Assembly (NCBI GenBank): GCA_965207735.1
Contig: OZ242296.1
Span: 4,256,001-4,320,000, forward strand
Direction of reading: 5' to 3'
Length of the DNA stretch: 64,000 nucleotides
From: Candidatus Versatilivorator sp.
GTDB lineage: Bacteria > Acidobacteriota > Terriglobia > Versatilivoradales > Versatilivoraceae
In this document: positions 1 through 64,000 of the stretch, in pieces
Numbering within the stretch: the first letter of the stretch is position 1
Layout: each line of letters starts with the position of its first letter
Notes under the pieces: generated by a model
What the model was told of the DNA's origin: nothing
Seen by the model: the letters and a program-made list of their open reading frames with translations, nothing else
The model's database searches: none
Made by a program: the position numbers and the translations under genes

Positions 1-270
1 CTCCGGCGAGCACCATTGTAAAAAATGCCAAGACCCATGTGGCTCTGGCTAGATTTTTCGCATGTTTTTCCAGAATCTCTTGGTGTTGCAATTCCCGTTG
101 GTAAGGGTCCATTAAACTTTCCTTATTCAACCGACTCAATGCCGTGGTAGTTCTCGCATGGTCTGGTTCGGCGACAGGCTTCCAGAAACGACACAGGACG
201 GCAGAAATCGTACGGGTTGCCGCCGTTTTGCATTGCCGCAACAATTTCTTGGATTTGTGACGGTTCCACG

Positions 271-1371
271 CTATTCGGATCGCCAGTCCGCGGCAAGCAG
301 ACTGAGCGCCTTGGGCGCTCCTTCGCATTTTAAGACTGGGTAGGAACGAACCATACGGTTGAGGTTCATGTATGCGGTCGGGGATTCTGAAAACGTACCG
401 TTCGTCTTTCTCACATAGATGGCATAGCGGATGCCATCCGTCAGGACAAGGCGACTGCACTTTTCGCGTCTGGAACTGCAAGCGTATTGAGTACCCTGGT
501 TTTTGGACGATAGGCACGAATGGCCGAGTCTCTTAACCTCAACGACAGCTGCCAGGTTTTCATCAGTGCGCTGAAAACAGTCGAAATCCGTGAGTTGGAG
601 CCTGTCGAAAAGCGCGATGTCGATTTTGTCCCATTCGACGGCCATTCGTTGTGGCGTCCAGCCCAATGTCCGCAGCAAGGGCACAACCAGGTACGCAACT
701 GTTTCGGACTCCGAAGGATGTGTACCCCTACGTCGATACCATGAGGCGATCTGCTGGAGGCCACGCATGCTTTCGGCAAGTGCATTGATCGCGCCTGCCG
801 CCGTTCCCTGGTCGAACAGATACTCGGCGAGCTCGCCTATGTCGATTTGCGGGATGGGTTCGTTAGGGCGGCACGACGACGGAAGTGCAGGTAACTCTGT
901 ATCGCCCTCTGGTAGTTGCAATAGCCATTCGAACACCGGCCCTGTCCGGTATAACCTCTGTATCGTGTCACCCCATTTGAGCGTCCTCGTGCCAAACCTC
1001 TTAGGTTCGCCGTTCGCGGCCTTCCAGCACCACCTCACGCGACGGACGAGCTGAATGTCCCACCCGTCAATGTCGCCGAAGTCGTCGTACCATTTCACCG
1101 GGCCTTCTACCCGGCCGACTCCATAGACTTCGCTGGTGCCCAACCTTAGGACAACGATGTCGCCACCGTTGATGTCTTCGTGGTATTTGCGTATCATGCC
1201 AATCTTCTTTTGCGTCTCTTCGTCGTCGCGAAGAGGGGCCTCACAATCAGGCCACGGCCCTCGGGAGCCTGGGCCAAATAGAACGACCCCCCATTGCAGG
1301 CACAAATCCGCATACGACCGAACAGTGTCCCCAGCAGCTATTTGCCAAACCTCTTCATCGCCGACGTTCAT
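271..1371 (-). CDS. Restriction-like nuclease: uncharacterised N-terminal domain fused to an HsdR_N-like PD-(D/E)xK domain
   Basis: C-terminal SESETVAYLVVPLLRTLGW...KIDIAL...VEVKRLG...QYA...LVLTDGIRY pattern of type I HsdR N-terminal-like nucleases. ATG at 1371 has an AAGGA RBS (track ORF starts at 1479). Confidence 0.65.
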   Translation of the reverse strand: MNVGDEEVWQIAAGDTVRSYADLCLQWGVVLFGPGSRGPWPDCEAPLRDDEETQKKIGMIRKYHEDINGGDIVVLRLGTSEVYGVGRVEGPVKWYDDFGDIDGWDIQLVRRVRWCWKAANGEPKRFGTRTLKWGDTIQRLYRTGPVFEWLLQLPEGDTELPALPSSCRPNEPIPQIDIGELAEYLFDQGTAAGAINALAESMRGLQQIASWYRRRGTHPSESETVAYLVVPLLRTLGWTPQRMAVEWDKIDIALFDRLQLTDFDCFQRTDENLAAVVEVKRLGHSCLSSKNQGTQYACSSRREKCSRLVLTDGIRYAIYVRKTNGTFSESPTAYMNLNRMVRSYPVLKCEGAPKALSLLAADWRSE

Positions 1372-1557
1372 GAGACGTTTCCTTGTGAGCCTGTAGCCGT
1401 GGCGAAGCTGCGGAGGCCCCGCCATCGCTACAGCAGCTGACTTTCGCGGTTCTGGGTTAAGGCCTCGTCCATCATGCAATCTAGGCGGGTGACGCCGGCC
1501 CTGGTGCAGGGCCCCGGACTCACTGGTTAAGCCAATGCCCTCCTATGTGCGCCTTCT

Positions 1558-1995
1558 CTATGTGGCCAGGTCCTCGGCTGTGAGCTCGGTCGGTTCGACT
1601 AGGCGATAGTGTTTCTCGTCCAACACTTTGACCTCTCCCTTGATGAGTTCGAAAGCGAACAAAGCAATCACGTCATCGCTCATGAATTGTGCAGCTACCG
1701 GACGGCAAACAAGATCAGGATACTTCTCGTGGCACAATGCCATGTCTTGCTCGATTTGAACGATGTTCAATTCGTCTCGGCCGCCCTTTGCCTGAACGGG
1801 AATGACGTACTGGCAGCGTTTTGCGTCTACACCTACAAACAACTCGTCCGTTTCAACCTGTCCGATGCCTTTGACAGCGGAGCGAAGGTGATTTTGCAGC
1901 TAATAGCAAGTGATTCCGGTGAAGATGTCAATCAGCCGGTTGTACCGGACTTTTGACAGCAAAGCTTGCTCGTCTCCAAGCGCGTACTTGGCGAA
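1558..1995 (-). pseudogene. 5'-truncated endonuclease pseudogene (PD-(D/E/Q)xK-type) with in-frame stop
   Basis: The frame upstream of track ORF 1558..1842 reads AKYALGDEQALLSKVRYNRLIDIFTGITCY*LQNHLRSAVKGIGQVETDELFVGVD...PVQAKGG. TAG at 1900-1902. No recognisable N-terminus beyond about 1995. Confidence 0.65.
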
Positions 1996-2677
1996 TCACG
2001 GCTACCAACTGTTTCACACTATCGGCTTCCGCCATCGATAAACCCTCACACGAAATTCCTCTCCACAATATTCCGCGTAGTCCGTCGCCGACGGCGGACC
2101 ACGGCCGCTCGAACCAGCATGGCCGAACGGGAGCGAACCACTCCATAAGTGTAGACCTTCACCTTGTCCGTTTTCAGTTCGCTTGCGATGTTCCAGGGAC
2201 CGCTCTTGAACTCCACCCCGTCATCATATTCCCCCCAAAACCGTGAGCTTTGTCGGGTAGGCTGCGTTTTCCCGGCCTCCGGCGTGCCCCAATATCCCCA
2301 CAGGACTTCCAGGGCGATTCCGGATCTCTTAGCTGGCGAAGCCCTTGCTCGTTGTGGTCCATCCGGGTTTTCATCCCGAGCCGCACGATTACAACGCACA
2401 CAGTTGCGCTGTGCTGCATCTTCTCAGGGTCGGATGACCGTAGTACCCAGGATTTCAGAGGCCTTCGGGATCTTATCAAAAGTATGAGCAACGGTTACAC
2501 ATTAACGGTTTGAAGCAGGAAGGGAGAGCGACAAAACGATTTACCTCTACTTGAAAATCACCTTCTGATGGTCCTTTCTTGGAGTTCCTTTTCTCATAAA
2601 GTATCTCAAATCACGGAACCTACGTCGGAGAGTAACCACAGCCAGGATTTTCAATGATTTTCAACGACTTACAGACA

Positions 2678-2701
2678 CCCGCAAGGGCGGGATCTTTTTT
2701 T
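2678..2701 (+). terminator. Possible intrinsic terminator
   Basis: CCCGC-AAGG-GCGGG hairpin followed by ATC and a T-run. The stem is short. Confidence 0.3.
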
Positions 2702-2738
2702 GGGAAGTGAAACCTGATACTGTCTTGCGGGGGCTGTC

Positions 2739-3236
2739 TTGAAGCAGCATGTGTTTAGGGTTTTCTCTGCCCTGTTCTCGGGGGTGGTGGAGTATTTCAT
2801 CACTCAGGAGTGGTCGCCTTTCAGAGCGGCACTTACCGCAATAGCGGCCTACCTGGCCTTGATTGGCCTAGACAAAGCCACCACGTGGTTTCGCCCCAGA
2901 AATCCCAATGCTGGTTCGCCCAGAACTCCGAAAGAAATGATGGCAGAGGTTAAGGGGAAAACCGACCTAGCTGCCAACGAGATTTCCAAGAGACACTCAG
3001 GGCGTTCACTCAGATTCAGTGGTTATATCTCTGACATTATTGATGATCCCAGCTTTACTCTGGTTTTTTGTGAGTCAAAGAAAGGGGACAGGTGGGCCTG
3101 TAGTTTCTGTCGCAAAAAGTGGCGACGCAAGCTATCAACCTACAACCAAGGAGATAAGATCGAAGGTATCGGAATCATTACCTCTGTCTCCTCACACTCG
3201 GTGAGTTTAGACAAGTGCAGATTAGAAGAACCCTAG
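2739..3236 (+). CDS. Hypothetical membrane-anchored OB-fold protein (tRNA_anti-like)
   Basis: Hydrophobic N-terminal segments, then GRSLRFSGYISDI...GDKIEGIGII...VSLDKCRL resembling an OB-fold. Confidence 0.45.
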   Translation: MKQHVFRVFSALFSGVVEYFITQEWSPFRAALTAIAAYLALIGLDKATTWFRPRNPNAGSPRTPKEMMAEVKGKTDLAANEISKRHSGRSLRFSGYISDIIDDPSFTLVFCESKKGDRWACSFCRKKWRRKLSTYNQGDKIEGIGIITSVSSHSVSLDKCRLEEP

Positions 3237-3315
3237 CTGAAGGGGGGGCAGAACGAAGCGTACCATTCTCTGATCCGCTTCCGACAAACCTGTGAATCAA
3301 GGAGAATCCAACCCT

Positions 3316-3597
3316 ATGACCAACATAAGGCTGCTTCAGTCGATCGTGAGATATTGCGATAGGCGAATGTCCGAAGGGAAACTACCCGCCACACTCGATG
3401 GCAGCGATGATTTTTGGACACATTTTAATGACGAACACGCAAACCGCCTGGTTTCTCTCCTCACTTCGGGAATTGACTCAGGGCTCTTATCTGGAAAACA
3501 CGAAGTCAATCCTTTAGACGGTGGCGCTACATTCTCCATCACGATCTATGGAGTCACTCTCGAGGGACTCAAGTTTTCCCAAATTAGAGGACTGTAA
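3316..3597 (+). CDS. Small hypothetical protein, possibly winged-helix (DUF2513-like)
   Basis: AAGGAG RBS upstream of the ATG at 3316. The ...DSGLL...GVTLEGLKF ending resembles winged-helix wing motifs. Confidence 0.4.
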   Translation: MTNIRLLQSIVRYCDRRMSEGKLPATLDGSDDFWTHFNDEHANRLVSLLTSGIDSGLLSGKHEVNPLDGGATFSITIYGVTLEGLKFSQIRGL

Positions 3598-4146
3598 GCA
3601 GTCGCTCGACCAGCCAATAAAGGATTCATCGTACAGGCAACATGTCGGAGGGAAAAAGGTGCCTACCATGGGTGGAGCCGAGTGGCTTGTGATACTGATT
3701 ATTTTTTTTTGGATGGATAATCAGTATGATTATTCAGACTCACCGGGCGGTTCATAGAATTGAAAAGAGGCTGTCTGAAGAACAAGAGCCAACCAGAAAA
3801 GCGAATGCCTGACAACAAAAGGAGGTCGGAAGTCGGTAGGTCGCTGAAATCCATCGCTCTCGTAGGCCACGTTTGATCGGAAGCAAAGCGCGTTGCAGAT
3901 CGTCAGGTCTATTTCTCGCTGGCCACAACAACCCGATCGGGACGGAGCCTGCTTAGACAGGAGTATGCGGCTGTGTGCCGAAAAACCCCACTATGAACCC
4001 GCGCCTTGGGGTTGCGGAAAAGGGAGAGGGTCGGTGTGTTTGGCTCCCTGGAATATACGTACTATCATGATTCTAAGGAGTGGGTGCAGACCAAACCGCA
4101 GATCGTCGCCACACAGATTATCCAGTCGGGGTGAGGAGGGAGTTAC

Positions 4147-4371
4147 ATGGAAGACACGTCCACGACAGTTCAGCCTGCCATCGGAAAGGCTAAACCGATC
4201 AGTGTCCACGTCGGGATTTCAGCGCCCACTGGGACAGCCGGACCGCCCCCCACACCCCCGGACGATTACTGGGCGATTTTCGACAAGATCATCAAGCTGG
4301 ACCGGATTGCAGAGATTCTGGCGGATCTTGTGAAAGTGTTCTTCCGAAGTAGTAGCCCGGTAAGTCGCTAA
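4147..4371 (+). CDS. Small hypothetical protein
   Basis: Strong GAGGAGG RBS upstream. 74 aa with a Pro-rich linker and amphipathic C-terminal helix. Confidence 0.35.
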   Translation: MEDTSTTVQPAIGKAKPISVHVGISAPTGTAGPPPTPPDDYWAIFDKIIKLDRIAEILADLVKVFFRSSSPVSR

Positions 4372-4699
4372 ATGATGCTCGACACTATTCCCCTTGAAGT
4401 GACCGAGATCCGGCAGTACCGTTACCACACTGTGCACACCTACCTCGTAATATCACTTGCCCGCACCAGGTCCAGCAAAGCGAGCTCCTTCGGGGTAGGT
4501 CAGCGTAAGCAGGACAACCCGGGTCCGGGTCTTTAGCCTTCCCACAGGGAATGCCGCTTCAGAATGGGCTGATCGTCCAACCAGGTCCCATAGTGTACAT
4601 AACTGACTTAACTACAGTCCGTTATGAGCATGATTGAGCATCCATCCATTCCCATAGCGTTCTGCGCCGTACCCTTGTATCCCACCTATTTCGGGGAGT

Positions 4700-4890
4700 A
4701 TGATGGTGGGTATGACGCTTTCCAAACGCCCTCCCCAACGCAAGCCCCCCGGCCAGCACCCCGACAACGCGCTCACGCCCCTCTTTGTCCGCAGCGTGAG
4801 CCAGTCCAGACGCTATTTGACGGCCAGGGCCTCTATCTCGACGTGCGTCCCTCGGGCAGCCGGGGCTGGATCCAGCGCCTCACCTTCCGA
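4700..4890 (+). pseudogene. N-terminal arm-binding fragment of a P4-like tyrosine integrase, frameshifted and truncated
   Basis: HPDNALTPLFVRSVSQSRRY in one frame continues as FDGQGLYLDVRPSGSRGWIQRLT in another. This is the DG.GLYL.V...G...W arm-binding motif. ATCCCACC/GGTGGGTA arm-site-like motifs lie around the start. Confidence 0.7.
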
Positions 4891-5339
4891 TTCCTCCCCC
4901 TCGCGAGCGGCGCGCCGGCGCACCGCGCGAGGCCGGGGGGACAGCGAGGCCGGCGCCGCACCGCGTAGTGCCGGGGAGCCAGCCTACCCAAGTAGAGTCG
5001 AGGACTGGCGCGTTGACTATAGGGTCCGCCCTGGCTGCTACCAACCGGAGCGACAGTTGTTGGGCGGGGTTCGCACCCGCCAGAAGAAGGCGCCTTTCCA
5101 CGGCGCACTGTAATACATTGGGGCTGGCGAGGGGCTCCGCCCCTTCGAACCCCCGACCGGGGAGAGCTCTCCCCTGGCCCCCCCATCACCCCCGCCGCTC
5201 CCGTCTCCCTCTCTCATGCCGGCGTGGCGTTCAATGGGGTCCTGCCACCCCCTGATTCCACGAACCTTGCCGGGCAGGCTGGACTTCGTACGGGTAACCG
5301 ATCCCTTCATGCATGCCCTCTTTGCCGGCCGTGCTGAAC

Positions 5340-5507
5340 CCGAATAGGGGCTTCAGGGGCTTCGAGGAATGGGGTAGAGTGCTCGGCGACGAAGTGATAG
5401 CCGCGGCGCTCATCGACCGGCTGCTGCACCACTGTCACATCGTCAATATCTGGGGCAACAGCTACCGGATGTGGGAGAATCAGGTCTGGCTCCGGGTCGC
5501 GAGGTGA
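5340..5507 (+). pseudogene. istB: IS21-family IstB ATPase C-terminal fragment
   Basis: NRGF..EEWGRVLGDEVIAAALIDRLLHHCHIVNIWGNSYRM is the IstB C-terminal signature. The rest of the gene is absent. Confidence 0.8.
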
Positions 5508-5552
5508 CCGTCGGCCCGTCGGCCTTGCGACGCGTTTCGGGCCGTACTCTGG

Positions 5553-5602
5553 CCGCTTGAAAATGGTGCGCCTTATCTGTCCAAGAAATCAGGGGCGGTA
5601 CA
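5553..5602 (+). mobile_element. Solo right end of an IS3-like element
   Basis: CCGCTTGA.AATGGTGCGCCTTATCTGTCCAAGAAATCAGGGGCGGTACA ends in CA and closely matches the reverse complement of 18735-18784. Confidence 0.6.
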
Positions 5603-5609
5603 GAAGAGC

Positions 5610-6878
5610 ATGCGATTAATGTCTATCGTTTCCACGATATCAAATGGAAGTAGACCCTGTGGAAGTAATGGGACCGGACCGCATCGAAGACGGAGAGTGA
5701 GTCTCCTGCCGCGCTCAGCCGTTCTTTGGCTCTTGATTGTGGCTGTTGCTCCCGTAACAGCGTACGTCGCAGCATCTCTTAAGCCCTCCAACGCTTGGGC
5801 TGAGCCAAAATCGGGTTGGCTTTACGTTCTGGATCCGAGAGTTGCGAGTGGGAAGTCCATGGTGTGGCTGGTAGATCCAAGAGAGGGGATCAAAGGAAGA
5901 CTGGAAGCCGGCTACGCTCCTTTCTTTGCTCTGTCTCCCGATGGGACCCGTCTCTATGTTTCGTCGCGGCCCCCCGGTCCTCCCGGCTCAGGTGTGTCTT
6001 CCGACAAGCTCTGGACAATCGATACTGCAACCGGGGATCTGCTTCAGCAAGTCAAGCTTTCCGATAGGGTTACTTACACGTTGCCCGCACCCGGGGGACT
6101 GGCGGTGTCGCCGGATGGCCGTTATGTCTATGTAGCCAAAAGCCGCACGATTCGTCCAGGTGTGCACGAGCAGGCAATACAAACCTTTGACACCATCAGG
6201 AAAAGATTCTTGTCGGAAGAGGCTGTGTTGCCACGTTGTGGTTTCCCCGAGATCATTCCGGTCTCCGGGACATGGCAGTTGGTCGTGATGTGCGGCTCCA
6301 GGGGAGCCCGTTGCATCAACCTGGCTTCCGATGGTTCTGTGAAGCAATCTCAGTTTGTGGAAGTGCCGATCAGCTTGTCCGCAGTTACGTCAGGCAGGAG
6401 GGTATTGAAGAGACCCCTCGCGCAGACCTCTCCTTCAGCCGATGCTCGGAAACTCGGACTGATTATGAACAACGGAGAGATATTTGAGGCGGAGATCGGA
6501 GACAGTCCGTTTCGGATCAATCCAACGCTGGCTCCTCCATTGCATCCGTCGCACACAGTACTTCAGGTCGGGGGCTCACGCCGTTCCTCCAACGGCGCCA
6601 AAGCATTCGTCAGCTGCGCCTCGAAGGAGCTTGTACACACGTCGCTCACAGCCGATGAGATCCACATCTATGACACCACAAACTCTTGGACCCGTGAGGC
6701 GATTATCAGGACCCCAGTTCCGTGTAGCGATCTAGTGTTGAGTGGCGATGGCCGGAATGTCTATGGCATCAGTCCGCAGACGAGGACTCTGCTGACAATA
6801 AATTTAGGCACCGGACAAGTGGAAACGAGCGTTGGAGGAATTGGAGTACAACCTAGGCTCCTGGCCATTGCACCATAA
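5610..6878 (+). CDS. Secreted or membrane-anchored beta-propeller protein, resembling amine dehydrogenase heavy chain/YncE
   Basis: Hydrophobic signal/anchor, repeated ALSPDG.RLYV and AVSPDGRYVYV blades, and a PRCG...MCG Cys pair. Start codon uncertain. Confidence 0.65.
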   Translation: MRLMSIVSTISNGSRPCGSNGTGPHRRRRVSLLPRSAVLWLLIVAVAPVTAYVAASLKPSNAWAEPKSGWLYVLDPRVASGKSMVWLVDPREGIKGRLEAGYAPFFALSPDGTRLYVSSRPPGPPGSGVSSDKLWTIDTATGDLLQQVKLSDRVTYTLPAPGGLAVSPDGRYVYVAKSRTIRPGVHEQAIQTFDTIRKRFLSEEAVLPRCGFPEIIPVSGTWQLVVMCGSRGARCINLASDGSVKQSQFVEVPISLSAVTSGRRVLKRPLAQTSPSADARKLGLIMNNGEIFEAEIGDSPFRINPTLAPPLHPSHTVLQVGGSRRSSNGAKAFVSCASKELVHTSLTADEIHIYDTTNSWTREAIIRTPVPCSDLVLSGDGRNVYGISPQTRTLLTINLGTGQVETSVGGIGVQPRLLAIAP

Positions 6879-6934
6879 TCTTTCGCACACCAACCAGAAC
6901 ATTTCGACTCACCAGTGCATCGCCGCTTTCCCAG

Positions 6935-7145
6935 TTAACCTCCGACTTGCGGATATCGCTGAAAATCAGGCTCAACACGTTGCATCATCTTTCGCCGTCC
7001 CGGCAAGTGGGCCGTCCGGTTGTAAACCCCCTTATGATGAACCCGCGCAGCGTGAGCCAGCTGGTGTTCAATTAAGTCGGGTCGAAAACCCAACACTTCA
7101 TCCCGCAGGATCCTCGCCATGGCCCGAAAGCCGTGCATCCTCATC
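6935..7145 (-). pseudogene. C-terminal catalytic fragment of a P4-like tyrosine integrase
   Basis: HGFRAMAR...IEHQLAH...VYNR...RRKMMQ carries the H-x-x-R, H and Y catalytic motifs. Confidence 0.75.
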
Positions 7146-7203
7146 CGATCCGGTTGTACGTCCATGCCTCAAATCCCTGGTAGCGTCAGACGTTAGGTCC
7201 CCA

Positions 7204-7341
7204 GTAACCGTTCGGTCAAGCCGTGGAGTCCATCCGCCGTCCGGAGGAGGCAAAGCGAGCAGAACCGACGGATCGCCTGTGATTGCAGGCACCTCCAACT
7301 TCGTCCGGGTCCAAGCCATCACGGCTTGACCGAACGGTTAC
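7204..7341. mobile_element. 138-bp IS66-like MITE
   Basis: Perfect 22-bp inverted repeats GTAACCGTTCGGTCAAGCCGTG at 7204-7225 and 7320-7341. GGTCCCCA occurs at 7196-7203 and again at 7345-7352. Confidence 0.6.
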
Positions 7342-7479
7342 CATGGTCCCCACAGCAAAACGGATTCCGAAACCACATTGATTGAGGGTGACCAATGGGG
7401 GGACCACTCGCTGCTTGACGGGACATAAATATAATCTAGTGAACACCTTAACTGAGTTCACCAGCAATCGGACCATCCC

Positions 7480-7516
7480 CTCAAATCACTGTCCAAAGAA
7501 ATCGTGGGGCGGCGGA
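7480..7516 (+). repeat. Short third copy of the cassette-flanking repeat
   Basis: CTCAAATCACTGTCCAAAGAAATCGTGGGGCG is identical to the reverse complement of 8020-8051. Confidence 0.85.
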
Positions 7517-7623
7517 GGCCGTCACAATGACCGTCGATCCAGCACCCTAAGCCAAATGGCCATGATGGTCCAAGGTGCGGGTTGCAAGCGGTTGCAGTAT
7601 TGGGATGTGGTGGGGTAGGAGAT

Positions 7624-7908
7624 CTACTGATTTGTTATGTTTTTTGAGACATTGGGCAACCAGATATCAATCATTCGTCCCCACATGCGAGTAATTTGAA
7701 GAATTGCTTGGTCAACGACTTCCTTTTTGGATGCGGTTTTCGACAGCTTGACGTGTTCAGAAAAATCGTAGACACTCCCGACCCGACAGTCTTTGATTTG
7801 AAAACTCACCTTCCAACATTGATCGTGCTGTTTGTAGGTGCGCGTTACATGAATTGAGCCCGAAGAATTGTCATTTTGGTAGCAATCCTCTGTCATGTCG
7901 TCAGTCAT
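7624..7908 (-). CDS. Small low-GC hypothetical protein
   Basis: 94-aa ORF with an AAGGA RBS. AT-rich relative to its flanks. Confidence 0.4.
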   Translation of the reverse strand: MTDDMTEDCYQNDNSSGSIHVTRTYKQHDQCWKVSFQIKDCRVGSVYDFSEHVKLSKTASKKEVVDQAILQITRMWGRMIDIWLPNVSKNITNQ

Positions 7909-8014
7909 TGTTGTTTTTCCTTATGTTGGACGGGTTGCGACCGTCCGGTGTGCTACCAGCCCGGGTTCGGGGCCGATCCTTATTGCTGGCGTTTCCTGAC
8001 CAGCGGTTCATCAC

Positions 8015-8110
8015 TCCCTCGCCCCACGATTTCTTTGGACAGTGATTTGAGTGACTGTTTGAGAAGACACAGGAGAGAAGAATCACGCTATGTCGATGTC
8101 CAGAGGAAGG
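8015..8110 (-). repeat. Left copy of ~96-bp imperfect inverted repeat bounding the defence cassette
   Basis: Reverse complement aligns without gaps to 18638-18733 (81/96 identical by manual alignment). It overlaps the last codons and stop of the methyltransferase. Confidence 0.85.
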
Positions 8111-11100
8111 CCCGACTCGCCCTTTTCCGCTTGGAAGGCGGTGGGCCAACCGCCGTGCAATTCAATGATTTCGTCGGCCTCGATCATCCGGCGGCGGGTT
8201 TCAGCTAACGCTGCAACGATTTTGCTGTAGTGTGCGACATCGTCCGCTGAGAGTCGGCGGCCTTTGCGGTCGTTCAACCACTTTTCCGCTGGGCGGTATC
8301 CCCCGATGGCAAAAGTGTATGTTTTCGGATCCACACCGTTGAAGTACTGAGCGCGGTTAATCCAGACGCGTCCCGGGCGACTGCCCTGCGGCGGTGTGTA
8401 GCGGACCCTTTCCACTTGGTTGCTGCCAGGAACGGGGGGACTCGCGCTAGCGTCCGTGCTCTCGATTTCCATCAAGTGAAGGCCGACGAGACGGGCTCCG
8501 AGTTGGCTGAGGTCCGCGAACAGGGCACGGTTGCCTGGCAACGGCACACGGGGATAATCCGACTTCAGGAAATCGGCATAGCGGCGGCGGTATTTAGGGC
8601 TGTGGAGGACGGCGTAGATGTAGTTCAAGACATCCTCTGGTCCAAACCCTTCCTCAAGGTTGCCGGGACCGTTGGATTGGAATCCTAGACCGACAGCGGA
8701 ACCGAACGCATTAACAAACTCCCTTTTAAGATTTACACGCCGCGCAACAATGGCTGAGGGCTTTAGGGTGTGCTTCAGGTAAAGATAGACAGGCAAAAGA
8801 CAATTGCCCCCACGTCGAAAGAGATTGAAATCCGAGCAAAGGCTTGAAACAAAAACAACGTCCCATGCGCTCGATCCAATAACTTGCCCGGCTCGCCCAA
8901 TGCATAACCCCAAATTCTCCCCCACCAGCATCTGCTGCATGACTTCCGGCCTAGGCCTACATATAAATCCACGGGACCTTCCGGTGTAATGAGTGAAGCG
9001 CTTGTCAAAGGGCCGGTAGAGAACGGGAACGACGCGCCCATCCGCGCGCAGCACATCTTCCTGTGCCAGACGAACTTTCCAATCACGAGCATCCTTCCCC
9101 AGCCCGTAAAACGACCGTGCGTCCTCGGTTTCTCGGTCTGCAAAGTCTGTCACGACTTGTTCCATTTCCTCACGGGTCCAGCATATCGCTAGTTTGTCAC
9201 GGGCGGTGACGATTCCCACTGAATTGATCGGGAAGATGTCAATAAGCGACCAACCAGCTTCGTACTCCTCATGCAGTGCCTCGTCCCGTGGAACGAACAG
9301 ACGTAGCGGCGGTTTGGAGAGCAGTTCCTTCCACTCCATGCTCCCTACATCGCCGGTGGCAAGCCTATCGTACTTGCCAGCGCCAGCAGTCTGTTCACGC
9401 ACACCCCAAAGGTTGGCGTGTTTGTATACGGGTCGGGTCGGTGAAGGGCCACTAGCAGCGGGGCACGCGAATAGGCCAACGGCCACCCCCTGCTGGATGT
9501 CGAAGACATTTTCGTCGTTACCTCCATCGGGCGCGCGTTCTTTCTTTTTCGCGTTGCCGTGCAGGTCGAGAAGGTACCCGACTGAAAGCGTGGCGATCAG
9601 GCTGTCGCGCATGCCACGGAAGGTCGGATTGTCTAAATAGCTATGGTTGGTGATGAAGCCGATCACACCGAGGCTCGTCCGTTCGATTTGCCAATGAGCA
9701 AGGCGAATGAACTTCACATAGTCATCGTTCAGCCACTTGGGGTTACGTTCATTTAGCGGGCTACCATCAACTTCGAAGTAGTTTTCAACTCGTCCCTCAC
9801 CCGCACTGCCACGCAGCAGGTCGCGAATCCATTCACCCTTGTTTGCAGAATGCCCCGAATAGGGCGGATTGCCGATAACGACCGTAAACCTCTGCCAATT
9901 CTTGACCTTGTTGACAGCGCGGGCCTCATGTGCAAGTGCCGGCAGAAAGTCCAGTGTCATCTGCTTGGAGCCCGCCGGTTCCAGGGCGTTCGTCAAAAAG
10001 ATACGCGCCCGCTCGTCGCTTTGGAAGCGATAACCGGTCCCGTAGAGCTTAAGGCCGACCTTGAGGTGTGCGATAGCGTAAGGGGCCATTAGAAGTTCGT
10101 AGCCGTGCAGGCGTGGCAGAAGGTGTCTGCGAACATACTCGTTCCACAGCGGTGCGATTTGGCTATCACGGAGACCGTGTGCTCGCCACCTCTTGAGGAG
10201 CGTTCCGTGGATTACGTCGATGGCCTCGATTAGGAAGGTGCCGGTACCCGCAGCCGGGTCGAGAATCTGGACGAAATCTTGGTTGGGTGACAGGCCATCG
10301 GGAATCTTTAGATTCTTGTGGCGCTCCGCCATCTCACCCCAGGTCGTGGTATCCGCCAAGCCATCAGCAAGTCCAAACTCCTTGCGAAGCAACTTGTCTA
10401 CCGACCGAACGATGTATGTAACCACCGGACGCGGGGTGTAGAAAACACCACGCTGCATGCGCTTCTCCGCGTCGTACTCCTTTAGGAACCATTCGTAGAA
10501 GTGAATGACTGGATCTTCCCGCGGGTTCCGGTCACCGAAATCGCGGATGACCGCCTCCATGTTGGCGTTGTCGAGCAAGTCAACAACCTCAGCAACGCCC
10601 AGTTCGTCGAAATCGATTCCAGAGTTGTAATTCTTGCTCTTAGTGCCGCCGATATGAAGGAACGCTTCCATCAGCTCGCGGAGAAACGGATTGGTGCGCA
10701 TGTGCCCGGCGAAGTCGTCGGCCGTCTTCTTCTGCGGGTCGGCAATGCGAGCTGAGAGCAGGCCGTAAGTGATAGTCTGGGCATACATGTCGGAGAAACT
10801 TTCGGAATCTAGGTCATGCAGTAGCGTCTGTTGGAACGCCTTCACGAGTCTTGTGACGGGCCCGTCTGCGGTTTCGATATCAAGTACGGCGCGAATTCGG
10901 TTGCGGATGGCGCGGGCCAACCTGGCTAAGCGCACAGACAGATCACGCGATGTAGTGACCACTTCCTGGTGGCGAAGGGTAAAGGCAGAACGCCACTGTT
11001 CGCGCCAAGAGTTGGCATTGTCCTCATCCTCGGGCCAAGCAAGGCTCTCTGTCAGTTCACGGGCTACGTGATCCAGGTGCAGCACGGTATCGCGGTCGTC

Positions 11101-11559
11101 CCAACCGAGCACCTTAAGGGTAGGCAGCTCTCGGCTTCCGGCAGGGGCGGCGAAGTGGGCGAAGCTAATCTGGCGAACCTCGCCCTCCCCGTAGTTCGAG
11201 ATGAACAGCAGGTCTTCCGCAGCCCAAGCTTGCCGCTCTGCACTGTTGGCGGACGCACGTTTCTTGAGCGCCACCCGCCCCAGGATGCTGCGCAACGCCA
11301 CCACGGGAAGGCGCTTTGGCTCAAACTTCACGAAGAAGACACCCCAGGGCTGGTTTGTTGCCAACGGGCGTAGGCGCTTGATTTCTTGAATTTTGGCTGC
11401 GTTTCTTACGTCTATGCCGAGTTCTTCCGGCGTGTACTCGAAGGTCAGTTCCTCGAAGTCCTCGCTGTCGATTGGCCAATACATCTCGTCGCGTAGAAAC
11501 ACGATCAACTGGTCGAACCGCTGGATGGCCGCAAGCTCGGTGCGGTGGTCGGTAGGCAT
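8083..11559 (-). CDS. N6-adenine DNA methyltransferase with type ISP-like C-terminal specificity domain (type IIG/ISP-related)
   Basis: GVFYTPRPVV, ILDPAAGTGTF (SAM binding), GNPPY (catalytic). C-terminal GIVTARD, YRPFD, YIYAVLHSP.YR.RY..FLK.DYPRVP and IGGY...KWL.DRKGR. ATG at 11559 has a GGAG RBS. Confidence 0.9.
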   Translation of the reverse strand: MPTDHRTELAAIQRFDQLIVFLRDEMYWPIDSEDFEELTFEYTPEELGIDVRNAAKIQEIKRLRPLATNQPWGVFFVKFEPKRLPVVALRSILGRVALKKRASANSAERQAWAAEDLLFISNYGEGEVRQISFAHFAAPAGSRELPTLKVLGWDDRDTVLHLDHVARELTESLAWPEDEDNANSWREQWRSAFTLRHQEVVTTSRDLSVRLARLARAIRNRIRAVLDIETADGPVTRLVKAFQQTLLHDLDSESFSDMYAQTITYGLLSARIADPQKKTADDFAGHMRTNPFLRELMEAFLHIGGTKSKNYNSGIDFDELGVAEVVDLLDNANMEAVIRDFGDRNPREDPVIHFYEWFLKEYDAEKRMQRGVFYTPRPVVTYIVRSVDKLLRKEFGLADGLADTTTWGEMAERHKNLKIPDGLSPNQDFVQILDPAAGTGTFLIEAIDVIHGTLLKRWRAHGLRDSQIAPLWNEYVRRHLLPRLHGYELLMAPYAIAHLKVGLKLYGTGYRFQSDERARIFLTNALEPAGSKQMTLDFLPALAHEARAVNKVKNWQRFTVVIGNPPYSGHSANKGEWIRDLLRGSAGEGRVENYFEVDGSPLNERNPKWLNDDYVKFIRLAHWQIERTSLGVIGFITNHSYLDNPTFRGMRDSLIATLSVGYLLDLHGNAKKKERAPDGGNDENVFDIQQGVAVGLFACPAASGPSPTRPVYKHANLWGVREQTAGAGKYDRLATGDVGSMEWKELLSKPPLRLFVPRDEALHEEYEAGWSLIDIFPINSVGIVTARDKLAICWTREEMEQVVTDFADRETEDARSFYGLGKDARDWKVRLAQEDVLRADGRVVPVLYRPFDKRFTHYTGRSRGFICRPRPEVMQQMLVGENLGLCIGRAGQVIGSSAWDVVFVSSLCSDFNLFRRGGNCLLPVYLYLKHTLKPSAIVARRVNLKREFVNAFGSAVGLGFQSNGPGNLEEGFGPEDVLNYIYAVLHSPKYRRRYADFLKSDYPRVPLPGNRALFADLSQLGARLVGLHLMEIESTDASASPPVPGSNQVERVRYTPPQGSRPGRVWINRAQYFNGVDPKTYTFAIGGYRPAEKWLNDRKGRRLSADDVAHYSKIVAALAETRRRMIEADEIIELHGGWPTAFQAEKGESGLPLDIDIA

Positions 11560-11668
11560 GGGTTCAGTCTCCACTCCAAACGCGTTACGTCCTGCCATCA
11601 ACACTTAGACTGCCGCCACGTTGCAGGGCAATCTAAGCCCGAGGAATAGACAAATTCTGAATAGACGC

Positions 11669-12916
11669 TTAAAACAAATCCCTCAAATCGTCTTCGGACT
11701 CACTTCCGGATCCGCCGGAAGGTGGTTCCGTAGACTGGGGTAAATCGCCTCGCGTGATTGTCAACTGCCGCTCTTGTTTAAGTTTTTTGAAACGCTCAAT
11801 AAACGCGCACTGGCCGCTGGCACTGAAATATACCCACCGGGTAGCGCGGGTAATGCCGACAAACAGCCATCGCTCCAGCCGGTTCACGTGCAGAAATTTC
11901 GGGAACTTGTTCCTCCTCAACAGGGGCATCAATACCGTGTCAAAAGTCAATCCTTTGGCGCTCGGATACGCCATGACCTTTGGGCGCGAAGTGCTGAAGT
12001 CAATGGTTGGTGATGGGTTCGCCTTCACTCTTCCCGGTTGGGATGGAACCTCAACCTCCAAGCCGACTTCTTTCAGAGCATTGGCATAGCCATAGACGTG
12101 CCTTTTCGTTGGAAACAGGATGGCCACCCGGTCACCTTTGTCGATGCAGGTGCGAACCATCTCGATCATGTGGTGGCGTTCGTCCTCAAAGCTTTGGGCG
12201 ATGTACAGCAGCGGGCTTTGCCGCTCGCCTTTTTCGATTGGTGGATTTTGTGCGATGAAGGCTTGGCGTTCCGACTCGTCACGAATAAAAGCTGCCGCTA
12301 CGCGTACGATGTAGGGTGAGCAGCGATAGGCGTCGAGCAGCGTCAGGTTGCGTTTGTGTAATCCCAAGGTGGCCAGGACACTCGCCTCATCAACACCTTT
12401 TTCGTAGACTTGCTGCTTGTGATCCATGAAGACCGTGACATGCTTCGCCACGGCTTTGAGGATTTCGTATGCTCGAGTGTCGAGGTCCTGTCCTTCGTCG
12501 ATCATCGCAAAATCGTAGAGTCGGGTGGAGTGCTTCAGAGAGCGTACCTTTTCCCATACTGCTTGGCGGATTGCCTCGAAATCAGGGCCTTGTTTCGCCC
12601 GGGGAAGCCTTCTATCAATCCACGCTTCATGGAATCTTCGACACCAATCGTCGAAGGTAAGGACGCAGTCATCGGGGAGTCTGAGATCCTTGAGAGCTGT
12701 ACGGATATATGCCTTCAGGGTCTTGGTGAACACAAAAATCCGGTATCGTTCCGGCGGGACACGAAATTCATCAACTAGGTGCCTCGACCGGTGCAACAGG
12801 ACTATGGTCTTCCCGGATCCTGGCGAACCAAGCACCAGGCGATGTGCTCTTGGGTGCATCACGACCGCACGGACTTGCTCGACGGTCAGTTCATTGCGGG
12901 GGATGAGCCAACTCAT
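11669..12916 (-). CDS. UvrD/Rep-like superfamily 1 helicase (short, no fused nuclease)
   Basis: Walker A GSPGSGKT, Walker B IDEGQD, YRCS, SAKGLTFD, FVGITRA. Start overlaps the upstream stop (ATGA at 12913-12916). Confidence 0.85.
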   Translation of the reverse strand: MSWLIPRNELTVEQVRAVVMHPRAHRLVLGSPGSGKTIVLLHRSRHLVDEFRVPPERYRIFVFTKTLKAYIRTALKDLRLPDDCVLTFDDWCRRFHEAWIDRRLPRAKQGPDFEAIRQAVWEKVRSLKHSTRLYDFAMIDEGQDLDTRAYEILKAVAKHVTVFMDHKQQVYEKGVDEASVLATLGLHKRNLTLLDAYRCSPYIVRVAAAFIRDESERQAFIAQNPPIEKGERQSPLLYIAQSFEDERHHMIEMVRTCIDKGDRVAILFPTKRHVYGYANALKEVGLEVEVPSQPGRVKANPSPTIDFSTSRPKVMAYPSAKGLTFDTVLMPLLRRNKFPKFLHVNRLERWLFVGITRATRWVYFSASGQCAFIERFKKLKQERQLTITRGDLPQSTEPPSGGSGSESEDDLRDLF

Positions 12917-15312
12917 TGTCGCCTTACGATTTCAGCTCTGGTATCTGGCAAGTCACCGCTGGCAGAGATGGCCGAAGTCTTCTCCCGGCGCGAACGTTCC
13001 TCATTGGCCTCCTGCTCTCGTTCGCCGTCACGGGCAAGCCTGGCACCGGTCAGATACCAAACCAGTTCAAAGTCACTCAAAGTTGCCAGAGGCTCAAACA
13101 TACCGAAAGCTTTGTCAAGCAGGCTGTCGCGCAGTAATGGTTGCTTCAGCTTCTCAGCCAAAGTCGCTTTGAGAACCCAACAAGGTGGATCGGGATCGAT
13201 GGAGATGGCCTCGTCAATTACCCGTATTGCTTCATCCAACTTGCCCTGACCTCGCTTCGACAATGCAAGGTTGAAAAACGAACCGTTCCAGCGGCGCCAA
13301 ATGAGGGAGGCCTCTCGGTAAAATTTCTCTTCACGTTCGTAATCCCCCACCTCGCCACAGATGATGCCCATGCGGTGGAGAATTCCGCCATCCGGCCTGG
13401 GGCTGTTCAAACGGCTCAATAGATACAGCGCCCTTTCGTACCTACCCAGGTCTGCTTCCAGCAGGGCAATCTGCTTTACGGTTTCCCGTTGTTGCTGTCC
13501 TGTCATCTCTTGCTCTGTGCGCATTTGCTCTTCCAACTCGAGAATCCGGTTGCGCTGAGCGTTTGGATTCACCACGTTCGTCAAGGGGTTTGCGATCTCA
13601 CCATGAAACTCCCCCCGATCAAGATCATTCATCAGGGCAAGACGGAGATGGAGCACTTGGTTGCCGTCCATGCGGTAACGCAGTCTCAGTGGATCACCCT
13701 TGGAGACGATCGGTGGGATTTCCCAGAGCCGTTCCATCAGGACATTCTTGTGAGAATCTTGTAACTCCACACGAAGCTCCACCGTCTCGGTCAGGCCGGT
13801 TTTCGGAACGAACAGGTCGTTTTTCTGCGCCCAATCCTTGTTGGATGGATACGGAAGTTCGGTTCCAGATCTAATCAACTCCACTGCGCCACCTGAAGTC
13901 TGGATGTTGATGCTGTCGCTCGTGACAGGGCAGAAGATGCCCTGTTTGTACAGGGCCAGCGACAACGCCTGCCAAGCCGCACCTTGGGCGACGGCGGTCT
14001 GAGTCTGCTCCAAGTCATAGAAGCGCAAGAACCGTGCTTTTCTGAAGAAGCCCTCAACGGTCTCCCTAACCTGTGGGATGAGGCTGCTCCCGCCAACCAT
14101 CAGACAAAGGTCGACGTCGTGTGGTTCCAGCCTTGCGCGTTCCAACGCATCTTGCAATGGGGCAAAAATCGAACAGGTCCGAAAGTAGTCGGTCTCTCGG
14201 GGGTAGGGGAGATCTTTGTCGAAGAAGGGTTCCAGAACCTTCTCAAGCTGGACCGCGCTCAACGTGGGCGATTGCAGCCGTAGCGTACGATCTGGCAGAG
14301 AGCAGGAATAAAAATTAGGGATTTTCCGAATCAGGTTAGCACGTTCCTTATCGTAGAGATCAGATTTTTTTAGGCGGGTAATCTCTTGGCACAGGCCGAT
14401 CTTCAAGGATTCGGCAGCACCAAGCAGCGCAGGCATCACCCAGTTGGATTTCTGGCCGTAGTCCAAATCTCGGGCGTTCGATCCATTTTGCTCGATCAAT
14501 TGGGGAAGCAGCACCTCGGCGACAATTGCCCGGTCAATGTCGCCGCCGCCAAGTCTGAGGTAGCGGGAAACGGTAAGGGGTGCGATTCTAACCGGACGCC
14601 CGGGTTTTGCGGGCAGCAGTTGAAAGAGGGCAACGTCGCAGGTGCCGCCGCCAAAATCGAAAACCACAAACCGCTGAGGCGATGAGACCTCCGCAAAAGC
14701 TCGTTTGCCGTGAGCAACGAGGTAGGCGATGAAAGCGGCAATGGGCTCGTCCACCAAGCCGCCCTCAAGCAACTCAACGCCGGCGAGCGCCGCCGCCTGC
14801 ACAGTGTCCTGCCTCTGGGCAGCCTGGAAAGAGGCGGGCGTGGTGACCACCGTTGTTGTCACCGGTGTGGGGTCCTCGGTGAGTGCTGCGTCCATAAGGA
14901 ATTTCAGCAGGCATCCGCCGATCGTCTTGGCGGAATTAAGGCCGTCCGGTGCCTTATGGTAAGTCCGGCGGACGCCAATGTCGTTCTTGCACTCCCAGAA
15001 GATGTTTCGGTTCTGCTCCAGGTCACTGTCACGCAGGCGGGTGCGCAGCCTCTTCGCCCCCTCCCCAACAAGCCGTTTGCCGTCGTGTAGCGCCACCACC
15101 GACGGTACCAACGTGTGGATATAAGGGCCTTGCTGCGTGTCTTGTTCGACTTCGAGGCAACGGACCTCCGGCAGATTCGTGCCGCCGGGTTGCATGAGGA
15201 TTTCAGCGATGGCCGAATTGGTTGTGCCTAGGTCGATGCCGACGACCCGTACGGGCTCGTTCGGTGCTCGAACCCTGACATTTTCTGGTGTGACCAGTGC
15301 AAGAGTGTTCAT
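12913..15312 (-). CDS. Divergent Hsp70-family ATPase with C-terminal TPR repeats
   Basis: VGIDLGTTNS, TPASF..AQRQ, LVDEPIAA, VFDFGGGTCD, LGGGDID, MVGGSSLIPQV, AVAQGAA. TPR-like helices follow (LGRYERA, VGDYERE..FY, FNLALSK..QGKLDEAI...AISIDP). Confidence 0.9.
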   Translation of the reverse strand: MNTLALVTPENVRVRAPNEPVRVVGIDLGTTNSAIAEILMQPGGTNLPEVRCLEVEQDTQQGPYIHTLVPSVVALHDGKRLVGEGAKRLRTRLRDSDLEQNRNIFWECKNDIGVRRTYHKAPDGLNSAKTIGGCLLKFLMDAALTEDPTPVTTTVVTTPASFQAAQRQDTVQAAALAGVELLEGGLVDEPIAAFIAYLVAHGKRAFAEVSSPQRFVVFDFGGGTCDVALFQLLPAKPGRPVRIAPLTVSRYLRLGGGDIDRAIVAEVLLPQLIEQNGSNARDLDYGQKSNWVMPALLGAAESLKIGLCQEITRLKKSDLYDKERANLIRKIPNFYSCSLPDRTLRLQSPTLSAVQLEKVLEPFFDKDLPYPRETDYFRTCSIFAPLQDALERARLEPHDVDLCLMVGGSSLIPQVRETVEGFFRKARFLRFYDLEQTQTAVAQGAAWQALSLALYKQGIFCPVTSDSINIQTSGGAVELIRSGTELPYPSNKDWAQKNDLFVPKTGLTETVELRVELQDSHKNVLMERLWEIPPIVSKGDPLRLRYRMDGNQVLHLRLALMNDLDRGEFHGEIANPLTNVVNPNAQRNRILELEEQMRTEQEMTGQQQRETVKQIALLEADLGRYERALYLLSRLNSPRPDGGILHRMGIICGEVGDYEREEKFYREASLIWRRWNGSFFNLALSKRGQGKLDEAIRVIDEAISIDPDPPCWVLKATLAEKLKQPLLRDSLLDKAFGMFEPLATLSDFELVWYLTGARLARDGEREQEANEERSRREKTSAISASGDLPDTRAEIVRRQ

Positions 15313-15347
15313 GCTCCTGTCCCTGAATTAGTGATTGAGAACTCCGC

Positions 15348-18300
15348 TCAGCCGTTCAGTTCCATCCAACACTTCAGTGACGGCTTTATTCCTACCGGGG
15401 CATCGACCCGCCTGAGATAGGTGTTCTTGATATGTCGTTGGACCTTGGTTCGCGTTTCGATGAGAGTTTTCTCTTCCATAGCGCATTTGCGAGGGATCTT
15501 ATGCTTGGAGCGAATGCTTGCGACGATCTCTCCCGGCTCCTCGACGATTACGTTTCGATCAAGATCGTAGAGGTACCATCGTGTGGACCCTGCCTCCTCG
15601 CTAAAGGTACCGGTTTCTTTGTCGAGGGCTGGTAGCGCATAGCAGAAGAACACACCGCGCGCGCCTTTGGACAATCGCTCACGACCACTGAAAGTAGCGC
15701 CGGGCAGGCGATTGAGACGCGTTTCCAGATCAGGATCATCCCGCTGCAAGGCTTGGTATTCGAGATGCATGTTTTCAATCTCGGTACGCGTCCCCTCATA
15801 GGCGTGGTTGAATTCCCTAAGGGCATCGAAGTTGTCCTTGGGCGTGAGAAGCTTCCTGCCTTCGATTCCAAACGTCTTTGAGATTCGGAGGGTCTTCTGG
15901 GTAACCCTGGTGTAGAGTGTGAGGATGGCGTTCAGCTCTTCAGGAGGCAGAAAGTTCCAATAACTCACACTGCCACGAGAGGCGGCGACCTCCGGGTGTT
16001 CTGCGATCAGACGTTTTTCGACCTCCAGGTTCATGCGGCGGTCAACCCGTCCTATGCGCTGCATTAGCCGCACCGGGTTCCAGTGGATGTCGTAGTTGAT
16101 CATGCGAGAGGCGTCCTGAAGGTTCAGTCCTTCCGAAAGAACATCGGTTGAGATCAGAACGCGAATTTTCTTTAGGCCAGATTCTGCAAGCTCAGTCGAG
16201 GAGGACCCATTGTAGAACGGTGAAAATTGCTGGATTACCTCAGCTCGGTTGGCTTTGGTTGCACTGTCCAGTTGGGCTACTCCGTCGATTCCGCCATGGT
16301 CGAGTTGGCGTTTGAGATAACGAGCCGTGTCGGCGAACTCAGTGAAGATGAGCACCTTCTGGTCGTCCAATTCCTTGGTCTTGAGCAACCGGATGAGCTT
16401 TTGAAGCTTGTCGTCCTGCTTGGGCTTAAACCTCCGAGCCTCGCCGAGAAATTGAACGATCTGGTCAAGATCCAGATAGGTCTCCAATATCATCTCTTCG
16501 ACGTTGTACTGGTCACGGTCGAGCCGCTCGACGGCGTCGAGCATTTCCGGTGGCACGATGTCTTCGTCTTCGGGTTCGTCGTCATCCCCGCCCCAAAGGT
16601 CGAGTTGGCGTTGCTTTGTGTACCCCAAAATCTCTGCGTTTTGCGTCTCCCACCGAGTGTGTAGTCTTTTTTCGCCATCAGTCACGCTATGGACCTTAAT
16701 GAAGGCAAGCAGCTTTTTCAGGAGCCGGTTGCAGGATAGCTCGAAGGCCACGACGGAACTCTCGAAGCGCTTGAGAAAATTGGTCCGGATCAGACCCACA
16801 ACCTGCTGCTGCCGGTTCTGTTCGAAAGCGTCTATTTCTTCGTCTGGACCCTTGTACCAGTGAAGTGGATAGTACATGGGAAGCGTGAAGAGTGGATTCT
16901 CACGCTGGAACGCCTTCTGGAAGAGTTGCAGCAGCCGACCATAGGTCTTATGGATTGAGTAGGCAGCAACCTTTGGAGCTTTGCGTTCCGGAAAGGCGGC
17001 GGCCTGGCCAGTCTCGCGGATCTGGCTCTCGCGGGCGTAGGCGCGGCTACGCTGGACCACAAGTTGTCGAAAGATCGCGTCTGTCGAAAGTGTCTCATGA
17101 GCTTCGCTCATTTGCTCGGTAACGTCAGTCACGGTGTGCCCTATGCGCTGACGAAATGCCTGTTCCATCTGATTGACGTGGGCACGCAGGTTGTTGACAC
17201 CGAGGGTCCGGGCAAAATAGGCTTGGTCCCGCCGGGTGAATAGTTCAACCATGTGGCGGAAGTCGCTCAGCCGGTTGTTGATTGGGGTTGCGGTGAGCAT
17301 GAACAGGGTCTTGCGCCGCACCGAGTTGTCGAGAAGATCGTATAGGCGGTAATAGCGGGAGGGCTCCCTTCCGTTATCGCTACCGCGTGAGCCCGGATTC
17401 CTGAAGTGGTGGGCTTCGTCAATGATCACAACGTCGGCCAATTCGGCAATTCGCTGGAACCGAGCCGGGAAATCGCCCTTCCTGGATAAATCAGTATGAC
17501 TGAAGACGGCTAGGTTGCTGAAATCGGCGCGGCTCCCGACACCGCCGATGTGAGGCAGCCATTCCTTCAAGTGGGGTTCCCAAACTCCTTCTTTCGCAGC
17601 CTTGGGTGCAAACAGCGCTACTCGCCTGCCTTCGTGGAGCACCAAACGCTCTATGAGCATGAGCCCGACGAAGGTCTTGCCAAGACCCACGCCGTCGCAG
17701 AGGAATGCGCCACCGTGCTGACGAGCGATCTTCATGAGCCCCCAATACGCTTCCTGTTGGTAGCGGTCGAGGTGGTGGAACATTCTGGATTTCGTTTCAT
17801 CCCATTCAGTTGCGGTCAGTTCGTGGCCACGAAAGAACTCCTGCAGGGCCTTCGCGTACACTTCAAAGGGTGAATGAAGACGGATGTGCCGTTCGACCGT
17901 CTCTATGACGGCGTCGGTAACTTCTTTGGCTTCTTTCCAATGGGCCTCGAACCACTCTTGAAGTTGGGATACCTCACGAGCGCTTTGGATTTGCACGTTG
18001 AGCTCGATGTTCTCCGTGAGTCCCGGTTTGGTGAAGTTGCTGGAACCTACCAACGCCTGTGAACCGACGACCGCAAGCTTGGCATGGGTTATGGAGGTCT
18101 TCGCATGAAACTTGCCCTTGTCGTAGATCCGGCACTCGATTTGACCCCGCCGCAGACCCTCGAGAACAGCAGGGACGCCGTGCAAGAAGGGGTTGTCTTG
18201 CTTGTCGTACTCAATGCTCTGGTTAAGAATTTCTACAGCCCGCGAACGCACCGAGTCGAGTAGCGCCCTGCGTGTGCGGTGAGTTGTTTCAGCTCCCATT

Positions 18301-18491
18301 AGCACTCGGATCTTCTCAAGGCCTTGCCACTTTCCGTCCAATGCGAGCAATGAACCGATCTCGAAGAATCCCGTTGCCACGTCGAATGCTCTGGCGATAT
18401 CGGCCCACTCTTCGAGGTACCGTAGTCCGGTCCATCCGGAAATGCTGTTGTCAACGATGAACAGACTACGCCCTGCGGAGTTAGCATTCAT
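15348..18491 (-). CDS. Phospholipase D-like nuclease domain fused to an SNF2-family helicase
   Basis: FHAK...VGSSNFT (PLD), then DGVGLGKT, IDEAHHFRN, LTATPINN, KVLIFTEFADT, STDVLSEGLNLQ, WNPVRLMQRIGRVDR. ATG at 18491 has a GAGGA RBS. Confidence 0.9.
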   Translation of the reverse strand: MNANSAGRSLFIVDNSISGWTGLRYLEEWADIARAFDVATGFFEIGSLLALDGKWQGLEKIRVLMGAETTHRTRRALLDSVRSRAVEILNQSIEYDKQDNPFLHGVPAVLEGLRRGQIECRIYDKGKFHAKTSITHAKLAVVGSQALVGSSNFTKPGLTENIELNVQIQSAREVSQLQEWFEAHWKEAKEVTDAVIETVERHIRLHSPFEVYAKALQEFFRGHELTATEWDETKSRMFHHLDRYQQEAYWGLMKIARQHGGAFLCDGVGLGKTFVGLMLIERLVLHEGRRVALFAPKAAKEGVWEPHLKEWLPHIGGVGSRADFSNLAVFSHTDLSRKGDFPARFQRIAELADVVIIDEAHHFRNPGSRGSDNGREPSRYYRLYDLLDNSVRRKTLFMLTATPINNRLSDFRHMVELFTRRDQAYFARTLGVNNLRAHVNQMEQAFRQRIGHTVTDVTEQMSEAHETLSTDAIFRQLVVQRSRAYARESQIRETGQAAAFPERKAPKVAAYSIHKTYGRLLQLFQKAFQRENPLFTLPMYYPLHWYKGPDEEIDAFEQNRQQQVVGLIRTNFLKRFESSVVAFELSCNRLLKKLLAFIKVHSVTDGEKRLHTRWETQNAEILGYTKQRQLDLWGGDDDEPEDEDIVPPEMLDAVERLDRDQYNVEEMILETYLDLDQIVQFLGEARRFKPKQDDKLQKLIRLLKTKELDDQKVLIFTEFADTARYLKRQLDHGGIDGVAQLDSATKANRAEVIQQFSPFYNGSSSTELAESGLKKIRVLISTDVLSEGLNLQDASRMINYDIHWNPVRLMQRIGRVDRRMNLEVEKRLIAEHPEVAASRGSVSYWNFLPPEELNAILTLYTRVTQKTLRISKTFGIEGRKLLTPKDNFDALREFNHAYEGTRTEIENMHLEYQALQRDDPDLETRLNRLPGATFSGRERLSKGARGVFFCYALPALDKETGTFSEEAGSTRWYLYDLDRNVIVEEPGEIVASIRSKHKIPRKCAMEEKTLIETRTKVQRHIKNTYLRRVDAPVGIKPSLKCWMELNG

Positions 18492-18637
18492 ACGATCCTC
18501 TCGGTTCCGTCCCACGCAGCAGCTCCAACATCATCGTCAGCTTCGCCGGGCCGACCACCGTCCCTTCCTCCTACCCATGGACTTAAGGGCCGCCTCGACG
18601 CCCGTTGGGCGACCGGAGGTGCTCCTGAGGCTCCATT

Positions 18638-18733
18638 CCTTCTCTTGGACATGGACCAAGCGTGATCCTTCTCCCCTGTAGCTTCTCATACAGTCACTCG
18701 AATCACTGTCCAAAGAAACCGAGGGGCGGGGGA
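18638..18733 (+). repeat. Right copy of ~96-bp imperfect inverted repeat bounding the defence cassette
   Basis: Matches the reverse complement of 8015-8110. Core sequence CAGTCACTC.AATCACTGTCCAAAGAAA.CG.GGGGCG.GGGA. Confidence 0.85.
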
Positions 18734-18734
18734 C

Positions 18735-18865
18735 TGTACTGCCCCTGATATCGTGGACAGATAAGACGCACCATACTCAAGCGGTTAGTTTCAGCGCAAG
18801 GCGTTGTCTTGCCTGAACCGGAGGCTTTAATCCCAGCCGCTCAATCAGCCAGTGGTGGCTGTTAA
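18735..18865 (-). mobile_element. IS3-like remnant: transposase C-terminal tail plus right inverted repeat
   Basis: NSHHWLIERLGLKPPVQARQRLALKLTA* followed by a terminus reading TGTACTGCCCCTGATATCGTGGACAG on the + strand. Homologous to 5553-5602. Confidence 0.65.
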
Positions 18866-19182
18866 GCGCGCAAGAATCTTCCAAAGCGATCCATCCCGTT
18901 GCGAATCCAATAGACGGCGGATCGCCTGCAGCGACAGAGGCTCTGTCATGACGACCGCACTCCCGGCCCGTTGCCCCACACCGGTCGCTCCGCTCCCTCC
19001 GTGGGGCAACGCTCGGACCCTGACACATTCGGTTCCCAAAACCCTTGCAGTTTTCGATGCCCATTGACATCAGCAGATCGTCGATTCGGCAAAGACCAAG
19101 GTATACAATCCAGATCAGGAACAAGAAAGCTGGGGTGCCGATCCTGGCCAGCAAACCGGCTTGGCTTAGAGCCTGATGACAT

Positions 19183-19788
19183 TCAGCCCGTCGACAGGAG
19201 TATCAGTATACCCAACAGGATGATGGCTACCATGGCGATCAAGGCTGGGTCGATCCGTTTGGGTTTGTAGAGCTGTTCCATTTGCTCGCGGTGCAATCGG
19301 TAGGCAATGCGTCTTTGCTTTCGGGTTCTTTCCCTCCGGACGTTGTCCTCCAGCTCTTGTTGGCATCGTTTTTCGGCTTTCCAGTACAGGTAATCCTGCC
19401 ATTCGGCCTCGTCTTCTGCGCGGCCGATTTCGTCAAGCTCGTAGATGGATGAGGTGAAATCCGTGTCGAGTTCGGGTTCAGTCGAGGAAAGCAGCTCTCC
19501 CCAGTGGCCCGAGTCCCAGTCGTCGACGTTCTCTGGCGGAGGCCAATCGTGTTCGTCGTCCAAGGGTGGGGAGAGATGTGGGGGGGAGTTGCCTCCGGAG
19601 GGGGTGTCGGCCGAATCCAATTCACGGGCCGGTATATCGGCGGCATCTCGGCTGCCGCGCCCGAGGCGCCGCCCCTCGTTTCGATCGCATTGGGCGGCAA
19701 TGCTCTGAATGGATCTTTTTTCTGACACGCCAATTGGACCTCCTGCTTCTCCTGCTGCGTCCAGGGCGTGTTTTCTCTCCCCAGACAC
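19183..19788 (-). CDS. Hypothetical acidic protein with C-terminal transmembrane helix
   Basis: Acidic low-complexity middle, basic coiled-coil and IAMVAIILLGILILL tail. The start is uncertain and may be frameshifted from 19239..19850. Confidence 0.35.
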   Translation of the reverse strand: MSGERKHALDAAGEAGGPIGVSEKRSIQSIAAQCDRNEGRRLGRGSRDAADIPARELDSADTPSGGNSPPHLSPPLDDEHDWPPPENVDDWDSGHWGELLSSTEPELDTDFTSSIYELDEIGRAEDEAEWQDYLYWKAEKRCQQELEDNVRRERTRKQRRIAYRLHREQMEQLYKPKRIDPALIAMVAIILLGILILLSTG

Positions 19789-20964
19789 TCACGGTGCTTT
19801 TTCTTCGCCAGTAGGGCATGGATAATCAGGTAGCCTAGTATGCAGAACAATTTATGAGAACTGTGTGATAGTTTTGCTGTTTACAGTGAGCTTGTAGTGA
19901 CCCTTCAGTGGAGCGGTGCGAAAGCAGCCGTCAGGACTGCGGTAGTTCCACGCAATCCCGCATCCGACGTTCCCTCGTATCCGTGCCGATGGTGCTGGCC
20001 GCGTTCTGAAGCGGGAGTGGAGATGGAAGCGTTGAACACCCACGAAGTACCGGAGCGAAAGATCGAGGCGCTACGGGTGTCCATCTTCCGGCTGAGCGCC
20101 GCGAACCTGCCCATCAGCGAGAGTCCCGACCTCGAAACCGTCCTGCACGAGGCACAGAAACCCCTTCGCCACGGCGGCCCTCAACTTCCACCCCCGGGGG
20201 TCAAGGACGCTGCGTCGTATGGGTGGCCACCTTTCAGACGGGGGGTGGCTCACACAAGTGGCGCACCAGGTGACTCACGCTCTTGACCACTCCAGCGCTC
20301 CTCTCTCAGAGGGCGGAGCCGTCGCCGTTGTGGTCCAGGTTGTGCCCGGAAAACCTGCATTGGAAGCGGATCGGCACGGATTCCCCGAGTCCTCCGCGGT
20401 AAAGCGTAGTGCGGCACCGGCGCCGCGCGTCCCCGCCTCGCACGGCGCGTCGTGGCGCCGCACAGGAGGGGGAGGAAGTGGAGGGAGCGACCCCCTCATT
20501 TTTGCCGCTGGTGCGCCACGAGCGGGTGGAAAGGTGGCCAGGCCTCTGGCCACCCTTCCGCCCCTCGTTTTCGGGGTCGCTCCCTCCACAGTGATCCCTG
20601 GCGGGAAGGCCTCCAGCGCCTCGTCATCCAGCGGCACCTCAACGTCGGCTCCCGGCTGCGCGCCCTCGTCTATGAAGCCCTCGAAGAACAGAAGACCACA
20701 GATGGCCAGAGGCCGAGAAGGGCAAGGCTGGAGGATGCTCACAACCCGATATCTCCGATCCGAACCCACGGGCAGCCTACCACCCGGCTCGACGGTCTCG
20801 GAGGCAGAGTCTCGGGGGTTGCAACATCGTAAGACCTGTCCACCAACGTCCTGAATAGTCCAGTGGATTCCCGTTCAAATAGAGGGATATAATGAGGGGA
20901 TTACAACAGGGTTAACCATAGTAAGTCTATTATAATGAGCAGTTACAAGTTTTCTGTTGTAGTC

Positions 20965-21272
20965 GCCGCCTACGCGGCTCGACACCCATAGGCGACGTTT
21001 CCCATGGGCTGACGCCCACGGCTAAGTGCTGCCGCGGCTTCGCCGCTCTCAAGGAAGCCGGCTTAAGCAACAGATTCTCAGGTAAGTCCGACCCCTGCCC
21101 TGGTGTGCGGATCATACGAGAGTGAAACAATCAGAAATCGAAAATCCTTTCGTGACCTTGGTATCCCGTCGCGGTTAACCTCAACGCCTTAGTGCCCCTT
21201 CGTCGTCCTTCGTGGCCCTTCGTGGATAACTCTTTTTTCTTTTGTCTTTTTTCGGTTGTTTCAGGCAAGCCG
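20965..21272 (+). repeat. ~310-bp composite REP-like/MITE repeat (copy A)
   Basis: Contains the CCCATGGGCTGACGCCCACGGC hairpin and aligns along its length with the reverse complement of 25280-25585. Confidence 0.85.
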
Positions 21273-21616
21273 GGCCCCCGCCCTGGTGTGCGGATCATAC
21301 ATAGAGTGAAACAATCGGAAATCGATCAACCCTTCGCGAACTTGGTACCCCGTCGCGGCCAACCTCAGCGCCTTCGTGCCCCTTCGTGGAAATGTCTTTT
21401 TCTTTTGTCTTTTTTCGGTTGTTTCAGACAAGCCGGGCCCCCGCCCTGGTGTGCGGATCATACATAGAGTGAAACAATCAGAAATCGATCAACCCTTCGC
21501 GAACTTGGTACCCCGTCGCGGCCAACCTCAGCGCCTTAGTGGCCCTTCGTGGTCCTTCGTGCCCCTTCGTGGAAATGTCTTTTTCTTTTGTCTTTTTAGG
21601 TTGTTTCAGACAAGCC
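21097..21616 (+). repeat. Three tandem copies of a ~160-185-bp intergenic repeat unit
   Basis: GCCCTGGTGTGCGGATCATAC starts at 21097, 21280 and 21443. Each unit ends TGTTTCAG(A/G)CAAGCC. Confidence 0.9.
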
Positions 21617-21636
21617 AAGTTCGCAGCCCCTTCGCC

Positions 21637-22491
21637 TCAGCCCCAGTGCTTGGCGATCAGAGGGTCGAGGAAGGCCTTGCTTTCGGCGAGGACCTTCCGG
21701 TAGTCCTTGGAATAGCCCCAGGCAAAGGCCTCGTATTCCATGGCGATGTACCCGTTGTAGCCGGCCCGGGCCATGGCCCCCAGCAAGCCGTCGAAGTCCA
21801 CCTCCCCCTCACCGAGGGGCGGAAAGACGATGTTTTCCGGATCGCCAGCAGCATCCTTGGCATGCATGTGGACCACGCGGTCTTTCAGGGTGTTGAACAC
21901 CGTGACCGGGGAATCCCCCCGAATGTGGTAGTGGGCGCAATCGAACAGGGCCTGCAGTCCTTCCAGACCGCTGGTGTCCAGCAGCTTCCGCATGGTCTCG
22001 AGGTTGTAGATCAGGGAGCCGGCCGGACTGCCGGCTTCAATGGCCAGAGCGACACCCAGGCGCTCGGCTGTCGGCAGCACCTGGCAGAGGACCTCGACGG
22101 CCCAATCAAAGAACCACTGCTCATATCCGTAGGCGTTCTTCCCTCCCCCGGCGGTGACCACGATGGGGGCCCCCAGGTCGGCCGCCATTCGGACGGAACC
22201 TTCCAGAAAACGGGCATTGGCGGCGCGCTGGGCCGGATCGCGGGCGCAGAGGTTGGTGTGGGCATTGAGGGCGGCAATGGCGATGCCGGCCTCTTCCGCC
22301 CGCTTGCGCACCCGGTCGCGCTTGGCGGCACCGTCCCCGGGGCTAAGGTGCGGGGTAGGTATCGGAACGAAGGGCGGCGCGATTTCCAGGCAGATGTCAA
22401 TGGCCGCGTAGCCCTGCTCCCCCAGCACGTCCATGGCCTGCTCCACCGGCAGGTCGCTCAGCAGGTTGGAGTTGCAACTGATTCCCTTCAT
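21637..22491 (-). CDS. Sugar phosphate isomerase/epimerase (xylose isomerase-like TIM barrel)
   Basis: LAIE, FDCAH, HMHAKD, PLGEGEVDF and GYNGYIAMEYE metal-binding motifs. Confidence 0.85.
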   Translation of the reverse strand: MKGISCNSNLLSDLPVEQAMDVLGEQGYAAIDICLEIAPPFVPIPTPHLSPGDGAAKRDRVRKRAEEAGIAIAALNAHTNLCARDPAQRAANARFLEGSVRMAADLGAPIVVTAGGGKNAYGYEQWFFDWAVEVLCQVLPTAERLGVALAIEAGSPAGSLIYNLETMRKLLDTSGLEGLQALFDCAHYHIRGDSPVTVFNTLKDRVVHMHAKDAAGDPENIVFPPLGEGEVDFDGLLGAMARAGYNGYIAMEYEAFAWGYSKDYRKVLAESKAFLDPLIAKHWG

Positions 22492-22557
22492 ATGCGGCCA
22501 GTGTTCTGTCTCAGAAATAGGGTTGCCATGTTTCGGAGCGCAACCGCGCCGCAGCGC

Positions 22558-23469
22558 TCACAGGCCCACGATTCGCCGGGCTTCCTCCGGCGAAGCGATG
22601 TCCCTGCCGATTTCCCTGGCAATGCGCACGGCCTTCTCCACCAGCTCGGCGTTGGTCTTGGCATAGACCCCGTCCTCCAGGTAGGGGCAGTCCTCCATGC
22701 CGATGCGCACGTGCCCTCCGACGGCAATGGTGTGGGCTACCATCGACCAGTAGACCGGCGGCTCCATGCAGCTCATGCTCCAGTTGGCATTGGGCGGAAG
22801 GTTGTCCACCATGTACTGCAGAGCCCGCACCGTGGGCGGGGCCCAGCTCTGGCCGTCCCAGCCGAAGAAAAGAGTGAGCCACAGGGGATCGGCCAGCAGG
22901 CCGGGTTCCTGCTCCCGCACTCCCTCATCGGTCCAGAAGTCGCCCGATCGAATCTTGCCGATGGCCCAGTAGGCTCCGGTGCTGAAGCATTCGATCTCCA
23001 GCTTCACGTCTCGTTCCTTGGCCAGGCGCGCATACTGCCGGAGCTCGGTGATCGGATGGACCGAGTAGACGCTGAAGGGAGGATATTCCGGGTCGGGCTG
23101 GAAGTATTCGTCGTGGGAGTTGAAGTTGATGGAACTCATGTCGGGCCGAAGAGTCTCCCAGAGCTCCAGCTTCTGCTCCAGGCGCATGCTGGCCATTCCA
23201 AACTGCATGATGGGATTGAACCTGGCGCGAATCCGCTGGCTGATGTCCCGCCATCCCTCCATGTCCGGGATAGACAGTTTGCGCCCGTCGGGCTGAATGA
23301 CCGGATCGTGGGTGTAGGCGCCATGGGTGTGCACGACCGCGGCGCCGGCATCCAGGGCACGCAGGTACTCCTCGGCCACGCCCCTGGCATCGGTGCAGGG
23401 CGTCAGGTAGGGATTGCGGGGATAGGACCCGGTGGAGTCGGTGGTGACGGTAATGACGAGCTTATCCAT
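22558..23469 (-). CDS. Beta-keto acid cleavage enzyme family (BKACE/DUF849)
   Basis: MDKLVIT, AGAAVVHTH, ELEIECF-like KLEIECF, GGHVRIGMED, NAELV, IASPEEARRIVGL. Confidence 0.9.
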   Translation of the reverse strand: MDKLVITVTTDSTGSYPRNPYLTPCTDARGVAEEYLRALDAGAAVVHTHGAYTHDPVIQPDGRKLSIPDMEGWRDISQRIRARFNPIMQFGMASMRLEQKLELWETLRPDMSSINFNSHDEYFQPDPEYPPFSVYSVHPITELRQYARLAKERDVKLEIECFSTGAYWAIGKIRSGDFWTDEGVREQEPGLLADPLWLTLFFGWDGQSWAPPTVRALQYMVDNLPPNANWSMSCMEPPVYWSMVAHTIAVGGHVRIGMEDCPYLEDGVYAKTNAELVEKAVRIAREIGRDIASPEEARRIVGL

Positions 23470-23705
23470 GGCAGTCCCTCGTGAGGCCCCGCGCAAACAA
23501 CCCTGACGGGGGTAACAGGCTGCTCACTATACTGATTACGGCTTCCCGTCGTAAACCCCATAGTTCCAGCCCGCGGGCACGGTGGCCGACTCGTTCACCC
23601 ACAGGTCGCGGCGTCCGGCGACGGGCGCGCAAGGGCGGGGTTCCCCGCAGTCGCCCCGTGTGCGATAATTCCCGCTCTTGTACGTTACCGGGAAAAGGGG
23701 AAGAG

Positions 23706-25187
23706 ATGAACCAGAGCAGCATACGAGGGGGCTTGGCCCTCTTGACGATGGCGGCCGCCTTCCTCGGATGCGGTCAGGTGAAGGATCCGGAGCAGGAACG
23801 GATCGATCGGGCCGTGGAGGCCATTGAAGCCGCCGCCCCGAAGGCGGCCCGGGATTCCACCCGTCCGATTTACCACTATCGCCCACCCGCCCTTTGGATG
23901 AACGACGTCTGCGGAGCCTTCCACTACCAGGATTATTACCACCTTTTCTTCCAACAGGGTCCATTGTCCGACGGCCACAACCGAGGCCGCGGCATCGGCT
24001 GGGGACACGCCAGAAGCCGCGACCTGGTGCATTGGGAGCACTTGCGCCCGGCTCTGATGCCGCCGGAAGGCGCCAGGCTGGAAGCTTCCGGCAGCGCCTT
24101 CATCCGAAAGGACGGCAGTCCTATCCTGTTCTTCGCGCATACGCCCATGGATCTCTCCAAGAACAAGCGCGAGCAGTGGGCGGCCGAGCCGGTCGATGAG
24201 GACCTCATGGTCTGGCGCCGTTTCGACATCGGTTTGGAGGCGGGCAAGAGTGGCATTCCCGAGGACATCAGGGCCAACTGGGCCGACATGTTCGTGTTTC
24301 AGGTGGGAGACGGCGTCTTCGCCACCTTCAAGGAGACCGATGGGCTGATCTGCAAAGCGCAAAACGATCGGCTCACCACCTGGCAAGCGGTGGGCAAGGT
24401 CGAAGGCGTCGACGGCGAGTGCCCCAATATCTTCTCGCTGGACGGCCGCCAGGTGCTGATCCGGTCCACCTATCCCATCAGCTACCTGATCGGCGACTTC
24501 GATCCGGACTCCATTGCCCTGGATCTCAAAACCCAGCCTCGGGTTCTGGACTACGGCTATGGCGGCGAGGAAATGCCGTCACCCCTGCAGCGGGGCGTCT
24601 ACGGCACCACCGTATTCGCCGATCCGGCCGGTCGCACCATCCTGCTGGGATGGGTGAGCGGCTTCAAACCCGATCGCGGCTGGAACGGCTGCATGTCCCT
24701 GCCCCGCCTGCTGAGCCTGGATCAGGAGGATCGTCTCATTCAGACCCCGGCGCCGGAGCTGGAACAACTGCGGGGAAGACATCTGAAGGTGGAGAATCTG
24801 AGCCTGACCGATGAGTTGAAGGCCATTGAGGGCGCCGGCGGGGATGCGCTGGAGATCAAGGCCGAATTCGTCCCGGGAGATGCCGCTGCCTTCGGGCTGA
24901 AGGTTCGTTGCAGCCGGGATGGGCAGCACGGCATTTCATTGCGTTACAGCGACGGGACTTTGAACGTGGCGGGAACCGAAGTGCCCCTGGAGACCGGTTC
25001 CCGGACACTCAAGGTGCATCTGTTTCTCGACAAGTCCGTCCTGGAAGTGTTTGTCGACGAGGGACGCTCCGCGGTCACACGGGTCAACTACGCTCCTGCA
25101 GAAGATCTTGGGATCGCCGTTTTTGCCGAAAACGGCGGCGCCGTGCTGAAATCGCTTGACGTCTGGTCGATGAATGCCATCTGGTGA
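23706..25187 (+). CDS. Glycoside hydrolase family 32 (beta-fructofuranosidase-like), probable lipoprotein
   Basis: Lipobox FLGC, then WMND, YHLFFQ, WGHARSRDLVHW, ECPN, WNGCMSLPR and FLDKSVLEVF. Confidence 0.9.
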   Translation: MNQSSIRGGLALLTMAAAFLGCGQVKDPEQERIDRAVEAIEAAAPKAARDSTRPIYHYRPPALWMNDVCGAFHYQDYYHLFFQQGPLSDGHNRGRGIGWGHARSRDLVHWEHLRPALMPPEGARLEASGSAFIRKDGSPILFFAHTPMDLSKNKREQWAAEPVDEDLMVWRRFDIGLEAGKSGIPEDIRANWADMFVFQVGDGVFATFKETDGLICKAQNDRLTTWQAVGKVEGVDGECPNIFSLDGRQVLIRSTYPISYLIGDFDPDSIALDLKTQPRVLDYGYGGEEMPSPLQRGVYGTTVFADPAGRTILLGWVSGFKPDRGWNGCMSLPRLLSLDQEDRLIQTPAPELEQLRGRHLKVENLSLTDELKAIEGAGGDALEIKAEFVPGDAAAFGLKVRCSRDGQHGISLRYSDGTLNVAGTEVPLETGSRTLKVHLFLDKSVLEVFVDEGRSAVTRVNYAPAEDLGIAVFAENGGAVLKSLDVWSMNAIW

Positions 25188-25193
25188 TTTATT

Positions 25194-25256
25194 AGTGGAG
25201 AGTGGAGAGTGGAGAGTGGAGAGTGGAGAGTGGTGAGTGGTGAGTGGTGAGTGGTG
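25194..25256 (+). repeat. Heptamer tandem array (AGTGGAG)5(AGTGGTG)4
   Basis: Counted directly. It starts just after the GH32 stop codon. Confidence 0.95.
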
Positions 25257-25279
25257 AGTTATTGGATCGATGCGTTCAG

Positions 25280-25585
25280 CGGCTTGTCTGAAACAAAGGA
25301 AAAAAGACAAAAGAAAAAGAGTAATCCACGAAGAGACACGAAGAACGACGAAGGGCCACTAAGGCGTTGAGGTTAACCGCGACGGGATACCAAGGTTAGG
25401 AAGGGTTGGCCGATTTCTGATTGTTTCACTTTCGTATGATCTGCCGGCAGGGCAGGAGTCCGGCTTACCTGAGAATATGCTGCTTTAGCCGGCTTCCTCG
25501 AGAGCGGCGAAGCCGCGCCAGCACTTAGCCGTGGGCGTCAGCCCATGGGAAATATCGCCTATGGGTGTCGAGCCGCGTAGGCGGC
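25280..25585 (-). repeat. ~310-bp composite REP-like/MITE repeat (copy B, inverted)
   Basis: Reverse complement of 20965-21272 with scattered substitutions. Confidence 0.85.
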
Positions 25586-25631
25586 AGCAAATGCCGGTGA
25601 GCCCAAGTGAAGCACAAGCCGACGCAAGGAT

Positions 25632-25968
25632 GAGCCTTTTGCAAAATTCGGCAGCGTGACCTTTGCCGGGGATGGCCACAAAAGGCACAAGAACACAAAA
25701 AGAGCAGAACGCTGAAAGCCTGCAAGACGTTGACTCCCGAACCCATCGCACAAGTTCCGCGCTATCTGCATACATCCGGTCAACCCGTCGCCATGGGGAT
25801 CAACTTCGGATTGCCAAGACTCGAAATCACGAAATCCGTTTTGTGCCTTTTGTGCTTTTTGTGGTGAACTCCCCTTTTCCACCAGGTCGCACCCGACTAT
25901 TGAAATAGGCAGAACATCACGATTGCCGGCAAGATGACCTGTCCCACTGCCAATATTGCAAGAGGCTC
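25632..25968. mobile_element. MITE-like element with IS-type ends carrying a GxxExxY protein fragment
   Basis: Left end GAGCCTTTTGCAAAATTC is identical to the IS terminus at 33843. Right end AATATTGCAAGAGGCTC. The internal frame from 25712 reads LKACKTLTPEPIAQVPRYLHTSGQPVAMGINFGLPRLEITK. Confidence 0.55.
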
Positions 25969-26052
25969 TCTGGCATGATCTGCACGGCAGGGCTGCGGCC
26001 CGGCAACCCGACACGCTCTCTTGAGGAGCAAGAGTGAATGGGAGAACGCCCA

Positions 26053-26198
26053 CCCGGGAGCGCGGGCGAGACGCCCGCGCTCCCGGGGGGCTCCCTCCCA
26101 TGACGTCGGGATATCAAGGTCACGATATCGAAGATACATTCGGGCGCGGTTGGTCATTGAAGGGGGTCCATCCCCATTCGTGTTCATTCGTGGTTCAT
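26053..26198 (+). repeat. REP-like palindrome plus dispersed repeat
   Basis: CCCGGGAGCGCGGGCG-AGA-CGCCCGCGCTCCCGGG hairpin. 26074-26198 matches the reverse complement of about 55177-55312. Confidence 0.75.
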
Positions 26199-26295
26199 TT
26201 TCAAAAACGAGCGCCCGTTTTTCCTCGAATGTTCCCCACGCCAGGGCAGGGCTCGGCTAAGCTCTCTCAATCCCAGCTACTGCAGTGACGATTCG

Positions 26296-28806
26296 ATGCA
26301 AGCCCGGCACGGCAGCCACATGCGCGTACCGGTCCTTGTCCTGGCAATGGGGATTAGGATAAAATTACGCTTTCTGTTTTGCCCTGCTTCCGTGATTGGC
26401 TCGAACCCGCGTGGACCCCAAAAAGTGACCGTGTCGGCAAGCATTCCTACCCGAAAATCTCTGGGCCTGGCCTTCCTGCTGCTGGGGGGACTCCTCTCGA
26501 CAGCCTCATGGTCTCCGGCCTCCGATGCCGACGTCCTGATACCCCAGGTCCTCAAGCCGGCAGAGGTCGAATTCTTCGAATCCAAGATCCGCCCGCTACT
26601 GGTTGAACGCTGCTACGCCTGCCATTCGGCCGAACCCGCTCCCATGGGGGGATTGCGCCTGGATACCCGGGAGGGATGGGTAACCGGGGGAAGCCGCGGC
26701 CCCGCCATTGTTCCCGGCAACCCTGCCGGAAGTCTGTTGATTCAGGCCGTCAACTACAAGGATCCCGATCTGTCCATGCCGCCCGAGGGGACCCTGCCAC
26801 CGGAGGAAGTCGAGCTGCTGGAGCAGTGGGTGGGGGTCGGCGCTCCCGACCCCAGAACCGACGCTTCCCAAGCCGCGCCGGTGCAGGACGCCATCGACCT
26901 GGAGGAGGGGCGCAAGTTCTGGTCTTTTCAACCCCTGGCTCAACCGGCGCTTCCCGCCGTGCGGGACGGTGGCTGGGCCCGTTCCTCCCTCGACCGCTTC
27001 GTGCTGGCCCGCCTGGAAGAGAAAGGACTGAAAACGGTGGGACCGGCCGACCGGCGCACCTGGCTTCGCCGGGTCACCCTGGATCTGATCGGTCTGCCGC
27101 CCTCCCCGGAAGAGGTCGAGGTTTTCCTGGGGGATACCTCACCCCAGACCTATGAAACCGTGGTCGACCGCCTGCTGGCCTCTCCCCACTACGGCGAGCG
27201 CTGGGCCCGCTACTGGCTGGACCTGGCCCGCTACGCGGAAGAACAGCGCGCCAACAACCATAGTCGAAAGCACCTGCGTTACGCCTACAAGTATCGGGAT
27301 TGGGTAGTGGAGGCCTTCAATCGGGACCTGGGCTATGACCAGTTCATCATGCAGCAGATCGCCGGGGACCTGATGCGCGGTGTGGGTATGGAAGGGTGGA
27401 GCGCACTGGGTTTTCTTTCCCTGGGCCCCATCTACGAGTCCGATGGCGGTGGAAAGGAAAGCAAGCTGCGCCACCGCTACGACACCATGGATGACAAGAT
27501 CGACACCATGTCCCGAGCCGTTCTGGGCCTGACGGTCTCCTGCGCCCGTTGCCACGACCACAAGTTCGATCCCATCCCCACCGAGGACTACTACTCCCTG
27601 GCGGGCGTTTTCTTCAACACCGAGTATGTGTCCCGCAAGTGGACGGTGCCGTCCAAGGTGTCCGATCGCTACGAGTTCCTGGAAGCCGTGCTCAAGGACA
27701 AGAAGAAGTGCGTCGAAGTGGCCAAGACCAAGAAGATCTTCTTCCAGGACGACGAGGTCGACGCCATGAAGGAGCAGCAAAAGGCCGTCGACGCTCTGAC
27801 GGCCAAGCTGGAAGCCTTCAAGAAGACGCTGCCCCCAGAGCCGACTCACCTCCACAGCGTCGCAGAGGGAGGCTCGAAGGACATCCCGGTGGCCATCAGA
27901 GGAGATCCGGTGCATCCGGGCAAGATGGTGCCCCGCCGATTCCTGCGCGTCATTGCCGGGGACCGGCCGGCGCCCTTCACCCAAGGCAGCGGCCGGCTGG
28001 AGCTGGCCCGAACCATCGTCAGCGAAAACAATCCGCTGACGGCCCGGGTCATGGTCAACCGCATCTGGCAGCACCACTTCGGTCAGGGCCTGGTTCGCAC
28101 GCCCAGCAACTTCGGATTCATGGGGGAGCCTCCCACCCACCCGCTGCTGCTGGACTGGCTGGCCCGTCGCTTTATCGACTCAGGCTGGTCCATGAAACGC
28201 ATGCACCGGGAAATCGTGCTGTCCGCCACCTACCGCCAGAGCAGCGCTTTCGACCGCGGCAATTTCGAGGTGGATGGGGAAAACCGCTGGCACTGGCGGA
28301 TGAACCCCAGGCGGCTGGACGTGGAGGCTTGGCGGGACGGACTGCTGGCCGCCGCCGGCGAGCAGGATCTGCAGATCGGAGGGCCTTCGGTCGAGGACAT
28401 TCTCGGCAGCCGCCGGCGAACTCTCTACGCCTCTGTCCACCGGGACATGCGCTCGGCCTCCGACCAGTTCCTGCGCCTGTTCGACTTTCCCAGCGCTTGG
28501 CTCTCCCGTAGCCAGAGAACCGTCTCCACCGTGCCTCAGCAGCAGCTCTTTCTGATGAACAGCCCCTTCATAGTGGCTCGAGCCCAAGCCCTTGCCCAAC
28601 GCCTCTCGGTGGTGGAGGAAAACGGCAAGCGCGTCGATGAGGCCTTCCGCCTGGTGTTCTCGCGTCCCCCATCGGAAACGGAACGGAGATTGGCGCTGGA
28701 ATTCCTTGAGGAAGACCCGGGAGGTATCCAGCCTGCGCGGCTGACCCGCTGGGAACAGTACGCCCAGGTGCTGCTGAGCTCGAACGAGTTGATGCACGTG
28801 CGCTGA
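26296..28806 (+). CDS. PSD1 and planctomycete cytochrome c domain protein (PSCyt1-DUF1549-DUF1553)
   Basis: FFESKIRPLL.ERCYACH, LRRVTLDLIGLPP, PHYGERWAR.WLDLARYA, CARCHDHKFDPI, VNRIWQHHFGQGLV, PTHPLLLDWLA. True start probably near 26425. Confidence 0.9.
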   Translation: MQARHGSHMRVPVLVLAMGIRIKLRFLFCPASVIGSNPRGPQKVTVSASIPTRKSLGLAFLLLGGLLSTASWSPASDADVLIPQVLKPAEVEFFESKIRPLLVERCYACHSAEPAPMGGLRLDTREGWVTGGSRGPAIVPGNPAGSLLIQAVNYKDPDLSMPPEGTLPPEEVELLEQWVGVGAPDPRTDASQAAPVQDAIDLEEGRKFWSFQPLAQPALPAVRDGGWARSSLDRFVLARLEEKGLKTVGPADRRTWLRRVTLDLIGLPPSPEEVEVFLGDTSPQTYETVVDRLLASPHYGERWARYWLDLARYAEEQRANNHSRKHLRYAYKYRDWVVEAFNRDLGYDQFIMQQIAGDLMRGVGMEGWSALGFLSLGPIYESDGGGKESKLRHRYDTMDDKIDTMSRAVLGLTVSCARCHDHKFDPIPTEDYYSLAGVFFNTEYVSRKWTVPSKVSDRYEFLEAVLKDKKKCVEVAKTKKIFFQDDEVDAMKEQQKAVDALTAKLEAFKKTLPPEPTHLHSVAEGGSKDIPVAIRGDPVHPGKMVPRRFLRVIAGDRPAPFTQGSGRLELARTIVSENNPLTARVMVNRIWQHHFGQGLVRTPSNFGFMGEPPTHPLLLDWLARRFIDSGWSMKRMHREIVLSATYRQSSAFDRGNFEVDGENRWHWRMNPRRLDVEAWRDGLLAAAGEQDLQIGGPSVEDILGSRRRTLYASVHRDMRSASDQFLRLFDFPSAWLSRSQRTVSTVPQQQLFLMNSPFIVARAQALAQRLSVVEENGKRVDEAFRLVFSRPPSETERRLALEFLEEDPGGIQPARLTRWEQYAQVLLSSNELMHVR

Positions 28807-28891
28807 AAGGACCGACGAGTCCGGACTCACAATCATGACGCACGCTCTTCTTCAAACACCTTCGGAAGAAACGGTATAGGGCACTCCGCGG

Positions 28892-30133
28892 ATGGGTTCT
28901 TCCACAGCCCCTCAGGCGCCGAATTCGGCACCAGGCTTGATACGATCTCAATTGGATGCGATAGACAAATTCAAGAACGGTGAGGGGTTGGAGCAAACTG
29001 GCGGGGACATCGGCGAAAGAATCACCACCGGGGCGCGGCTGGAGGAAGTCGTCGAGTCGGCGCTAAGTCAGCCGCGAGTTGCGGTGGATCTGGAGTCCGA
29101 CAACTTCTACCGCTACCCCGATCGGGTGTGCCTGGTACAACTTGCAACCTCCGACGGCGTATACATCGTCGATCCGCTTGCAATCAAGGACATTACACCT
29201 CTCGGGAAGCTCCTGGCCGACGACGCCGTGGAAAAGGCGTTCCACTCTGCCAACTCCGACCTGCGTCTCCTGGATCGTGATTGGAAGTTTCCCGTGCGGG
29301 GCCTGTTCGACACCAGCATAGCCGCCGCGTTCCTGGGATCCGAGAAGCTCGGCCTGGCAGCGATCCTGAAGGAACATCTGGGCATCGAGATAACCAAAAA
29401 CAAGAAGCTGCAGCGTGCCGACTGGTCCCGCCGACCGCTTACGGGCGCCCTGCTGCGGTACGCGGCCCTGGATGTGCTTTACCTCGACCGCCTTACGACA
29501 TTCCTGTATGAAGGGCTGGACAAGCTTGGCAGAACGGAGTGGGTGAAGGAGGAATGCCAACGGCTCGAGGGCATTCGCTATGTGGCGCCGGACGCCGAGT
29601 GGAGATTCCTCTCGGTCAAGGGCAGTCGAGACCTCGACGGACAGGGATTGGCGATCCTCCGATCGCTCTACGCCTTCCGCGAGAAAGAAGCGGTGCGGTG
29701 CGATCGGCCACCGTTCAGGATCTTCTCCGACGCGGCGATGATGGCGCTGGCGGCCAGCCCATACTCCGATATTTCCCGCTTCAAGGGCCTTGGAAGATAC
29801 GGCGACGGCCGGTTCTCCTTGGGTGTGCGCCATGCCATCGATGAGGGTTTCAGGACAGGCCCCGTCCAGCGTCCGCGGAAACGCACGGCGGACCGGAGGG
29901 AGAATCGAAGCAGCTTGCGTCTCCTGAAAGATTGGCGAGCCAACGAAGCGAATCGCCTCGAGCTTTCTCCGTTTCTGCTCTGGCCAACCACCAGCCTGGC
30001 GCGTCTCTCCACGACGTGGACGGACGGGTTCGACGACGAGATGGAAAGCGAGGATGTTCGACGATGGCAGCGTCAGGAGCTTGGAGAAGCACTATGGATG
30101 TTCATGAACCGTTGTCGCGCCGGGAACTACTGA
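28892..30133 (+). CDS. rnd: Ribonuclease D-like 3'-5' exonuclease with HRDC domain
   Basis: AVDLESD..YRY..RVCLVQL, FH.A.SDL, LFDT, QRADWSRRPL, YAALDV and HRDC RE..A...DRPPFRIFSD. Start uncertain. Confidence 0.85.
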   Translation: MGSSTAPQAPNSAPGLIRSQLDAIDKFKNGEGLEQTGGDIGERITTGARLEEVVESALSQPRVAVDLESDNFYRYPDRVCLVQLATSDGVYIVDPLAIKDITPLGKLLADDAVEKAFHSANSDLRLLDRDWKFPVRGLFDTSIAAAFLGSEKLGLAAILKEHLGIEITKNKKLQRADWSRRPLTGALLRYAALDVLYLDRLTTFLYEGLDKLGRTEWVKEECQRLEGIRYVAPDAEWRFLSVKGSRDLDGQGLAILRSLYAFREKEAVRCDRPPFRIFSDAAMMALAASPYSDISRFKGLGRYGDGRFSLGVRHAIDEGFRTGPVQRPRKRTADRRENRSSLRLLKDWRANEANRLELSPFLLWPTTSLARLSTTWTDGFDDEMESEDVRRWQRQELGEALWMFMNRCRAGNY

Positions 30134-31560
30134 GCCGGGTCGGCACGGGAATCGGTTCCCTGGGACTGGCAGCCGTGATGGACCAGGCCGGCTGGCTGGA
30201 CTCCGGCCCGCTTCACGCCTCGGAAGCGCGGCTCGGCAACTCCCTGACCCCCAAGGCGCCGCACTTTGCCCCCCGGGCCAAGCGGGTGATTCACCTGCTG
30301 ATGAACGGCGGCGTCTCCCACGTGGACACCTTCGACCACAAGCCTCTGCTGGAGAAATACCACGGCCAGCGCCCGGCGGCGGTGGACATCAAGACCCTGC
30401 GCAAGACCGAGGGCCTGATGAAGTCGCCCTTCCAGTTCCAGCGCCATGGCGGGTCCGGCCGCTGGGTCAGCGAGCTCTTTCCCCACCTGGCCCAATGCAT
30501 CGACGACCTCTGCATCATCCACTCCATGCATACCGACCTTCCCGAGCACGTGGCCGGGCTGTTGATGATGAACACGGGGGCGATTCAACCCAACCGGCCC
30601 AGCCTGGGCGCCTGGCTGGGATACGGCCTGGGCACGGAAAATCAGAACCTGCCCTCCTTCATTTCCATGTGTCACAAGGGCCGCCACCGTCCCGGTGAGC
30701 CCGGCTGGAACAGCAGCTTTCTGCCGGGCATCTACTCGGGCACCTTCGTCGACACCGGGAACCTGGACCCCAGGAAGGTCGTCCCCGACCTGCGCAACCC
30801 CTACCTGTCCCGCGCCGAGCAGCAGCGGCAGGTCGACCTGTTGGCCCGCATGAACCGATTGAACCTGGAGCGGGTGGAGCGGGACCAGGCCCTGGAGGCC
30901 AGGATTCAGTCTTTCGAGCTGGCCTATCGAATGCAGACGACCGCCCCCGAGGCTTTCGACCTCAGCCGGGAGACTCAAGCCACCCGCGATCTCTACGGGA
31001 TCACCGATGAGCCCACCTACAGCACCATCGGCGGGCGCCCCTTCGGAGGCTTCGCCGAGGGGTGCCTGCTGGCCCGCCGGCTCTCGGAACGGGGGGTCCG
31101 GGTGGTGCAGTTGGCCTTTGCGCCCGACATCGCCTGGGACGACCACGGCGATATCCTGTGGCACCGGCCCAAGGCCAAGGACTGCGACCAGGCCATTGCG
31201 GCTCTGCTCAAGGACCTGAAAGCCCGGGGACTATTGGAGGAGACCCTGGTGCTTTGGGCCGGGGAGTTCGGCCGGACGCCCACCGCCGATCCCAGCACCA
31301 AGAGACCGGGACGGGACCACAACCACTACGGCTTCACCGTTTGGATGGCCGGAGGCGGGGTCAAGGCGGGCATGACCTATGGCGCCACCGACGATTTCGG
31401 CATGCGCGCCGTCCACGACCGGGTGCACGTCCACGACCTGCACGCCACCATCCTGCACCTGATGGGCCTGGACCACGAACGGCTCACCTACCGCTACTCC
31501 GGCCGCGACTTCCGCCTCACCGACGTCCACGGACGGGTCATCCACGAGATCCTCGCCTAG
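30094..31560 (+). CDS. DUF1501 domain protein (copy a)
   Basis: SRRELL Tat-like motif, AKRVIHLLMNGGVSHVDTFD, WDDH, GEFGRTP, GRDHN, HVHDLHATILH. ATG at 30094 has a GGAG RBS. Confidence 0.9.
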   Translation: MDVHEPLSRRELLSRVGTGIGSLGLAAVMDQAGWLDSGPLHASEARLGNSLTPKAPHFAPRAKRVIHLLMNGGVSHVDTFDHKPLLEKYHGQRPAAVDIKTLRKTEGLMKSPFQFQRHGGSGRWVSELFPHLAQCIDDLCIIHSMHTDLPEHVAGLLMMNTGAIQPNRPSLGAWLGYGLGTENQNLPSFISMCHKGRHRPGEPGWNSSFLPGIYSGTFVDTGNLDPRKVVPDLRNPYLSRAEQQRQVDLLARMNRLNLERVERDQALEARIQSFELAYRMQTTAPEAFDLSRETQATRDLYGITDEPTYSTIGGRPFGGFAEGCLLARRLSERGVRVVQLAFAPDIAWDDHGDILWHRPKAKDCDQAIAALLKDLKARGLLEETLVLWAGEFGRTPTADPSTKRPGRDHNHYGFTVWMAGGGVKAGMTYGATDDFGMRAVHDRVHVHDLHATILHLMGLDHERLTYRYSGRDFRLTDVHGRVIHEILA

Positions 31561-31591
31561 CCAGGGAGCAACCTCCACGGAATTCTCGGCT

Positions 31592-31838
31592 AGCCCGCAT
31601 TTCTCACCAGGGGGCATGATCATGGCGCAGGATTTTTCCCTTCGGCGCGTGCTCGCGACCGAAGAGCGTAGCGGTCACTACGCGCGAGGGAGCATGTGCG
31701 CGCTGAAGGGAAAAAGACAAGCCAGGGCATGCCCAGCGCCGTCTGTTGCCCGCAAGCCCTTACCAGAGAGCCAATCAAAGTACTGAAGATAAACTACTTT
31801 TCGTCATGGCACCAGCGACCTGGTGAGAAATGCGGGCT
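31592..31838. mobile_element. 247-bp MITE
   Basis: Perfect 20-bp terminal inverted repeats AGCCCGCATTTCTCACCAGG and CCTGGTGAGAAATGCGGGCT, with a long imperfect internal palindrome. Confidence 0.75.
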
Positions 31839-31887
31839 CGCCGTTGGTGAGGTCGCTCGGCGCTGATGTCCGAGTTGGGAGACGCGG

Positions 31888-33894
31888 ATGTGCGGAATCG
31901 CCGGTGAGTTCGCGTTCCAGAGGGAACAGGTCACGGCAGCCGCCGGCGGGATGATCTCCGCCCTGCGCCACCGCGGACCGGACAGCAACGGACACTACCT
32001 CAGTCCGGCCAAGAACGTTTTCCTGGTCAACACCCGCCTTGCGATCGTCGACATCGGGGGCGGCACCCAGCCGCTCACCAATGAGGACGGGTCCGTCCGG
32101 ATCACCTTCAACGGGGAAATTTACGGATTCGCCGCCTTGGCGCGGCAACTGGAAAGTCGGGGGCATCGCCTTCGGACCCGGTGCGACACCGAAGTCATGG
32201 TGCACTTGTACGAGGAGTACGGAGAGGCGTTCGTCGAGCACCTGCGTGGCGAATTCGCCTTCGCGCTGTATGACCAGCGACAACACACCCTCTGGCTCGG
32301 ACGCGATCGGTTCGGCGTCAAGCCGCTGTACTACGCGGAGTCACCTCGATCCCTGTTGTTCGGGTCGGAGATCAAGGCCATCTTCAGCAATCCGGCCATC
32401 AAGAGAGAACTCAACCGCTCGTTCATCTATTCCTATCTCCACGGACTGCTGCCACCCGACGAGACCGCGTTCGCCGGGGTCCGGCAGGTCGAGCCCGGAT
32501 GTCTGTTGCGGGTGACGGCGACGGGCGTCAAGTCGCACCGATACTGGCAGCCGCGGTTTGCCGAGAGGCCGGATGCGGCCGATTCGAGAGTGCCTGCCCG
32601 AGAGTTCGTCGAGGAGTTCCGCAGGCTGTTCGCCGAAGCGGTCGGACTGCGGTTGCAGGGCGACCAGGAACCGGGGATCTACCTCTCAGGAGGATTGGAC
32701 TCGAGGGCGGTAGCCACCCAGGCCGTTCGATTGTCCGGCCGACCCATGAAGGCGTTCACCGTCGCCTTTGACGATCCCGACTTCGACGAGTCTGCGCGCG
32801 CCGTCGAGACGGTGCGGCAACACGCGCTCGACCACCACATCGTGACCATTCCGGCGTCCGGGCTCGCATCCCATTTCGTGCGATCCATCTGGCACTGCGA
32901 AATGCCGGTGGTGAACGGTCATGGGGCTGCCAAGTTGTTGCTCTCCGGCCTGGCGTCGCAGCAGGTGAAGTCGGTGCTGACGGGGGAGGGCGCCGACGAG
33001 CTCCTGGCCGGTTACGATCTCTTTCGCCACCAGGCCCTGATCGAGCGTGTGCGCCGCGAACCGCGGAATCCCACCCTTCGTGCTCAGATGCGCCAATTCC
33101 TCAGTTCCGTGGATCTGCTTTCGGGCACCGTCAAAACCAGCGACTACGCGGAATACGACCGAGTGGTCGAGCTCTTTGGCGCCTATCCTTACCCCGCTCT
33201 GCGAGCGCTGAAGCTGGGGCGTTGGATTCGCAAACTGCTGTCGCGGGACTATATCCGCAGCATCTGCGATTTCGATCCGCTCGAGCAACTCGCTGCCGGA
33301 TGGAGCTCACGCCCCCTGGCGGGCGAAGACCCCCTGAGCGCCACACAGGACTTCCTGTTCAGAACTCAGCTGCCCGGCTACATCCTGAATTGCCTCGGCG
33401 ACCGCATGGAGATGGCGAACTCCGTCGAGGGCCGCGTGCCGTTTCTCGACCACAAGCTGGCGGAGTTTGCTTTCGGGCTTCCAAGGTCGTTGAAGGTCCG
33501 CGACGGTCAAGGCAAGGTCCTCTTGCGGGAGGCCCTCGGCCAGTCCCATCCCGCCTACCGTGTCGCCAAGCAGGCCTTTTTCTCGCCCGCGGCGACGCTG
33601 GATCTCCAGAACGGAAGGTCGCCGCTGAACCGTTATCTCGACCGGCGGTTGACGGAAGAATGCGGAATCTTCAATCCCGCCAGGTTGAGGACCTTGAAAC
33701 ATGCCCTGCCGTTGCTCGGGAAGGGATCCAACCGCCGGGTGCGATGTGAAGGCCTGCTGACCTTTGCGATTTCGGTTCACGCCCTTCACGAGCTGTTCTG
33801 TACCAACTTCAAAGGCGCCATGCAGCGATTCGAAAGACCCTTGAGCCTTTTGCAAAATTCGGAATCGGGCATGACATTGGGCTGGCAACAGTGA
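31888..33894 (+). CDS. asnB: Asparagine synthase (glutamine-hydrolysing) family amidotransferase
   Basis: MCGIAG, HRGPD, FNGEIY, RDRFGVKPLYY, LSGGLDS, TGEGADELLAGY, RVPFLDH. The last 16 aa are read from the inserted IS. Confidence 0.9.
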   Translation: MCGIAGEFAFQREQVTAAAGGMISALRHRGPDSNGHYLSPAKNVFLVNTRLAIVDIGGGTQPLTNEDGSVRITFNGEIYGFAALARQLESRGHRLRTRCDTEVMVHLYEEYGEAFVEHLRGEFAFALYDQRQHTLWLGRDRFGVKPLYYAESPRSLLFGSEIKAIFSNPAIKRELNRSFIYSYLHGLLPPDETAFAGVRQVEPGCLLRVTATGVKSHRYWQPRFAERPDAADSRVPAREFVEEFRRLFAEAVGLRLQGDQEPGIYLSGGLDSRAVATQAVRLSGRPMKAFTVAFDDPDFDESARAVETVRQHALDHHIVTIPASGLASHFVRSIWHCEMPVVNGHGAAKLLLSGLASQQVKSVLTGEGADELLAGYDLFRHQALIERVRREPRNPTLRAQMRQFLSSVDLLSGTVKTSDYAEYDRVVELFGAYPYPALRALKLGRWIRKLLSRDYIRSICDFDPLEQLAAGWSSRPLAGEDPLSATQDFLFRTQLPGYILNCLGDRMEMANSVEGRVPFLDHKLAEFAFGLPRSLKVRDGQGKVLLREALGQSHPAYRVAKQAFFSPAATLDLQNGRSPLNRYLDRRLTEECGIFNPARLRTLKHALPLLGKGSNRRVRCEGLLTFAISVHALHELFCTNFKGAMQRFERPLSLLQNSESGMTLGWQQ

Positions 33895-35329
33895 TGTTCC
33901 GGCGGTGACTACCCAGCTGCAAAGACCCTTTTGAAGGAAAAAGCCCGAATCTGATGGCCGGATGGCCAGCGGTCGCCGGACGCAGGCACAGCTTACCCTC
34001 TCCCGGCCTTGAGGCGGGCGAACCTGCTGTGCGGTTGGGGGTGGCAACCCGGTCTTCAGAGCGTCAGGCGCATCAACTGATCCACCGTCAGGGCCAGAAT
34101 GCCGAACATCAGGTGGCACCTCACCTTGTCGGGGCCGCGAACCCTCACCTGCCTCCCGCCAAACTCCTCCTTGAGCCGTCCGTTGACCCGCTCCACCGTC
34201 GAGCGTTCCCGGTAGCGCCGCGCCTCGGGAGTCACTTGGCCGATACAGCGCCGGGCCAGTGCCTCCCGCTTCCGCTCGGCTTTCAAGGTAGCTCTTCGGC
34301 GGGGGTTGACGTCAATAATCGGCACATGCCCCAGCTTCTCACTGAAGGCCCGGATCTCCGGCGCATCGTAGGCGCTGTCCATCAAGTCGTAGAGACTCTC
34401 GACCCGCCTTGCCGTCAGCGTCGCCAGCGGAATGGCTGCCTGAGAGTCATGCACCGAGGCCGAGGTCAGCAGACAACTGACCGGAATCCCGCCGTCAATG
34501 GCGTCGAGGTGTAGCTTGTAGCCGGTCCAGCTCTCCTGATGCCCCTTGGCGTTGCGCTTGACGCCGATGTCGCAGGCCTTGGGCAACTCCTTCAACATTT
34601 CCTCCAGCGTCATCGACCCCTGCCGCTCCAGCCGGCTCAACCGCTTGGGCCGTCGCTCGCCCTTCGGCGGCCGGCCCCGCCGGCGTTTCCGCTTGGCCTC
34701 CGGCGCAGCCTTGGCCGCTGGCTTTTCCCGTCCCGCAATCGCCGTCGAGTCCCTCGACACATGCCCCGCCAAGTGGCCCTTCAGCGTCTCCTCCAGCAAT
34801 GCCTCGTGCAAACGCCCCGGCAGGTCGCTCTCAGCGAATTCCGCAAAGGCCCGCGAGAAGGTCGACTCGCTCGGTACCTCCCACGCCCTCTCCCAGCCGC
34901 ACAGCCGCCGCAGCCTCCCCTCACTCCTCAGCCGCTCCACCAATCCCCGCGTGGTCGCCACCTCCAGCATCGACTTCGCCAGATAGGCTCGCGCCAGCAC
35001 TGCCCGATCCTCCAGCGGCCGGCCACGCCAGCCCCGACTGTAAGGCAGCAACTCCTCCACCCGCACCAACTCCAATACCTGCACCAGCCGCTGGTAACGC
35101 TCTCCCAGAGGCCCCAAAACTTCCTCCAGCAGGGGAAACAGCTCTCGTTGAAACCGGAACCAGTGTCGTGATAGGGTTTCCCTAAGGGGCAAGTTCCACC
35201 TCCGTTCATCATGTGGTTCAGACACCTTCATGATACAACAGACAGTGGTCTTGCCCCTCCTTCCACCTGCCCTCCTTGATCTTTCCCCACGTGAAAATTC
35301 CCGCTATCTGCGAATTTTGCAAAAGGCTC
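33843..35329 (-). mobile_element. Complete insertion sequence (IS5/IS1182-like DDE)
   Basis: Perfect 18-bp TIRs GAGCCTTTTGCAAAATTC (33843-33860) and GAATTTTGCAAAAGGCTC (35312-35329). 4-bp target duplication CCTT at 33839-33842 and 35330-35333. Confidence 0.9.
34056..35231 (-). CDS. DDE transposase
   Basis: VPSESTFSR, RDSTAI, GYKLHL, SASVHDS, LMDSAYD, Y.ERSTVERVNGRLKEEFG. Confidence 0.9.
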   Translation of the reverse strand: MKVSEPHDERRWNLPLRETLSRHWFRFQRELFPLLEEVLGPLGERYQRLVQVLELVRVEELLPYSRGWRGRPLEDRAVLARAYLAKSMLEVATTRGLVERLRSEGRLRRLCGWERAWEVPSESTFSRAFAEFAESDLPGRLHEALLEETLKGHLAGHVSRDSTAIAGREKPAAKAAPEAKRKRRRGRPPKGERRPKRLSRLERQGSMTLEEMLKELPKACDIGVKRNAKGHQESWTGYKLHLDAIDGGIPVSCLLTSASVHDSQAAIPLATLTARRVESLYDLMDSAYDAPEIRAFSEKLGHVPIIDVNPRRRATLKAERKREALARRCIGQVTPEARRYRERSTVERVNGRLKEEFGGRQVRVRGPDKVRCHLMFGILALTVDQLMRLTL

Positions 35330-35597
35330 CCTTGTAATCATTTTCAGGTTGAGGCCCCAAAGAAAAACAAGGGGAAATAGGGGACGTTGTTGAATTACTG
35401 GACATACTGGGGATGGCCATTCTGAAATGCCTTGGATTTAGCCGGAAGGGCTTGATACCGTGTAATGTGAGAGTGTGTGCTGCGAACCTGGGCCGTTCAA
35501 CTGGCTTGACCGAGCGTCGGATGCTCGTTTTCTGCCAGCCAAGGTTTGGCCGGAACAAAGTTATTCCAGTAAGTCAACAACGTCCCCTTAACTTCAG

Positions 35598-37073
35598 ATG
35601 AGACATCCACTCCTTCAAACATCCCTGAGCCGCCGGGAACTGCTGAACCGAGTCGGCACGGGAATCGGTTCCCTGGGACTGGCAGCCGTGATGGACCAGG
35701 CCGGCTGGCTGGACTCCGGCCCGCTTCACGCCTCGGAAGCGCGGCTCGGCAACTCCCTGACCCCCAAGGCGCCGCACTTTGCCCCCCGGGCCAAGCGGGT
35801 GATCCACCTGCTGATGAACGGCGGCGTCTCCCACGTGGACACCTTCGACCACAAGCCTCTGCTGGAGAAATACCACGGCCAGCGCCCCGCGGCGGTGGAC
35901 ATCAAGACCCAGCGCAAGACAGAAGGCCTGATGAAGTCGCCCTTCGAGTTCCAGCGCCATGGCCAGTCGGGCCGCTGGGTCAGCGAGCTCTTTCCCCACC
36001 TGGCCCAATGCATCGACGACCTCTGTATCATCCACTCCATGCATACCGACCTTCCCGAGCACGTGGCCGGGCTGTTGATGATGACCACGGGGGCGATTCA
36101 ACCCAACCGGCCCAGCATCGGGGCCTGGTTGGGATACGGTTTGGGCACCGAAAACCAGAACCTGCCCGCCTTTATTTCCATTTGTCACAAGGGCCGCCAC
36201 CGTCCCGGAGAGCCCGCCTGGAACAACAGCTTCCTGCCGGGCATCTACTCGGGAACCTTCGTCGACACCGAGAACCTGGACCCCAGGAAGGTCGTCCCCG
36301 ACCTGCGCAACCCCTACCTGTCCCGAGCCGAACAGAAGCGGCAAGTCGACCTGCTGGCCCGCATGAATCGATTGAACCTGCAGCGGGTGGAGCGGGACCA
36401 GGCCCTGGAGGCCAGAATTCAGTCCTTCGAGCTGGCCTATCGCATGCAGACGGCCGCCCCCGAAGCCTTCGATCTCAGCCGGGAGACTCAAGCCACCCGC
36501 GATCTCTACGGGATCACCGATGAACCCACCTACAGCACCATTGGCGGCCGCCCCTTCGGAGGCTTCGCCGAGGGGTGCCTGCTGGCTCGCCGGCTCTCGG
36601 AACGGGGGGTCCGGGTGGTGCAGTTGGCCTTTGCCCCCGACATCGCCTGGGACGACCATGGCGACATCCAGTGGCATCGGCCCAAGGCCAAGGACTGCGA
36701 CCAGGCCATTGCGGCGCTGCTCAAGGACCTGAAGGCCCGGGGACTGCTGGAGGAGACTTTGGTGCTTTGGGGAGGGGAGTTCGGCCGGACTCCCACCGCC
36801 GATCCCAGCACCAAGAGACCGGGACGGGACCACAACCACTACGGCTTCACCGCTTGGATGGCCGGAGGAGGCGTCAAGGCCGGCATGACCTATGGCGCCA
36901 CCGACGATTTCGGCATGCGGGCCGTCCACGACCGGGTGCATGTCCACGACCTGCACGCCACCATCCTGCACCTGATGGGCCTGGACCACGAACGGCTCAC
37001 CTACCGCTACTCCGGCCGCGACTTCCGCCTCACCGACGTCCACGGCCGGATTCTCCACGAGATCCTCGCCTAG
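35598..37073 (+). CDS. DUF1501 domain protein (copy b)
   Basis: Nearly identical to 30094..31560 from SRRELL onward. Confidence 0.9.
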   Translation: MRHPLLQTSLSRRELLNRVGTGIGSLGLAAVMDQAGWLDSGPLHASEARLGNSLTPKAPHFAPRAKRVIHLLMNGGVSHVDTFDHKPLLEKYHGQRPAAVDIKTQRKTEGLMKSPFEFQRHGQSGRWVSELFPHLAQCIDDLCIIHSMHTDLPEHVAGLLMMTTGAIQPNRPSIGAWLGYGLGTENQNLPAFISICHKGRHRPGEPAWNNSFLPGIYSGTFVDTENLDPRKVVPDLRNPYLSRAEQKRQVDLLARMNRLNLQRVERDQALEARIQSFELAYRMQTAAPEAFDLSRETQATRDLYGITDEPTYSTIGGRPFGGFAEGCLLARRLSERGVRVVQLAFAPDIAWDDHGDIQWHRPKAKDCDQAIAALLKDLKARGLLEETLVLWGGEFGRTPTADPSTKRPGRDHNHYGFTAWMAGGGVKAGMTYGATDDFGMRAVHDRVHVHDLHATILHLMGLDHERLTYRYSGRDFRLTDVHGRILHEILA

Positions 37074-37127
37074 GCTGGACACAACCTCAATGGGACTCAC
37101 AAGGCTGCACTAAAACGGAGGACGATC

Positions 37128-38123
37128 ATGATGAAACCTGCGATGCTGAATCGAACGAGATACCTTGGGCTGCTCACACTGTTGTTGATTCCCCTGACAG
37201 GCGCCGCCCAGACTCTCATCAGCTATCCGGGTCCCCTGACTTGCGCGGATCAATCCGTCGTCGCCAGGGCTGTCGAGACACCGAAGGATGCTGAAGTCTT
37301 CGTGCAATGCGCCTACGAGTATGTCCAGGAAATGGGCTTTGACGAGGCCCGGCGAGCCTTCCATGAGGACGAAAGGTGGAAGCACGGCCCCATCTATGTC
37401 TTCGTCGCCGAACTCACACCGGTGCCCGGAGCGTCCCGCGCACTCGTTCAGCCGCCCGACCCGTCGAGAGAGGGGACGCCGTGGGGGTTTCTGATGGACG
37501 ACTTCGGCAACGACCTCATGTCGGAATATTATCGTATCGGTTCGAACTTCGGCGGGGGGTGGATCTATTACGCCTTCACCAACCCAGTGACAGGGAGCAT
37601 TGAGCCGAAGGCATCCTATTTCAAGACGATCGACTGGGAAGGGATCCCGGCCGCGATCGGGGCGGGGATCTACCGGCGAGACCTGCCCGGCACCTGCCGG
37701 AGCGAAGAGGTCAATGCCGCCATGCTCGGCTCCGATCCTTCCCGGGAGCGGCTGCAGGAGTTTGTCCGCTGCGCAGCCATGGAGCTGGACTCGAAGGGCT
37801 ATTTCGCCTCGGTCAGCCTGGCCAACGACCCTCGCTGGCGTAGCGGCTCCATCTACCTGTTCGGACTGGATACCTACGGCTACACTTTCTTCAGCGGCTC
37901 CCCGGCAAATCCCTTGATCGGGTCCGAGTTGTCTTCGGTCTACATCGACAGCTTCGGGGGCCGGAATGTTCTGGCGGCTGCCGATGCCTTCGGCGAAACC
38001 TTCCTCTACTACTCCAACCGGAATCCGGCCGCCAATCGGTGGCAACGCAAGGTGACCTTCGTCAAGAGGGTTACCTCCTTCGGAGTCCCGGTGCTCATCG
38101 GCGCCGGCTATTATCTGGACTGA
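37128..38123 (+). CDS. Secreted protein with two tandem Cache-like sensor domains
   Basis: Signal peptide, then two repeats of FV.CA...G...A...F...RW..G.IY.F...GW/FLYY..NP...K..Y/FVK...IGAG.Y. Confidence 0.75.
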   Translation: MMKPAMLNRTRYLGLLTLLLIPLTGAAQTLISYPGPLTCADQSVVARAVETPKDAEVFVQCAYEYVQEMGFDEARRAFHEDERWKHGPIYVFVAELTPVPGASRALVQPPDPSREGTPWGFLMDDFGNDLMSEYYRIGSNFGGGWIYYAFTNPVTGSIEPKASYFKTIDWEGIPAAIGAGIYRRDLPGTCRSEEVNAAMLGSDPSRERLQEFVRCAAMELDSKGYFASVSLANDPRWRSGSIYLFGLDTYGYTFFSGSPANPLIGSELSSVYIDSFGGRNVLAAADAFGETFLYYSNRNPAANRWQRKVTFVKRVTSFGVPVLIGAGYYLD

Positions 38124-38206
38124 AGCGAGGAGAGACCAGCGCCCACGCTCCCATGGTCGGGCGCACTGCTGCGTCCGGCGGATTGGTCAGCCGCCTGGCC
38201 GGCGGT

Positions 38207-39547
38207 TTAAACCAGCTCGGAAATGGGTTTGCCGGTGAGGTCGTCGAAGGAATTGGCGATCTTGATGGGACGTCCGACGGGGGTCATGTACTCCTTGTGC
38301 CAGTCGATCCCCATGGCCTTGTAGACGGTGGCGAACAGGTCCCCGATGCTGATGGGGCGCTCCACGATCACGGCTCCCTGCTCGTCGCTCTGTCCCACCA
38401 CCTGACCCGTCTGCAGGCCTCCGCCGCCCAGGACCAACGACCAGCACCCTGGCCAGTGATCCCGGCCCAGAGCGGGATTGATGTGGGGGGTTCGACCGAA
38501 CTCGCCCATGGCCACTACCAGAGTGGACTCGTAAAGCCCGCGCCGGCTGAGGTCGTCCAGAAGCGCCGAGAGCGCCCGGTCCAGGGGTGGGGTCAGGCGG
38601 TCGCGGTGCCCCTTGTCGTTGTCCAGGTGGGTGTCCCAGGAGTTTCCGTGAAAGCCGGCCGCGGTCACGAAGCGGGTCCCGGCCTCCACCAGGCGCCGGG
38701 CCAGCAGCAGGCTCTGGCCCACCGAATCCTGCCCGTAGGCTTCCCGGGTCTTGGTCGATTCCTTGGACAGGTCGAAGGCGGCTCCCACGCTCGGGGTCAG
38801 GATCATGTCCCAGGCCTTCTCCAGGAAGGCATCCATCCGGGAATGCTCCAGGCTCTCCACCCGATGGCGGTAGAGCCGGTCCACGGCCTGAAGAAAGGTC
38901 CGGCGGTTATCCACCACAGCAGGCATGAGCGACTTGGGCAGACTCAGGTTCGGAACCTGGTAGTCATCCTTGGAGGGATCCGGAATGGTCATGGGCGCAT
39001 AGTCCGGACCCAGGAAGGCCGACTTGAAGTAATCCTGGTACTGGGTGCTCTTTTCCCAGCGCGGCGCAATCACGTAGGGGGGCATGTTGTTCTGCGGCCC
39101 CAGCTCCTTGGCCACGATCGACCCCAAAGCCGGGAACTGCATGGCGGGATTGTGCAGGTGTCCGGTGGCGGAGTAGTGCACCGCCTGGGGATGGTCGTTG
39201 CCGAAGGACTTGATGGAGCGGATGACGGCCAGCTTGTCCATCCGCTTGGCCAGCCTCGGAAGAAGCTCCGAAATCTGAATGCCGGCCACATTGGTGGGAA
39301 TGGGGCGAAAGGAGCTGTTGGGCTTGGGATCCCAGGTATCGACCTGGCTGGGACCGCCGCCCAGCCAGACCAGAATGCAGGCCTTGGCCTTGCCCGGGTT
39401 GGGGCGGGCAGGATCGGCCAGAGCCGCCTCCAGCCGCAAAGCCTGGCTCAGGTTTATGCCCAGAAATCCCAGCGACCCGACACCGATAAACTCCCGCCGG
39501 TTCCACTGTTGTTGGGTGGCAGACAGACAGCCGACTTTTTTCAGCAT
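38207..39547 (-). CDS. DUF1501 domain protein
   Basis: NRREFI, AKACILVWLGGGPSQVDTWDPKP, LLARRLVEAG, WDTH, MGEFGRTP, GRDHWP. Confidence 0.9.
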   Translation of the reverse strand: MLKKVGCLSATQQQWNRREFIGVGSLGFLGINLSQALRLEAALADPARPNPGKAKACILVWLGGGPSQVDTWDPKPNSSFRPIPTNVAGIQISELLPRLAKRMDKLAVIRSIKSFGNDHPQAVHYSATGHLHNPAMQFPALGSIVAKELGPQNNMPPYVIAPRWEKSTQYQDYFKSAFLGPDYAPMTIPDPSKDDYQVPNLSLPKSLMPAVVDNRRTFLQAVDRLYRHRVESLEHSRMDAFLEKAWDMILTPSVGAAFDLSKESTKTREAYGQDSVGQSLLLARRLVEAGTRFVTAAGFHGNSWDTHLDNDKGHRDRLTPPLDRALSALLDDLSRRGLYESTLVVAMGEFGRTPHINPALGRDHWPGCWSLVLGGGGLQTGQVVGQSDEQGAVIVERPISIGDLFATVYKAMGIDWHKEYMTPVGRPIKIANSFDDLTGKPISELV

Positions 39548-39559
39548 GGCATTATGTCA

Positions 39560-39702
39560 TCAGGCTTCAACATGGACGACCGCCCCGCGCTTCGGATCAT
39601 CCAAAGCCTGGAGCACTTTGGGAACCAACGGCTGAAGATATTCTATGTTATTTCCTCTCGTGATGAGTACGATAATTGGAATGTCCTTTTCGGCTATATT
39701 CT
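39560..39702 (-). pseudogene. C-terminal fragment of a DUF5615-like PIN toxin
   Basis: NIAEKDIPIIVLITRGNNIEYLQPLVPKVLQALDDPKRGAVVHVEA resembles the C-terminal half of these PIN proteins. AT-rich, with no N-terminal half. Confidence 0.5.
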
Positions 39703-42276
39703 TCAGTGATTTTCCGCAAACTCCCGTGAAGTGATCACCGCCCACTGAAGATCCCGCAGGGCCTGCTCCCGGCTGGGGGTGCTTGCGATCAGACGCTCCA
39801 GCTCCTCGACCTCCGACGGCGTCGGGAACCGTGAGAAGGCCGCCAGAAAAAGCTCTTCGACGATCTCCGCATCCGAAGCTCCCCGCTCAACCAGTTCAAA
39901 GACCCGCGCGCCCTCGGTCCAGAGCTTGTCGTTGTAGGTCGATCCCACCAGCAGGTGCAGGGCCTGGGTCAGGTTGGATTTGCCGTCCCGCTCGGGAACG
40001 GAAAACCGGTTGGGGCGTCCGAAGGTATCCAGAAAGGTAGACTGATAGATATCGGTTTCCTTGAGCTGGACGGCCCGCGTTCCCTCGGGAGCCCCGCCTC
40101 TTCCCTTCTTCTTGTGAAGCCAATTGCCGAACGTCTCGGAAACCCCGGTCAGGTCGCAGATGGCATCCAGCAGGATCTCCGCATCCAGAGGACGGCTCAG
40201 GGCGCGGGAGTAGTTGAGTTGGTCGGCCCGGTTGGTGTGGTTGACGGCGCTCGACAACTGGTATGTCCGGGAACGGACGATCCGGCGGAACAGGTGCCGC
40301 AGGTCGTAGCCGTTGCGGGCGAAGTCCTCGGCCAATCGCCGCAGCAACTCCGGATGGGTGGGCGGGTTGTTGCTGCGGAAGTCGTCCACCGGATCCACGA
40401 TCCCTCGGCCGAAGAAGTAGCTCCAGAACCGGTTGACGGAGGCCTCGGCGAAATAGGGGTGGGATGTTATCCACCTGGCCATCTCGCCCCGCGGGAAGCC
40501 GGACCCGTCGTAAGACACCCGGGTGCCGTTCAGCAGGGTGGGGGCCACCTCCTGGCCGGTGCGGGGGTGCAGGACGCGCAGCTCGGTGGGGCTGGGGACA
40601 TCGGCGGCGACCTCCCGGCCGTCGGGGCTGTCGAAGACCACCGATTCCGGATTGGCGCCGAGCCTGAACATGGATCCGAAAAAGGCCGCCATGCCCCAAA
40701 ACTGATCCTGGGTCCAGCGCTCATAGGGGTGGTCGTGGCACTGGGCGCAATCCAGGCGCCGTCCCATGAAGACCCGAATCTCCTCGCCCATCATGTTTTC
40801 GGGGGGAGGCAGAACCAGGTAGGGAAGATAGTGCCGGGAGGCGGGGCTGTATCCCTGAGCGGCCATCCGCTCCTCGGCCACCCGGTCGTAGGGACGGTTG
40901 CGGGCCACCGCGTCCCGAATCCACTCCCAGTAGGACTGGCTCCACTTGGGATTGATCCCCACCGGAAAGACGGCCACCCGGAACAGATCCGCCAACCGGA
41001 AGGTCCAGTAGTCCACGAACTCGGGGGAGTCGAGCAGCACCTCGATCAACTCCTCTCTCTTCCGGGGATCGGGGTCGTCCAGAAACTCCCGCACGCGGCC
41101 GGCCGGAGGAATGCGTCCGGTGAGATCCAGGCAGACCCGGCGGAGGAACTCGGCGTCGCCGGAGCGCTGGGAGGGAAGGATGTTGAACTTTCTGAGCTTG
41201 GCGAAGACTTCATCGTCGATGAAGTTGGCGCGGGGCAACTCCGGATAGTCCGGAATCCACTCGGCCACAACGCCGATCCTGGATTGCACTTCGTAGCCGG
41301 CGCCGCGGACCAGGATGTTGGACTCACCGGGATTGAGAGCCCGTACCAGGCCCTGTCCGTCCAGATCGGCCACTTCCTGTTGCTTGGATTCGAAGCGCAC
41401 CCGGTGGGTAAAGTCCTCCCGCGTGCCGTCAGACAGAAGCGCCGTCACGATCAACTGCCGGCTCCCTCCCTCCTGCAGCAACCCTTCCCGGGGAAACACC
41501 TCCAGTCCTTCCACCTTGGGCAGGTCCCGCCCGTTTTCCTCACGGTAAGGCACTCCCCGACCGATCCAGTCCAGGATCGCCCGGTAGTCCTCCGTCCCCT
41601 TCTCCAGCCGCAGCCCGCCCCCGTGGGCAACCTCCAGGGACGGCTTCCTCAAAAGCAGGCTGCGTTCGGGCGCTTCAGTGTCGACACGGGGAACGATCGG
41701 CTCTCCGGGCTTGTCGGTCAATACCTGGAAGACGCCGCCCTTGACGATCCAATCGTAGTCCTGACGCGGGTGAGCGGCGTTGATGGAAAGCCTGAAGCCG
41801 CCCTGGCCCTTGACCCCGGCGTGGCAGGCAATGTCGTTGCAGCCCCGCCGGGTGAGGATGGCCCCGATCTCTTTTTCGAAGGTGAACGGAGGCGGGCGGG
41901 CCGAATCGACCACCGCCACGGCGGACTGGGCCTTCAAGGACCCGAAAGTCACCTTCAGATGTGTCTGCCCGTCCCCTGCCGCCAACACCCGACCGGCGGA
42001 ACCGAGTCGGGCCACCACGGGATCGGCCAGGGAGAACTCGGCCCGAGCCGTCACGTCCTCTTGGCGACCCCCGGCGAGGGTGGCCACAACGGAGAACTGC
42101 TGGGAGGCGCCCTTCCACCGCAGGGTGGTCTTTTCGGGCGTTAGGCGCAGGGAGAGGAGATCCGAAGAAGAGGGCTCGGCGATGGCCGTTGACTGGAGCG
42201 CCGGGATCAGCAGGAACCCGGCAGTCAGGAGCGAAATTATCGGGCGCCGGGAAAGGCAGGGGGCATGCGTGCTCAT
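39703..42276 (-). CDS. DUF1549/DUF1553 (PSD1) protein with Ig-like domains
   Basis: Signal peptide, GC...ACH, EFLRRVCLDLTGRIP, CAQCHDHPYERW, VNRFW.YFFGRGIVDPVDDF, NPPTHPELL. Confidence 0.9.
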   Translation of the reverse strand: MSTHAPCLSRRPIISLLTAGFLLIPALQSTAIAEPSSSDLLSLRLTPEKTTLRWKGASQQFSVVATLAGGRQEDVTARAEFSLADPVVARLGSAGRVLAAGDGQTHLKVTFGSLKAQSAVAVVDSARPPPFTFEKEIGAILTRRGCNDIACHAGVKGQGGFRLSINAAHPRQDYDWIVKGGVFQVLTDKPGEPIVPRVDTEAPERSLLLRKPSLEVAHGGGLRLEKGTEDYRAILDWIGRGVPYREENGRDLPKVEGLEVFPREGLLQEGGSRQLIVTALLSDGTREDFTHRVRFESKQQEVADLDGQGLVRALNPGESNILVRGAGYEVQSRIGVVAEWIPDYPELPRANFIDDEVFAKLRKFNILPSQRSGDAEFLRRVCLDLTGRIPPAGRVREFLDDPDPRKREELIEVLLDSPEFVDYWTFRLADLFRVAVFPVGINPKWSQSYWEWIRDAVARNRPYDRVAEERMAAQGYSPASRHYLPYLVLPPPENMMGEEIRVFMGRRLDCAQCHDHPYERWTQDQFWGMAAFFGSMFRLGANPESVVFDSPDGREVAADVPSPTELRVLHPRTGQEVAPTLLNGTRVSYDGSGFPRGEMARWITSHPYFAEASVNRFWSYFFGRGIVDPVDDFRSNNPPTHPELLRRLAEDFARNGYDLRHLFRRIVRSRTYQLSSAVNHTNRADQLNYSRALSRPLDAEILLDAICDLTGVSETFGNWLHKKKGRGGAPEGTRAVQLKETDIYQSTFLDTFGRPNRFSVPERDGKSNLTQALHLLVGSTYNDKLWTEGARVFELVERGASDAEIVEELFLAAFSRFPTPSEVEELERLIASTPSREQALRDLQWAVITSREFAENH

Positions 42277-42286
42277 CGCATCTCAA

Positions 42287-44248
42287 TCACTCAGGGGATA
42301 CCTGCTTATTATCCCCATCCGGACCGCTCTTTTCAACCGGGTTTAAGGCTGCCTGAGTGGGGGTCGCGGCCGGAGCCACCACCATCAACAACAGATCCTT
42401 CACCGGAGTCATGCGCCCCATGCGTCCCTCTTCCATGGGTTGAGCCATCACTTTCACCGGGACCGGAACCGGCGTGGGCGGGGCGTCGGCGGCTGCAACC
42501 AATACCAGGGTTGCCTTCCGGCTCCGGGAAACGTAGCGCTCCTTGCGGCCTTCGTTGACCGCGGGAGGAGCATCGGGTTCCGCCTGGGTGGCTGCCACGG
42601 CCGTCACGCCCGATGGCAAACCCGCCAGACTCAGGGCGATACTGCCCTCGAAGTGCTCCTCTTGGTCGGTGACCAGGCTCAGGGGCGTGGCTGTACCGGT
42701 GACCAGGTTCAAATGGTCCTCCTCCACGTGGATCCGGCCCATGTGAGGCACCTGGGGACGGATCAGAACTCGGTAGGCCATGGAGGGCCCGCCGAAGGCC
42801 GCCGTGATGTCCCGGATCTCCAGCGTGAATTCCCCGGCTCGAGGGAAGGAATGGATGACCTTGGGGCGGATCTGCTTCTCGATCTCGGTGTTGGCATTCA
42901 ATATGGAGTGCACGTTGGTCAGGACTTCGGCTCCCTCGGCATCCACCATCTTCAGGAAGGGATTGAAGACCGGCACCGTGGCTTGGGGAGTCTCAATCTC
43001 CAGGGCGATGCGTTCGCCCACCTTGGCCGCAAACCGCACCCGGTCGATATCGCCTGGATGCTCGATGGTTCCCACCAGCAGCGCCGGCAGGGTAACCGTC
43101 ACTGCTTCCGAGGCTTCGTCCGGGGCTTCATCCAGTTGGACGATCGGGATCGCCTTCGGCGCTTGGCGGGCCTGGGTTCCGGCCTGGCCTTCGGCGGCCG
43201 GCTCCGGGTTGAAGGCAGGCTTTGGCGGCAACGCCGTTCGCGCCCGCAGAGCTTCCATTCGATCGGTTCGAAGCTCCCGAGTCCAGCTTCGTTCCTGCCA
43301 GACGTCGGCGCCCGAGCCGGTGGAGGCCGAAGCGGACCCCTCTCCTTTCTCCTCCTCCGAATCCCTGGCGATTCGCAGAAGGTAGGGGTGATCGGGACCG
43401 CCCTCGCCCATAAAGCCGCTGACCCGAACCAGGTATCGACCGGCCCTTTCGAATCGGTGCCTCAGAACGGGCTCGGTGCTCAGTTCGGGATAGAAGACCG
43501 GCTCGTCGCTGAACGCCAGCCGGCGGGCGCGGTGGGGGCTAAACCAGCTCCCCGCGGGTTCATAGAGGGTAATGGCCATGTCCGAGAGCGCCAGCGAGCG
43601 CACCTCGAACCGCAACCGCTCTCCTTCGGCAACGCTGAAGGCGTAGTAGTCCACCTCGGCAGACTGACCGATGGTCCCGTGAACCGCCAGGGGCCACTCG
43701 GGCAAGGGCTCGGCCTGGGAGGCCAAATCGTGGGAGGGACGGCTCTCCAGGTGGCCAGGCTCGGTATGCACGTGAAAGAACACGGGAGAGGAAAGGCCGC
43801 GAGGCGTGATGGCTCTCAGGCCGCGGGGTCCCGCTTGGGCAGTCGGATCCACCTGGAACCTCAGGCTGAGCAACTGGACCGGCTTGGCCCCGGCGTCCGA
43901 CTGGAGCGTCTCTCCAGGCTTGGGCCCATCCTCGTTGCGGAGGCCGAGAACGGTTGCCCTGACGCCGCCGGAGTCGAACCAGAGGTCGCGGGCTCCCTCC
44001 AGTCTACGCCCCCTGAGGGTGCCTTGAAACTCCTCTCCAGGCCGACCCCCCAGGGGAAACAGGGAAAGGATTTCGGGTGGACCGGAAGAGTCGGCCTCGG
44101 CGGGACAGGGGAGGGGCTGAAGCAGGACCAGCAGGGCGGCGACCATCCATCCCCGGCCCAAGAGGCTGGCGGGTTTCCAGGAAAGGGCCACGATGATTCC
44201 TCGAGCTTGGAAAGCGTGCAGGAGCGATCCGATTCTAATCGTCCACAA
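42287..44248 (-). CDS. PPC (pre-peptidase C-terminal) domain protein of DUF1501/PSD1 clusters
   Basis: LFPLGGRPG, GTIG..AEVDYYAF, GRYLVRV, GTIEHPGDIDRVRF, GEFTLEIRD, YRVLI. Start uncertain. Confidence 0.75.
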   Translation of the reverse strand: MWTIRIGSLLHAFQARGIIVALSWKPASLLGRGWMVAALLVLLQPLPCPAEADSSGPPEILSLFPLGGRPGEEFQGTLRGRRLEGARDLWFDSGGVRATVLGLRNEDGPKPGETLQSDAGAKPVQLLSLRFQVDPTAQAGPRGLRAITPRGLSSPVFFHVHTEPGHLESRPSHDLASQAEPLPEWPLAVHGTIGQSAEVDYYAFSVAEGERLRFEVRSLALSDMAITLYEPAGSWFSPHRARRLAFSDEPVFYPELSTEPVLRHRFERAGRYLVRVSGFMGEGGPDHPYLLRIARDSEEEKGEGSASASTGSGADVWQERSWTRELRTDRMEALRARTALPPKPAFNPEPAAEGQAGTQARQAPKAIPIVQLDEAPDEASEAVTVTLPALLVGTIEHPGDIDRVRFAAKVGERIALEIETPQATVPVFNPFLKMVDAEGAEVLTNVHSILNANTEIEKQIRPKVIHSFPRAGEFTLEIRDITAAFGGPSMAYRVLIRPQVPHMGRIHVEEDHLNLVTGTATPLSLVTDQEEHFEGSIALSLAGLPSGVTAVAATQAEPDAPPAVNEGRKERYVSRSRKATLVLVAAADAPPTPVPVPVKVMAQPMEEGRMGRMTPVKDLLLMVVAPAATPTQAALNPVEKSGPDGDNKQVSPE

Positions 44249-44353
44249 AACCCATTGTCAATTTCTCCCCCATGGGGGCTCGCGGGCTTCGAAATCCATT
44301 GATACTCTTTCAAAGAGGGTCTACCCTGTCGGCGGACCCAACCGGACCGAGCC

Positions 44354-45334
44354 ATGGACCCCGCCCCCGCATTCAAGCAGGCCAGAGACCGCGGATGCGC
44401 CTTTCTCTTGCGCCACCAGGGCATCCGGGGAGAATTTCCCCGGAGCCGACCGGTTCTGGACGACTACTACAAGGTCCTCACCGCCTTTCAGGTCGGTGGC
44501 CACAACGACGCCGCCAACCGCCTCTGCCAGTGGATTCGCACCCGGGGTACGACTCCCGAGGGCGATTTCGGTCCGAAAGGGGAAGGCGCCTCCGGTTACT
44601 CCTGCGCCTATTTCAATGCCTGGGTCATCCTGGGGGCGCAGCGGCTGGGCCAGCTCGACATTGCCACGCGGGGAATCCACTTCCTGCTGACATTTCAAGA
44701 CGAGGAAACCGGGGGCTTTTTTTCGGACCCCAGCGAGCGGGGCGCTGAGACCAGGCAGGATCTGATGGTGGTGAGCCTGTGCGGACTGGCCTGTCTGTCG
44801 ATGGGAAAGACCCGGGAGGCCTTCGGGGCCGCGGGTTGGTTGAGGAACCTGATGGAGGCCCAGCCGGAGTTTCCCAAAAAATTGCACACCGTCTACAGCA
44901 GGCATAACGGTCTGCATACCGCGTTCGATCAGGGTGAGGCTTTAAGGCACGTGGTAGTGGCGGACTCCCGCACCGACCAGGCTTTCTTCAACCCGGGAAT
45001 CGCCGCCGGGTTCCTTTGCCGGTTGTTCCAGGCCAGTCGGGAAAGGAAGTGGCTGGATCTGGCCATTGAATACATGCGCTTCGCTGAAGGGGCCAGCGAC
45101 GAGCTCTTCCGACTGATCCGGGCAGGCAAAGTGGGCTGGGCCGCTTCCCTGCTGTTCCGAATCACGGGAGAGCAAAAATATCGGGCCATGGCGCTCAGGA
45201 TCGGCGACAATCTGACCCGCCTGCAATCCAGGCAGGGATACTGGTCGGGAGTGGGACAGCAGACACCCAACTACGATTCCACGGCCGAACGAGTGGTCTG
45301 GATGGATGAGATCGCCCAGGTCGCCGGGGGATGA
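44354..45334 (+). CDS. Hypothetical alpha/alpha-barrel protein (prenyltransferase/six-hairpin-like)
   Basis: Repeated FLL..Q...G.F and L..LQ...GYW motifs, plus L.R.TGE.KY..MA. Confidence 0.55.
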   Translation: MDPAPAFKQARDRGCAFLLRHQGIRGEFPRSRPVLDDYYKVLTAFQVGGHNDAANRLCQWIRTRGTTPEGDFGPKGEGASGYSCAYFNAWVILGAQRLGQLDIATRGIHFLLTFQDEETGGFFSDPSERGAETRQDLMVVSLCGLACLSMGKTREAFGAAGWLRNLMEAQPEFPKKLHTVYSRHNGLHTAFDQGEALRHVVVADSRTDQAFFNPGIAAGFLCRLFQASRERKWLDLAIEYMRFAEGASDELFRLIRAGKVGWAASLLFRITGEQKYRAMALRIGDNLTRLQSRQGYWSGVGQQTPNYDSTAERVVWMDEIAQVAGG

Positions 45335-45412
45335 AGAGGCACCGACCGGAATGATTGCACGCTGCAAATCCTTCGCGATCCGAACCAAATCTGGCCCAAC
45401 GGGAGGTTGACC

Positions 45413-46558
45413 ATGCTGATCATCGACGGCGATTACCCCATGGCCATCGGCGCCATGGACTTGAACCGCGACCTGACCCTCCCCCTGCCGGAGGTTCGGG
45501 GCACCGCTCCCGACCGCTTCGCCGAGGAGAACCGGCCCGACGCCGATACCATGGCCTCGCTGCCGGAGATGCGCCGGGGCGGGATCGCCGCGGCCCTGGT
45601 CAAGGTGGTGGCCCGCCACTATCGCTCGGGAAGCCCGCTGTGGGGATATCGGGGCGCCGAGATGACCTACGCCGCGGCCCTGGCTCAACTGTCCTACTAC
45701 CAGATGCTGGAGATGCGCGGGGAGGCCAGGATTCTGAGGACGGGCTCGGATATCTCCGGCCACATTCAGTCGTGGTCCACCGGCGATCCGCACGAGGGAC
45801 TGCCCGTCGGGTTCATCCTCGGCATGGAAGGCGCCGACCCTATTTTGGAGACGAACCAAGTATCCCAGTGGTGGCAGAGCGGAATCCGGGTCATCAGCCT
45901 CTCCCACTACGGCCTCAGCACCTACTGCCACGGCACCGGGACCGGGACCTCGGGAGGTCTGTTCCCGCCCGCCAAGGCCCTGTTGCGGGAAATGGAGTCG
46001 GTCGGAATGATTCTGGACGTCACCCACGCTTCCGACGCCTCGGTTCGAGAGGCCCTGGATCTGTTCGGGGGACCGGTGCTGGCCAGCCACCAGAACTGCC
46101 GGGCCATCGTCCCCGGAGAACGACAGTTCCCGGATGACCAACTGCGAGCCGTAATCGGGAGGGGCGGGGTCATCGGGGCCTCCATGGACAGTTGGATGCT
46201 GTACCGGCCCGGGCTGGACTGGGGCGGTCCCATTCCTCCCCGGCGCAGCGTCTACGCCAAGGAGGCGGTGACGCTGGAGGACTACTGCGATCACCTCGAC
46301 CACGTCTGTCAACTGGCGGGCAACAGCCGCCACGCCGCCATCGGTGGGGACACCGACGGCCAGGGCGGCAGCGGAGGGGCGCCGGCCGAGATCGACACCG
46401 TGGCCGACTACCAAAAAGTCGCGGGAGTGCTGGAGCAGCGGGGCTATTCCTCCGAGGCCATCGAGAACATCATGTTTCGCAACTGGCAGCGTTTCTTTGA
46501 AACCCACCTCCCCCAGCCCGCGGCCGCGAGTCCGGTAAAACCAACTGAAGGAGGATGA
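45413..46558 (+). CDS. Membrane dipeptidase family (peptidase M19)
   Basis: SLPEMRRG, GMEGADP, ILDVTH, LASHQNCRA..PGERQ..D, IGGDTDG, NW.RF. Confidence 0.85.
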   Translation: MLIIDGDYPMAIGAMDLNRDLTLPLPEVRGTAPDRFAEENRPDADTMASLPEMRRGGIAAALVKVVARHYRSGSPLWGYRGAEMTYAAALAQLSYYQMLEMRGEARILRTGSDISGHIQSWSTGDPHEGLPVGFILGMEGADPILETNQVSQWWQSGIRVISLSHYGLSTYCHGTGTGTSGGLFPPAKALLREMESVGMILDVTHASDASVREALDLFGGPVLASHQNCRAIVPGERQFPDDQLRAVIGRGGVIGASMDSWMLYRPGLDWGGPIPPRRSVYAKEAVTLEDYCDHLDHVCQLAGNSRHAAIGGDTDGQGGSGGAPAEIDTVADYQKVAGVLEQRGYSSEAIENIMFRNWQRFFETHLPQPAAASPVKPTEGG

Positions 46559-47721
46559 GATTGCGCCGCCATTTCCCTATCGGCTTCCTTTGCGTGGCTG
46601 CTGTTGCGGGCGGTTGCGGCGACTCGGCCCCTGAACCGGCGCACCCCGGGCAACCCGAGACCCCAGGCCACTACTTGGCCTATTTCGGCACCTTTACCCG
46701 GGGGGAGCATGGTTCCAAGGGCATTTACGTCAGCCGTTTCGACGCCTCCAGCGGCGGGCTGAGCCCCTTCCTCCTGGCGCTGGAAGCCGAGGACCCCTCC
46801 TATCTGGCCGTCCACCCCAACCACCGTTACCTCTACTCCACCAACGAGGTGGGAGGCCGGAACGGAACGGTCAGCGCCTATGCCATCGATTCGGCGACCG
46901 GAAAGCTCAGACTCCTCAACCAAGCGCCGGCGCAGGGCAGGGGCACCTGTCACATCGGTCTCGACTCGGGCGGCCGCATGTTGGCCGTGGCCAACTACGT
47001 CACCGGAACGGTGGCTTCCTATCCGGTGCTCGCAGACGGCCGGCTGGGAGAGGTGGTCAGCGTCATGCAGATCCGGGGAGCCGAGGCGCCTCATCCCCAT
47101 TCGGTCAACTTTTCGCCGGACGACCGCTTCCTGATCGTGCCCGACGTCGGCATCCACACGGTCCACCTCTACCGCGCCGATCCCGCACAAGCATCCCTGC
47201 AGCCGCACGTGCCCGCGGAGATTCCGGACAGGCCGGGCAACGGCCCCCGCCACCTGGCCTTTCACCCTTCGGGCCGGTACTGCTACATCATCGAGGAAAC
47301 AGCCAACGTGGTGATGGCCTTGAAGTGGGACGAGCGGCGCGGAACCCTGGAGGAATTTCAGCGGGTTCCTACGATTCCGGCATCCTTTTCGGGGGAAACC
47401 TATACCGCCGAGATCGTCGCCCACCCGACCGGGAGGTTCCTCTATGGGTCCAATCGCGGGCACGACTCCATCGCCGTGTTCTCCATCGACCCGGACAGCG
47501 GCCGGCTCACCGCCGTCGATTACACCCCCACCCAGGGCAGCTACCCGCGAAACTTCAACCTGGACCCCAGCGGCAGGTGGCTGATTGCGCTGAATCGGGA
47601 AAGCAACAACGTCGTCACCTTCGCCGTCGACCCCCAGACCGGAAGACTTACCCCCACGGGACAGGTTATGGATCTGCGCAGCCCCTCCTGCCTGCGCTGG
47701 GTGCCGCTGGATGCAGAGTAG
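46555..47721 (+). CDS. Lactonase family protein (6-phosphogluconolactonase-like beta-propeller), probable lipoprotein
   Basis: GTFT..SKGIY, PSYL, VANY, HPH, GPRHLAFHP, SNRGHDSI, PRNF. ATGA overlap with the upstream gene. Confidence 0.9.
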   Translation: MRLRRHFPIGFLCVAAVAGGCGDSAPEPAHPGQPETPGHYLAYFGTFTRGEHGSKGIYVSRFDASSGGLSPFLLALEAEDPSYLAVHPNHRYLYSTNEVGGRNGTVSAYAIDSATGKLRLLNQAPAQGRGTCHIGLDSGGRMLAVANYVTGTVASYPVLADGRLGEVVSVMQIRGAEAPHPHSVNFSPDDRFLIVPDVGIHTVHLYRADPAQASLQPHVPAEIPDRPGNGPRHLAFHPSGRYCYIIEETANVVMALKWDERRGTLEEFQRVPTIPASFSGETYTAEIVAHPTGRFLYGSNRGHDSIAVFSIDPDSGRLTAVDYTPTQGSYPRNFNLDPSGRWLIALNRESNNVVTFAVDPQTGRLTPTGQVMDLRSPSCLRWVPLDAE

Positions 47722-47927
47722 CGGCAGCCCCCTGCCGGTGTTCCTGCCAAGTACTCTGCTGAACCGGCATTCGCGCCGTTGCCTGCCTGCCGACCCGCCA
47801 TTTCCGCTGCACCGAGACGATCGACAGGGTCCTGCGTGAAGTGAGGAAGGGTAGAATGGCTCAGGAAACCTGGCCGGTGACCGCTTTCTCTGTACGAGCA
47901 GCCTCACCGGCGTAGTTCAGCGAATCT

Positions 47928-48974
47928 GTGAAGCCAATGATCGATCACGCTTTTCTGGGCAAGATGACTGACGCGGCCCACCGGTTGGTTCGTTATTGGA
48001 AGATGCGTCAGGAAATCAAGAGATTCAAGTCTTGTCGGAACGTACACGAGCTGCCGGCCATCTTCCATTACTGGTCAAACAAGTACCTGGTTCCCAAGTT
48101 TCTCCCCTTCGGTTTTGCCAACCCCACGGAATTCTTTCATTTGTACATGATGCGGTGTTGTCGCCGTTTCAGTGGAGAAAACTGTCGATTCATCAGCATC
48201 GGCGCAGGCAATTGTGACCTCGAAACAGAGCTTGCCCAAATGCTGCTGAAGTCGGGAGATTCGAATTTCGTCCTGGAATGCCTGGATGTCAACGAGTATA
48301 TGCTCAAGCGCGGAAGAGCCCTGGCGGAAGAAAACGGGTTGCTCAGTCAAATGCGCTTCGTTTGCTCTGACATCAGCGTGTGGGAGCCCGTTGAGCAGTA
48401 TCACCTTGTGATGGTCAACCACTCCTTACACCACTTTGTCGCCTTGGAATTTCTCTTCGACACGATCCGCAAAGTCCTTCACCCCGAAGGATACTTTGTC
48501 ACCAACGACATGATCGGCCGAAACGGCCACATGAGATGGCCGGAAGCGCTGGCAATCCTTGAGGAACTGTGGGCGGAACTGCCCGCTCGTTACAAGTACA
48601 ACCACCAGCTCAGACGATTGGAAATTGAATATGAGAACTGGGATTGCTCAAGACAGGGAGGAAATGAGGGAATCCGGTCACAAGACATTCTGCCGCTGCT
48701 CTTGAAGAAATTCCACTTCGACCTCTTTGTCGGTTTCGCGAATGTAATCGACGTCTTCGTGGACCGAAACTTCGGACACAATTTCGACCCCAATTGCGAA
48801 TTCGACAAGGCATTTATTGACAAGGTGCACGCCATCGACGAACAGAGCATCGAGAGTGGAGCCATCAAGCCCACCCACATGATGGCAGCCATGACCAGGA
48901 GCGCCGTGGCTCAGACAAAGATGAACAACCATCTCTCTCCCCAATTCTGCGTGAGGTGGCCCGACGGCGGTTAG
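47928..48974 (+). CDS. Class I SAM-dependent methyltransferase
   Basis: ISIGAGNCD, LDVN, SLHHF..LE, L.PEGYFV. Lower GC than neighbours. Confidence 0.8.
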   Translation: MKPMIDHAFLGKMTDAAHRLVRYWKMRQEIKRFKSCRNVHELPAIFHYWSNKYLVPKFLPFGFANPTEFFHLYMMRCCRRFSGENCRFISIGAGNCDLETELAQMLLKSGDSNFVLECLDVNEYMLKRGRALAEENGLLSQMRFVCSDISVWEPVEQYHLVMVNHSLHHFVALEFLFDTIRKVLHPEGYFVTNDMIGRNGHMRWPEALAILEELWAELPARYKYNHQLRRLEIEYENWDCSRQGGNEGIRSQDILPLLLKKFHFDLFVGFANVIDVFVDRNFGHNFDPNCEFDKAFIDKVHAIDEQSIESGAIKPTHMMAAMTRSAVAQTKMNNHLSPQFCVRWPDGG

Positions 48975-49090
48975 CCGGTCCCCCACCCCGCCGTGCGGAT
49001 CACACGAGAGTGAAACAACAAATTTTCATGGCCTATCGGGAAAAAGGACACTGTCCCGTGAATCCGGATTCCCGGATTATTGAACCAAGC

Positions 49091-50956
49091 CTATTTCCCA
49101 AAAGCAGCCGAGCGAGAGCGGACTCGAAAGCCTTTTTTCTTGACGGCGACCTTGATCTTGTCAATTCGACGGTTGATTGACTGGGGGCCTGATGCATCCG
49201 GAGAATAGGCCAACAGGTAGTACCCCTGTTGGTCCTGGAGGATTCGATCGGTAGCGATATGAGGGGAATCATAGGATTGAAAGTACACGCCGCCGGTTTC
49301 CCGGGCCAGATGGTACCTGCCGTCGTTCGGAGTCCTTACGCTTCCACCCAATCGAGAGGATTCGGAACCCGCATTGTATTGCGGCAACAGTCCCAACCCT
49401 TCCGCCTCAATGGAGTAGATGACTACCGAGGCCCGGTTGCAGGCATCGGTCAGGCGACGCATTGTGCTGCGTATGTCTCTGTCAATTTTGCTGTAGTAGA
49501 CCAGCGGCAATCCGCCTGAAATAAAGACCACAGATTTTCGAAAGGGCAAATTCTCCATCATGGCGACGGTGTTCAAGAGTGTGTCAAGGGTGTACAGGGT
49601 GAGGTTCGCCTGCCTGAACGGAGAGGATCCGCTCAACACGTCTTGCGCGACGAGCGTATTGTGGTTCAGTCCCGGACGACTGGAGGTGTTGTACTTGATT
49701 TGGTCAAGCGCCTTTAGAAGAAGTGCCTTGTCCGAAGTGAAAGAGATTCCATCGGTCCCCACGCCAGAACGAACAAGAGTCACCAAATCATTGGGTTGAA
49801 TTTGCTTGTCGACAAATTCCTTCAGTCCTGTCCTGATTTGAGACAAATACCTTTGGTCGATCCCCAATTCATCCACGACTACCGCGATGAGGCGTCTCTG
49901 TGGCTCAGGATTCAATGTCGATTCCGATGCTGCCGCAGGGTCGGGGGAAGCGTGCAATGCCGAATCCCCTTTCTGAAGATCAGCCGTGGACGGTTGCAAC
50001 CATTGGTAGGACAGGCTCTGAATTTCTTGGGGTCTGCCGTCCTGCAGGACCTCGAAGTCCTCTTTCCGAAGATCCGTGACGTGTTGTCCTTTCCGGTCCG
50101 TCACAATGACATCCATTTCTACCAGTTCCACAACGTTTCGAATCGTTCCATCTGCGGAAGACGGATTGGCTGTCTTCTGAGGAGGAATGTTCCCCTGCTG
50201 CTGAGTTCGCTCCGCCTGCTTTGTCTGACTCCCTTGACTCTCGCCGACCGCGGCCATCGAGGAACGAATCCCTTGGAAAATTTGAAACGCCAGGGTCCTT
50301 GCGTCGTTCTTCACCGCCGGGTCCTGAGAGATGCGTTGCAACACGGGGATCAATCGGTCCGGGGCCGGCACCCTTGAAGACCTCAGATTCCGATCCAATT
50401 CCTTCAGTCTTGCATGCAATATCGAGCGATCCCTCGCGAGGGATGTTTTCAGTTCCAACAAGGCAAGTTCCTGCTCACAGAGGTTTTTGAAAAAGGCATG
50501 AATACTCTGGAGTTTGGGGTCGTTCTTGCTAACGGCAACCAACCTGGTTCCGACTGTGTTTTCGTTGCCGTAGTCAACTCGGATGGTTGACCCTCCCCTT
50601 GCTTTCTCTGCCCGCCGGCGGGACCTCTTCCCTTCCTCTTGGAAGGAGCGGGACTGAGTAAAGAGGTGAAACAGATTCTGGACCAGATTGGACTGAAGAT
50701 GCGTTTTCAGATTGAAATCAAGTTCGATCGGATCCTGCGTCCGTTGCTTCACCTGGATCCGGATGGGACCCTGATTGCCGAGAACGACGCGTCGGAACTC
50801 GGTTTTGCCTTTGCCCGAGTGCTCTTCCCAGGTGAAACGGACGAATTGGGTCGGGGATGCTGCAAGTGCAGGCGACTGCGCCGACAATGCCAGCAACAGA
50901 GCGAGTTGAGTGAGCCGGTTGAAGAACCAGGATCTTTTCTTTGTACGGCCTGACAT
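49091..50956 (-). CDS. VWA domain protein, Acidobacteria type
   Basis: Signal peptide, V.LVEMDVIVTDRKG.HVTDL.KEDFEVLQDG.PQEI, RKSVVFISGG, LARETGG, YYLLAYSP. Confidence 0.85.
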   Translation of the reverse strand: MSGRTKKRSWFFNRLTQLALLLALSAQSPALAASPTQFVRFTWEEHSGKGKTEFRRVVLGNQGPIRIQVKQRTQDPIELDFNLKTHLQSNLVQNLFHLFTQSRSFQEEGKRSRRRAEKARGGSTIRVDYGNENTVGTRLVAVSKNDPKLQSIHAFFKNLCEQELALLELKTSLARDRSILHARLKELDRNLRSSRVPAPDRLIPVLQRISQDPAVKNDARTLAFQIFQGIRSSMAAVGESQGSQTKQAERTQQQGNIPPQKTANPSSADGTIRNVVELVEMDVIVTDRKGQHVTDLRKEDFEVLQDGRPQEIQSLSYQWLQPSTADLQKGDSALHASPDPAAASESTLNPEPQRRLIAVVVDELGIDQRYLSQIRTGLKEFVDKQIQPNDLVTLVRSGVGTDGISFTSDKALLLKALDQIKYNTSSRPGLNHNTLVAQDVLSGSSPFRQANLTLYTLDTLLNTVAMMENLPFRKSVVFISGGLPLVYYSKIDRDIRSTMRRLTDACNRASVVIYSIEAEGLGLLPQYNAGSESSRLGGSVRTPNDGRYHLARETGGVYFQSYDSPHIATDRILQDQQGYYLLAYSPDASGPQSINRRIDKIKVAVKKKGFRVRSRSAAFGK

Positions 50957-51617
50957 TCGACACCTCCCTAGAGGTACTCTCCCACGGATCGACAGCAACC
51001 CGGGCCATCCTTGATGAAGATGAAGTGGAGTATTACCCAATCTTAGCACGTGTCCGCCACATGTCACACGGGAATCCTCTCCACAAATTGCAGGTGACAA
51101 GGCAGTGGCGGTCGGAGCCGCTGGATGGTCTTTGGGTTGGGGTGGCCGGACAGATACTGCACGTCCTGCAAAAACGAAAACTTGATGGCCCTGCTTCGCG
51201 AACCTCTTGTGTATGACGACAGTCCCGGCAATGAGGTCGTGAATGGCTCTTTTGCGCTCGTTGAATAGCAGAACGACGACTTCACTCCAGAACCAAATAC
51301 CAGTATTATTTCAGCCTGTAACGTCACCCGAACCAACGGGCTTCCGGTTTGGCGCCGTCCTGGGAGGACAGAACTCTCTCAGGATCCGCAGTGACAGGCG
51401 TAACGAAGAAGAGCGAAGAGGCGAAACAGCCGGGCACCCTTAAGTGCTTGAACATAATGACCAAAAAGATCCCGGCTCCAACACCGCAGTTGCCGGACCT
51501 GCTCAATCCCTCCCGATTCCGCTCGGTTCTGCCGGGATCGTCGAACGGCCGTTGGCGACGCCGCTGGCGATCTGCTACCATGAGGCCGCGCGACATTTCT
51601 GTCTCCTGGAGGGCGTC

Positions 51618-52442
51618 GTGACTGCTGAAGAGCGATACCTGTTCGATCTCAACGGGTACCTGGTGCTGAGAAAGGTCCTGCCCCCGCCGGTTCTGGCTGC
51701 CATGAACGACAGCATCGACCGGCTGGAGGCCCTGAGCAACCGGGAGGTAGAGGCCCGCAACCTGGCGCGGAAATACCAGGAAGACAACGTCTACGCCCAG
51801 GTGGGTCCGGCGCCGCTGCAAGGCTTGGCGGACTACTCCAGCACCATCCTTCCCTGCGGCGGCCCCTTCGAGGAACTGATCGACTGGCCCGCTGTCCTTC
51901 CCTACCTGGAAGAGGCCATTGGCGTACCCTTTCGGCTGGACGCGGCCAGCTTCATGTCCCGTCATGGCGGAGGAGGTTTCGTATTCCACCACGGCTATGC
52001 CGAGATGCTGCCCTACAGCGAGTACGCCTTCGAGCGGGACGGCTTTCTCTGCGCCAGCATCAAGATCTCCTATGCCCTGACCGACGTGGGTGTGGAGGAC
52101 GGCTGCTTTACCGTTATCCCGGGGAGCCACAAGAGCCACTTCCCTAATCCACTGGTGGGACGGGTTCCCGATCCGACACATCCGCTGGTCCGGCCACTGC
52201 CCTGCGAGGCGGGAGACGCCGTGCTCTTTTCCGAGGACCTTTCCCACGGAGCCGTTCAGAATCGGGGCTCCAGAGTGCGGCGGACCCTGTTCTATTCCTA
52301 CGCGCCCGCCTATCAATGCGCCTGGGGGCGGTTGACCGAGGTGGCGCCCGGATTCGAGTCCCGGGCCAATCCGCGCCGGCTGGAGTTGGTCCAGGGACCG
52401 GCGCCCTTTGAGGACATTCCCGCCAGCCTCACCGCCGTCTGA
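51618..52442 (+). CDS. Phytanoyl-CoA dioxygenase (PhyH)-family protein
   Basis: ERYLFDLNGYLVL, ALTDV..EDG...IPGSHK, GDAVLFSE.L.HG, RRTL.Y.Y. GTG start with a GGAGG RBS. Confidence 0.85.
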   Translation: MTAEERYLFDLNGYLVLRKVLPPPVLAAMNDSIDRLEALSNREVEARNLARKYQEDNVYAQVGPAPLQGLADYSSTILPCGGPFEELIDWPAVLPYLEEAIGVPFRLDAASFMSRHGGGGFVFHHGYAEMLPYSEYAFERDGFLCASIKISYALTDVGVEDGCFTVIPGSHKSHFPNPLVGRVPDPTHPLVRPLPCEAGDAVLFSEDLSHGAVQNRGSRVRRTLFYSYAPAYQCAWGRLTEVAPGFESRANPRRLELVQGPAPFEDIPASLTAV

Positions 52443-52543
52443 TTCCAGGCGGGCCAGGCCGCGCCGCTGGAGAGAAACCCTTCTCCCGGGCCTGAACTCC
52501 CAGCCACCTCAGGCTGGGCCTTCGGGAGAAGCGCTTGTCAAAC

Positions 52544-53395
52544 ATGGATGCCACTCGAACCCAGCGCCTCCCCACCGAGGAAGAGGTCTTCGACCTTCAG
52601 ACCGGAAGCGGCCGGCAGACGCTCTCTAAAGAGGAGCAGCACTTCTTCGATACCGCCGGCTACGCCCTCCTGCCGGAAGTGCTGAAACCACCGCAGGCCG
52701 AGGCGGCCCGGCGAAGCCTCGATCGCCTGGCTCAGGCTCCGACCCCCGCGATCAGCTGCCGCCGGACGGAATGTTCCGAGCTTGAGCTGCTCAACATCAT
52801 CGAAGCCGGAGGCATCCTGGAAGACGCCATGGCCCTGGAGCCCGTGCAGCGCTACCTGCAGGGGCTCATCTGGGGACAGCAGTTTCGCTTGATTGCTTCC
52901 CGAGGAAGGATTCGAGGGATGAGGAGCCGCAGTCGCTTGACTCAGGGTGGGCAAGCCGACCCACGGCGATACGCGCGCTACCGTTGCGGTCCGGAGGGAG
53001 AGTTCAGATGCCTGTTGGTGACCTGCCTGATTGCGCTATGCGACACGACCGCAGATGATGGAGCCTTTTGCCTCATCCCCGGAAGCCACAAGTGCCACCT
53101 GCCCCATCCCTATTCCGAACGCGAACTGGAAGAAATCGCGCCCCTGCAGGATCTGCCCCTGGCGGCCGGCTCGGCAGTGGTCTTTACCGACAACGTCTCC
53201 CATGCCCTGAGGCCGCCCCGCCGGGACAGCCAGCACTGGCTCGAATTCCAGTACGGCCCTTCCTACATGGAGAACTGGCCCGGCTGTGAATTCTCGGCCG
53301 ACCTGCTGCAGCGCACCCAGGCCGACCCGGTCAAGTCCCACCTGCTGCTGGCCCCCTACTACCACCCCGCCGGATCCCAGAAGAAAATGGACTGA
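52544..53395 (+). CDS. Second PhyH-family protein
   Basis: FFDTAGY, DGAFCLIPGSHK, AGSAVVFTD..SH. Confidence 0.75.
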   Translation: MDATRTQRLPTEEEVFDLQTGSGRQTLSKEEQHFFDTAGYALLPEVLKPPQAEAARRSLDRLAQAPTPAISCRRTECSELELLNIIEAGGILEDAMALEPVQRYLQGLIWGQQFRLIASRGRIRGMRSRSRLTQGGQADPRRYARYRCGPEGEFRCLLVTCLIALCDTTADDGAFCLIPGSHKCHLPHPYSERELEEIAPLQDLPLAAGSAVVFTDNVSHALRPPRRDSQHWLEFQYGPSYMENWPGCEFSADLLQRTQADPVKSHLLLAPYYHPAGSQKKMD

Positions 53396-53401
53396 CTGTT
53401 C

Positions 53402-54907
53402 TTATTGCTCTCGGGCCGTCTTCAGGGTCCGGTAGAGCAGCGCCCCCAGTTCATCGTAGAAGGCGAACTCGGTCTGAGCCGGCTTCCCTCCGGCCGGGGG
53501 ATGGACCCGCACCCGCAGGAAACCGCCGGACTGACCCCGCTGAGTGTACTTGTGGACGATCCTGCCCTCGGGGTCGGTTGAGTTCGGGTCACCGGGTGAA
53601 ATGGCCGCGAAGGCGTTGGCATCGCAGAGGGCTCCGCAGGCAAACTCTTCCACGCCGGCGGGATGGATGGCGTGATACTGCCAGTGGCGGTCACCGCAGA
53701 TGAGATAGAAATTCCTCTTCACCGGATTGTTCCGGTCCAACCAAGCGAAAAGCTCCCTGGCCTCGTGCTGAAACCCGCCGATGTTGGCGTGGCTGTCCCG
53801 CTTGGTGGCGCCGTCGGGACCCACCATGGCCGTGGGGGCGATCAGAATCTTGAAGGGGGCATCCGATTCCAGCAGCGTCTGCTTCAGCCAGGCGATCTGT
53901 TCCTTCCCCCACAGGGTCTTGCCCGGGCCGTCCTCCATGCTGTTGGGGCTGCGGTAGTCGCGGCCCTCAACCAGCCAGATCTGCAGCTCCCGACTGATCC
54001 GGTGAGTGCGGTAGGTCACCGCCTCCTTCTCCGCCGGATCCACTACCGGCACCTGCTCCCGAAAGATCTCGATGCCCAGGGCGTTGGAGGGCTGTTGAGC
54101 CTGTTCCGGATTCTCCCGGTCTTCCACCCAGGCGTGGTAGCCCTGCACGGGAGTGTGGGGATCCGAGTCGTTGAAGCGGTGGTCGTGGTCATCCTTTTCC
54201 CAGTAGGTGGGCACCTGCCGGAACAGCTCGATGAACCGCGGCTGCACGAACTGCTCGTGCCATTTTTTCCGCAATTCGGCGCGGGTTCGAGCACGAGAGT
54301 CCGCCGGATGGTCGTAGTAGACATTGTCTCCGGTCCCCACAAAGAAATCGGGCTTCATGCGCAGGATGGTGGCCAAGGCCGGATAGCCCAGAGGCTTGTC
54401 GTGGCCTTCGTACTTGGGTCGCTGAAACATGGGAGCGCCGTCCTGGAAAAAAGCATAGTTCATCCCCGTCACCACCACAAAGCTCACCACGGCGCTCCTC
54501 TGACTTCCGGCCAGGGTCTTGAAGGTGGCGCGGGGACCGAGCCTGGTATGTGCCCGATCGACACCGTAGCGCAGCCGGTAGTAGTAGCGCGTCGCCGGAG
54601 TCAATCCCGAAATCCGGGTCTTGACGATATAGTCGTTCCGAGGTACTGCGGTCATCCACTCGGTCACCCTCGGGTCTGCAGAGTCCTCTGCCACCGACAG
54701 CTCGAAACGGGCGACCCCGGGGCTGCCGGGGAGATCTCCATCCACCAGTGCCGTGCCCCGGGTCAGGCGGGACTGCAGAATCACGCTCGTCTCGGTGACC
54801 TCCCCCGCCATTTCCCCCTGGCCGTTGTAGACTTCGGCCGCGGAAAGGGTTCCGCCCGTCAACAAGAGGAGGACCGCGACGGCCTCGCTCAATGGATGGG
54901 ATCGCAT
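53402..54907 (-). CDS. phoD: Alkaline phosphatase D family protein
   Basis: Signal peptide, GEVT...VIL, GLTP.TRYYY, TGDNVYYD, DDHD, R.YRS, W.KEQIAWLK..L, GDRH. The track ORF extension to 55399 runs through repeats. Confidence 0.8.
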   Translation of the reverse strand: MRSHPLSEAVAVLLLLTGGTLSAAEVYNGQGEMAGEVTETSVILQSRLTRGTALVDGDLPGSPGVARFELSVAEDSADPRVTEWMTAVPRNDYIVKTRISGLTPATRYYYRLRYGVDRAHTRLGPRATFKTLAGSQRSAVVSFVVVTGMNYAFFQDGAPMFQRPKYEGHDKPLGYPALATILRMKPDFFVGTGDNVYYDHPADSRARTRAELRKKWHEQFVQPRFIELFRQVPTYWEKDDHDHRFNDSDPHTPVQGYHAWVEDRENPEQAQQPSNALGIEIFREQVPVVDPAEKEAVTYRTHRISRELQIWLVEGRDYRSPNSMEDGPGKTLWGKEQIAWLKQTLLESDAPFKILIAPTAMVGPDGATKRDSHANIGGFQHEARELFAWLDRNNPVKRNFYLICGDRHWQYHAIHPAGVEEFACGALCDANAFAAISPGDPNSTDPEGRIVHKYTQRGQSGGFLRVRVHPPAGGKPAQTEFAFYDELGALLYRTLKTAREQ

Positions 54908-55099
54908 GGTGAGCCTCCTTTGCACGACACCTGGTTTACTTTGCCGACCCGGATTATACCTGGATTGGGAAGTGATCTTCGGGGGTGGAGCCGCCTTCCC
55001 CCGCCATGTGAATAACAGGAACAATTCACATGGATGGACAAGAAATACAGGATGGCCTTTGAGAGTATGGCTTCCGTAATCGTAGGCATCATTTGAATG

Positions 55100-55675
55100 G
55101 ACCATTAACATCGATGCACAGGATGCACGGGATTTGGTTTCATCCGAGCAAGGACAGCCAATGGTTAATGAAGGAGATGAACCACCAATGGACACGAATG
55201 AACAGGAATAGGGATGGACCTCCTTCAATGACCAACCACGCCCGAATGCATCTGCGATATCGTGACCTTGACATCCCGGCGTCATGGGAGGAAGCCCACC
55301 CGGGAGCGCGGGCGGGCCGCTCTCGTCACAATTGCCCTTCAAGGGAGAGTCGGCGCAAACGAACTGGCTGGATGGTCGCCTTGGATCCCGATCTGACAAT
55401 CCCTTAGTGGCCCTTCGTCGTCCTTCGTGGCCCTTCGTGGTTCACTCTTTTTCTTTCGTCTTTTTTCGTTTGTTTCAGACAAGCCGGGCTCCCGCCGTGC
55501 CGGGCGGATCATTCGAGAGTGAAACAATCTGAAATCGACAATCCCTTCGCGAACTTGGTATCCCGTCTCGGTTAACCTCAGCGCCTTAGTGCCCCTTCGT
55601 CGTTCTTCGTGCCCCTTCGTGGACAAGTCTTTTTCTTTGTCGTTTGTCGGTTGTTTCAGGCAAGCCGGGCTCCCC
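55100..55675. repeat. Cluster of dispersed intergenic repeats
   Basis: 55177-55312 is the inverted homologue of 26074-26198. About 55403-55670 holds one partial and one full copy of the unit at 21097-21616. Confidence 0.8.
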
Positions 55676-55773
55676 TCCGGACAAGGCGGACGATCAGTCG
55701 ACCAGTTGACTCCGCCCGCGGTGTACTGGAGAATCACTTTTTCCTCAAGTGTTTCCTGCCTGGAGACCCAAGA

Positions 55774-57024
55774 ATGACAGCCGGCGACAGCCAGCCCTCC
55801 CACCACGCCAAGAGCAAGGCGGACTCACACCGGCGAAACCTGGCCCTGTTCGTGCTCGCCCTGGTAACCCTGCCCTCCTGCCAAGCCATGCTCCTGGTCT
55901 ACGGAACCCGCCTCAGGGAATACTTCGCCATCAACGCCGAGCAGTTCGGGACGCTGTTCGGCACCCGCGGCTTGGGCCGTATACCTGCCCTGTTGACCAT
56001 TGGCCCACTGCTGGCCCGTATGGGCGTCCGGCGGGTGACGGCGCTGGCCACTGTGGGAGCCGGGATCGCCTTCCTGATCCTGGCCGTGGGAGGGACCCTG
56101 CCGGCCTTCCGGGTGTCCATGCCGGCCATGGGCTTTTTTCTGGGACTCTCCGGCATTGCCATCCCCGCTTTTCTGATCTCGCTCTACCCGGATCGCAAGC
56201 GGCGCATCTTCTCTGTCATGCTGGTGGCCTCGGCGGCACCTTCCATACTGACTCCGCTGCTGGCCAACGAGTTGTTGAAGTGGTCGGACGGGCGCGGGGA
56301 CGGCGCTTTCGCCACCATTCTTCAGACCCCATTCGTTTTTTGCGGTGGAGCGCTGCTGCTGGGAGGCCTGCTGCTGGGTCTGGCCAAACTGAAGGAGTCC
56401 CGGACCGAGCTGGAAAAACCCCATCGCATCCGGGTCAGCCAGTTGCTGCACCTCCGTTCCCTGGCTATCGTTCTGATGCTGTCTCTCCACGCCGCCGCCG
56501 ACACCACCCTCTACACCTTCCTGCCCATGTTCATGGCCAGCCAGTTCAAGCACCTCCCGCTGCCCCCGGCCACGGCGGTTGCCGGACACGGCCTGGCCTA
56601 CGTGGCGACCCGGACTTTGCTGTCATTCTGGCCCGAGGGGAAGTGGCACCGGGGCATCCTGTGCCTGGCGGGACCGCTGGGTGGAACCACCATCATCCTG
56701 ACCCTCTGGTTCGGACCGGCGGTCTCGGTGCCGATTCTCTATACCCTGGCCAGCATGATGTTCGCCGCCGAGTACCCGGTGCTGGTCAGCGAAGTCTCCT
56801 CGGAGTCCATGGCCGAATTCGGCTCCATCGTGGCCGGCGGCATGCTGGTCAGCGAGTTGATCGGCTTCGTTCTTCTCAAGGGAACCGGCAGGCTGGCAGA
56901 CCTTACCGGCGATTTCCGGCTGGCGCTGAGCGTGGCGGCCTGCGGTTTCCTGGCTTTCGGCCTGATTGCAGCCCTGACGGGCCTGGGGAAACGGACCCGG
57001 CCCGGGCAACCCTCCAGCTCCTAG
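55774..57024 (+). CDS. MFS transporter
   Basis: About 12 hydrophobic segments, GPLLARMGVRRV motif A-like loop, GRLADLTG. Confidence 0.85.
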   Translation: MTAGDSQPSHHAKSKADSHRRNLALFVLALVTLPSCQAMLLVYGTRLREYFAINAEQFGTLFGTRGLGRIPALLTIGPLLARMGVRRVTALATVGAGIAFLILAVGGTLPAFRVSMPAMGFFLGLSGIAIPAFLISLYPDRKRRIFSVMLVASAAPSILTPLLANELLKWSDGRGDGAFATILQTPFVFCGGALLLGGLLLGLAKLKESRTELEKPHRIRVSQLLHLRSLAIVLMLSLHAAADTTLYTFLPMFMASQFKHLPLPPATAVAGHGLAYVATRTLLSFWPEGKWHRGILCLAGPLGGTTIILTLWFGPAVSVPILYTLASMMFAAEYPVLVSEVSSESMAEFGSIVAGGMLVSELIGFVLLKGTGRLADLTGDFRLALSVAACGFLAFGLIAALTGLGKRTRPGQPSSS

Positions 57025-57076
57025 CCAGAATGTGCCTCAGACCGACAAGCAGCAAAAAGAGTTATCCACGAAGAAA

Positions 57077-57162
57077 ATTGTTGATTGCTGATTTCTGATT
57101 GTTGATTGTTGATTGAGAAGCAAAGACAACTGATATCGCCTCAAATCGAAAATCTACAATCA
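57077..57162. repeat. Degenerate heptamer array (ATTGTTG-type) with inverted counterpart
   Basis: ATTGTTG ATTGCTG ATTTCTG ATTGTTG ATTGTTG, then AAATCGA AAATCTA CAATCAA, between convergent genes. Confidence 0.7.
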
Positions 57163-57222
57163 AGATTCAGTACTGCCCCGTTAAAGGTGCAGGGGTGGTC
57201 TTTCCCTGGACCTCCCCCGCCC

Positions 57223-58605
57223 TCAGCGCTGTTCAATGGATGTGGCCCCCCTGGGGCAGACCACGCCGCCAAACCAGGCTGTCACCAGGAAGCAGGCCAG
57301 CGGCACCGCGTAGGCAATCCTGATGCTGCCGGTCATGTCGGAGACCTGGCCCTGGAGGGCCGTCAGCACGGCTCCGCCCAGGATGGCCATGATCAGCCCG
57401 GCTCCCCCGATCTTGGTGTCCTCGCCAAGCCCCTGCACCGACAGGCCGAAAATGGTGGGAAACATCAGCGACATGCACCCCGATATCCCCACCAGGGCAT
57501 AAACCCCGGCAGGGCCTCCCGCCAGAATCACCCCCAGGGTGCAGCCGAAAATGGTGGGAAACATCAGCGACATGCACCCCGATATCCCCACCAGGGCATA
57601 AACCCCGGCAGGGCCTCCCGCCAGAATCACCCCCAGGGTGCAGCCCATGGCGATCAGGGACATCAGGCACAGCAAGGCCCCCGGACTCAGGAAGCGCATC
57701 AGCCAGGTGTTGACGAATCGAGAGACGGTGAAGAGAATCAGCGCCGCCAGGTAGTAACTGGCCGCCTGATCCTCGTTCAGCCCCAGCTCCAGCATCACGT
57801 AGCGAATGGTGAAGGACCACACCCCGATCTGGGCGCCCACGTAGAAAAACTGGGCTGCCACCCCCCAGCGGTAACGGGACACCCGGATCAGCCTTCCCAC
57901 GGTAGCCGCCAACTCCAGGTCGCCGCCGCTGTCGGCAGCCCGGGGCCAGCGGGTGGCGGCAATGAGGACCCATACCAGGGTCAGGAACAGGGCCACCGCC
58001 ACGTAGGGTTCCATGACCGCCGCCAACTCCTCGGATTGAATCCGGCCGAGCTGCTCCCGACTCATGGCGGCCCGATCCTCGGCGCCGGCCCGGTTCAGCT
58101 CGGAGAGAATGAACCACTTGCTGAGAAAGACCCCCAGGATGGATCCGATGGGATTGAAGGACTGGGCGAAATTCAATCGCCGTGTCCCGGATTCCTCCGG
58201 CCCCATGGCGATGATGTAGGGATTGGCGGCGGTCTCCAGGATGGAGAGGCCCCCCGCCAGGATGTAGAGGGCCAACAAAAAATGGGCGTAGCTCATGGTC
58301 TTGCTGGCCGGAAAGAAAAGCAGCGCTCCGCACACGAACAGGCCGAGTCCCAGGAGCACCCCGGCCTTGTAGGTCCACTTCTTGACGAACAGGGCCGCCG
58401 GCAGGGCCAGGCAGAAGTAAGATCCGTAGAAGGCGATCTGTATCCAGGAGGTCTGGAAGTCCGACAGGCTCATGATCCGCTTGAAGGCCGCCAGCAACGT
58501 ATCGGTCATGTTGTTGGCCAGTCCCCACCAGGCGAAGCAACTGGTGAGCAGGACAAAGGGCCACAGGGCACGGCGGGGGATCAGCACTTTCGAGGGGGTG
58601 TCCAT
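57223..58605 (-). CDS. fucP: L-fucose:H+ symporter family permease with internal 33-aa duplication
   Basis: F..WG.ANN, Q.AFYG.YF, YK.G...GL, LET.ANPY, RLNFAQSFNPIG, AQFFYVGAQ, MS.MFPTIF, M.ILGGA. Confidence 0.85.
   Translation of the reverse strand: MDTPSKVLIPRRALWPFVLLTSCFAWWGLANNMTDTLLAAFKRIMSLSDFQTSWIQIAFYGSYFCLALPAALFVKKWTYKAGVLLGLGLFVCGALLFFPASKTMSYAHFLLALYILAGGLSILETAANPYIIAMGPEESGTRRLNFAQSFNPIGSILGVFLSKWFILSELNRAGAEDRAAMSREQLGRIQSEELAAVMEPYVAVALFLTLVWVLIAATRWPRAADSGGDLELAATVGRLIRVSRYRWGVAAQFFYVGAQIGVWSFTIRYVMLELGLNEDQAASYYLAALILFTVSRFVNTWLMRFLSPGALLCLMSLIAMGCTLGVILAGGPAGVYALVGISGCMSLMFPTIFGCTLGVILAGGPAGVYALVGISGCMSLMFPTIFGLSVQGLGEDTKIGGAGLIMAILGGAVLTALQGQVSDMTGSIRIAYAVPLACFLVTAWFGGVVCPRGATSIEQR
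57445..57645. repeat. Perfect 99-bp tandem duplication within fucP
   Basis: GCCGAAAATGGTGGG... starts at 57445 and again at 57544. The protein repeats GCTLGVILAGGPAGVYALVGISGCMSLMFPTIF. Confidence 0.95.
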
Positions 58606-58913
58606 TGCAGCCTCCAAACCGCCTGTCCAGCACGGGTTCTACAATTCCAGTGGGGCCGACGGGGGCTGTCTGCAGCCATTGCGGCTCGTGCAGACATGAC
58701 AAGGAGGCAAGGCTACTGGACTCGTGCGGTCGGATCAAGAGTTGGTGACGCCGCAAGCCAGACCGGCCTTCTTTCGAATTCCCTTTCGGAGGGACCCCGA
58801 CCCGCCTAGAATCGTTGCGCAAGGATCGTTGACGGAACCAGCAACGGTCCCGACACGACCCGTCCCGGTTGGGTGCCGTGGAGACACGGACCCGGACGAC
58901 AAGGGGGAAACGC

Positions 58914-61748
58914 ATGTCACTGTTGGTGAAGCAGAGAACCACTCGGATTGCCATCCCGATCCTGCTGGCCGCGCTCTGGACCGTGGTTCCGGGAGAAACC
59001 GGGTCCGACCGGGCATGGAAGACCTCCTCCTTCCTGGATTTCGTGGACGGCACCCTGACCGACGGTGGCGCCAACACCTACGTGGGGGCCGACGGCACGG
59101 TGCGGCTCGTCAACCTCTGGGACCTGAACGACGACGGCCAACTGGACCTCTTGTTCCCGAGCAGCCACGACCACAACGAGAAAGTGGACCTGTTCATCTA
59201 CTGGGGGAACTCGGGATTCGACTCCGCCGGCAAGACCCGGCTGCCCAGCAACGGGGGCAGAGCCGTGGCCATTGCCGACCTGAACCGGGACCGACATCCC
59301 GATCTCATATTGGTCAACCGCTTCAACGGCACCCGTAGCGATCTGGACTCCTACATCTACTGGGGCAGCCCGACAGGCTTCAAACCAAGCCGCCGCACGC
59401 TGCTGCCGACACGGGGCGCCGAGGCCGTGGCCGCCGCCGACCTTAACGGAGACGGCTGGCCGGAAGTGGTCTTCGCCAACAGCGGCTTGAGCTACCACGT
59501 TCCCGTGGACCGATTCAACCGGTCCTTCATCTACTGGGGCGCCCCGAGCGGCTACAGCCCGGATCGGCGCACCAGCTTGAAGACGGTGCTGGCCCGCGAC
59601 CTGGAGATCGCCGATCTGGACCGGGACGGCTCCCTCGACCTGGTCTTCGCCATTGAAGGAAACCGCGATGAAGAGTCGGGCGCCTGGATTTACTGGGGGG
59701 ACGGAAAAGGAGACTTCTCCGGGCGTCCGGTCACCAGGCTGCCCGGTGAGAGGAGCTCGGCAGTGGCCGCCAACGACCTCAACGGCGACGGCTGGCCGGA
59801 AGTGGTGCTGGCCAACCGCTTCAGGCTTCGGGCCCGGGAGATTGAAATCTACACCATCATCGATACGGTGGCCGTCGATTCCTACGTCTACTGGGGAAGC
59901 CCGGAGGGGTATGAGGCCGATAAGCCCAGCCGGTTGCCGACAGTGTCCGCTCTTGACGTGGAAGCAGCCGACCTCAACGGAGACCAAAGGCCCGACCTGG
60001 TCTTCGCCAACGGCGCCGGAGGGGCGTCCTACATCTATTGGGCATCGGCCGGCGGGTTCCACCCGCACAAGCGGTCGGCCCTTCCCACCTCGGAAGCTGC
60101 CGCCGTGGAAGTAGAGGATATCAATCGAGACGGCCATCCCGACCTGGTCTTCGCTCAGCGAGCGGACCGCCTGGCCCCGGACGACGGCTCACTCATCTAC
60201 TGGGGCAGTGACCAGGGATTCAGCCCCGACCGCACGCAGACGCTGCCCACCTTGAACGCCGCCGGAATCGCCATCGGAGACCTGGACTCCGACGGCAGCC
60301 CGGACCTGGTCTTCGCCAACAAGTCTGACGGAAGCCGCCGGGTGCCCTCCCTCCTCTACTGGGGAGCTCCCGAAGGCCGGTTCAGCCGGGAAGCGCGGTT
60401 GGAGCTCGGCAGCGGCGGCGCCGATTCCTACGCGGCGGCCGACCTGAACCGGGACGGATTCCCCGATCTCTTTCTCCCGGAAAAGCCCCCCGCCATCTAC
60501 TGGGGTGGCCGGGAGACCTATTCCCCCAGCCGGACTTCCACGGTGGACTCCGAGCTGGCGATTTCGGGAAGGTTCGCCGACTTCAATCGCGACGGCTACC
60601 TGGACCTGGCGCTGAGCGAGTGGCAGCCGGGACATGCGGAGACCAGTCTCCTCTGGGGAGGCCCCGGGGACTTTTCCCGGGACAACCGTTTTGTCTTCCA
60701 GGTGGGAGGGTTGCGCCACCACCACCTGGCCGACCTGGACCGCAACGGCTGGCCGGACCTCATCTTTACCAGCACCACCAGCCGGGAGATCGTTGTCTAC
60801 TGGAACGACCCGCAGGGCTTCGACAACACCCGCAAGACCCGCCTGCCCACCGGGGTCGCCGCCACCGTCGAAGTGGCCGACCTCAATGGGGACGGCTGGC
60901 TGGACCTCATCGTCCCCAACCTGTTCGATCCCGATCCGAGTCCCGACAAGCCTCAGTCCTTCGGCGGCTCCCCGCAGGGCAATACCTTCATCTACTGGGG
61001 CAGCCCCCAGGGCTATTCCTCGTCCTCCCGCCAGACTCTGCCTTCCGTCGGGAATGCCGACGTGGCCGTGGCCGACCTGGACCGGGACGGGCGTTTGGAC
61101 CTGGTGCTCACCAGCTACCACGCCGGCCACACCCGCAGCCACCCCTCCACCATCTATTGGAACAGCGACCAGGGGTTCCAGCCCGACCGGTTCACCCGGC
61201 TGCCCACCCACTCGGCCTCGGGCGTGCTGACGGCCGACTTCGACCGCAACGGCTACGAGGACATTCTCTTTTCCTGCCATTCCAGAGATGGGAACCACCG
61301 CAACCAGGCCTTTCTCTACTGGGGCGGCCCGGCCGGATTCTCGACCGAACGGCGCAGCCAGCTGCCGGTGCTGGGACCCCATTTCCTCAGCGTCATCGAC
61401 ATCGGCCACATCTACGACCGCGGCGACCGCTACGACTTCATCTCCCCGGCATTCGACGCGGGTCCCGGGGCCGTCTTCTCCACCCTGACTTGGAAGGGCG
61501 ACACCCCCTGGCGAACCGGGCTGGAGTTTCAGCTCCGTGCGGCCGAAACGCGCCAGGGCCTGGACGTCGCCCCCTGGCAGGGTCCCCGGGGGCCGGACAG
61601 CTTCTACCGAACCTCGCCGACCAGGATCGCAGGCCTGCCCCCAAAGGCCCGCTGGATCCAGTACAAGGCCAGCCTGATCAGCCCGGACTCCGCCAACAGC
61701 CCGGTGTTGCGATCGGTGTCGGTCGGGTATGGCCGGCAGGGTGAATGA
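58914..61748 (+). CDS. Secreted FG-GAP/VCBS repeat protein
   Basis: Signal peptide and many ADLN.DG.PDLVFAN...IYWG repeats. Confidence 0.9.
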   Translation: MSLLVKQRTTRIAIPILLAALWTVVPGETGSDRAWKTSSFLDFVDGTLTDGGANTYVGADGTVRLVNLWDLNDDGQLDLLFPSSHDHNEKVDLFIYWGNSGFDSAGKTRLPSNGGRAVAIADLNRDRHPDLILVNRFNGTRSDLDSYIYWGSPTGFKPSRRTLLPTRGAEAVAAADLNGDGWPEVVFANSGLSYHVPVDRFNRSFIYWGAPSGYSPDRRTSLKTVLARDLEIADLDRDGSLDLVFAIEGNRDEESGAWIYWGDGKGDFSGRPVTRLPGERSSAVAANDLNGDGWPEVVLANRFRLRAREIEIYTIIDTVAVDSYVYWGSPEGYEADKPSRLPTVSALDVEAADLNGDQRPDLVFANGAGGASYIYWASAGGFHPHKRSALPTSEAAAVEVEDINRDGHPDLVFAQRADRLAPDDGSLIYWGSDQGFSPDRTQTLPTLNAAGIAIGDLDSDGSPDLVFANKSDGSRRVPSLLYWGAPEGRFSREARLELGSGGADSYAAADLNRDGFPDLFLPEKPPAIYWGGRETYSPSRTSTVDSELAISGRFADFNRDGYLDLALSEWQPGHAETSLLWGGPGDFSRDNRFVFQVGGLRHHHLADLDRNGWPDLIFTSTTSREIVVYWNDPQGFDNTRKTRLPTGVAATVEVADLNGDGWLDLIVPNLFDPDPSPDKPQSFGGSPQGNTFIYWGSPQGYSSSSRQTLPSVGNADVAVADLDRDGRLDLVLTSYHAGHTRSHPSTIYWNSDQGFQPDRFTRLPTHSASGVLTADFDRNGYEDILFSCHSRDGNHRNQAFLYWGGPAGFSTERRSQLPVLGPHFLSVIDIGHIYDRGDRYDFISPAFDAGPGAVFSTLTWKGDTPWRTGLEFQLRAAETRQGLDVAPWQGPRGPDSFYRTSPTRIAGLPPKARWIQYKASLISPDSANSPVLRSVSVGYGRQGE

Positions 61749-61774
61749 TGGGTCGGGAAAGATGAATCGCGCCC

Positions 61775-64000
61775 ATGGCGACAGAGCTCATCGGCTACAG
61801 CGACAAGTTCAGCGCGGCCCCCGGAGAGAAGCTGGCATTCAAGGTCAGCACCGACCTGGCCCGATATGACGTCGCCATCGTGCGCCTCATCCACGGTGAC
61901 GAGAACCCGGCCGGACCGGGCTTCAAGGAGGAAGTAGTCCCCACCCCGGTCGACGGCCCCTACCCCGGTCGAAGGCAGAAAATCCACTGCGGATCCTGGC
62001 TGATGGTTCCCCACCAACCCGCGCTGAGGGATCTGAATTCGTTCACCCTGCAAGCCTGGATCTACCCCACGGGAACCGACAGAGGCGAACGGCAGGGGCT
62101 GGTCTCCAAGGGGTGGTCGACCGATCCGGCCGGGTACGGGCTGACTTTGGGGCCCAAGGGCGACCTGGAGTTGCGGGTGGGCTGCCGGGACGGCGACATC
62201 TGGAGCCTCTCGACCGGCCACGCCCTGCGAGGCCATCACTGGTATTTCGTTGCAGCCTCCATCGATGTCCCCAGCCGGCAGGTCCTTCTGCGCCAGCAAG
62301 AGTGCCTTGGACCCGGTCCGGACACCACCTCTTGCAGCGCCACGGGCACGCTTCCCCCGCAGGCGGCTCTCGACAGCGATGCCCCCTTGCTGATGGCGGC
62401 CGGACGGGCCCAGCGGCTCGACGGACGCATCCTGGGGAAGGAACTCTATGACGGCAAGCTCGACCGCCCCAGTCTCTTCCGACGGGCCCTGGGGGCCGAG
62501 GAGCTGGAGCAGTTGAGACAAGGGGCCTCTCCCCATCAGGTGGGCCGGCAGGATCTGGTCGCCGCCTGGGACTTTTCGAAGGAGATCCACACCTCCCGGG
62601 TCAGGGACCGGGGTCCCAACCAGCTCGACGCCACCGCCGCCAACATGCCGGCCCGGGCCGCCACCGGGCACAACTGGAGCGGACGGGAACCGGACTTCAA
62701 GCGGTCCCCCGCGGAATACGGCGCCATCCATTTCCACAGCGACGATCTGGAGGATGCGGCCTGGCGGACCGACTTCACCCTGGAGGTTCCTCGCGAGCTC
62801 GAGAGCGGCATCTATGCGGCCCGGCTCAGAGGCGCCGATCGGGAAGACCACATCCCCTTCTTCGTCAGGCCCGGTGAGGGGGCGTCGCGGGCTCGGGCGG
62901 CCCTGCTGATCCCCACCCTGACCTACCTGGCTTACGCCAACGAAAGGATGGACTACAGTCCCGGCCTGGCGGCCTTGATGGCCAGCCCGCGGCCGCTCAA
63001 TCGGGACCCGAGAGACCTCTACCTGGTAGACCACCCGGAACTGTCGTCCTCCCTCTACGACTTTCACCGGGACGGCAGCGGCTTCATCCATGCCTCCCGA
63101 TTGCGGCCCATTACCAACCTGCGCCCCAAGTACCGTAAATGGCGGAAGGGAGGCCCCCGCCACCTGGCCGGCGACCTCTACCTGGTCGATTGGCTGGAAA
63201 CCAAGGGATTCGACTGCGACGTCATCACGGATGAGGACCTGAACCATCAAGGCCTGGAACTGTTGCGGGACTACCGGGTCCTGCTGACCGGGACCCATCC
63301 CGAGTACACCACCGGGGCCATGCTCTCGGCCCTGGAGCAGTACCTGGGCCAGGGGGGACGGCTGATGTACCTGGGCGGCAACGGCTTTTACTGGGTCACC
63401 AGTGTGTCCGCGGAAAATCCCCACGTCATGGAGGTCCGGCGGGGGCATGCCGGGTCACGGACCTGGGAATCGGCTCCCGGAGAGGTCCACCACAGCACTA
63501 CCGGGGAGATGGGAGGGCTGTGGCGGCACCGGGGCAAGGCTCCCAACAAGCTGGTGGGAGTAGGCCTTTCCTGCATGGGCTGGAGCACGGAGTCGCCGGG
63601 ATATGCCCGGACTCCGGCCAGTCGCGACCCGCGGGCGGCCTTCATTTTCGAGGGCGTGGGCGAATGCGAGACCATCGGGGACTTCGGGCTGGCCATGGGC
63701 GGAGCCGCCGGAGACGAGCTGGACCGGCTCGACTTCGAGCTGGGGACCCCTCCCCATGCACTCCTGCTGGCCTCCTCCACCGGCCACAACCACCATTACC
63801 AGCAGGTCATCGAGGACATTCCCCAACTCAAGAGCGAACGGGTCTACGGGGGCAGCACCCATCCTCCGATTCGAGCCGACATGGTCTACTTCGAGACGGA
63901 CCACGGAGGGGCGGTCTTCTCGGTGGGGTCGATGAGCTGGTGCGGCAGCCTGTCCCACAACAACTATGACAACAACGTGTCCCGGATTACGGAAAACGTT
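61775..64000 (+). CDS. N,N-dimethylformamidase large subunit family protein with LamG-like insert (runs off the window; absent from the ORF track)
   Basis: Manual translation of segments: MATELIGYSDKFSAAPGE..FKVS, RLIHGDENPAGPG, GAIHFHSDDL, HIPFFVRP, PTLTYLAYANE, SLYD.H.DG, GTHPEY, MYLGGNGFYW, GGAAGDELDR, GGAVFSVGS. Confidence 0.85.
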   Translation, partial: MATELIGYSDKFSAAPGEKLAFKVSTDLARYDVAIVRLIHGDENPAGPGFKEEVVPTPVDGPYPGRRQKIHCGSWLMVPHQPALRDLNSFTLQAWIYPTGTDRGERQGLVSKGWSTDPAGYGLTLGPKGDLELRVGCRDGDIWSLSTGHALRGHHWYFVAASIDVPSRQVLLRQQECLGPGPDTTSCSATGTLPPQAALDSDAPLLMAAGRAQRLDGRILGKELYDGKLDRPSLFRRALGAEELEQLRQGASPHQVGRQDLVAAWDFSKEIHTSRVRDRGPNQLDATAANMPARAATGHNWSGREPDFKRSPAEYGAIHFHSDDLEDAAWRTDFTLEVPRELESGIYAARLRGADREDHIPFFVRPGEGASRARAALLIPTLTYLAYANERMDYSPGLAALMASPRPLNRDPRDLYLVDHPELSSSLYDFHRDGSGFIHASRLRPITNLRPKYRKWRKGGPRHLAGDLYLVDWLETKGFDCDVITDEDLNHQGLELLRDYRVLLTGTHPEYTTGAMLSALEQYLGQGGRLMYLGGNGFYWVTSVSAENPHVMEVRRGHAGSRTWESAPGEVHHSTTGEMGGLWRHRGKAPNKLVGVGLSCMGWSTESPGYARTPASRDPRAAFIFEGVGECETIGDFGLAMGGAAGDELDRLDFELGTPPHALLLASSTGHNHHYQQVIEDIPQLKSERVYGGSTHPPIRADMVYFETDHGGAVFSVGSMSWCGSLSHNNYDNNVSRITENV

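Follow-up and report, generated by a model that had tools for sequence, protein, structure and literature searches.

A mobile Hsp70-TPR/helicase gene pair within a likely ATP-driven restriction-modification unit of a Candidatus Versatilivorator species

Among described defense systems, MANTIS (Gao_RL, type 2 BR) combines in MtsC/MtsD an N-terminal PLD domain fused to an SF2 motor with an N6-adenine methylase whose specificity is set by its TRD; it is a four-gene operon with a second ATPase and possesses a DUF499 AAA+ protein (MtsA), DUF3780, and DUF1156 (bioRxiv 10.64898/2026.09.23.753747). Type ISP enzymes such as LlaBIII and LlaGI are single polypeptides in which an Mrr-SF2 fusion supplies nuclease and motor alongside methylase and TRD. 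CoCoNuT type III, a predicted defense operon, encodes in CnuD an Hsp70-like NBD/SBD protein bearing helical repeats and in CnuH an SF1 helicase; CnuD is described with degenerate nucleotide motifs and HEAT-like repeats, CnuH as UPF1-like with inserts, and the system core as McrBC, coiled coils, and HEPN (PMC11090510).

The locus described here shares the fused PLD-motor and the TRD-bearing methylase with MANTIS at the level of architecture, and is likewise a four-gene operon with a second ATPase. It lacks the MANTIS DUF499, DUF3780, and DUF1156 components, its methylase is of the IIG/ISP type, the NF042964 score is 133.8 against a cut-off of 1100, and its extra genes are dispensable by genomics. 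The methylase and its Type_ISP_C TRD are homologous to those of type ISP and type IIG/IIL enzymes (PDB 7lo5), whereas motor and nuclease reside on a separate PLD-SNF2 gene. As in CoCoNuT type III, an Hsp70-like protein with helical repeats accompanies an SF1 helicase; here, however, the nucleotide motifs are invariant, the helicase is minimal and nearest to UvrD/PcrA, and McrBC is absent.

The window, a 64,000-nucleotide stretch of contig OZ242296.1 (positions 4,256,001 to 4,320,000), holds this operon as four uninterrupted ORFs, all on the minus strand, at positions 8083-18491, with IS-end relics at its edges:

8012..8110, unstranded: second IS left-end relic, directed into the operon
8083..11559, minus strand: Type IIG/ISP-like N6-adenine methylase with a Type_ISP_C TRD (1158 aa from ATG)
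11669..12916, minus strand: minimal UvrD-like SF1 helicase (415 aa)
12913..15312, minus strand: Hsp70-TPR (799 aa)
15348..18491, minus strand: PLD(HKD)-nuclease-SNF2 helicase fusion (1047 aa from ATG)
18638..18784, unstranded: abutting IS left-end and right-end relics, the left end directed into the operon

An earlier note on this DNA had reported four intact, co-directional, tightly spaced genes that keep their ATPase or methylase catalytic motifs amid decayed mobile elements. The ORFs and gaps match that description (35 bp between PLD-SNF2 and Hsp70-TPR, an ATGA overlap between Hsp70-TPR and the UvrD-like gene, 109 bp between the latter and the methylase), the motifs are present in all four proteins, and the decayed elements comprise an istB remnant near 5300-5500 as well as the IS-end relics. 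A Pfam scan of 18 ORFs (window 271-28806) confirmed all domains of the four proteins, and PADLOC covered 6 ORFs. Assembled independently, a public run (X1) matches the stretch without differences, although X1 may be the source sample itself; homology to strain X3 begins at 8020 and ends at 18734. Comparison with L001, the corresponding locus of a congener, shows purifying selection on each of the four genes (dS 0.4-0.75). A promoter and terminator scan returned chance-level results, and the window contains no tRNA.

Rve-type transposase fragments follow some copies of the IS ends, and the final ~10 codons of the methylase derive from such a relic. Positions 8012-8110 and 18638-18736 form a 99-nt inverted repeat of 84% identity. 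We rejected this repeat as a dedicated recombination site because it belongs to a set of 25 IS-end relics dispersed in the genome and L001 does not have it.

The outer two genes form a unit of their own. The PLD-SNF2 protein (Pfam PLDc_2, SNF2-rel, and Helicase_C) bears the PLD motifs HxK and GSSN, with the canonical D missing throughout the family, and the SNF2 motifs Walker A/B, TATP, and QRIGR. It matches the PADLOC profile C3a139 HKD+Snf2 (E 2.5e-54), falls far under the cut-offs of the NCBIfam DrmD and PLD-antiphage models, and has a dN/dS of 0.09 against L001; it is predicted to be the ATP-driven nuclease of a two-gene RM-like unit. The methylase possesses motif I (DPAAGTGTF), NPPY, and Type_ISP_C (E 5e-81), and matches PADLOC REase_MTase_IIG (E 1.7e-212) as well as PDB 7lo5, LlaBIII, and LlaGI (E 3e-29 to 4e-31), the LlaBIII match being limited to residues 430-1097, the methylase-TRD part. 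As in Type IIG enzymes, a gamma-type N6 methylase is joined to a C-terminal TRD; inspection by eye of an eight-sequence alignment revealed no clear PD-(D/E)xK motif at the N-terminus. Identity to the L001 methylase is 91% in the core and 55% in the TRD, and the recognition domain is hypervariable within the outer unit.

In several distant genomes, and in a congener lacking the Hsp70 gene, the PLD-SNF2 and methylase genes lie 4-9 nt apart. In that congener, G409, the spacing is 4 nt and the genome yields no Hsp70-TPR match; direct contact is also seen at L006, L008, L009, L026, L016, L168, L169, and L173. By analogy with the MANTIS nuclease/methylase core, which it resembles, the outer pair probably constitutes an RM-like, ATP-driven system of two subunits. 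It would be an unnamed restriction unit of split ISP/IIG-like design, whose specificity is predicted to be switchable. Domain content and the same analogy suggest that the methylase-TRD subunit would mark host sites and bring dimeric PLD-SNF2 to unmethylated ones, where its motor would power cleavage. The outer unit would work without the insert.

The inserted Hsp70-TPR (Pfam HSP70 and TPR) comprises an NBD (~20-455), an SBD-beta-like sandwich (~460-575), and a TPR solenoid (~605-780) where the lid would be. The Hsp70 motifs DLGTT, DEP, DFGGGT, and GGS are present, and the ATPase residues are invariant across the family. The top Foldseek matches of its AF2 model (pLDDT 89.7) are to DnaK (E 6e-29). 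With canonical Hsp70s (DnaK/HscA/HscC) it has the NBD catalytic residues and SBD-beta in common; unlike them, it lacks the helical lid, which TPRs replace, the hydrophobic linker, and a linked J-domain partner, and it scores 117 bits against a cut-off of 648 with the DnaK model. A scan of 287 neighboring genes found no DnaJ near Hsp70-TPR; both DnaJ-domain genes of the genome are located elsewhere, and the genome carries a separate housekeeping DnaK.

Its partner retains the SF1 motifs GSGKT, DEGQ, and FVGITRA, and its alignment to PcrA/UvrD shows that 2B is deleted entirely and 1B for the most part. The AF2 model (pLDDT 89.0, Foldseek match to UvrD at E 5e-16) ends in a disordered C-terminal tail with pLDDT below 50, whose acidic-hydrophobic character is conserved in 53 of 55 helicases versus 13 of 304 controls.

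Hsp70-TPR and helicase are obligately paired: the helicase follows Hsp70-TPR in 63 of 71 scorable GTDB loci, and in the reverse direction Hsp70-TPR lies beside the helicase in 17 of 17 metagenome loci. The estimate of family size is based on 384 matches among 8000 scored candidates. The pair occurs in 2 of 14 congeners and 10 of 401 genomes of the phylum, among which the outer-unit and inner-unit families co-occur in the source genome only. Phyla are intermixed on a FastTree phylogeny of the Hsp70, and IS elements disrupt the pair's loci at L001, L004, and L012. Loci of at least 10 kb carry a defense- or conflict-type neighbor, of many kinds by hand-assigned classes, in 39 of 56 cases; the remaining 17 lack one and lie among housekeeping genes. 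A second, independent embedding was found at L015 (Eco57I-type methylase, Hsp70, UvrD, PLD-SNF2), and McrBC is a neighbor at one of 80 loci (L032). An all-against-all phmmer comparison of the ORFs directly downstream (61) and directly upstream (71) found no conserved third gene, although a very fast-evolving one could escape it; the largest clusters had 3-4 members, from neighboring systems. No family members were found in IMG/VR or phage records, nor in plasmids with the helicase as query. The two units are independent, the pair is mobile, and its neighborhoods are defense-rich.

We read the locus as a composite, a mobile Hsp70-TPR/mini-helicase pair within a likely ATP-driven RM unit, and consider the pair most likely an anti-phage sensor-effector module of its own (probability roughly 0.55). 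Its obligate pairing, separability, varied defense neighbors, second embedding, patchy spread, IS disruption, and the separate DnaK all argue for this reading, as do the frequent identity of embedded genes as defense systems (bioRxiv 10.1101/2024.01.29.577857) and the requirement of DarHTG for a UvrD-like helicase without 2B (PMC13069673). Against it stand the 17 long loci with no defense-like neighbor and the pair's lack of a nuclease or known toxic domain. Hsp70-TPR would act as an ATP switch restraining the helicase, probably through the acidic-hydrophobic tail; once a phage protein bound the substrate domain or the TPR, the 2B-less helicase would be released or loaded and may go on to unwind replicating nucleic acid or strip it, halting phage replication or the cell, possibly as a backup for the adjacent nuclease system. 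A bolder form is less probable than not: the pair would be an immune switch gated by a chaperone, moving among defense islands and embedding in methylation operons. In it, the intact Hsp70 and its TPR lid would clamp the tail up to its displacement by a phage protein, and Hsp70 would serve as pattern-recognition receptor or restriction-complex guard. The TPR residues N646, N681, K715, and W752 are conserved in 64 sequences with and 8 without a helicase; since the 8 of 71 Hsp70-TPR genes that lack one keep these residues, this comparison does not support a tail-groove clamp and also counts against the sensor-effector reading.

Frequent methylase-type neighbors also fit a facultative guard or accessory, the pair being weak alone and assisting or monitoring an adjoining RM, BREX, BR, or Dnd complex, with PrrC-like firing upon phage inhibition. 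A modification-based system is among the nearest genes in 26 of 56 long loci, association with a close RM family arose at least three times on the Hsp70 tree, there are two independent embeddings, and purifying selection acts on each of the four genes; however, the partner systems are unrelated to one another and 30 of the 56 loci have no such neighbor. PLD-SNF2/IIG probes match 16 of 80 module loci and 0 of 59 control SF1 loci, an enrichment that may reflect ordinary defense-island clustering because the probes were drawn from module neighbors and the control loci amount to half the DNA of the module loci. We judge the guard role rather unlikely, and retain it because the pair repeatedly adjoins methylase-based systems. 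Unlikely as well is a non-defense role, with a specialized Hsp70 loading or recycling the helicase in a mobile module for stress or repair that accumulates in defense islands as insertion sinks: the housekeeping settings of 17 long loci, the missing effector domain, and the tail, which we take to resemble an SSB-type acidic tip and which ends in PF/PY in 4 of 55 helicases, would suit it, but patchy cross-phylum spread, repeated IS inactivation, and operon embedding are typical of defense genes. The earlier note had proposed a single RM-like system of four genes with Hsp70 as a subunit. Its RM-like outer genes, defense context, and Hsp70-TPR foreign to named systems are all borne out. The obligate assembly, with Hsp70-TPR and UvrD required like MtsA/MtsB in MANTIS, is very improbable: in its favor are the tight co-directional operon, the identical gene order in L001 and strain X3, and the finding in MANTIS that methylation can depend on a second ATPase (bioRxiv 10.64898/2026.09.23.753747). 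Against it, co-conservation of the four genes, which the note itself had named as a test, fails across Hsp70-TPR neighborhoods: the order recurs at 1 of 80 loci, L001, in which the Hsp70 gene is interrupted by an IS and both outer genes are intact, and G409 and others hold the outer pair alone.

STAND, ABC, and GHKL proteins are known immune switches. Our literature search found no tested prokaryotic defense system built on a catalytically intact Hsp70 and no description of the Hsp70-TPR/helicase pair, although supplementary candidate tables (PDC lists, large prediction sets) could include the latter. If the pair protects, a chaperone ATPase would join these switches, pointing to sensing at the level of proteins with a helicase as the coupled effector. 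Natural variants with the insert present (the window, X3), broken (L001), or missing (G409) provide a useful test bed in which independent and guard action are therefore directly distinguishable.

Comparison with further systems sets both units apart. PADLOC has no model for Hsp70-TPR or for the pair. Class 1 DISARM has a similar SNF2 helicase, N6 methylase, and PLD protein (DrmC) but no Hsp70; here PLD is fused to SNF2, and scores are low for DrmD (132 versus 610 bits) and DrmC (33 versus 133). In line with the earlier note, no DISARM DrmA helicase or DrmB (DUF1998) occurs among the 18 Pfam-scanned and 6 PADLOC-scanned ORFs, nor BREX PglZ or BrxC/D, and the PglX model scores 17 versus 500 bits. 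ARMADA has a similar SNF2 helicase, N6 methylase, and UvrD-family helicase (ArmD); its YprA-like helicase ArmC and helicase-borne RelE-like domain are absent here, and it has no Hsp70 (PMC12458937). Gabija GajB is a UvrD-like anti-phage helicase matched at the domain level only (best E 3e-17); the GajA OLD-family ATPase-TOPRIM nuclease is absent, and the helicase instead neighbors Hsp70-TPR and the methylase. DarH of DarHTG is a similar anti-phage helicase without 2B, partnered by a toxin-antitoxin pair rather than by Hsp70-TPR (PMC13069673). Toxin-antitoxin-chaperone systems offer an analogy only: a dedicated SecB-like chaperone recognizes a tail element in phage defense, and no such chaperone, toxin, or antitoxin is present here. 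Taken by itself, the outer pair would be a novel form of an already known kind, and novelty rests on the inner pair and its putative defense role: a candidate unnamed module, likely anti-phage and likely not an essential component of the predicted restriction system.

Reading of the ORFs bears out the earlier observation of four whole genes, all in the same direction on the minus strand, with 35 bp between the first two, an ATGA overlap of the middle two and 109 bp before the last:

15348..18491, minus strand, PLD-SNF2 (Pfam PLD and SNF2; C3a139 HKD+Snf2 model in PADLOC)
12913..15312, minus strand, Hsp70-TPR (Pfam HSP70 and TPR; no match to any PADLOC model)
11669..12916, minus strand, mini UvrD-like helicase (Pfam UvrD N and C; weak PADLOC matches to GajB-type models)
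8083..11559, minus strand, methylase with TRD (Pfam N6-methylase and Type_ISP_C; type IIG model in PADLOC, E 1.7e-212)

No NCBIfam defence model reached its cut-off against the four proteins. GC content is 54-57% in the four genes versus 62% in the genome, and all four are under purifying selection relative to the congener locus L001 (dN/dS 0.09-0.25). The four-gene order recurs in X3, a strain described in a separate study, with ~90-95% identity to the window.

The Hsp70-TPR and helicase genes are one unit. Using the C-terminal 520 residues of Hsp70-TPR as query (E <= 1e-10), 384 homologues were recovered among 8000 scored candidates, nearly all of ~800 aa. A GTDB genome scan gave 97 relatives. 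Of the best 80 loci, 71 have at least 500 nt of downstream DNA and are scorable (nine are not); in 63 of these a short helicase begins no more than 150 nt from where Hsp70 ends, and in 8 it is absent. The reverse search, a metagenome scan over 4 of 64 parts, returned 80 loci, 21 with a family-level helicase; Hsp70-TPR lies upstream in all 17 with upstream DNA, the other 4 having none. Identities of the two proteins covary (r 0.68, 56 loci, pairs not independent). No conserved third gene accompanies the pair in this set, by all-against-all phmmer of 61 first-downstream and 71 first-upstream ORFs, a comparison that may overlook a gene evolving very rapidly. Among the helicase-less variants, three of eight Hsp70-TPR proteins end in an acidic/aromatic tip of their own that recalls the helicase tail (L075:6102-8531, L076:9164-11587, L080:7429-9834). 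A receiver domain is fused to or near such variants (L072:9083-12178; L075:4965-6008; L076:5542-6615), as receiver-TPR genes in L075 and L076, and P0036 is a single fusion protein with a Ser/Thr kinase N-terminal to Hsp70-TPR.

The host encodes a canonical DnaK separately. DnaK is the best structural match of the Hsp70-TPR model (pLDDT 89.7), which comprises an NBD, a beta-sandwich and a helical repeat region, and the DLGTT, EP, DFGGGT and GGS motifs align to host DnaK. In the family alignment D27, T30, K109, E189, D219, T224 and G407-G408 are invariant wherever present; by its position, K109 is probably the catalytic lysine. The mini-helicase keeps its SF1 motifs; set against PcrA/UvrD, 2B is missing entirely and 1B for the most part. 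Its tail, predicted to be disordered, has an end consensus of acidic residues followed by L-x-D-L-L/F. A looser rule, acidic residues plus a hydrophobic end, holds for 53 of 55 helicases versus 13 of the 304 remaining ORFs in these loci (related sequences, not independent). Because a conserved tip sits on a flexible linker, the tail suggests a docking peptide, with the TPR region as a possible partner.

The outer genes are a unit distinct from this inner pair. PLD-SNF2 and methylase lie 4-9 nt apart in L006, L008, L009 and L026 (loci from other genomes) and are adjacent in L016, L168, L169 and L173. Among 401 evenly sampled genomes of the host phylum, 7 have the close PLD-SNF2 family and 10 have Hsp70-TPR, and the two coincide only in the window's genome; of the six other PLD-SNF2 genomes, three have a close methylase directly behind, two a partial match further on and one none. 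Identity to the L001 methylase is 55% over the TRD and 91% over the core; against eight other homologues the TRD reaches 32-41%. A TRD far more divergent than the core is the expected mark of a diversifying specificity domain. Some methylase homologues carry a Peptidase_S24-like C-terminal domain of ~160-200 aa (L193:13260-13883; the C-termini in L001 and L026).

Hsp70-TPR is carried by 2 of 14 congeners. In congener G409, which has no Hsp70-TPR match, PLD-SNF2 and methylase are 4 nt apart, and a DRT type I reverse transcriptase comes next. L001 (which is probably congener G413 again, and is counted once) reads PLD-SNF2, Hsp70, helicase, methylase and a reverse transcriptase (59% identical); therefore the same island occurs both with the insert and lacking it. 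The Hsp70 gene of L001 is broken by a DDE transposase, and both outer genes there are whole. The DRT type I gene (Drt1a, E 1.4e-294) lies directly behind the methylase in two congeners (L193:13887-17051, L001:18668-21559) and is missing in the window.

The earlier note's single four-gene RM-like system is thus unsupported: the outer pair stands alone in G409, and although its close family flanks the inner pair in 6 of the 80 loci, the window order recurs only in L001. That the four genes form an obligate system is accordingly very improbable. The locus is a defence candidate, the unnamed Hsp70-TPR plus mini-helicase pair, lying inside a two-gene RM-like unit that is likewise unnamed, and we favour the inner pair as an independent sensor-effector module, at a probability of roughly 0.55.

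Two other readings rank between these. The pair may be a facultative guard of methylation-based systems, which we consider unlikely, or a non-defence stress or repair module, which we place only slightly lower.

The neighbourhoods were surveyed as 287 ORFs by Pfam, with loci classed by hand. Of 56 loci of at least 10 kb (24 shorter ones, 7 with a defence-type neighbour, were dropped), a modification-based system is close by in 26 (IIG/Eco57I; RM of type I, II or III; BREX; DUF499/DUF1156; Dnd), a gene of some other defence or conflict type in 13 (DruA, McrBC, CRISPR, WYL, HNH, others; some marginal), and 17 have no defence-type neighbour by these classes. PLD/methylase probes match 16 of 80 module loci versus 0 of 59 distant SF1 helicase loci, the probes being taken from module neighbours and the control spanning 504 kb versus 1111 kb of module DNA. 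On the Hsp70 tree, with L001 and L009 left out as broken or cut, PLD/methylase associations are unclustered (5 rows take 4 changes, and 317 of 500 shuffles take no more). L015 offers a second embedding, the inner pair lying within a distant pair made up of an Eco57I-type methylase and a PLD-SNF2. According to Payne et al. (bioRxiv 10.1101/2024.01.29.577857), whose main text has no mention of Hsp70, DnaK or UvrD, genes that sit inside methylation-based systems are often defences in their own right. In six loci (L057, L061, L062, L063, L075, L076) a WYL-domain regulator adjoins the Hsp70-TPR gene or lies close to it, and L024 has a CBASS-type cyclase downstream of the pair (8779-10281) with BREX genes upstream.

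The cassette is bracketed by insertion-sequence relics:

8012-8110, IS left-end relic, inward-facing, lower side of the cassette
18638-18736, IS left-end relic, inward-facing, upper side of the cassette
18638-18784, a left and a right end of the IS abutting, join at 18734
5553-5603, further short end relic, same IS family
7480-7517, further short end relic, same IS family

The bracketing relics are 84% complementary. All belong to a single IS family with 25 dispersed end copies, left or right, genome-wide, which we take from end and transposase patterns to be IS3-like. Because the bracketing relics are absent from L001, they postdate the embedding; the lower one has replaced two features of congeners, the S24-like domain that optionally ends the methylase and the DRT gene behind it. 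X3 homology starts at 8020 and stops at 18734, so that the shared block is exactly that between the two inward-facing ends, which hints that it moved as one unit. Nearby, 5298-5510 is a C-terminal fragment resembling the IstB helper ATPase, presumably of the IS21 IstB family by its motif; 5610-6878 is an orphan, beta-propeller-like ORF of 422 aa starting 6 nt past an IS end relic; and 20186-21430 is a dispersed sequence with at least six more long copies in the genome and many in congeners, accompanied by internal repeats at 21078-21616.

In the literature searched, as far as its text was available, CnuD of CoCoNuT (PMC11090510) is the sole defence-linked Hsp70-like protein found; its nucleotide motifs are degenerate, whereas the Hsp70-TPR residues are invariant. 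The available portions of PMC12839542, PMC12458937 and PMC2292703 lack the term Hsp70, and that of PMC8195603 uses it for eukaryotic proteins only. In a 2026 preprint (10.64898/2026.10.19.760177), HSP70-like NTPases are named as the switches of some tripartite conflict proteins, the Hsp70-TPR/helicase pair being undescribed in its accessible text. The closest tested analogue of the outer pair is MANTIS (Gao_RL, type 2 BR), whose methylase, according to the sections available, guides a PLD-SF2 nuclease, acting as a dimer, to sites that lack methylation; the outer pair would work along MANTIS-like lines, with no AAA+ loader. As to the inner pair, the accessible part of PMC13069673 describes DarHTG as requiring a UvrD-like helicase that, like the mini-helicase, is without 2B.
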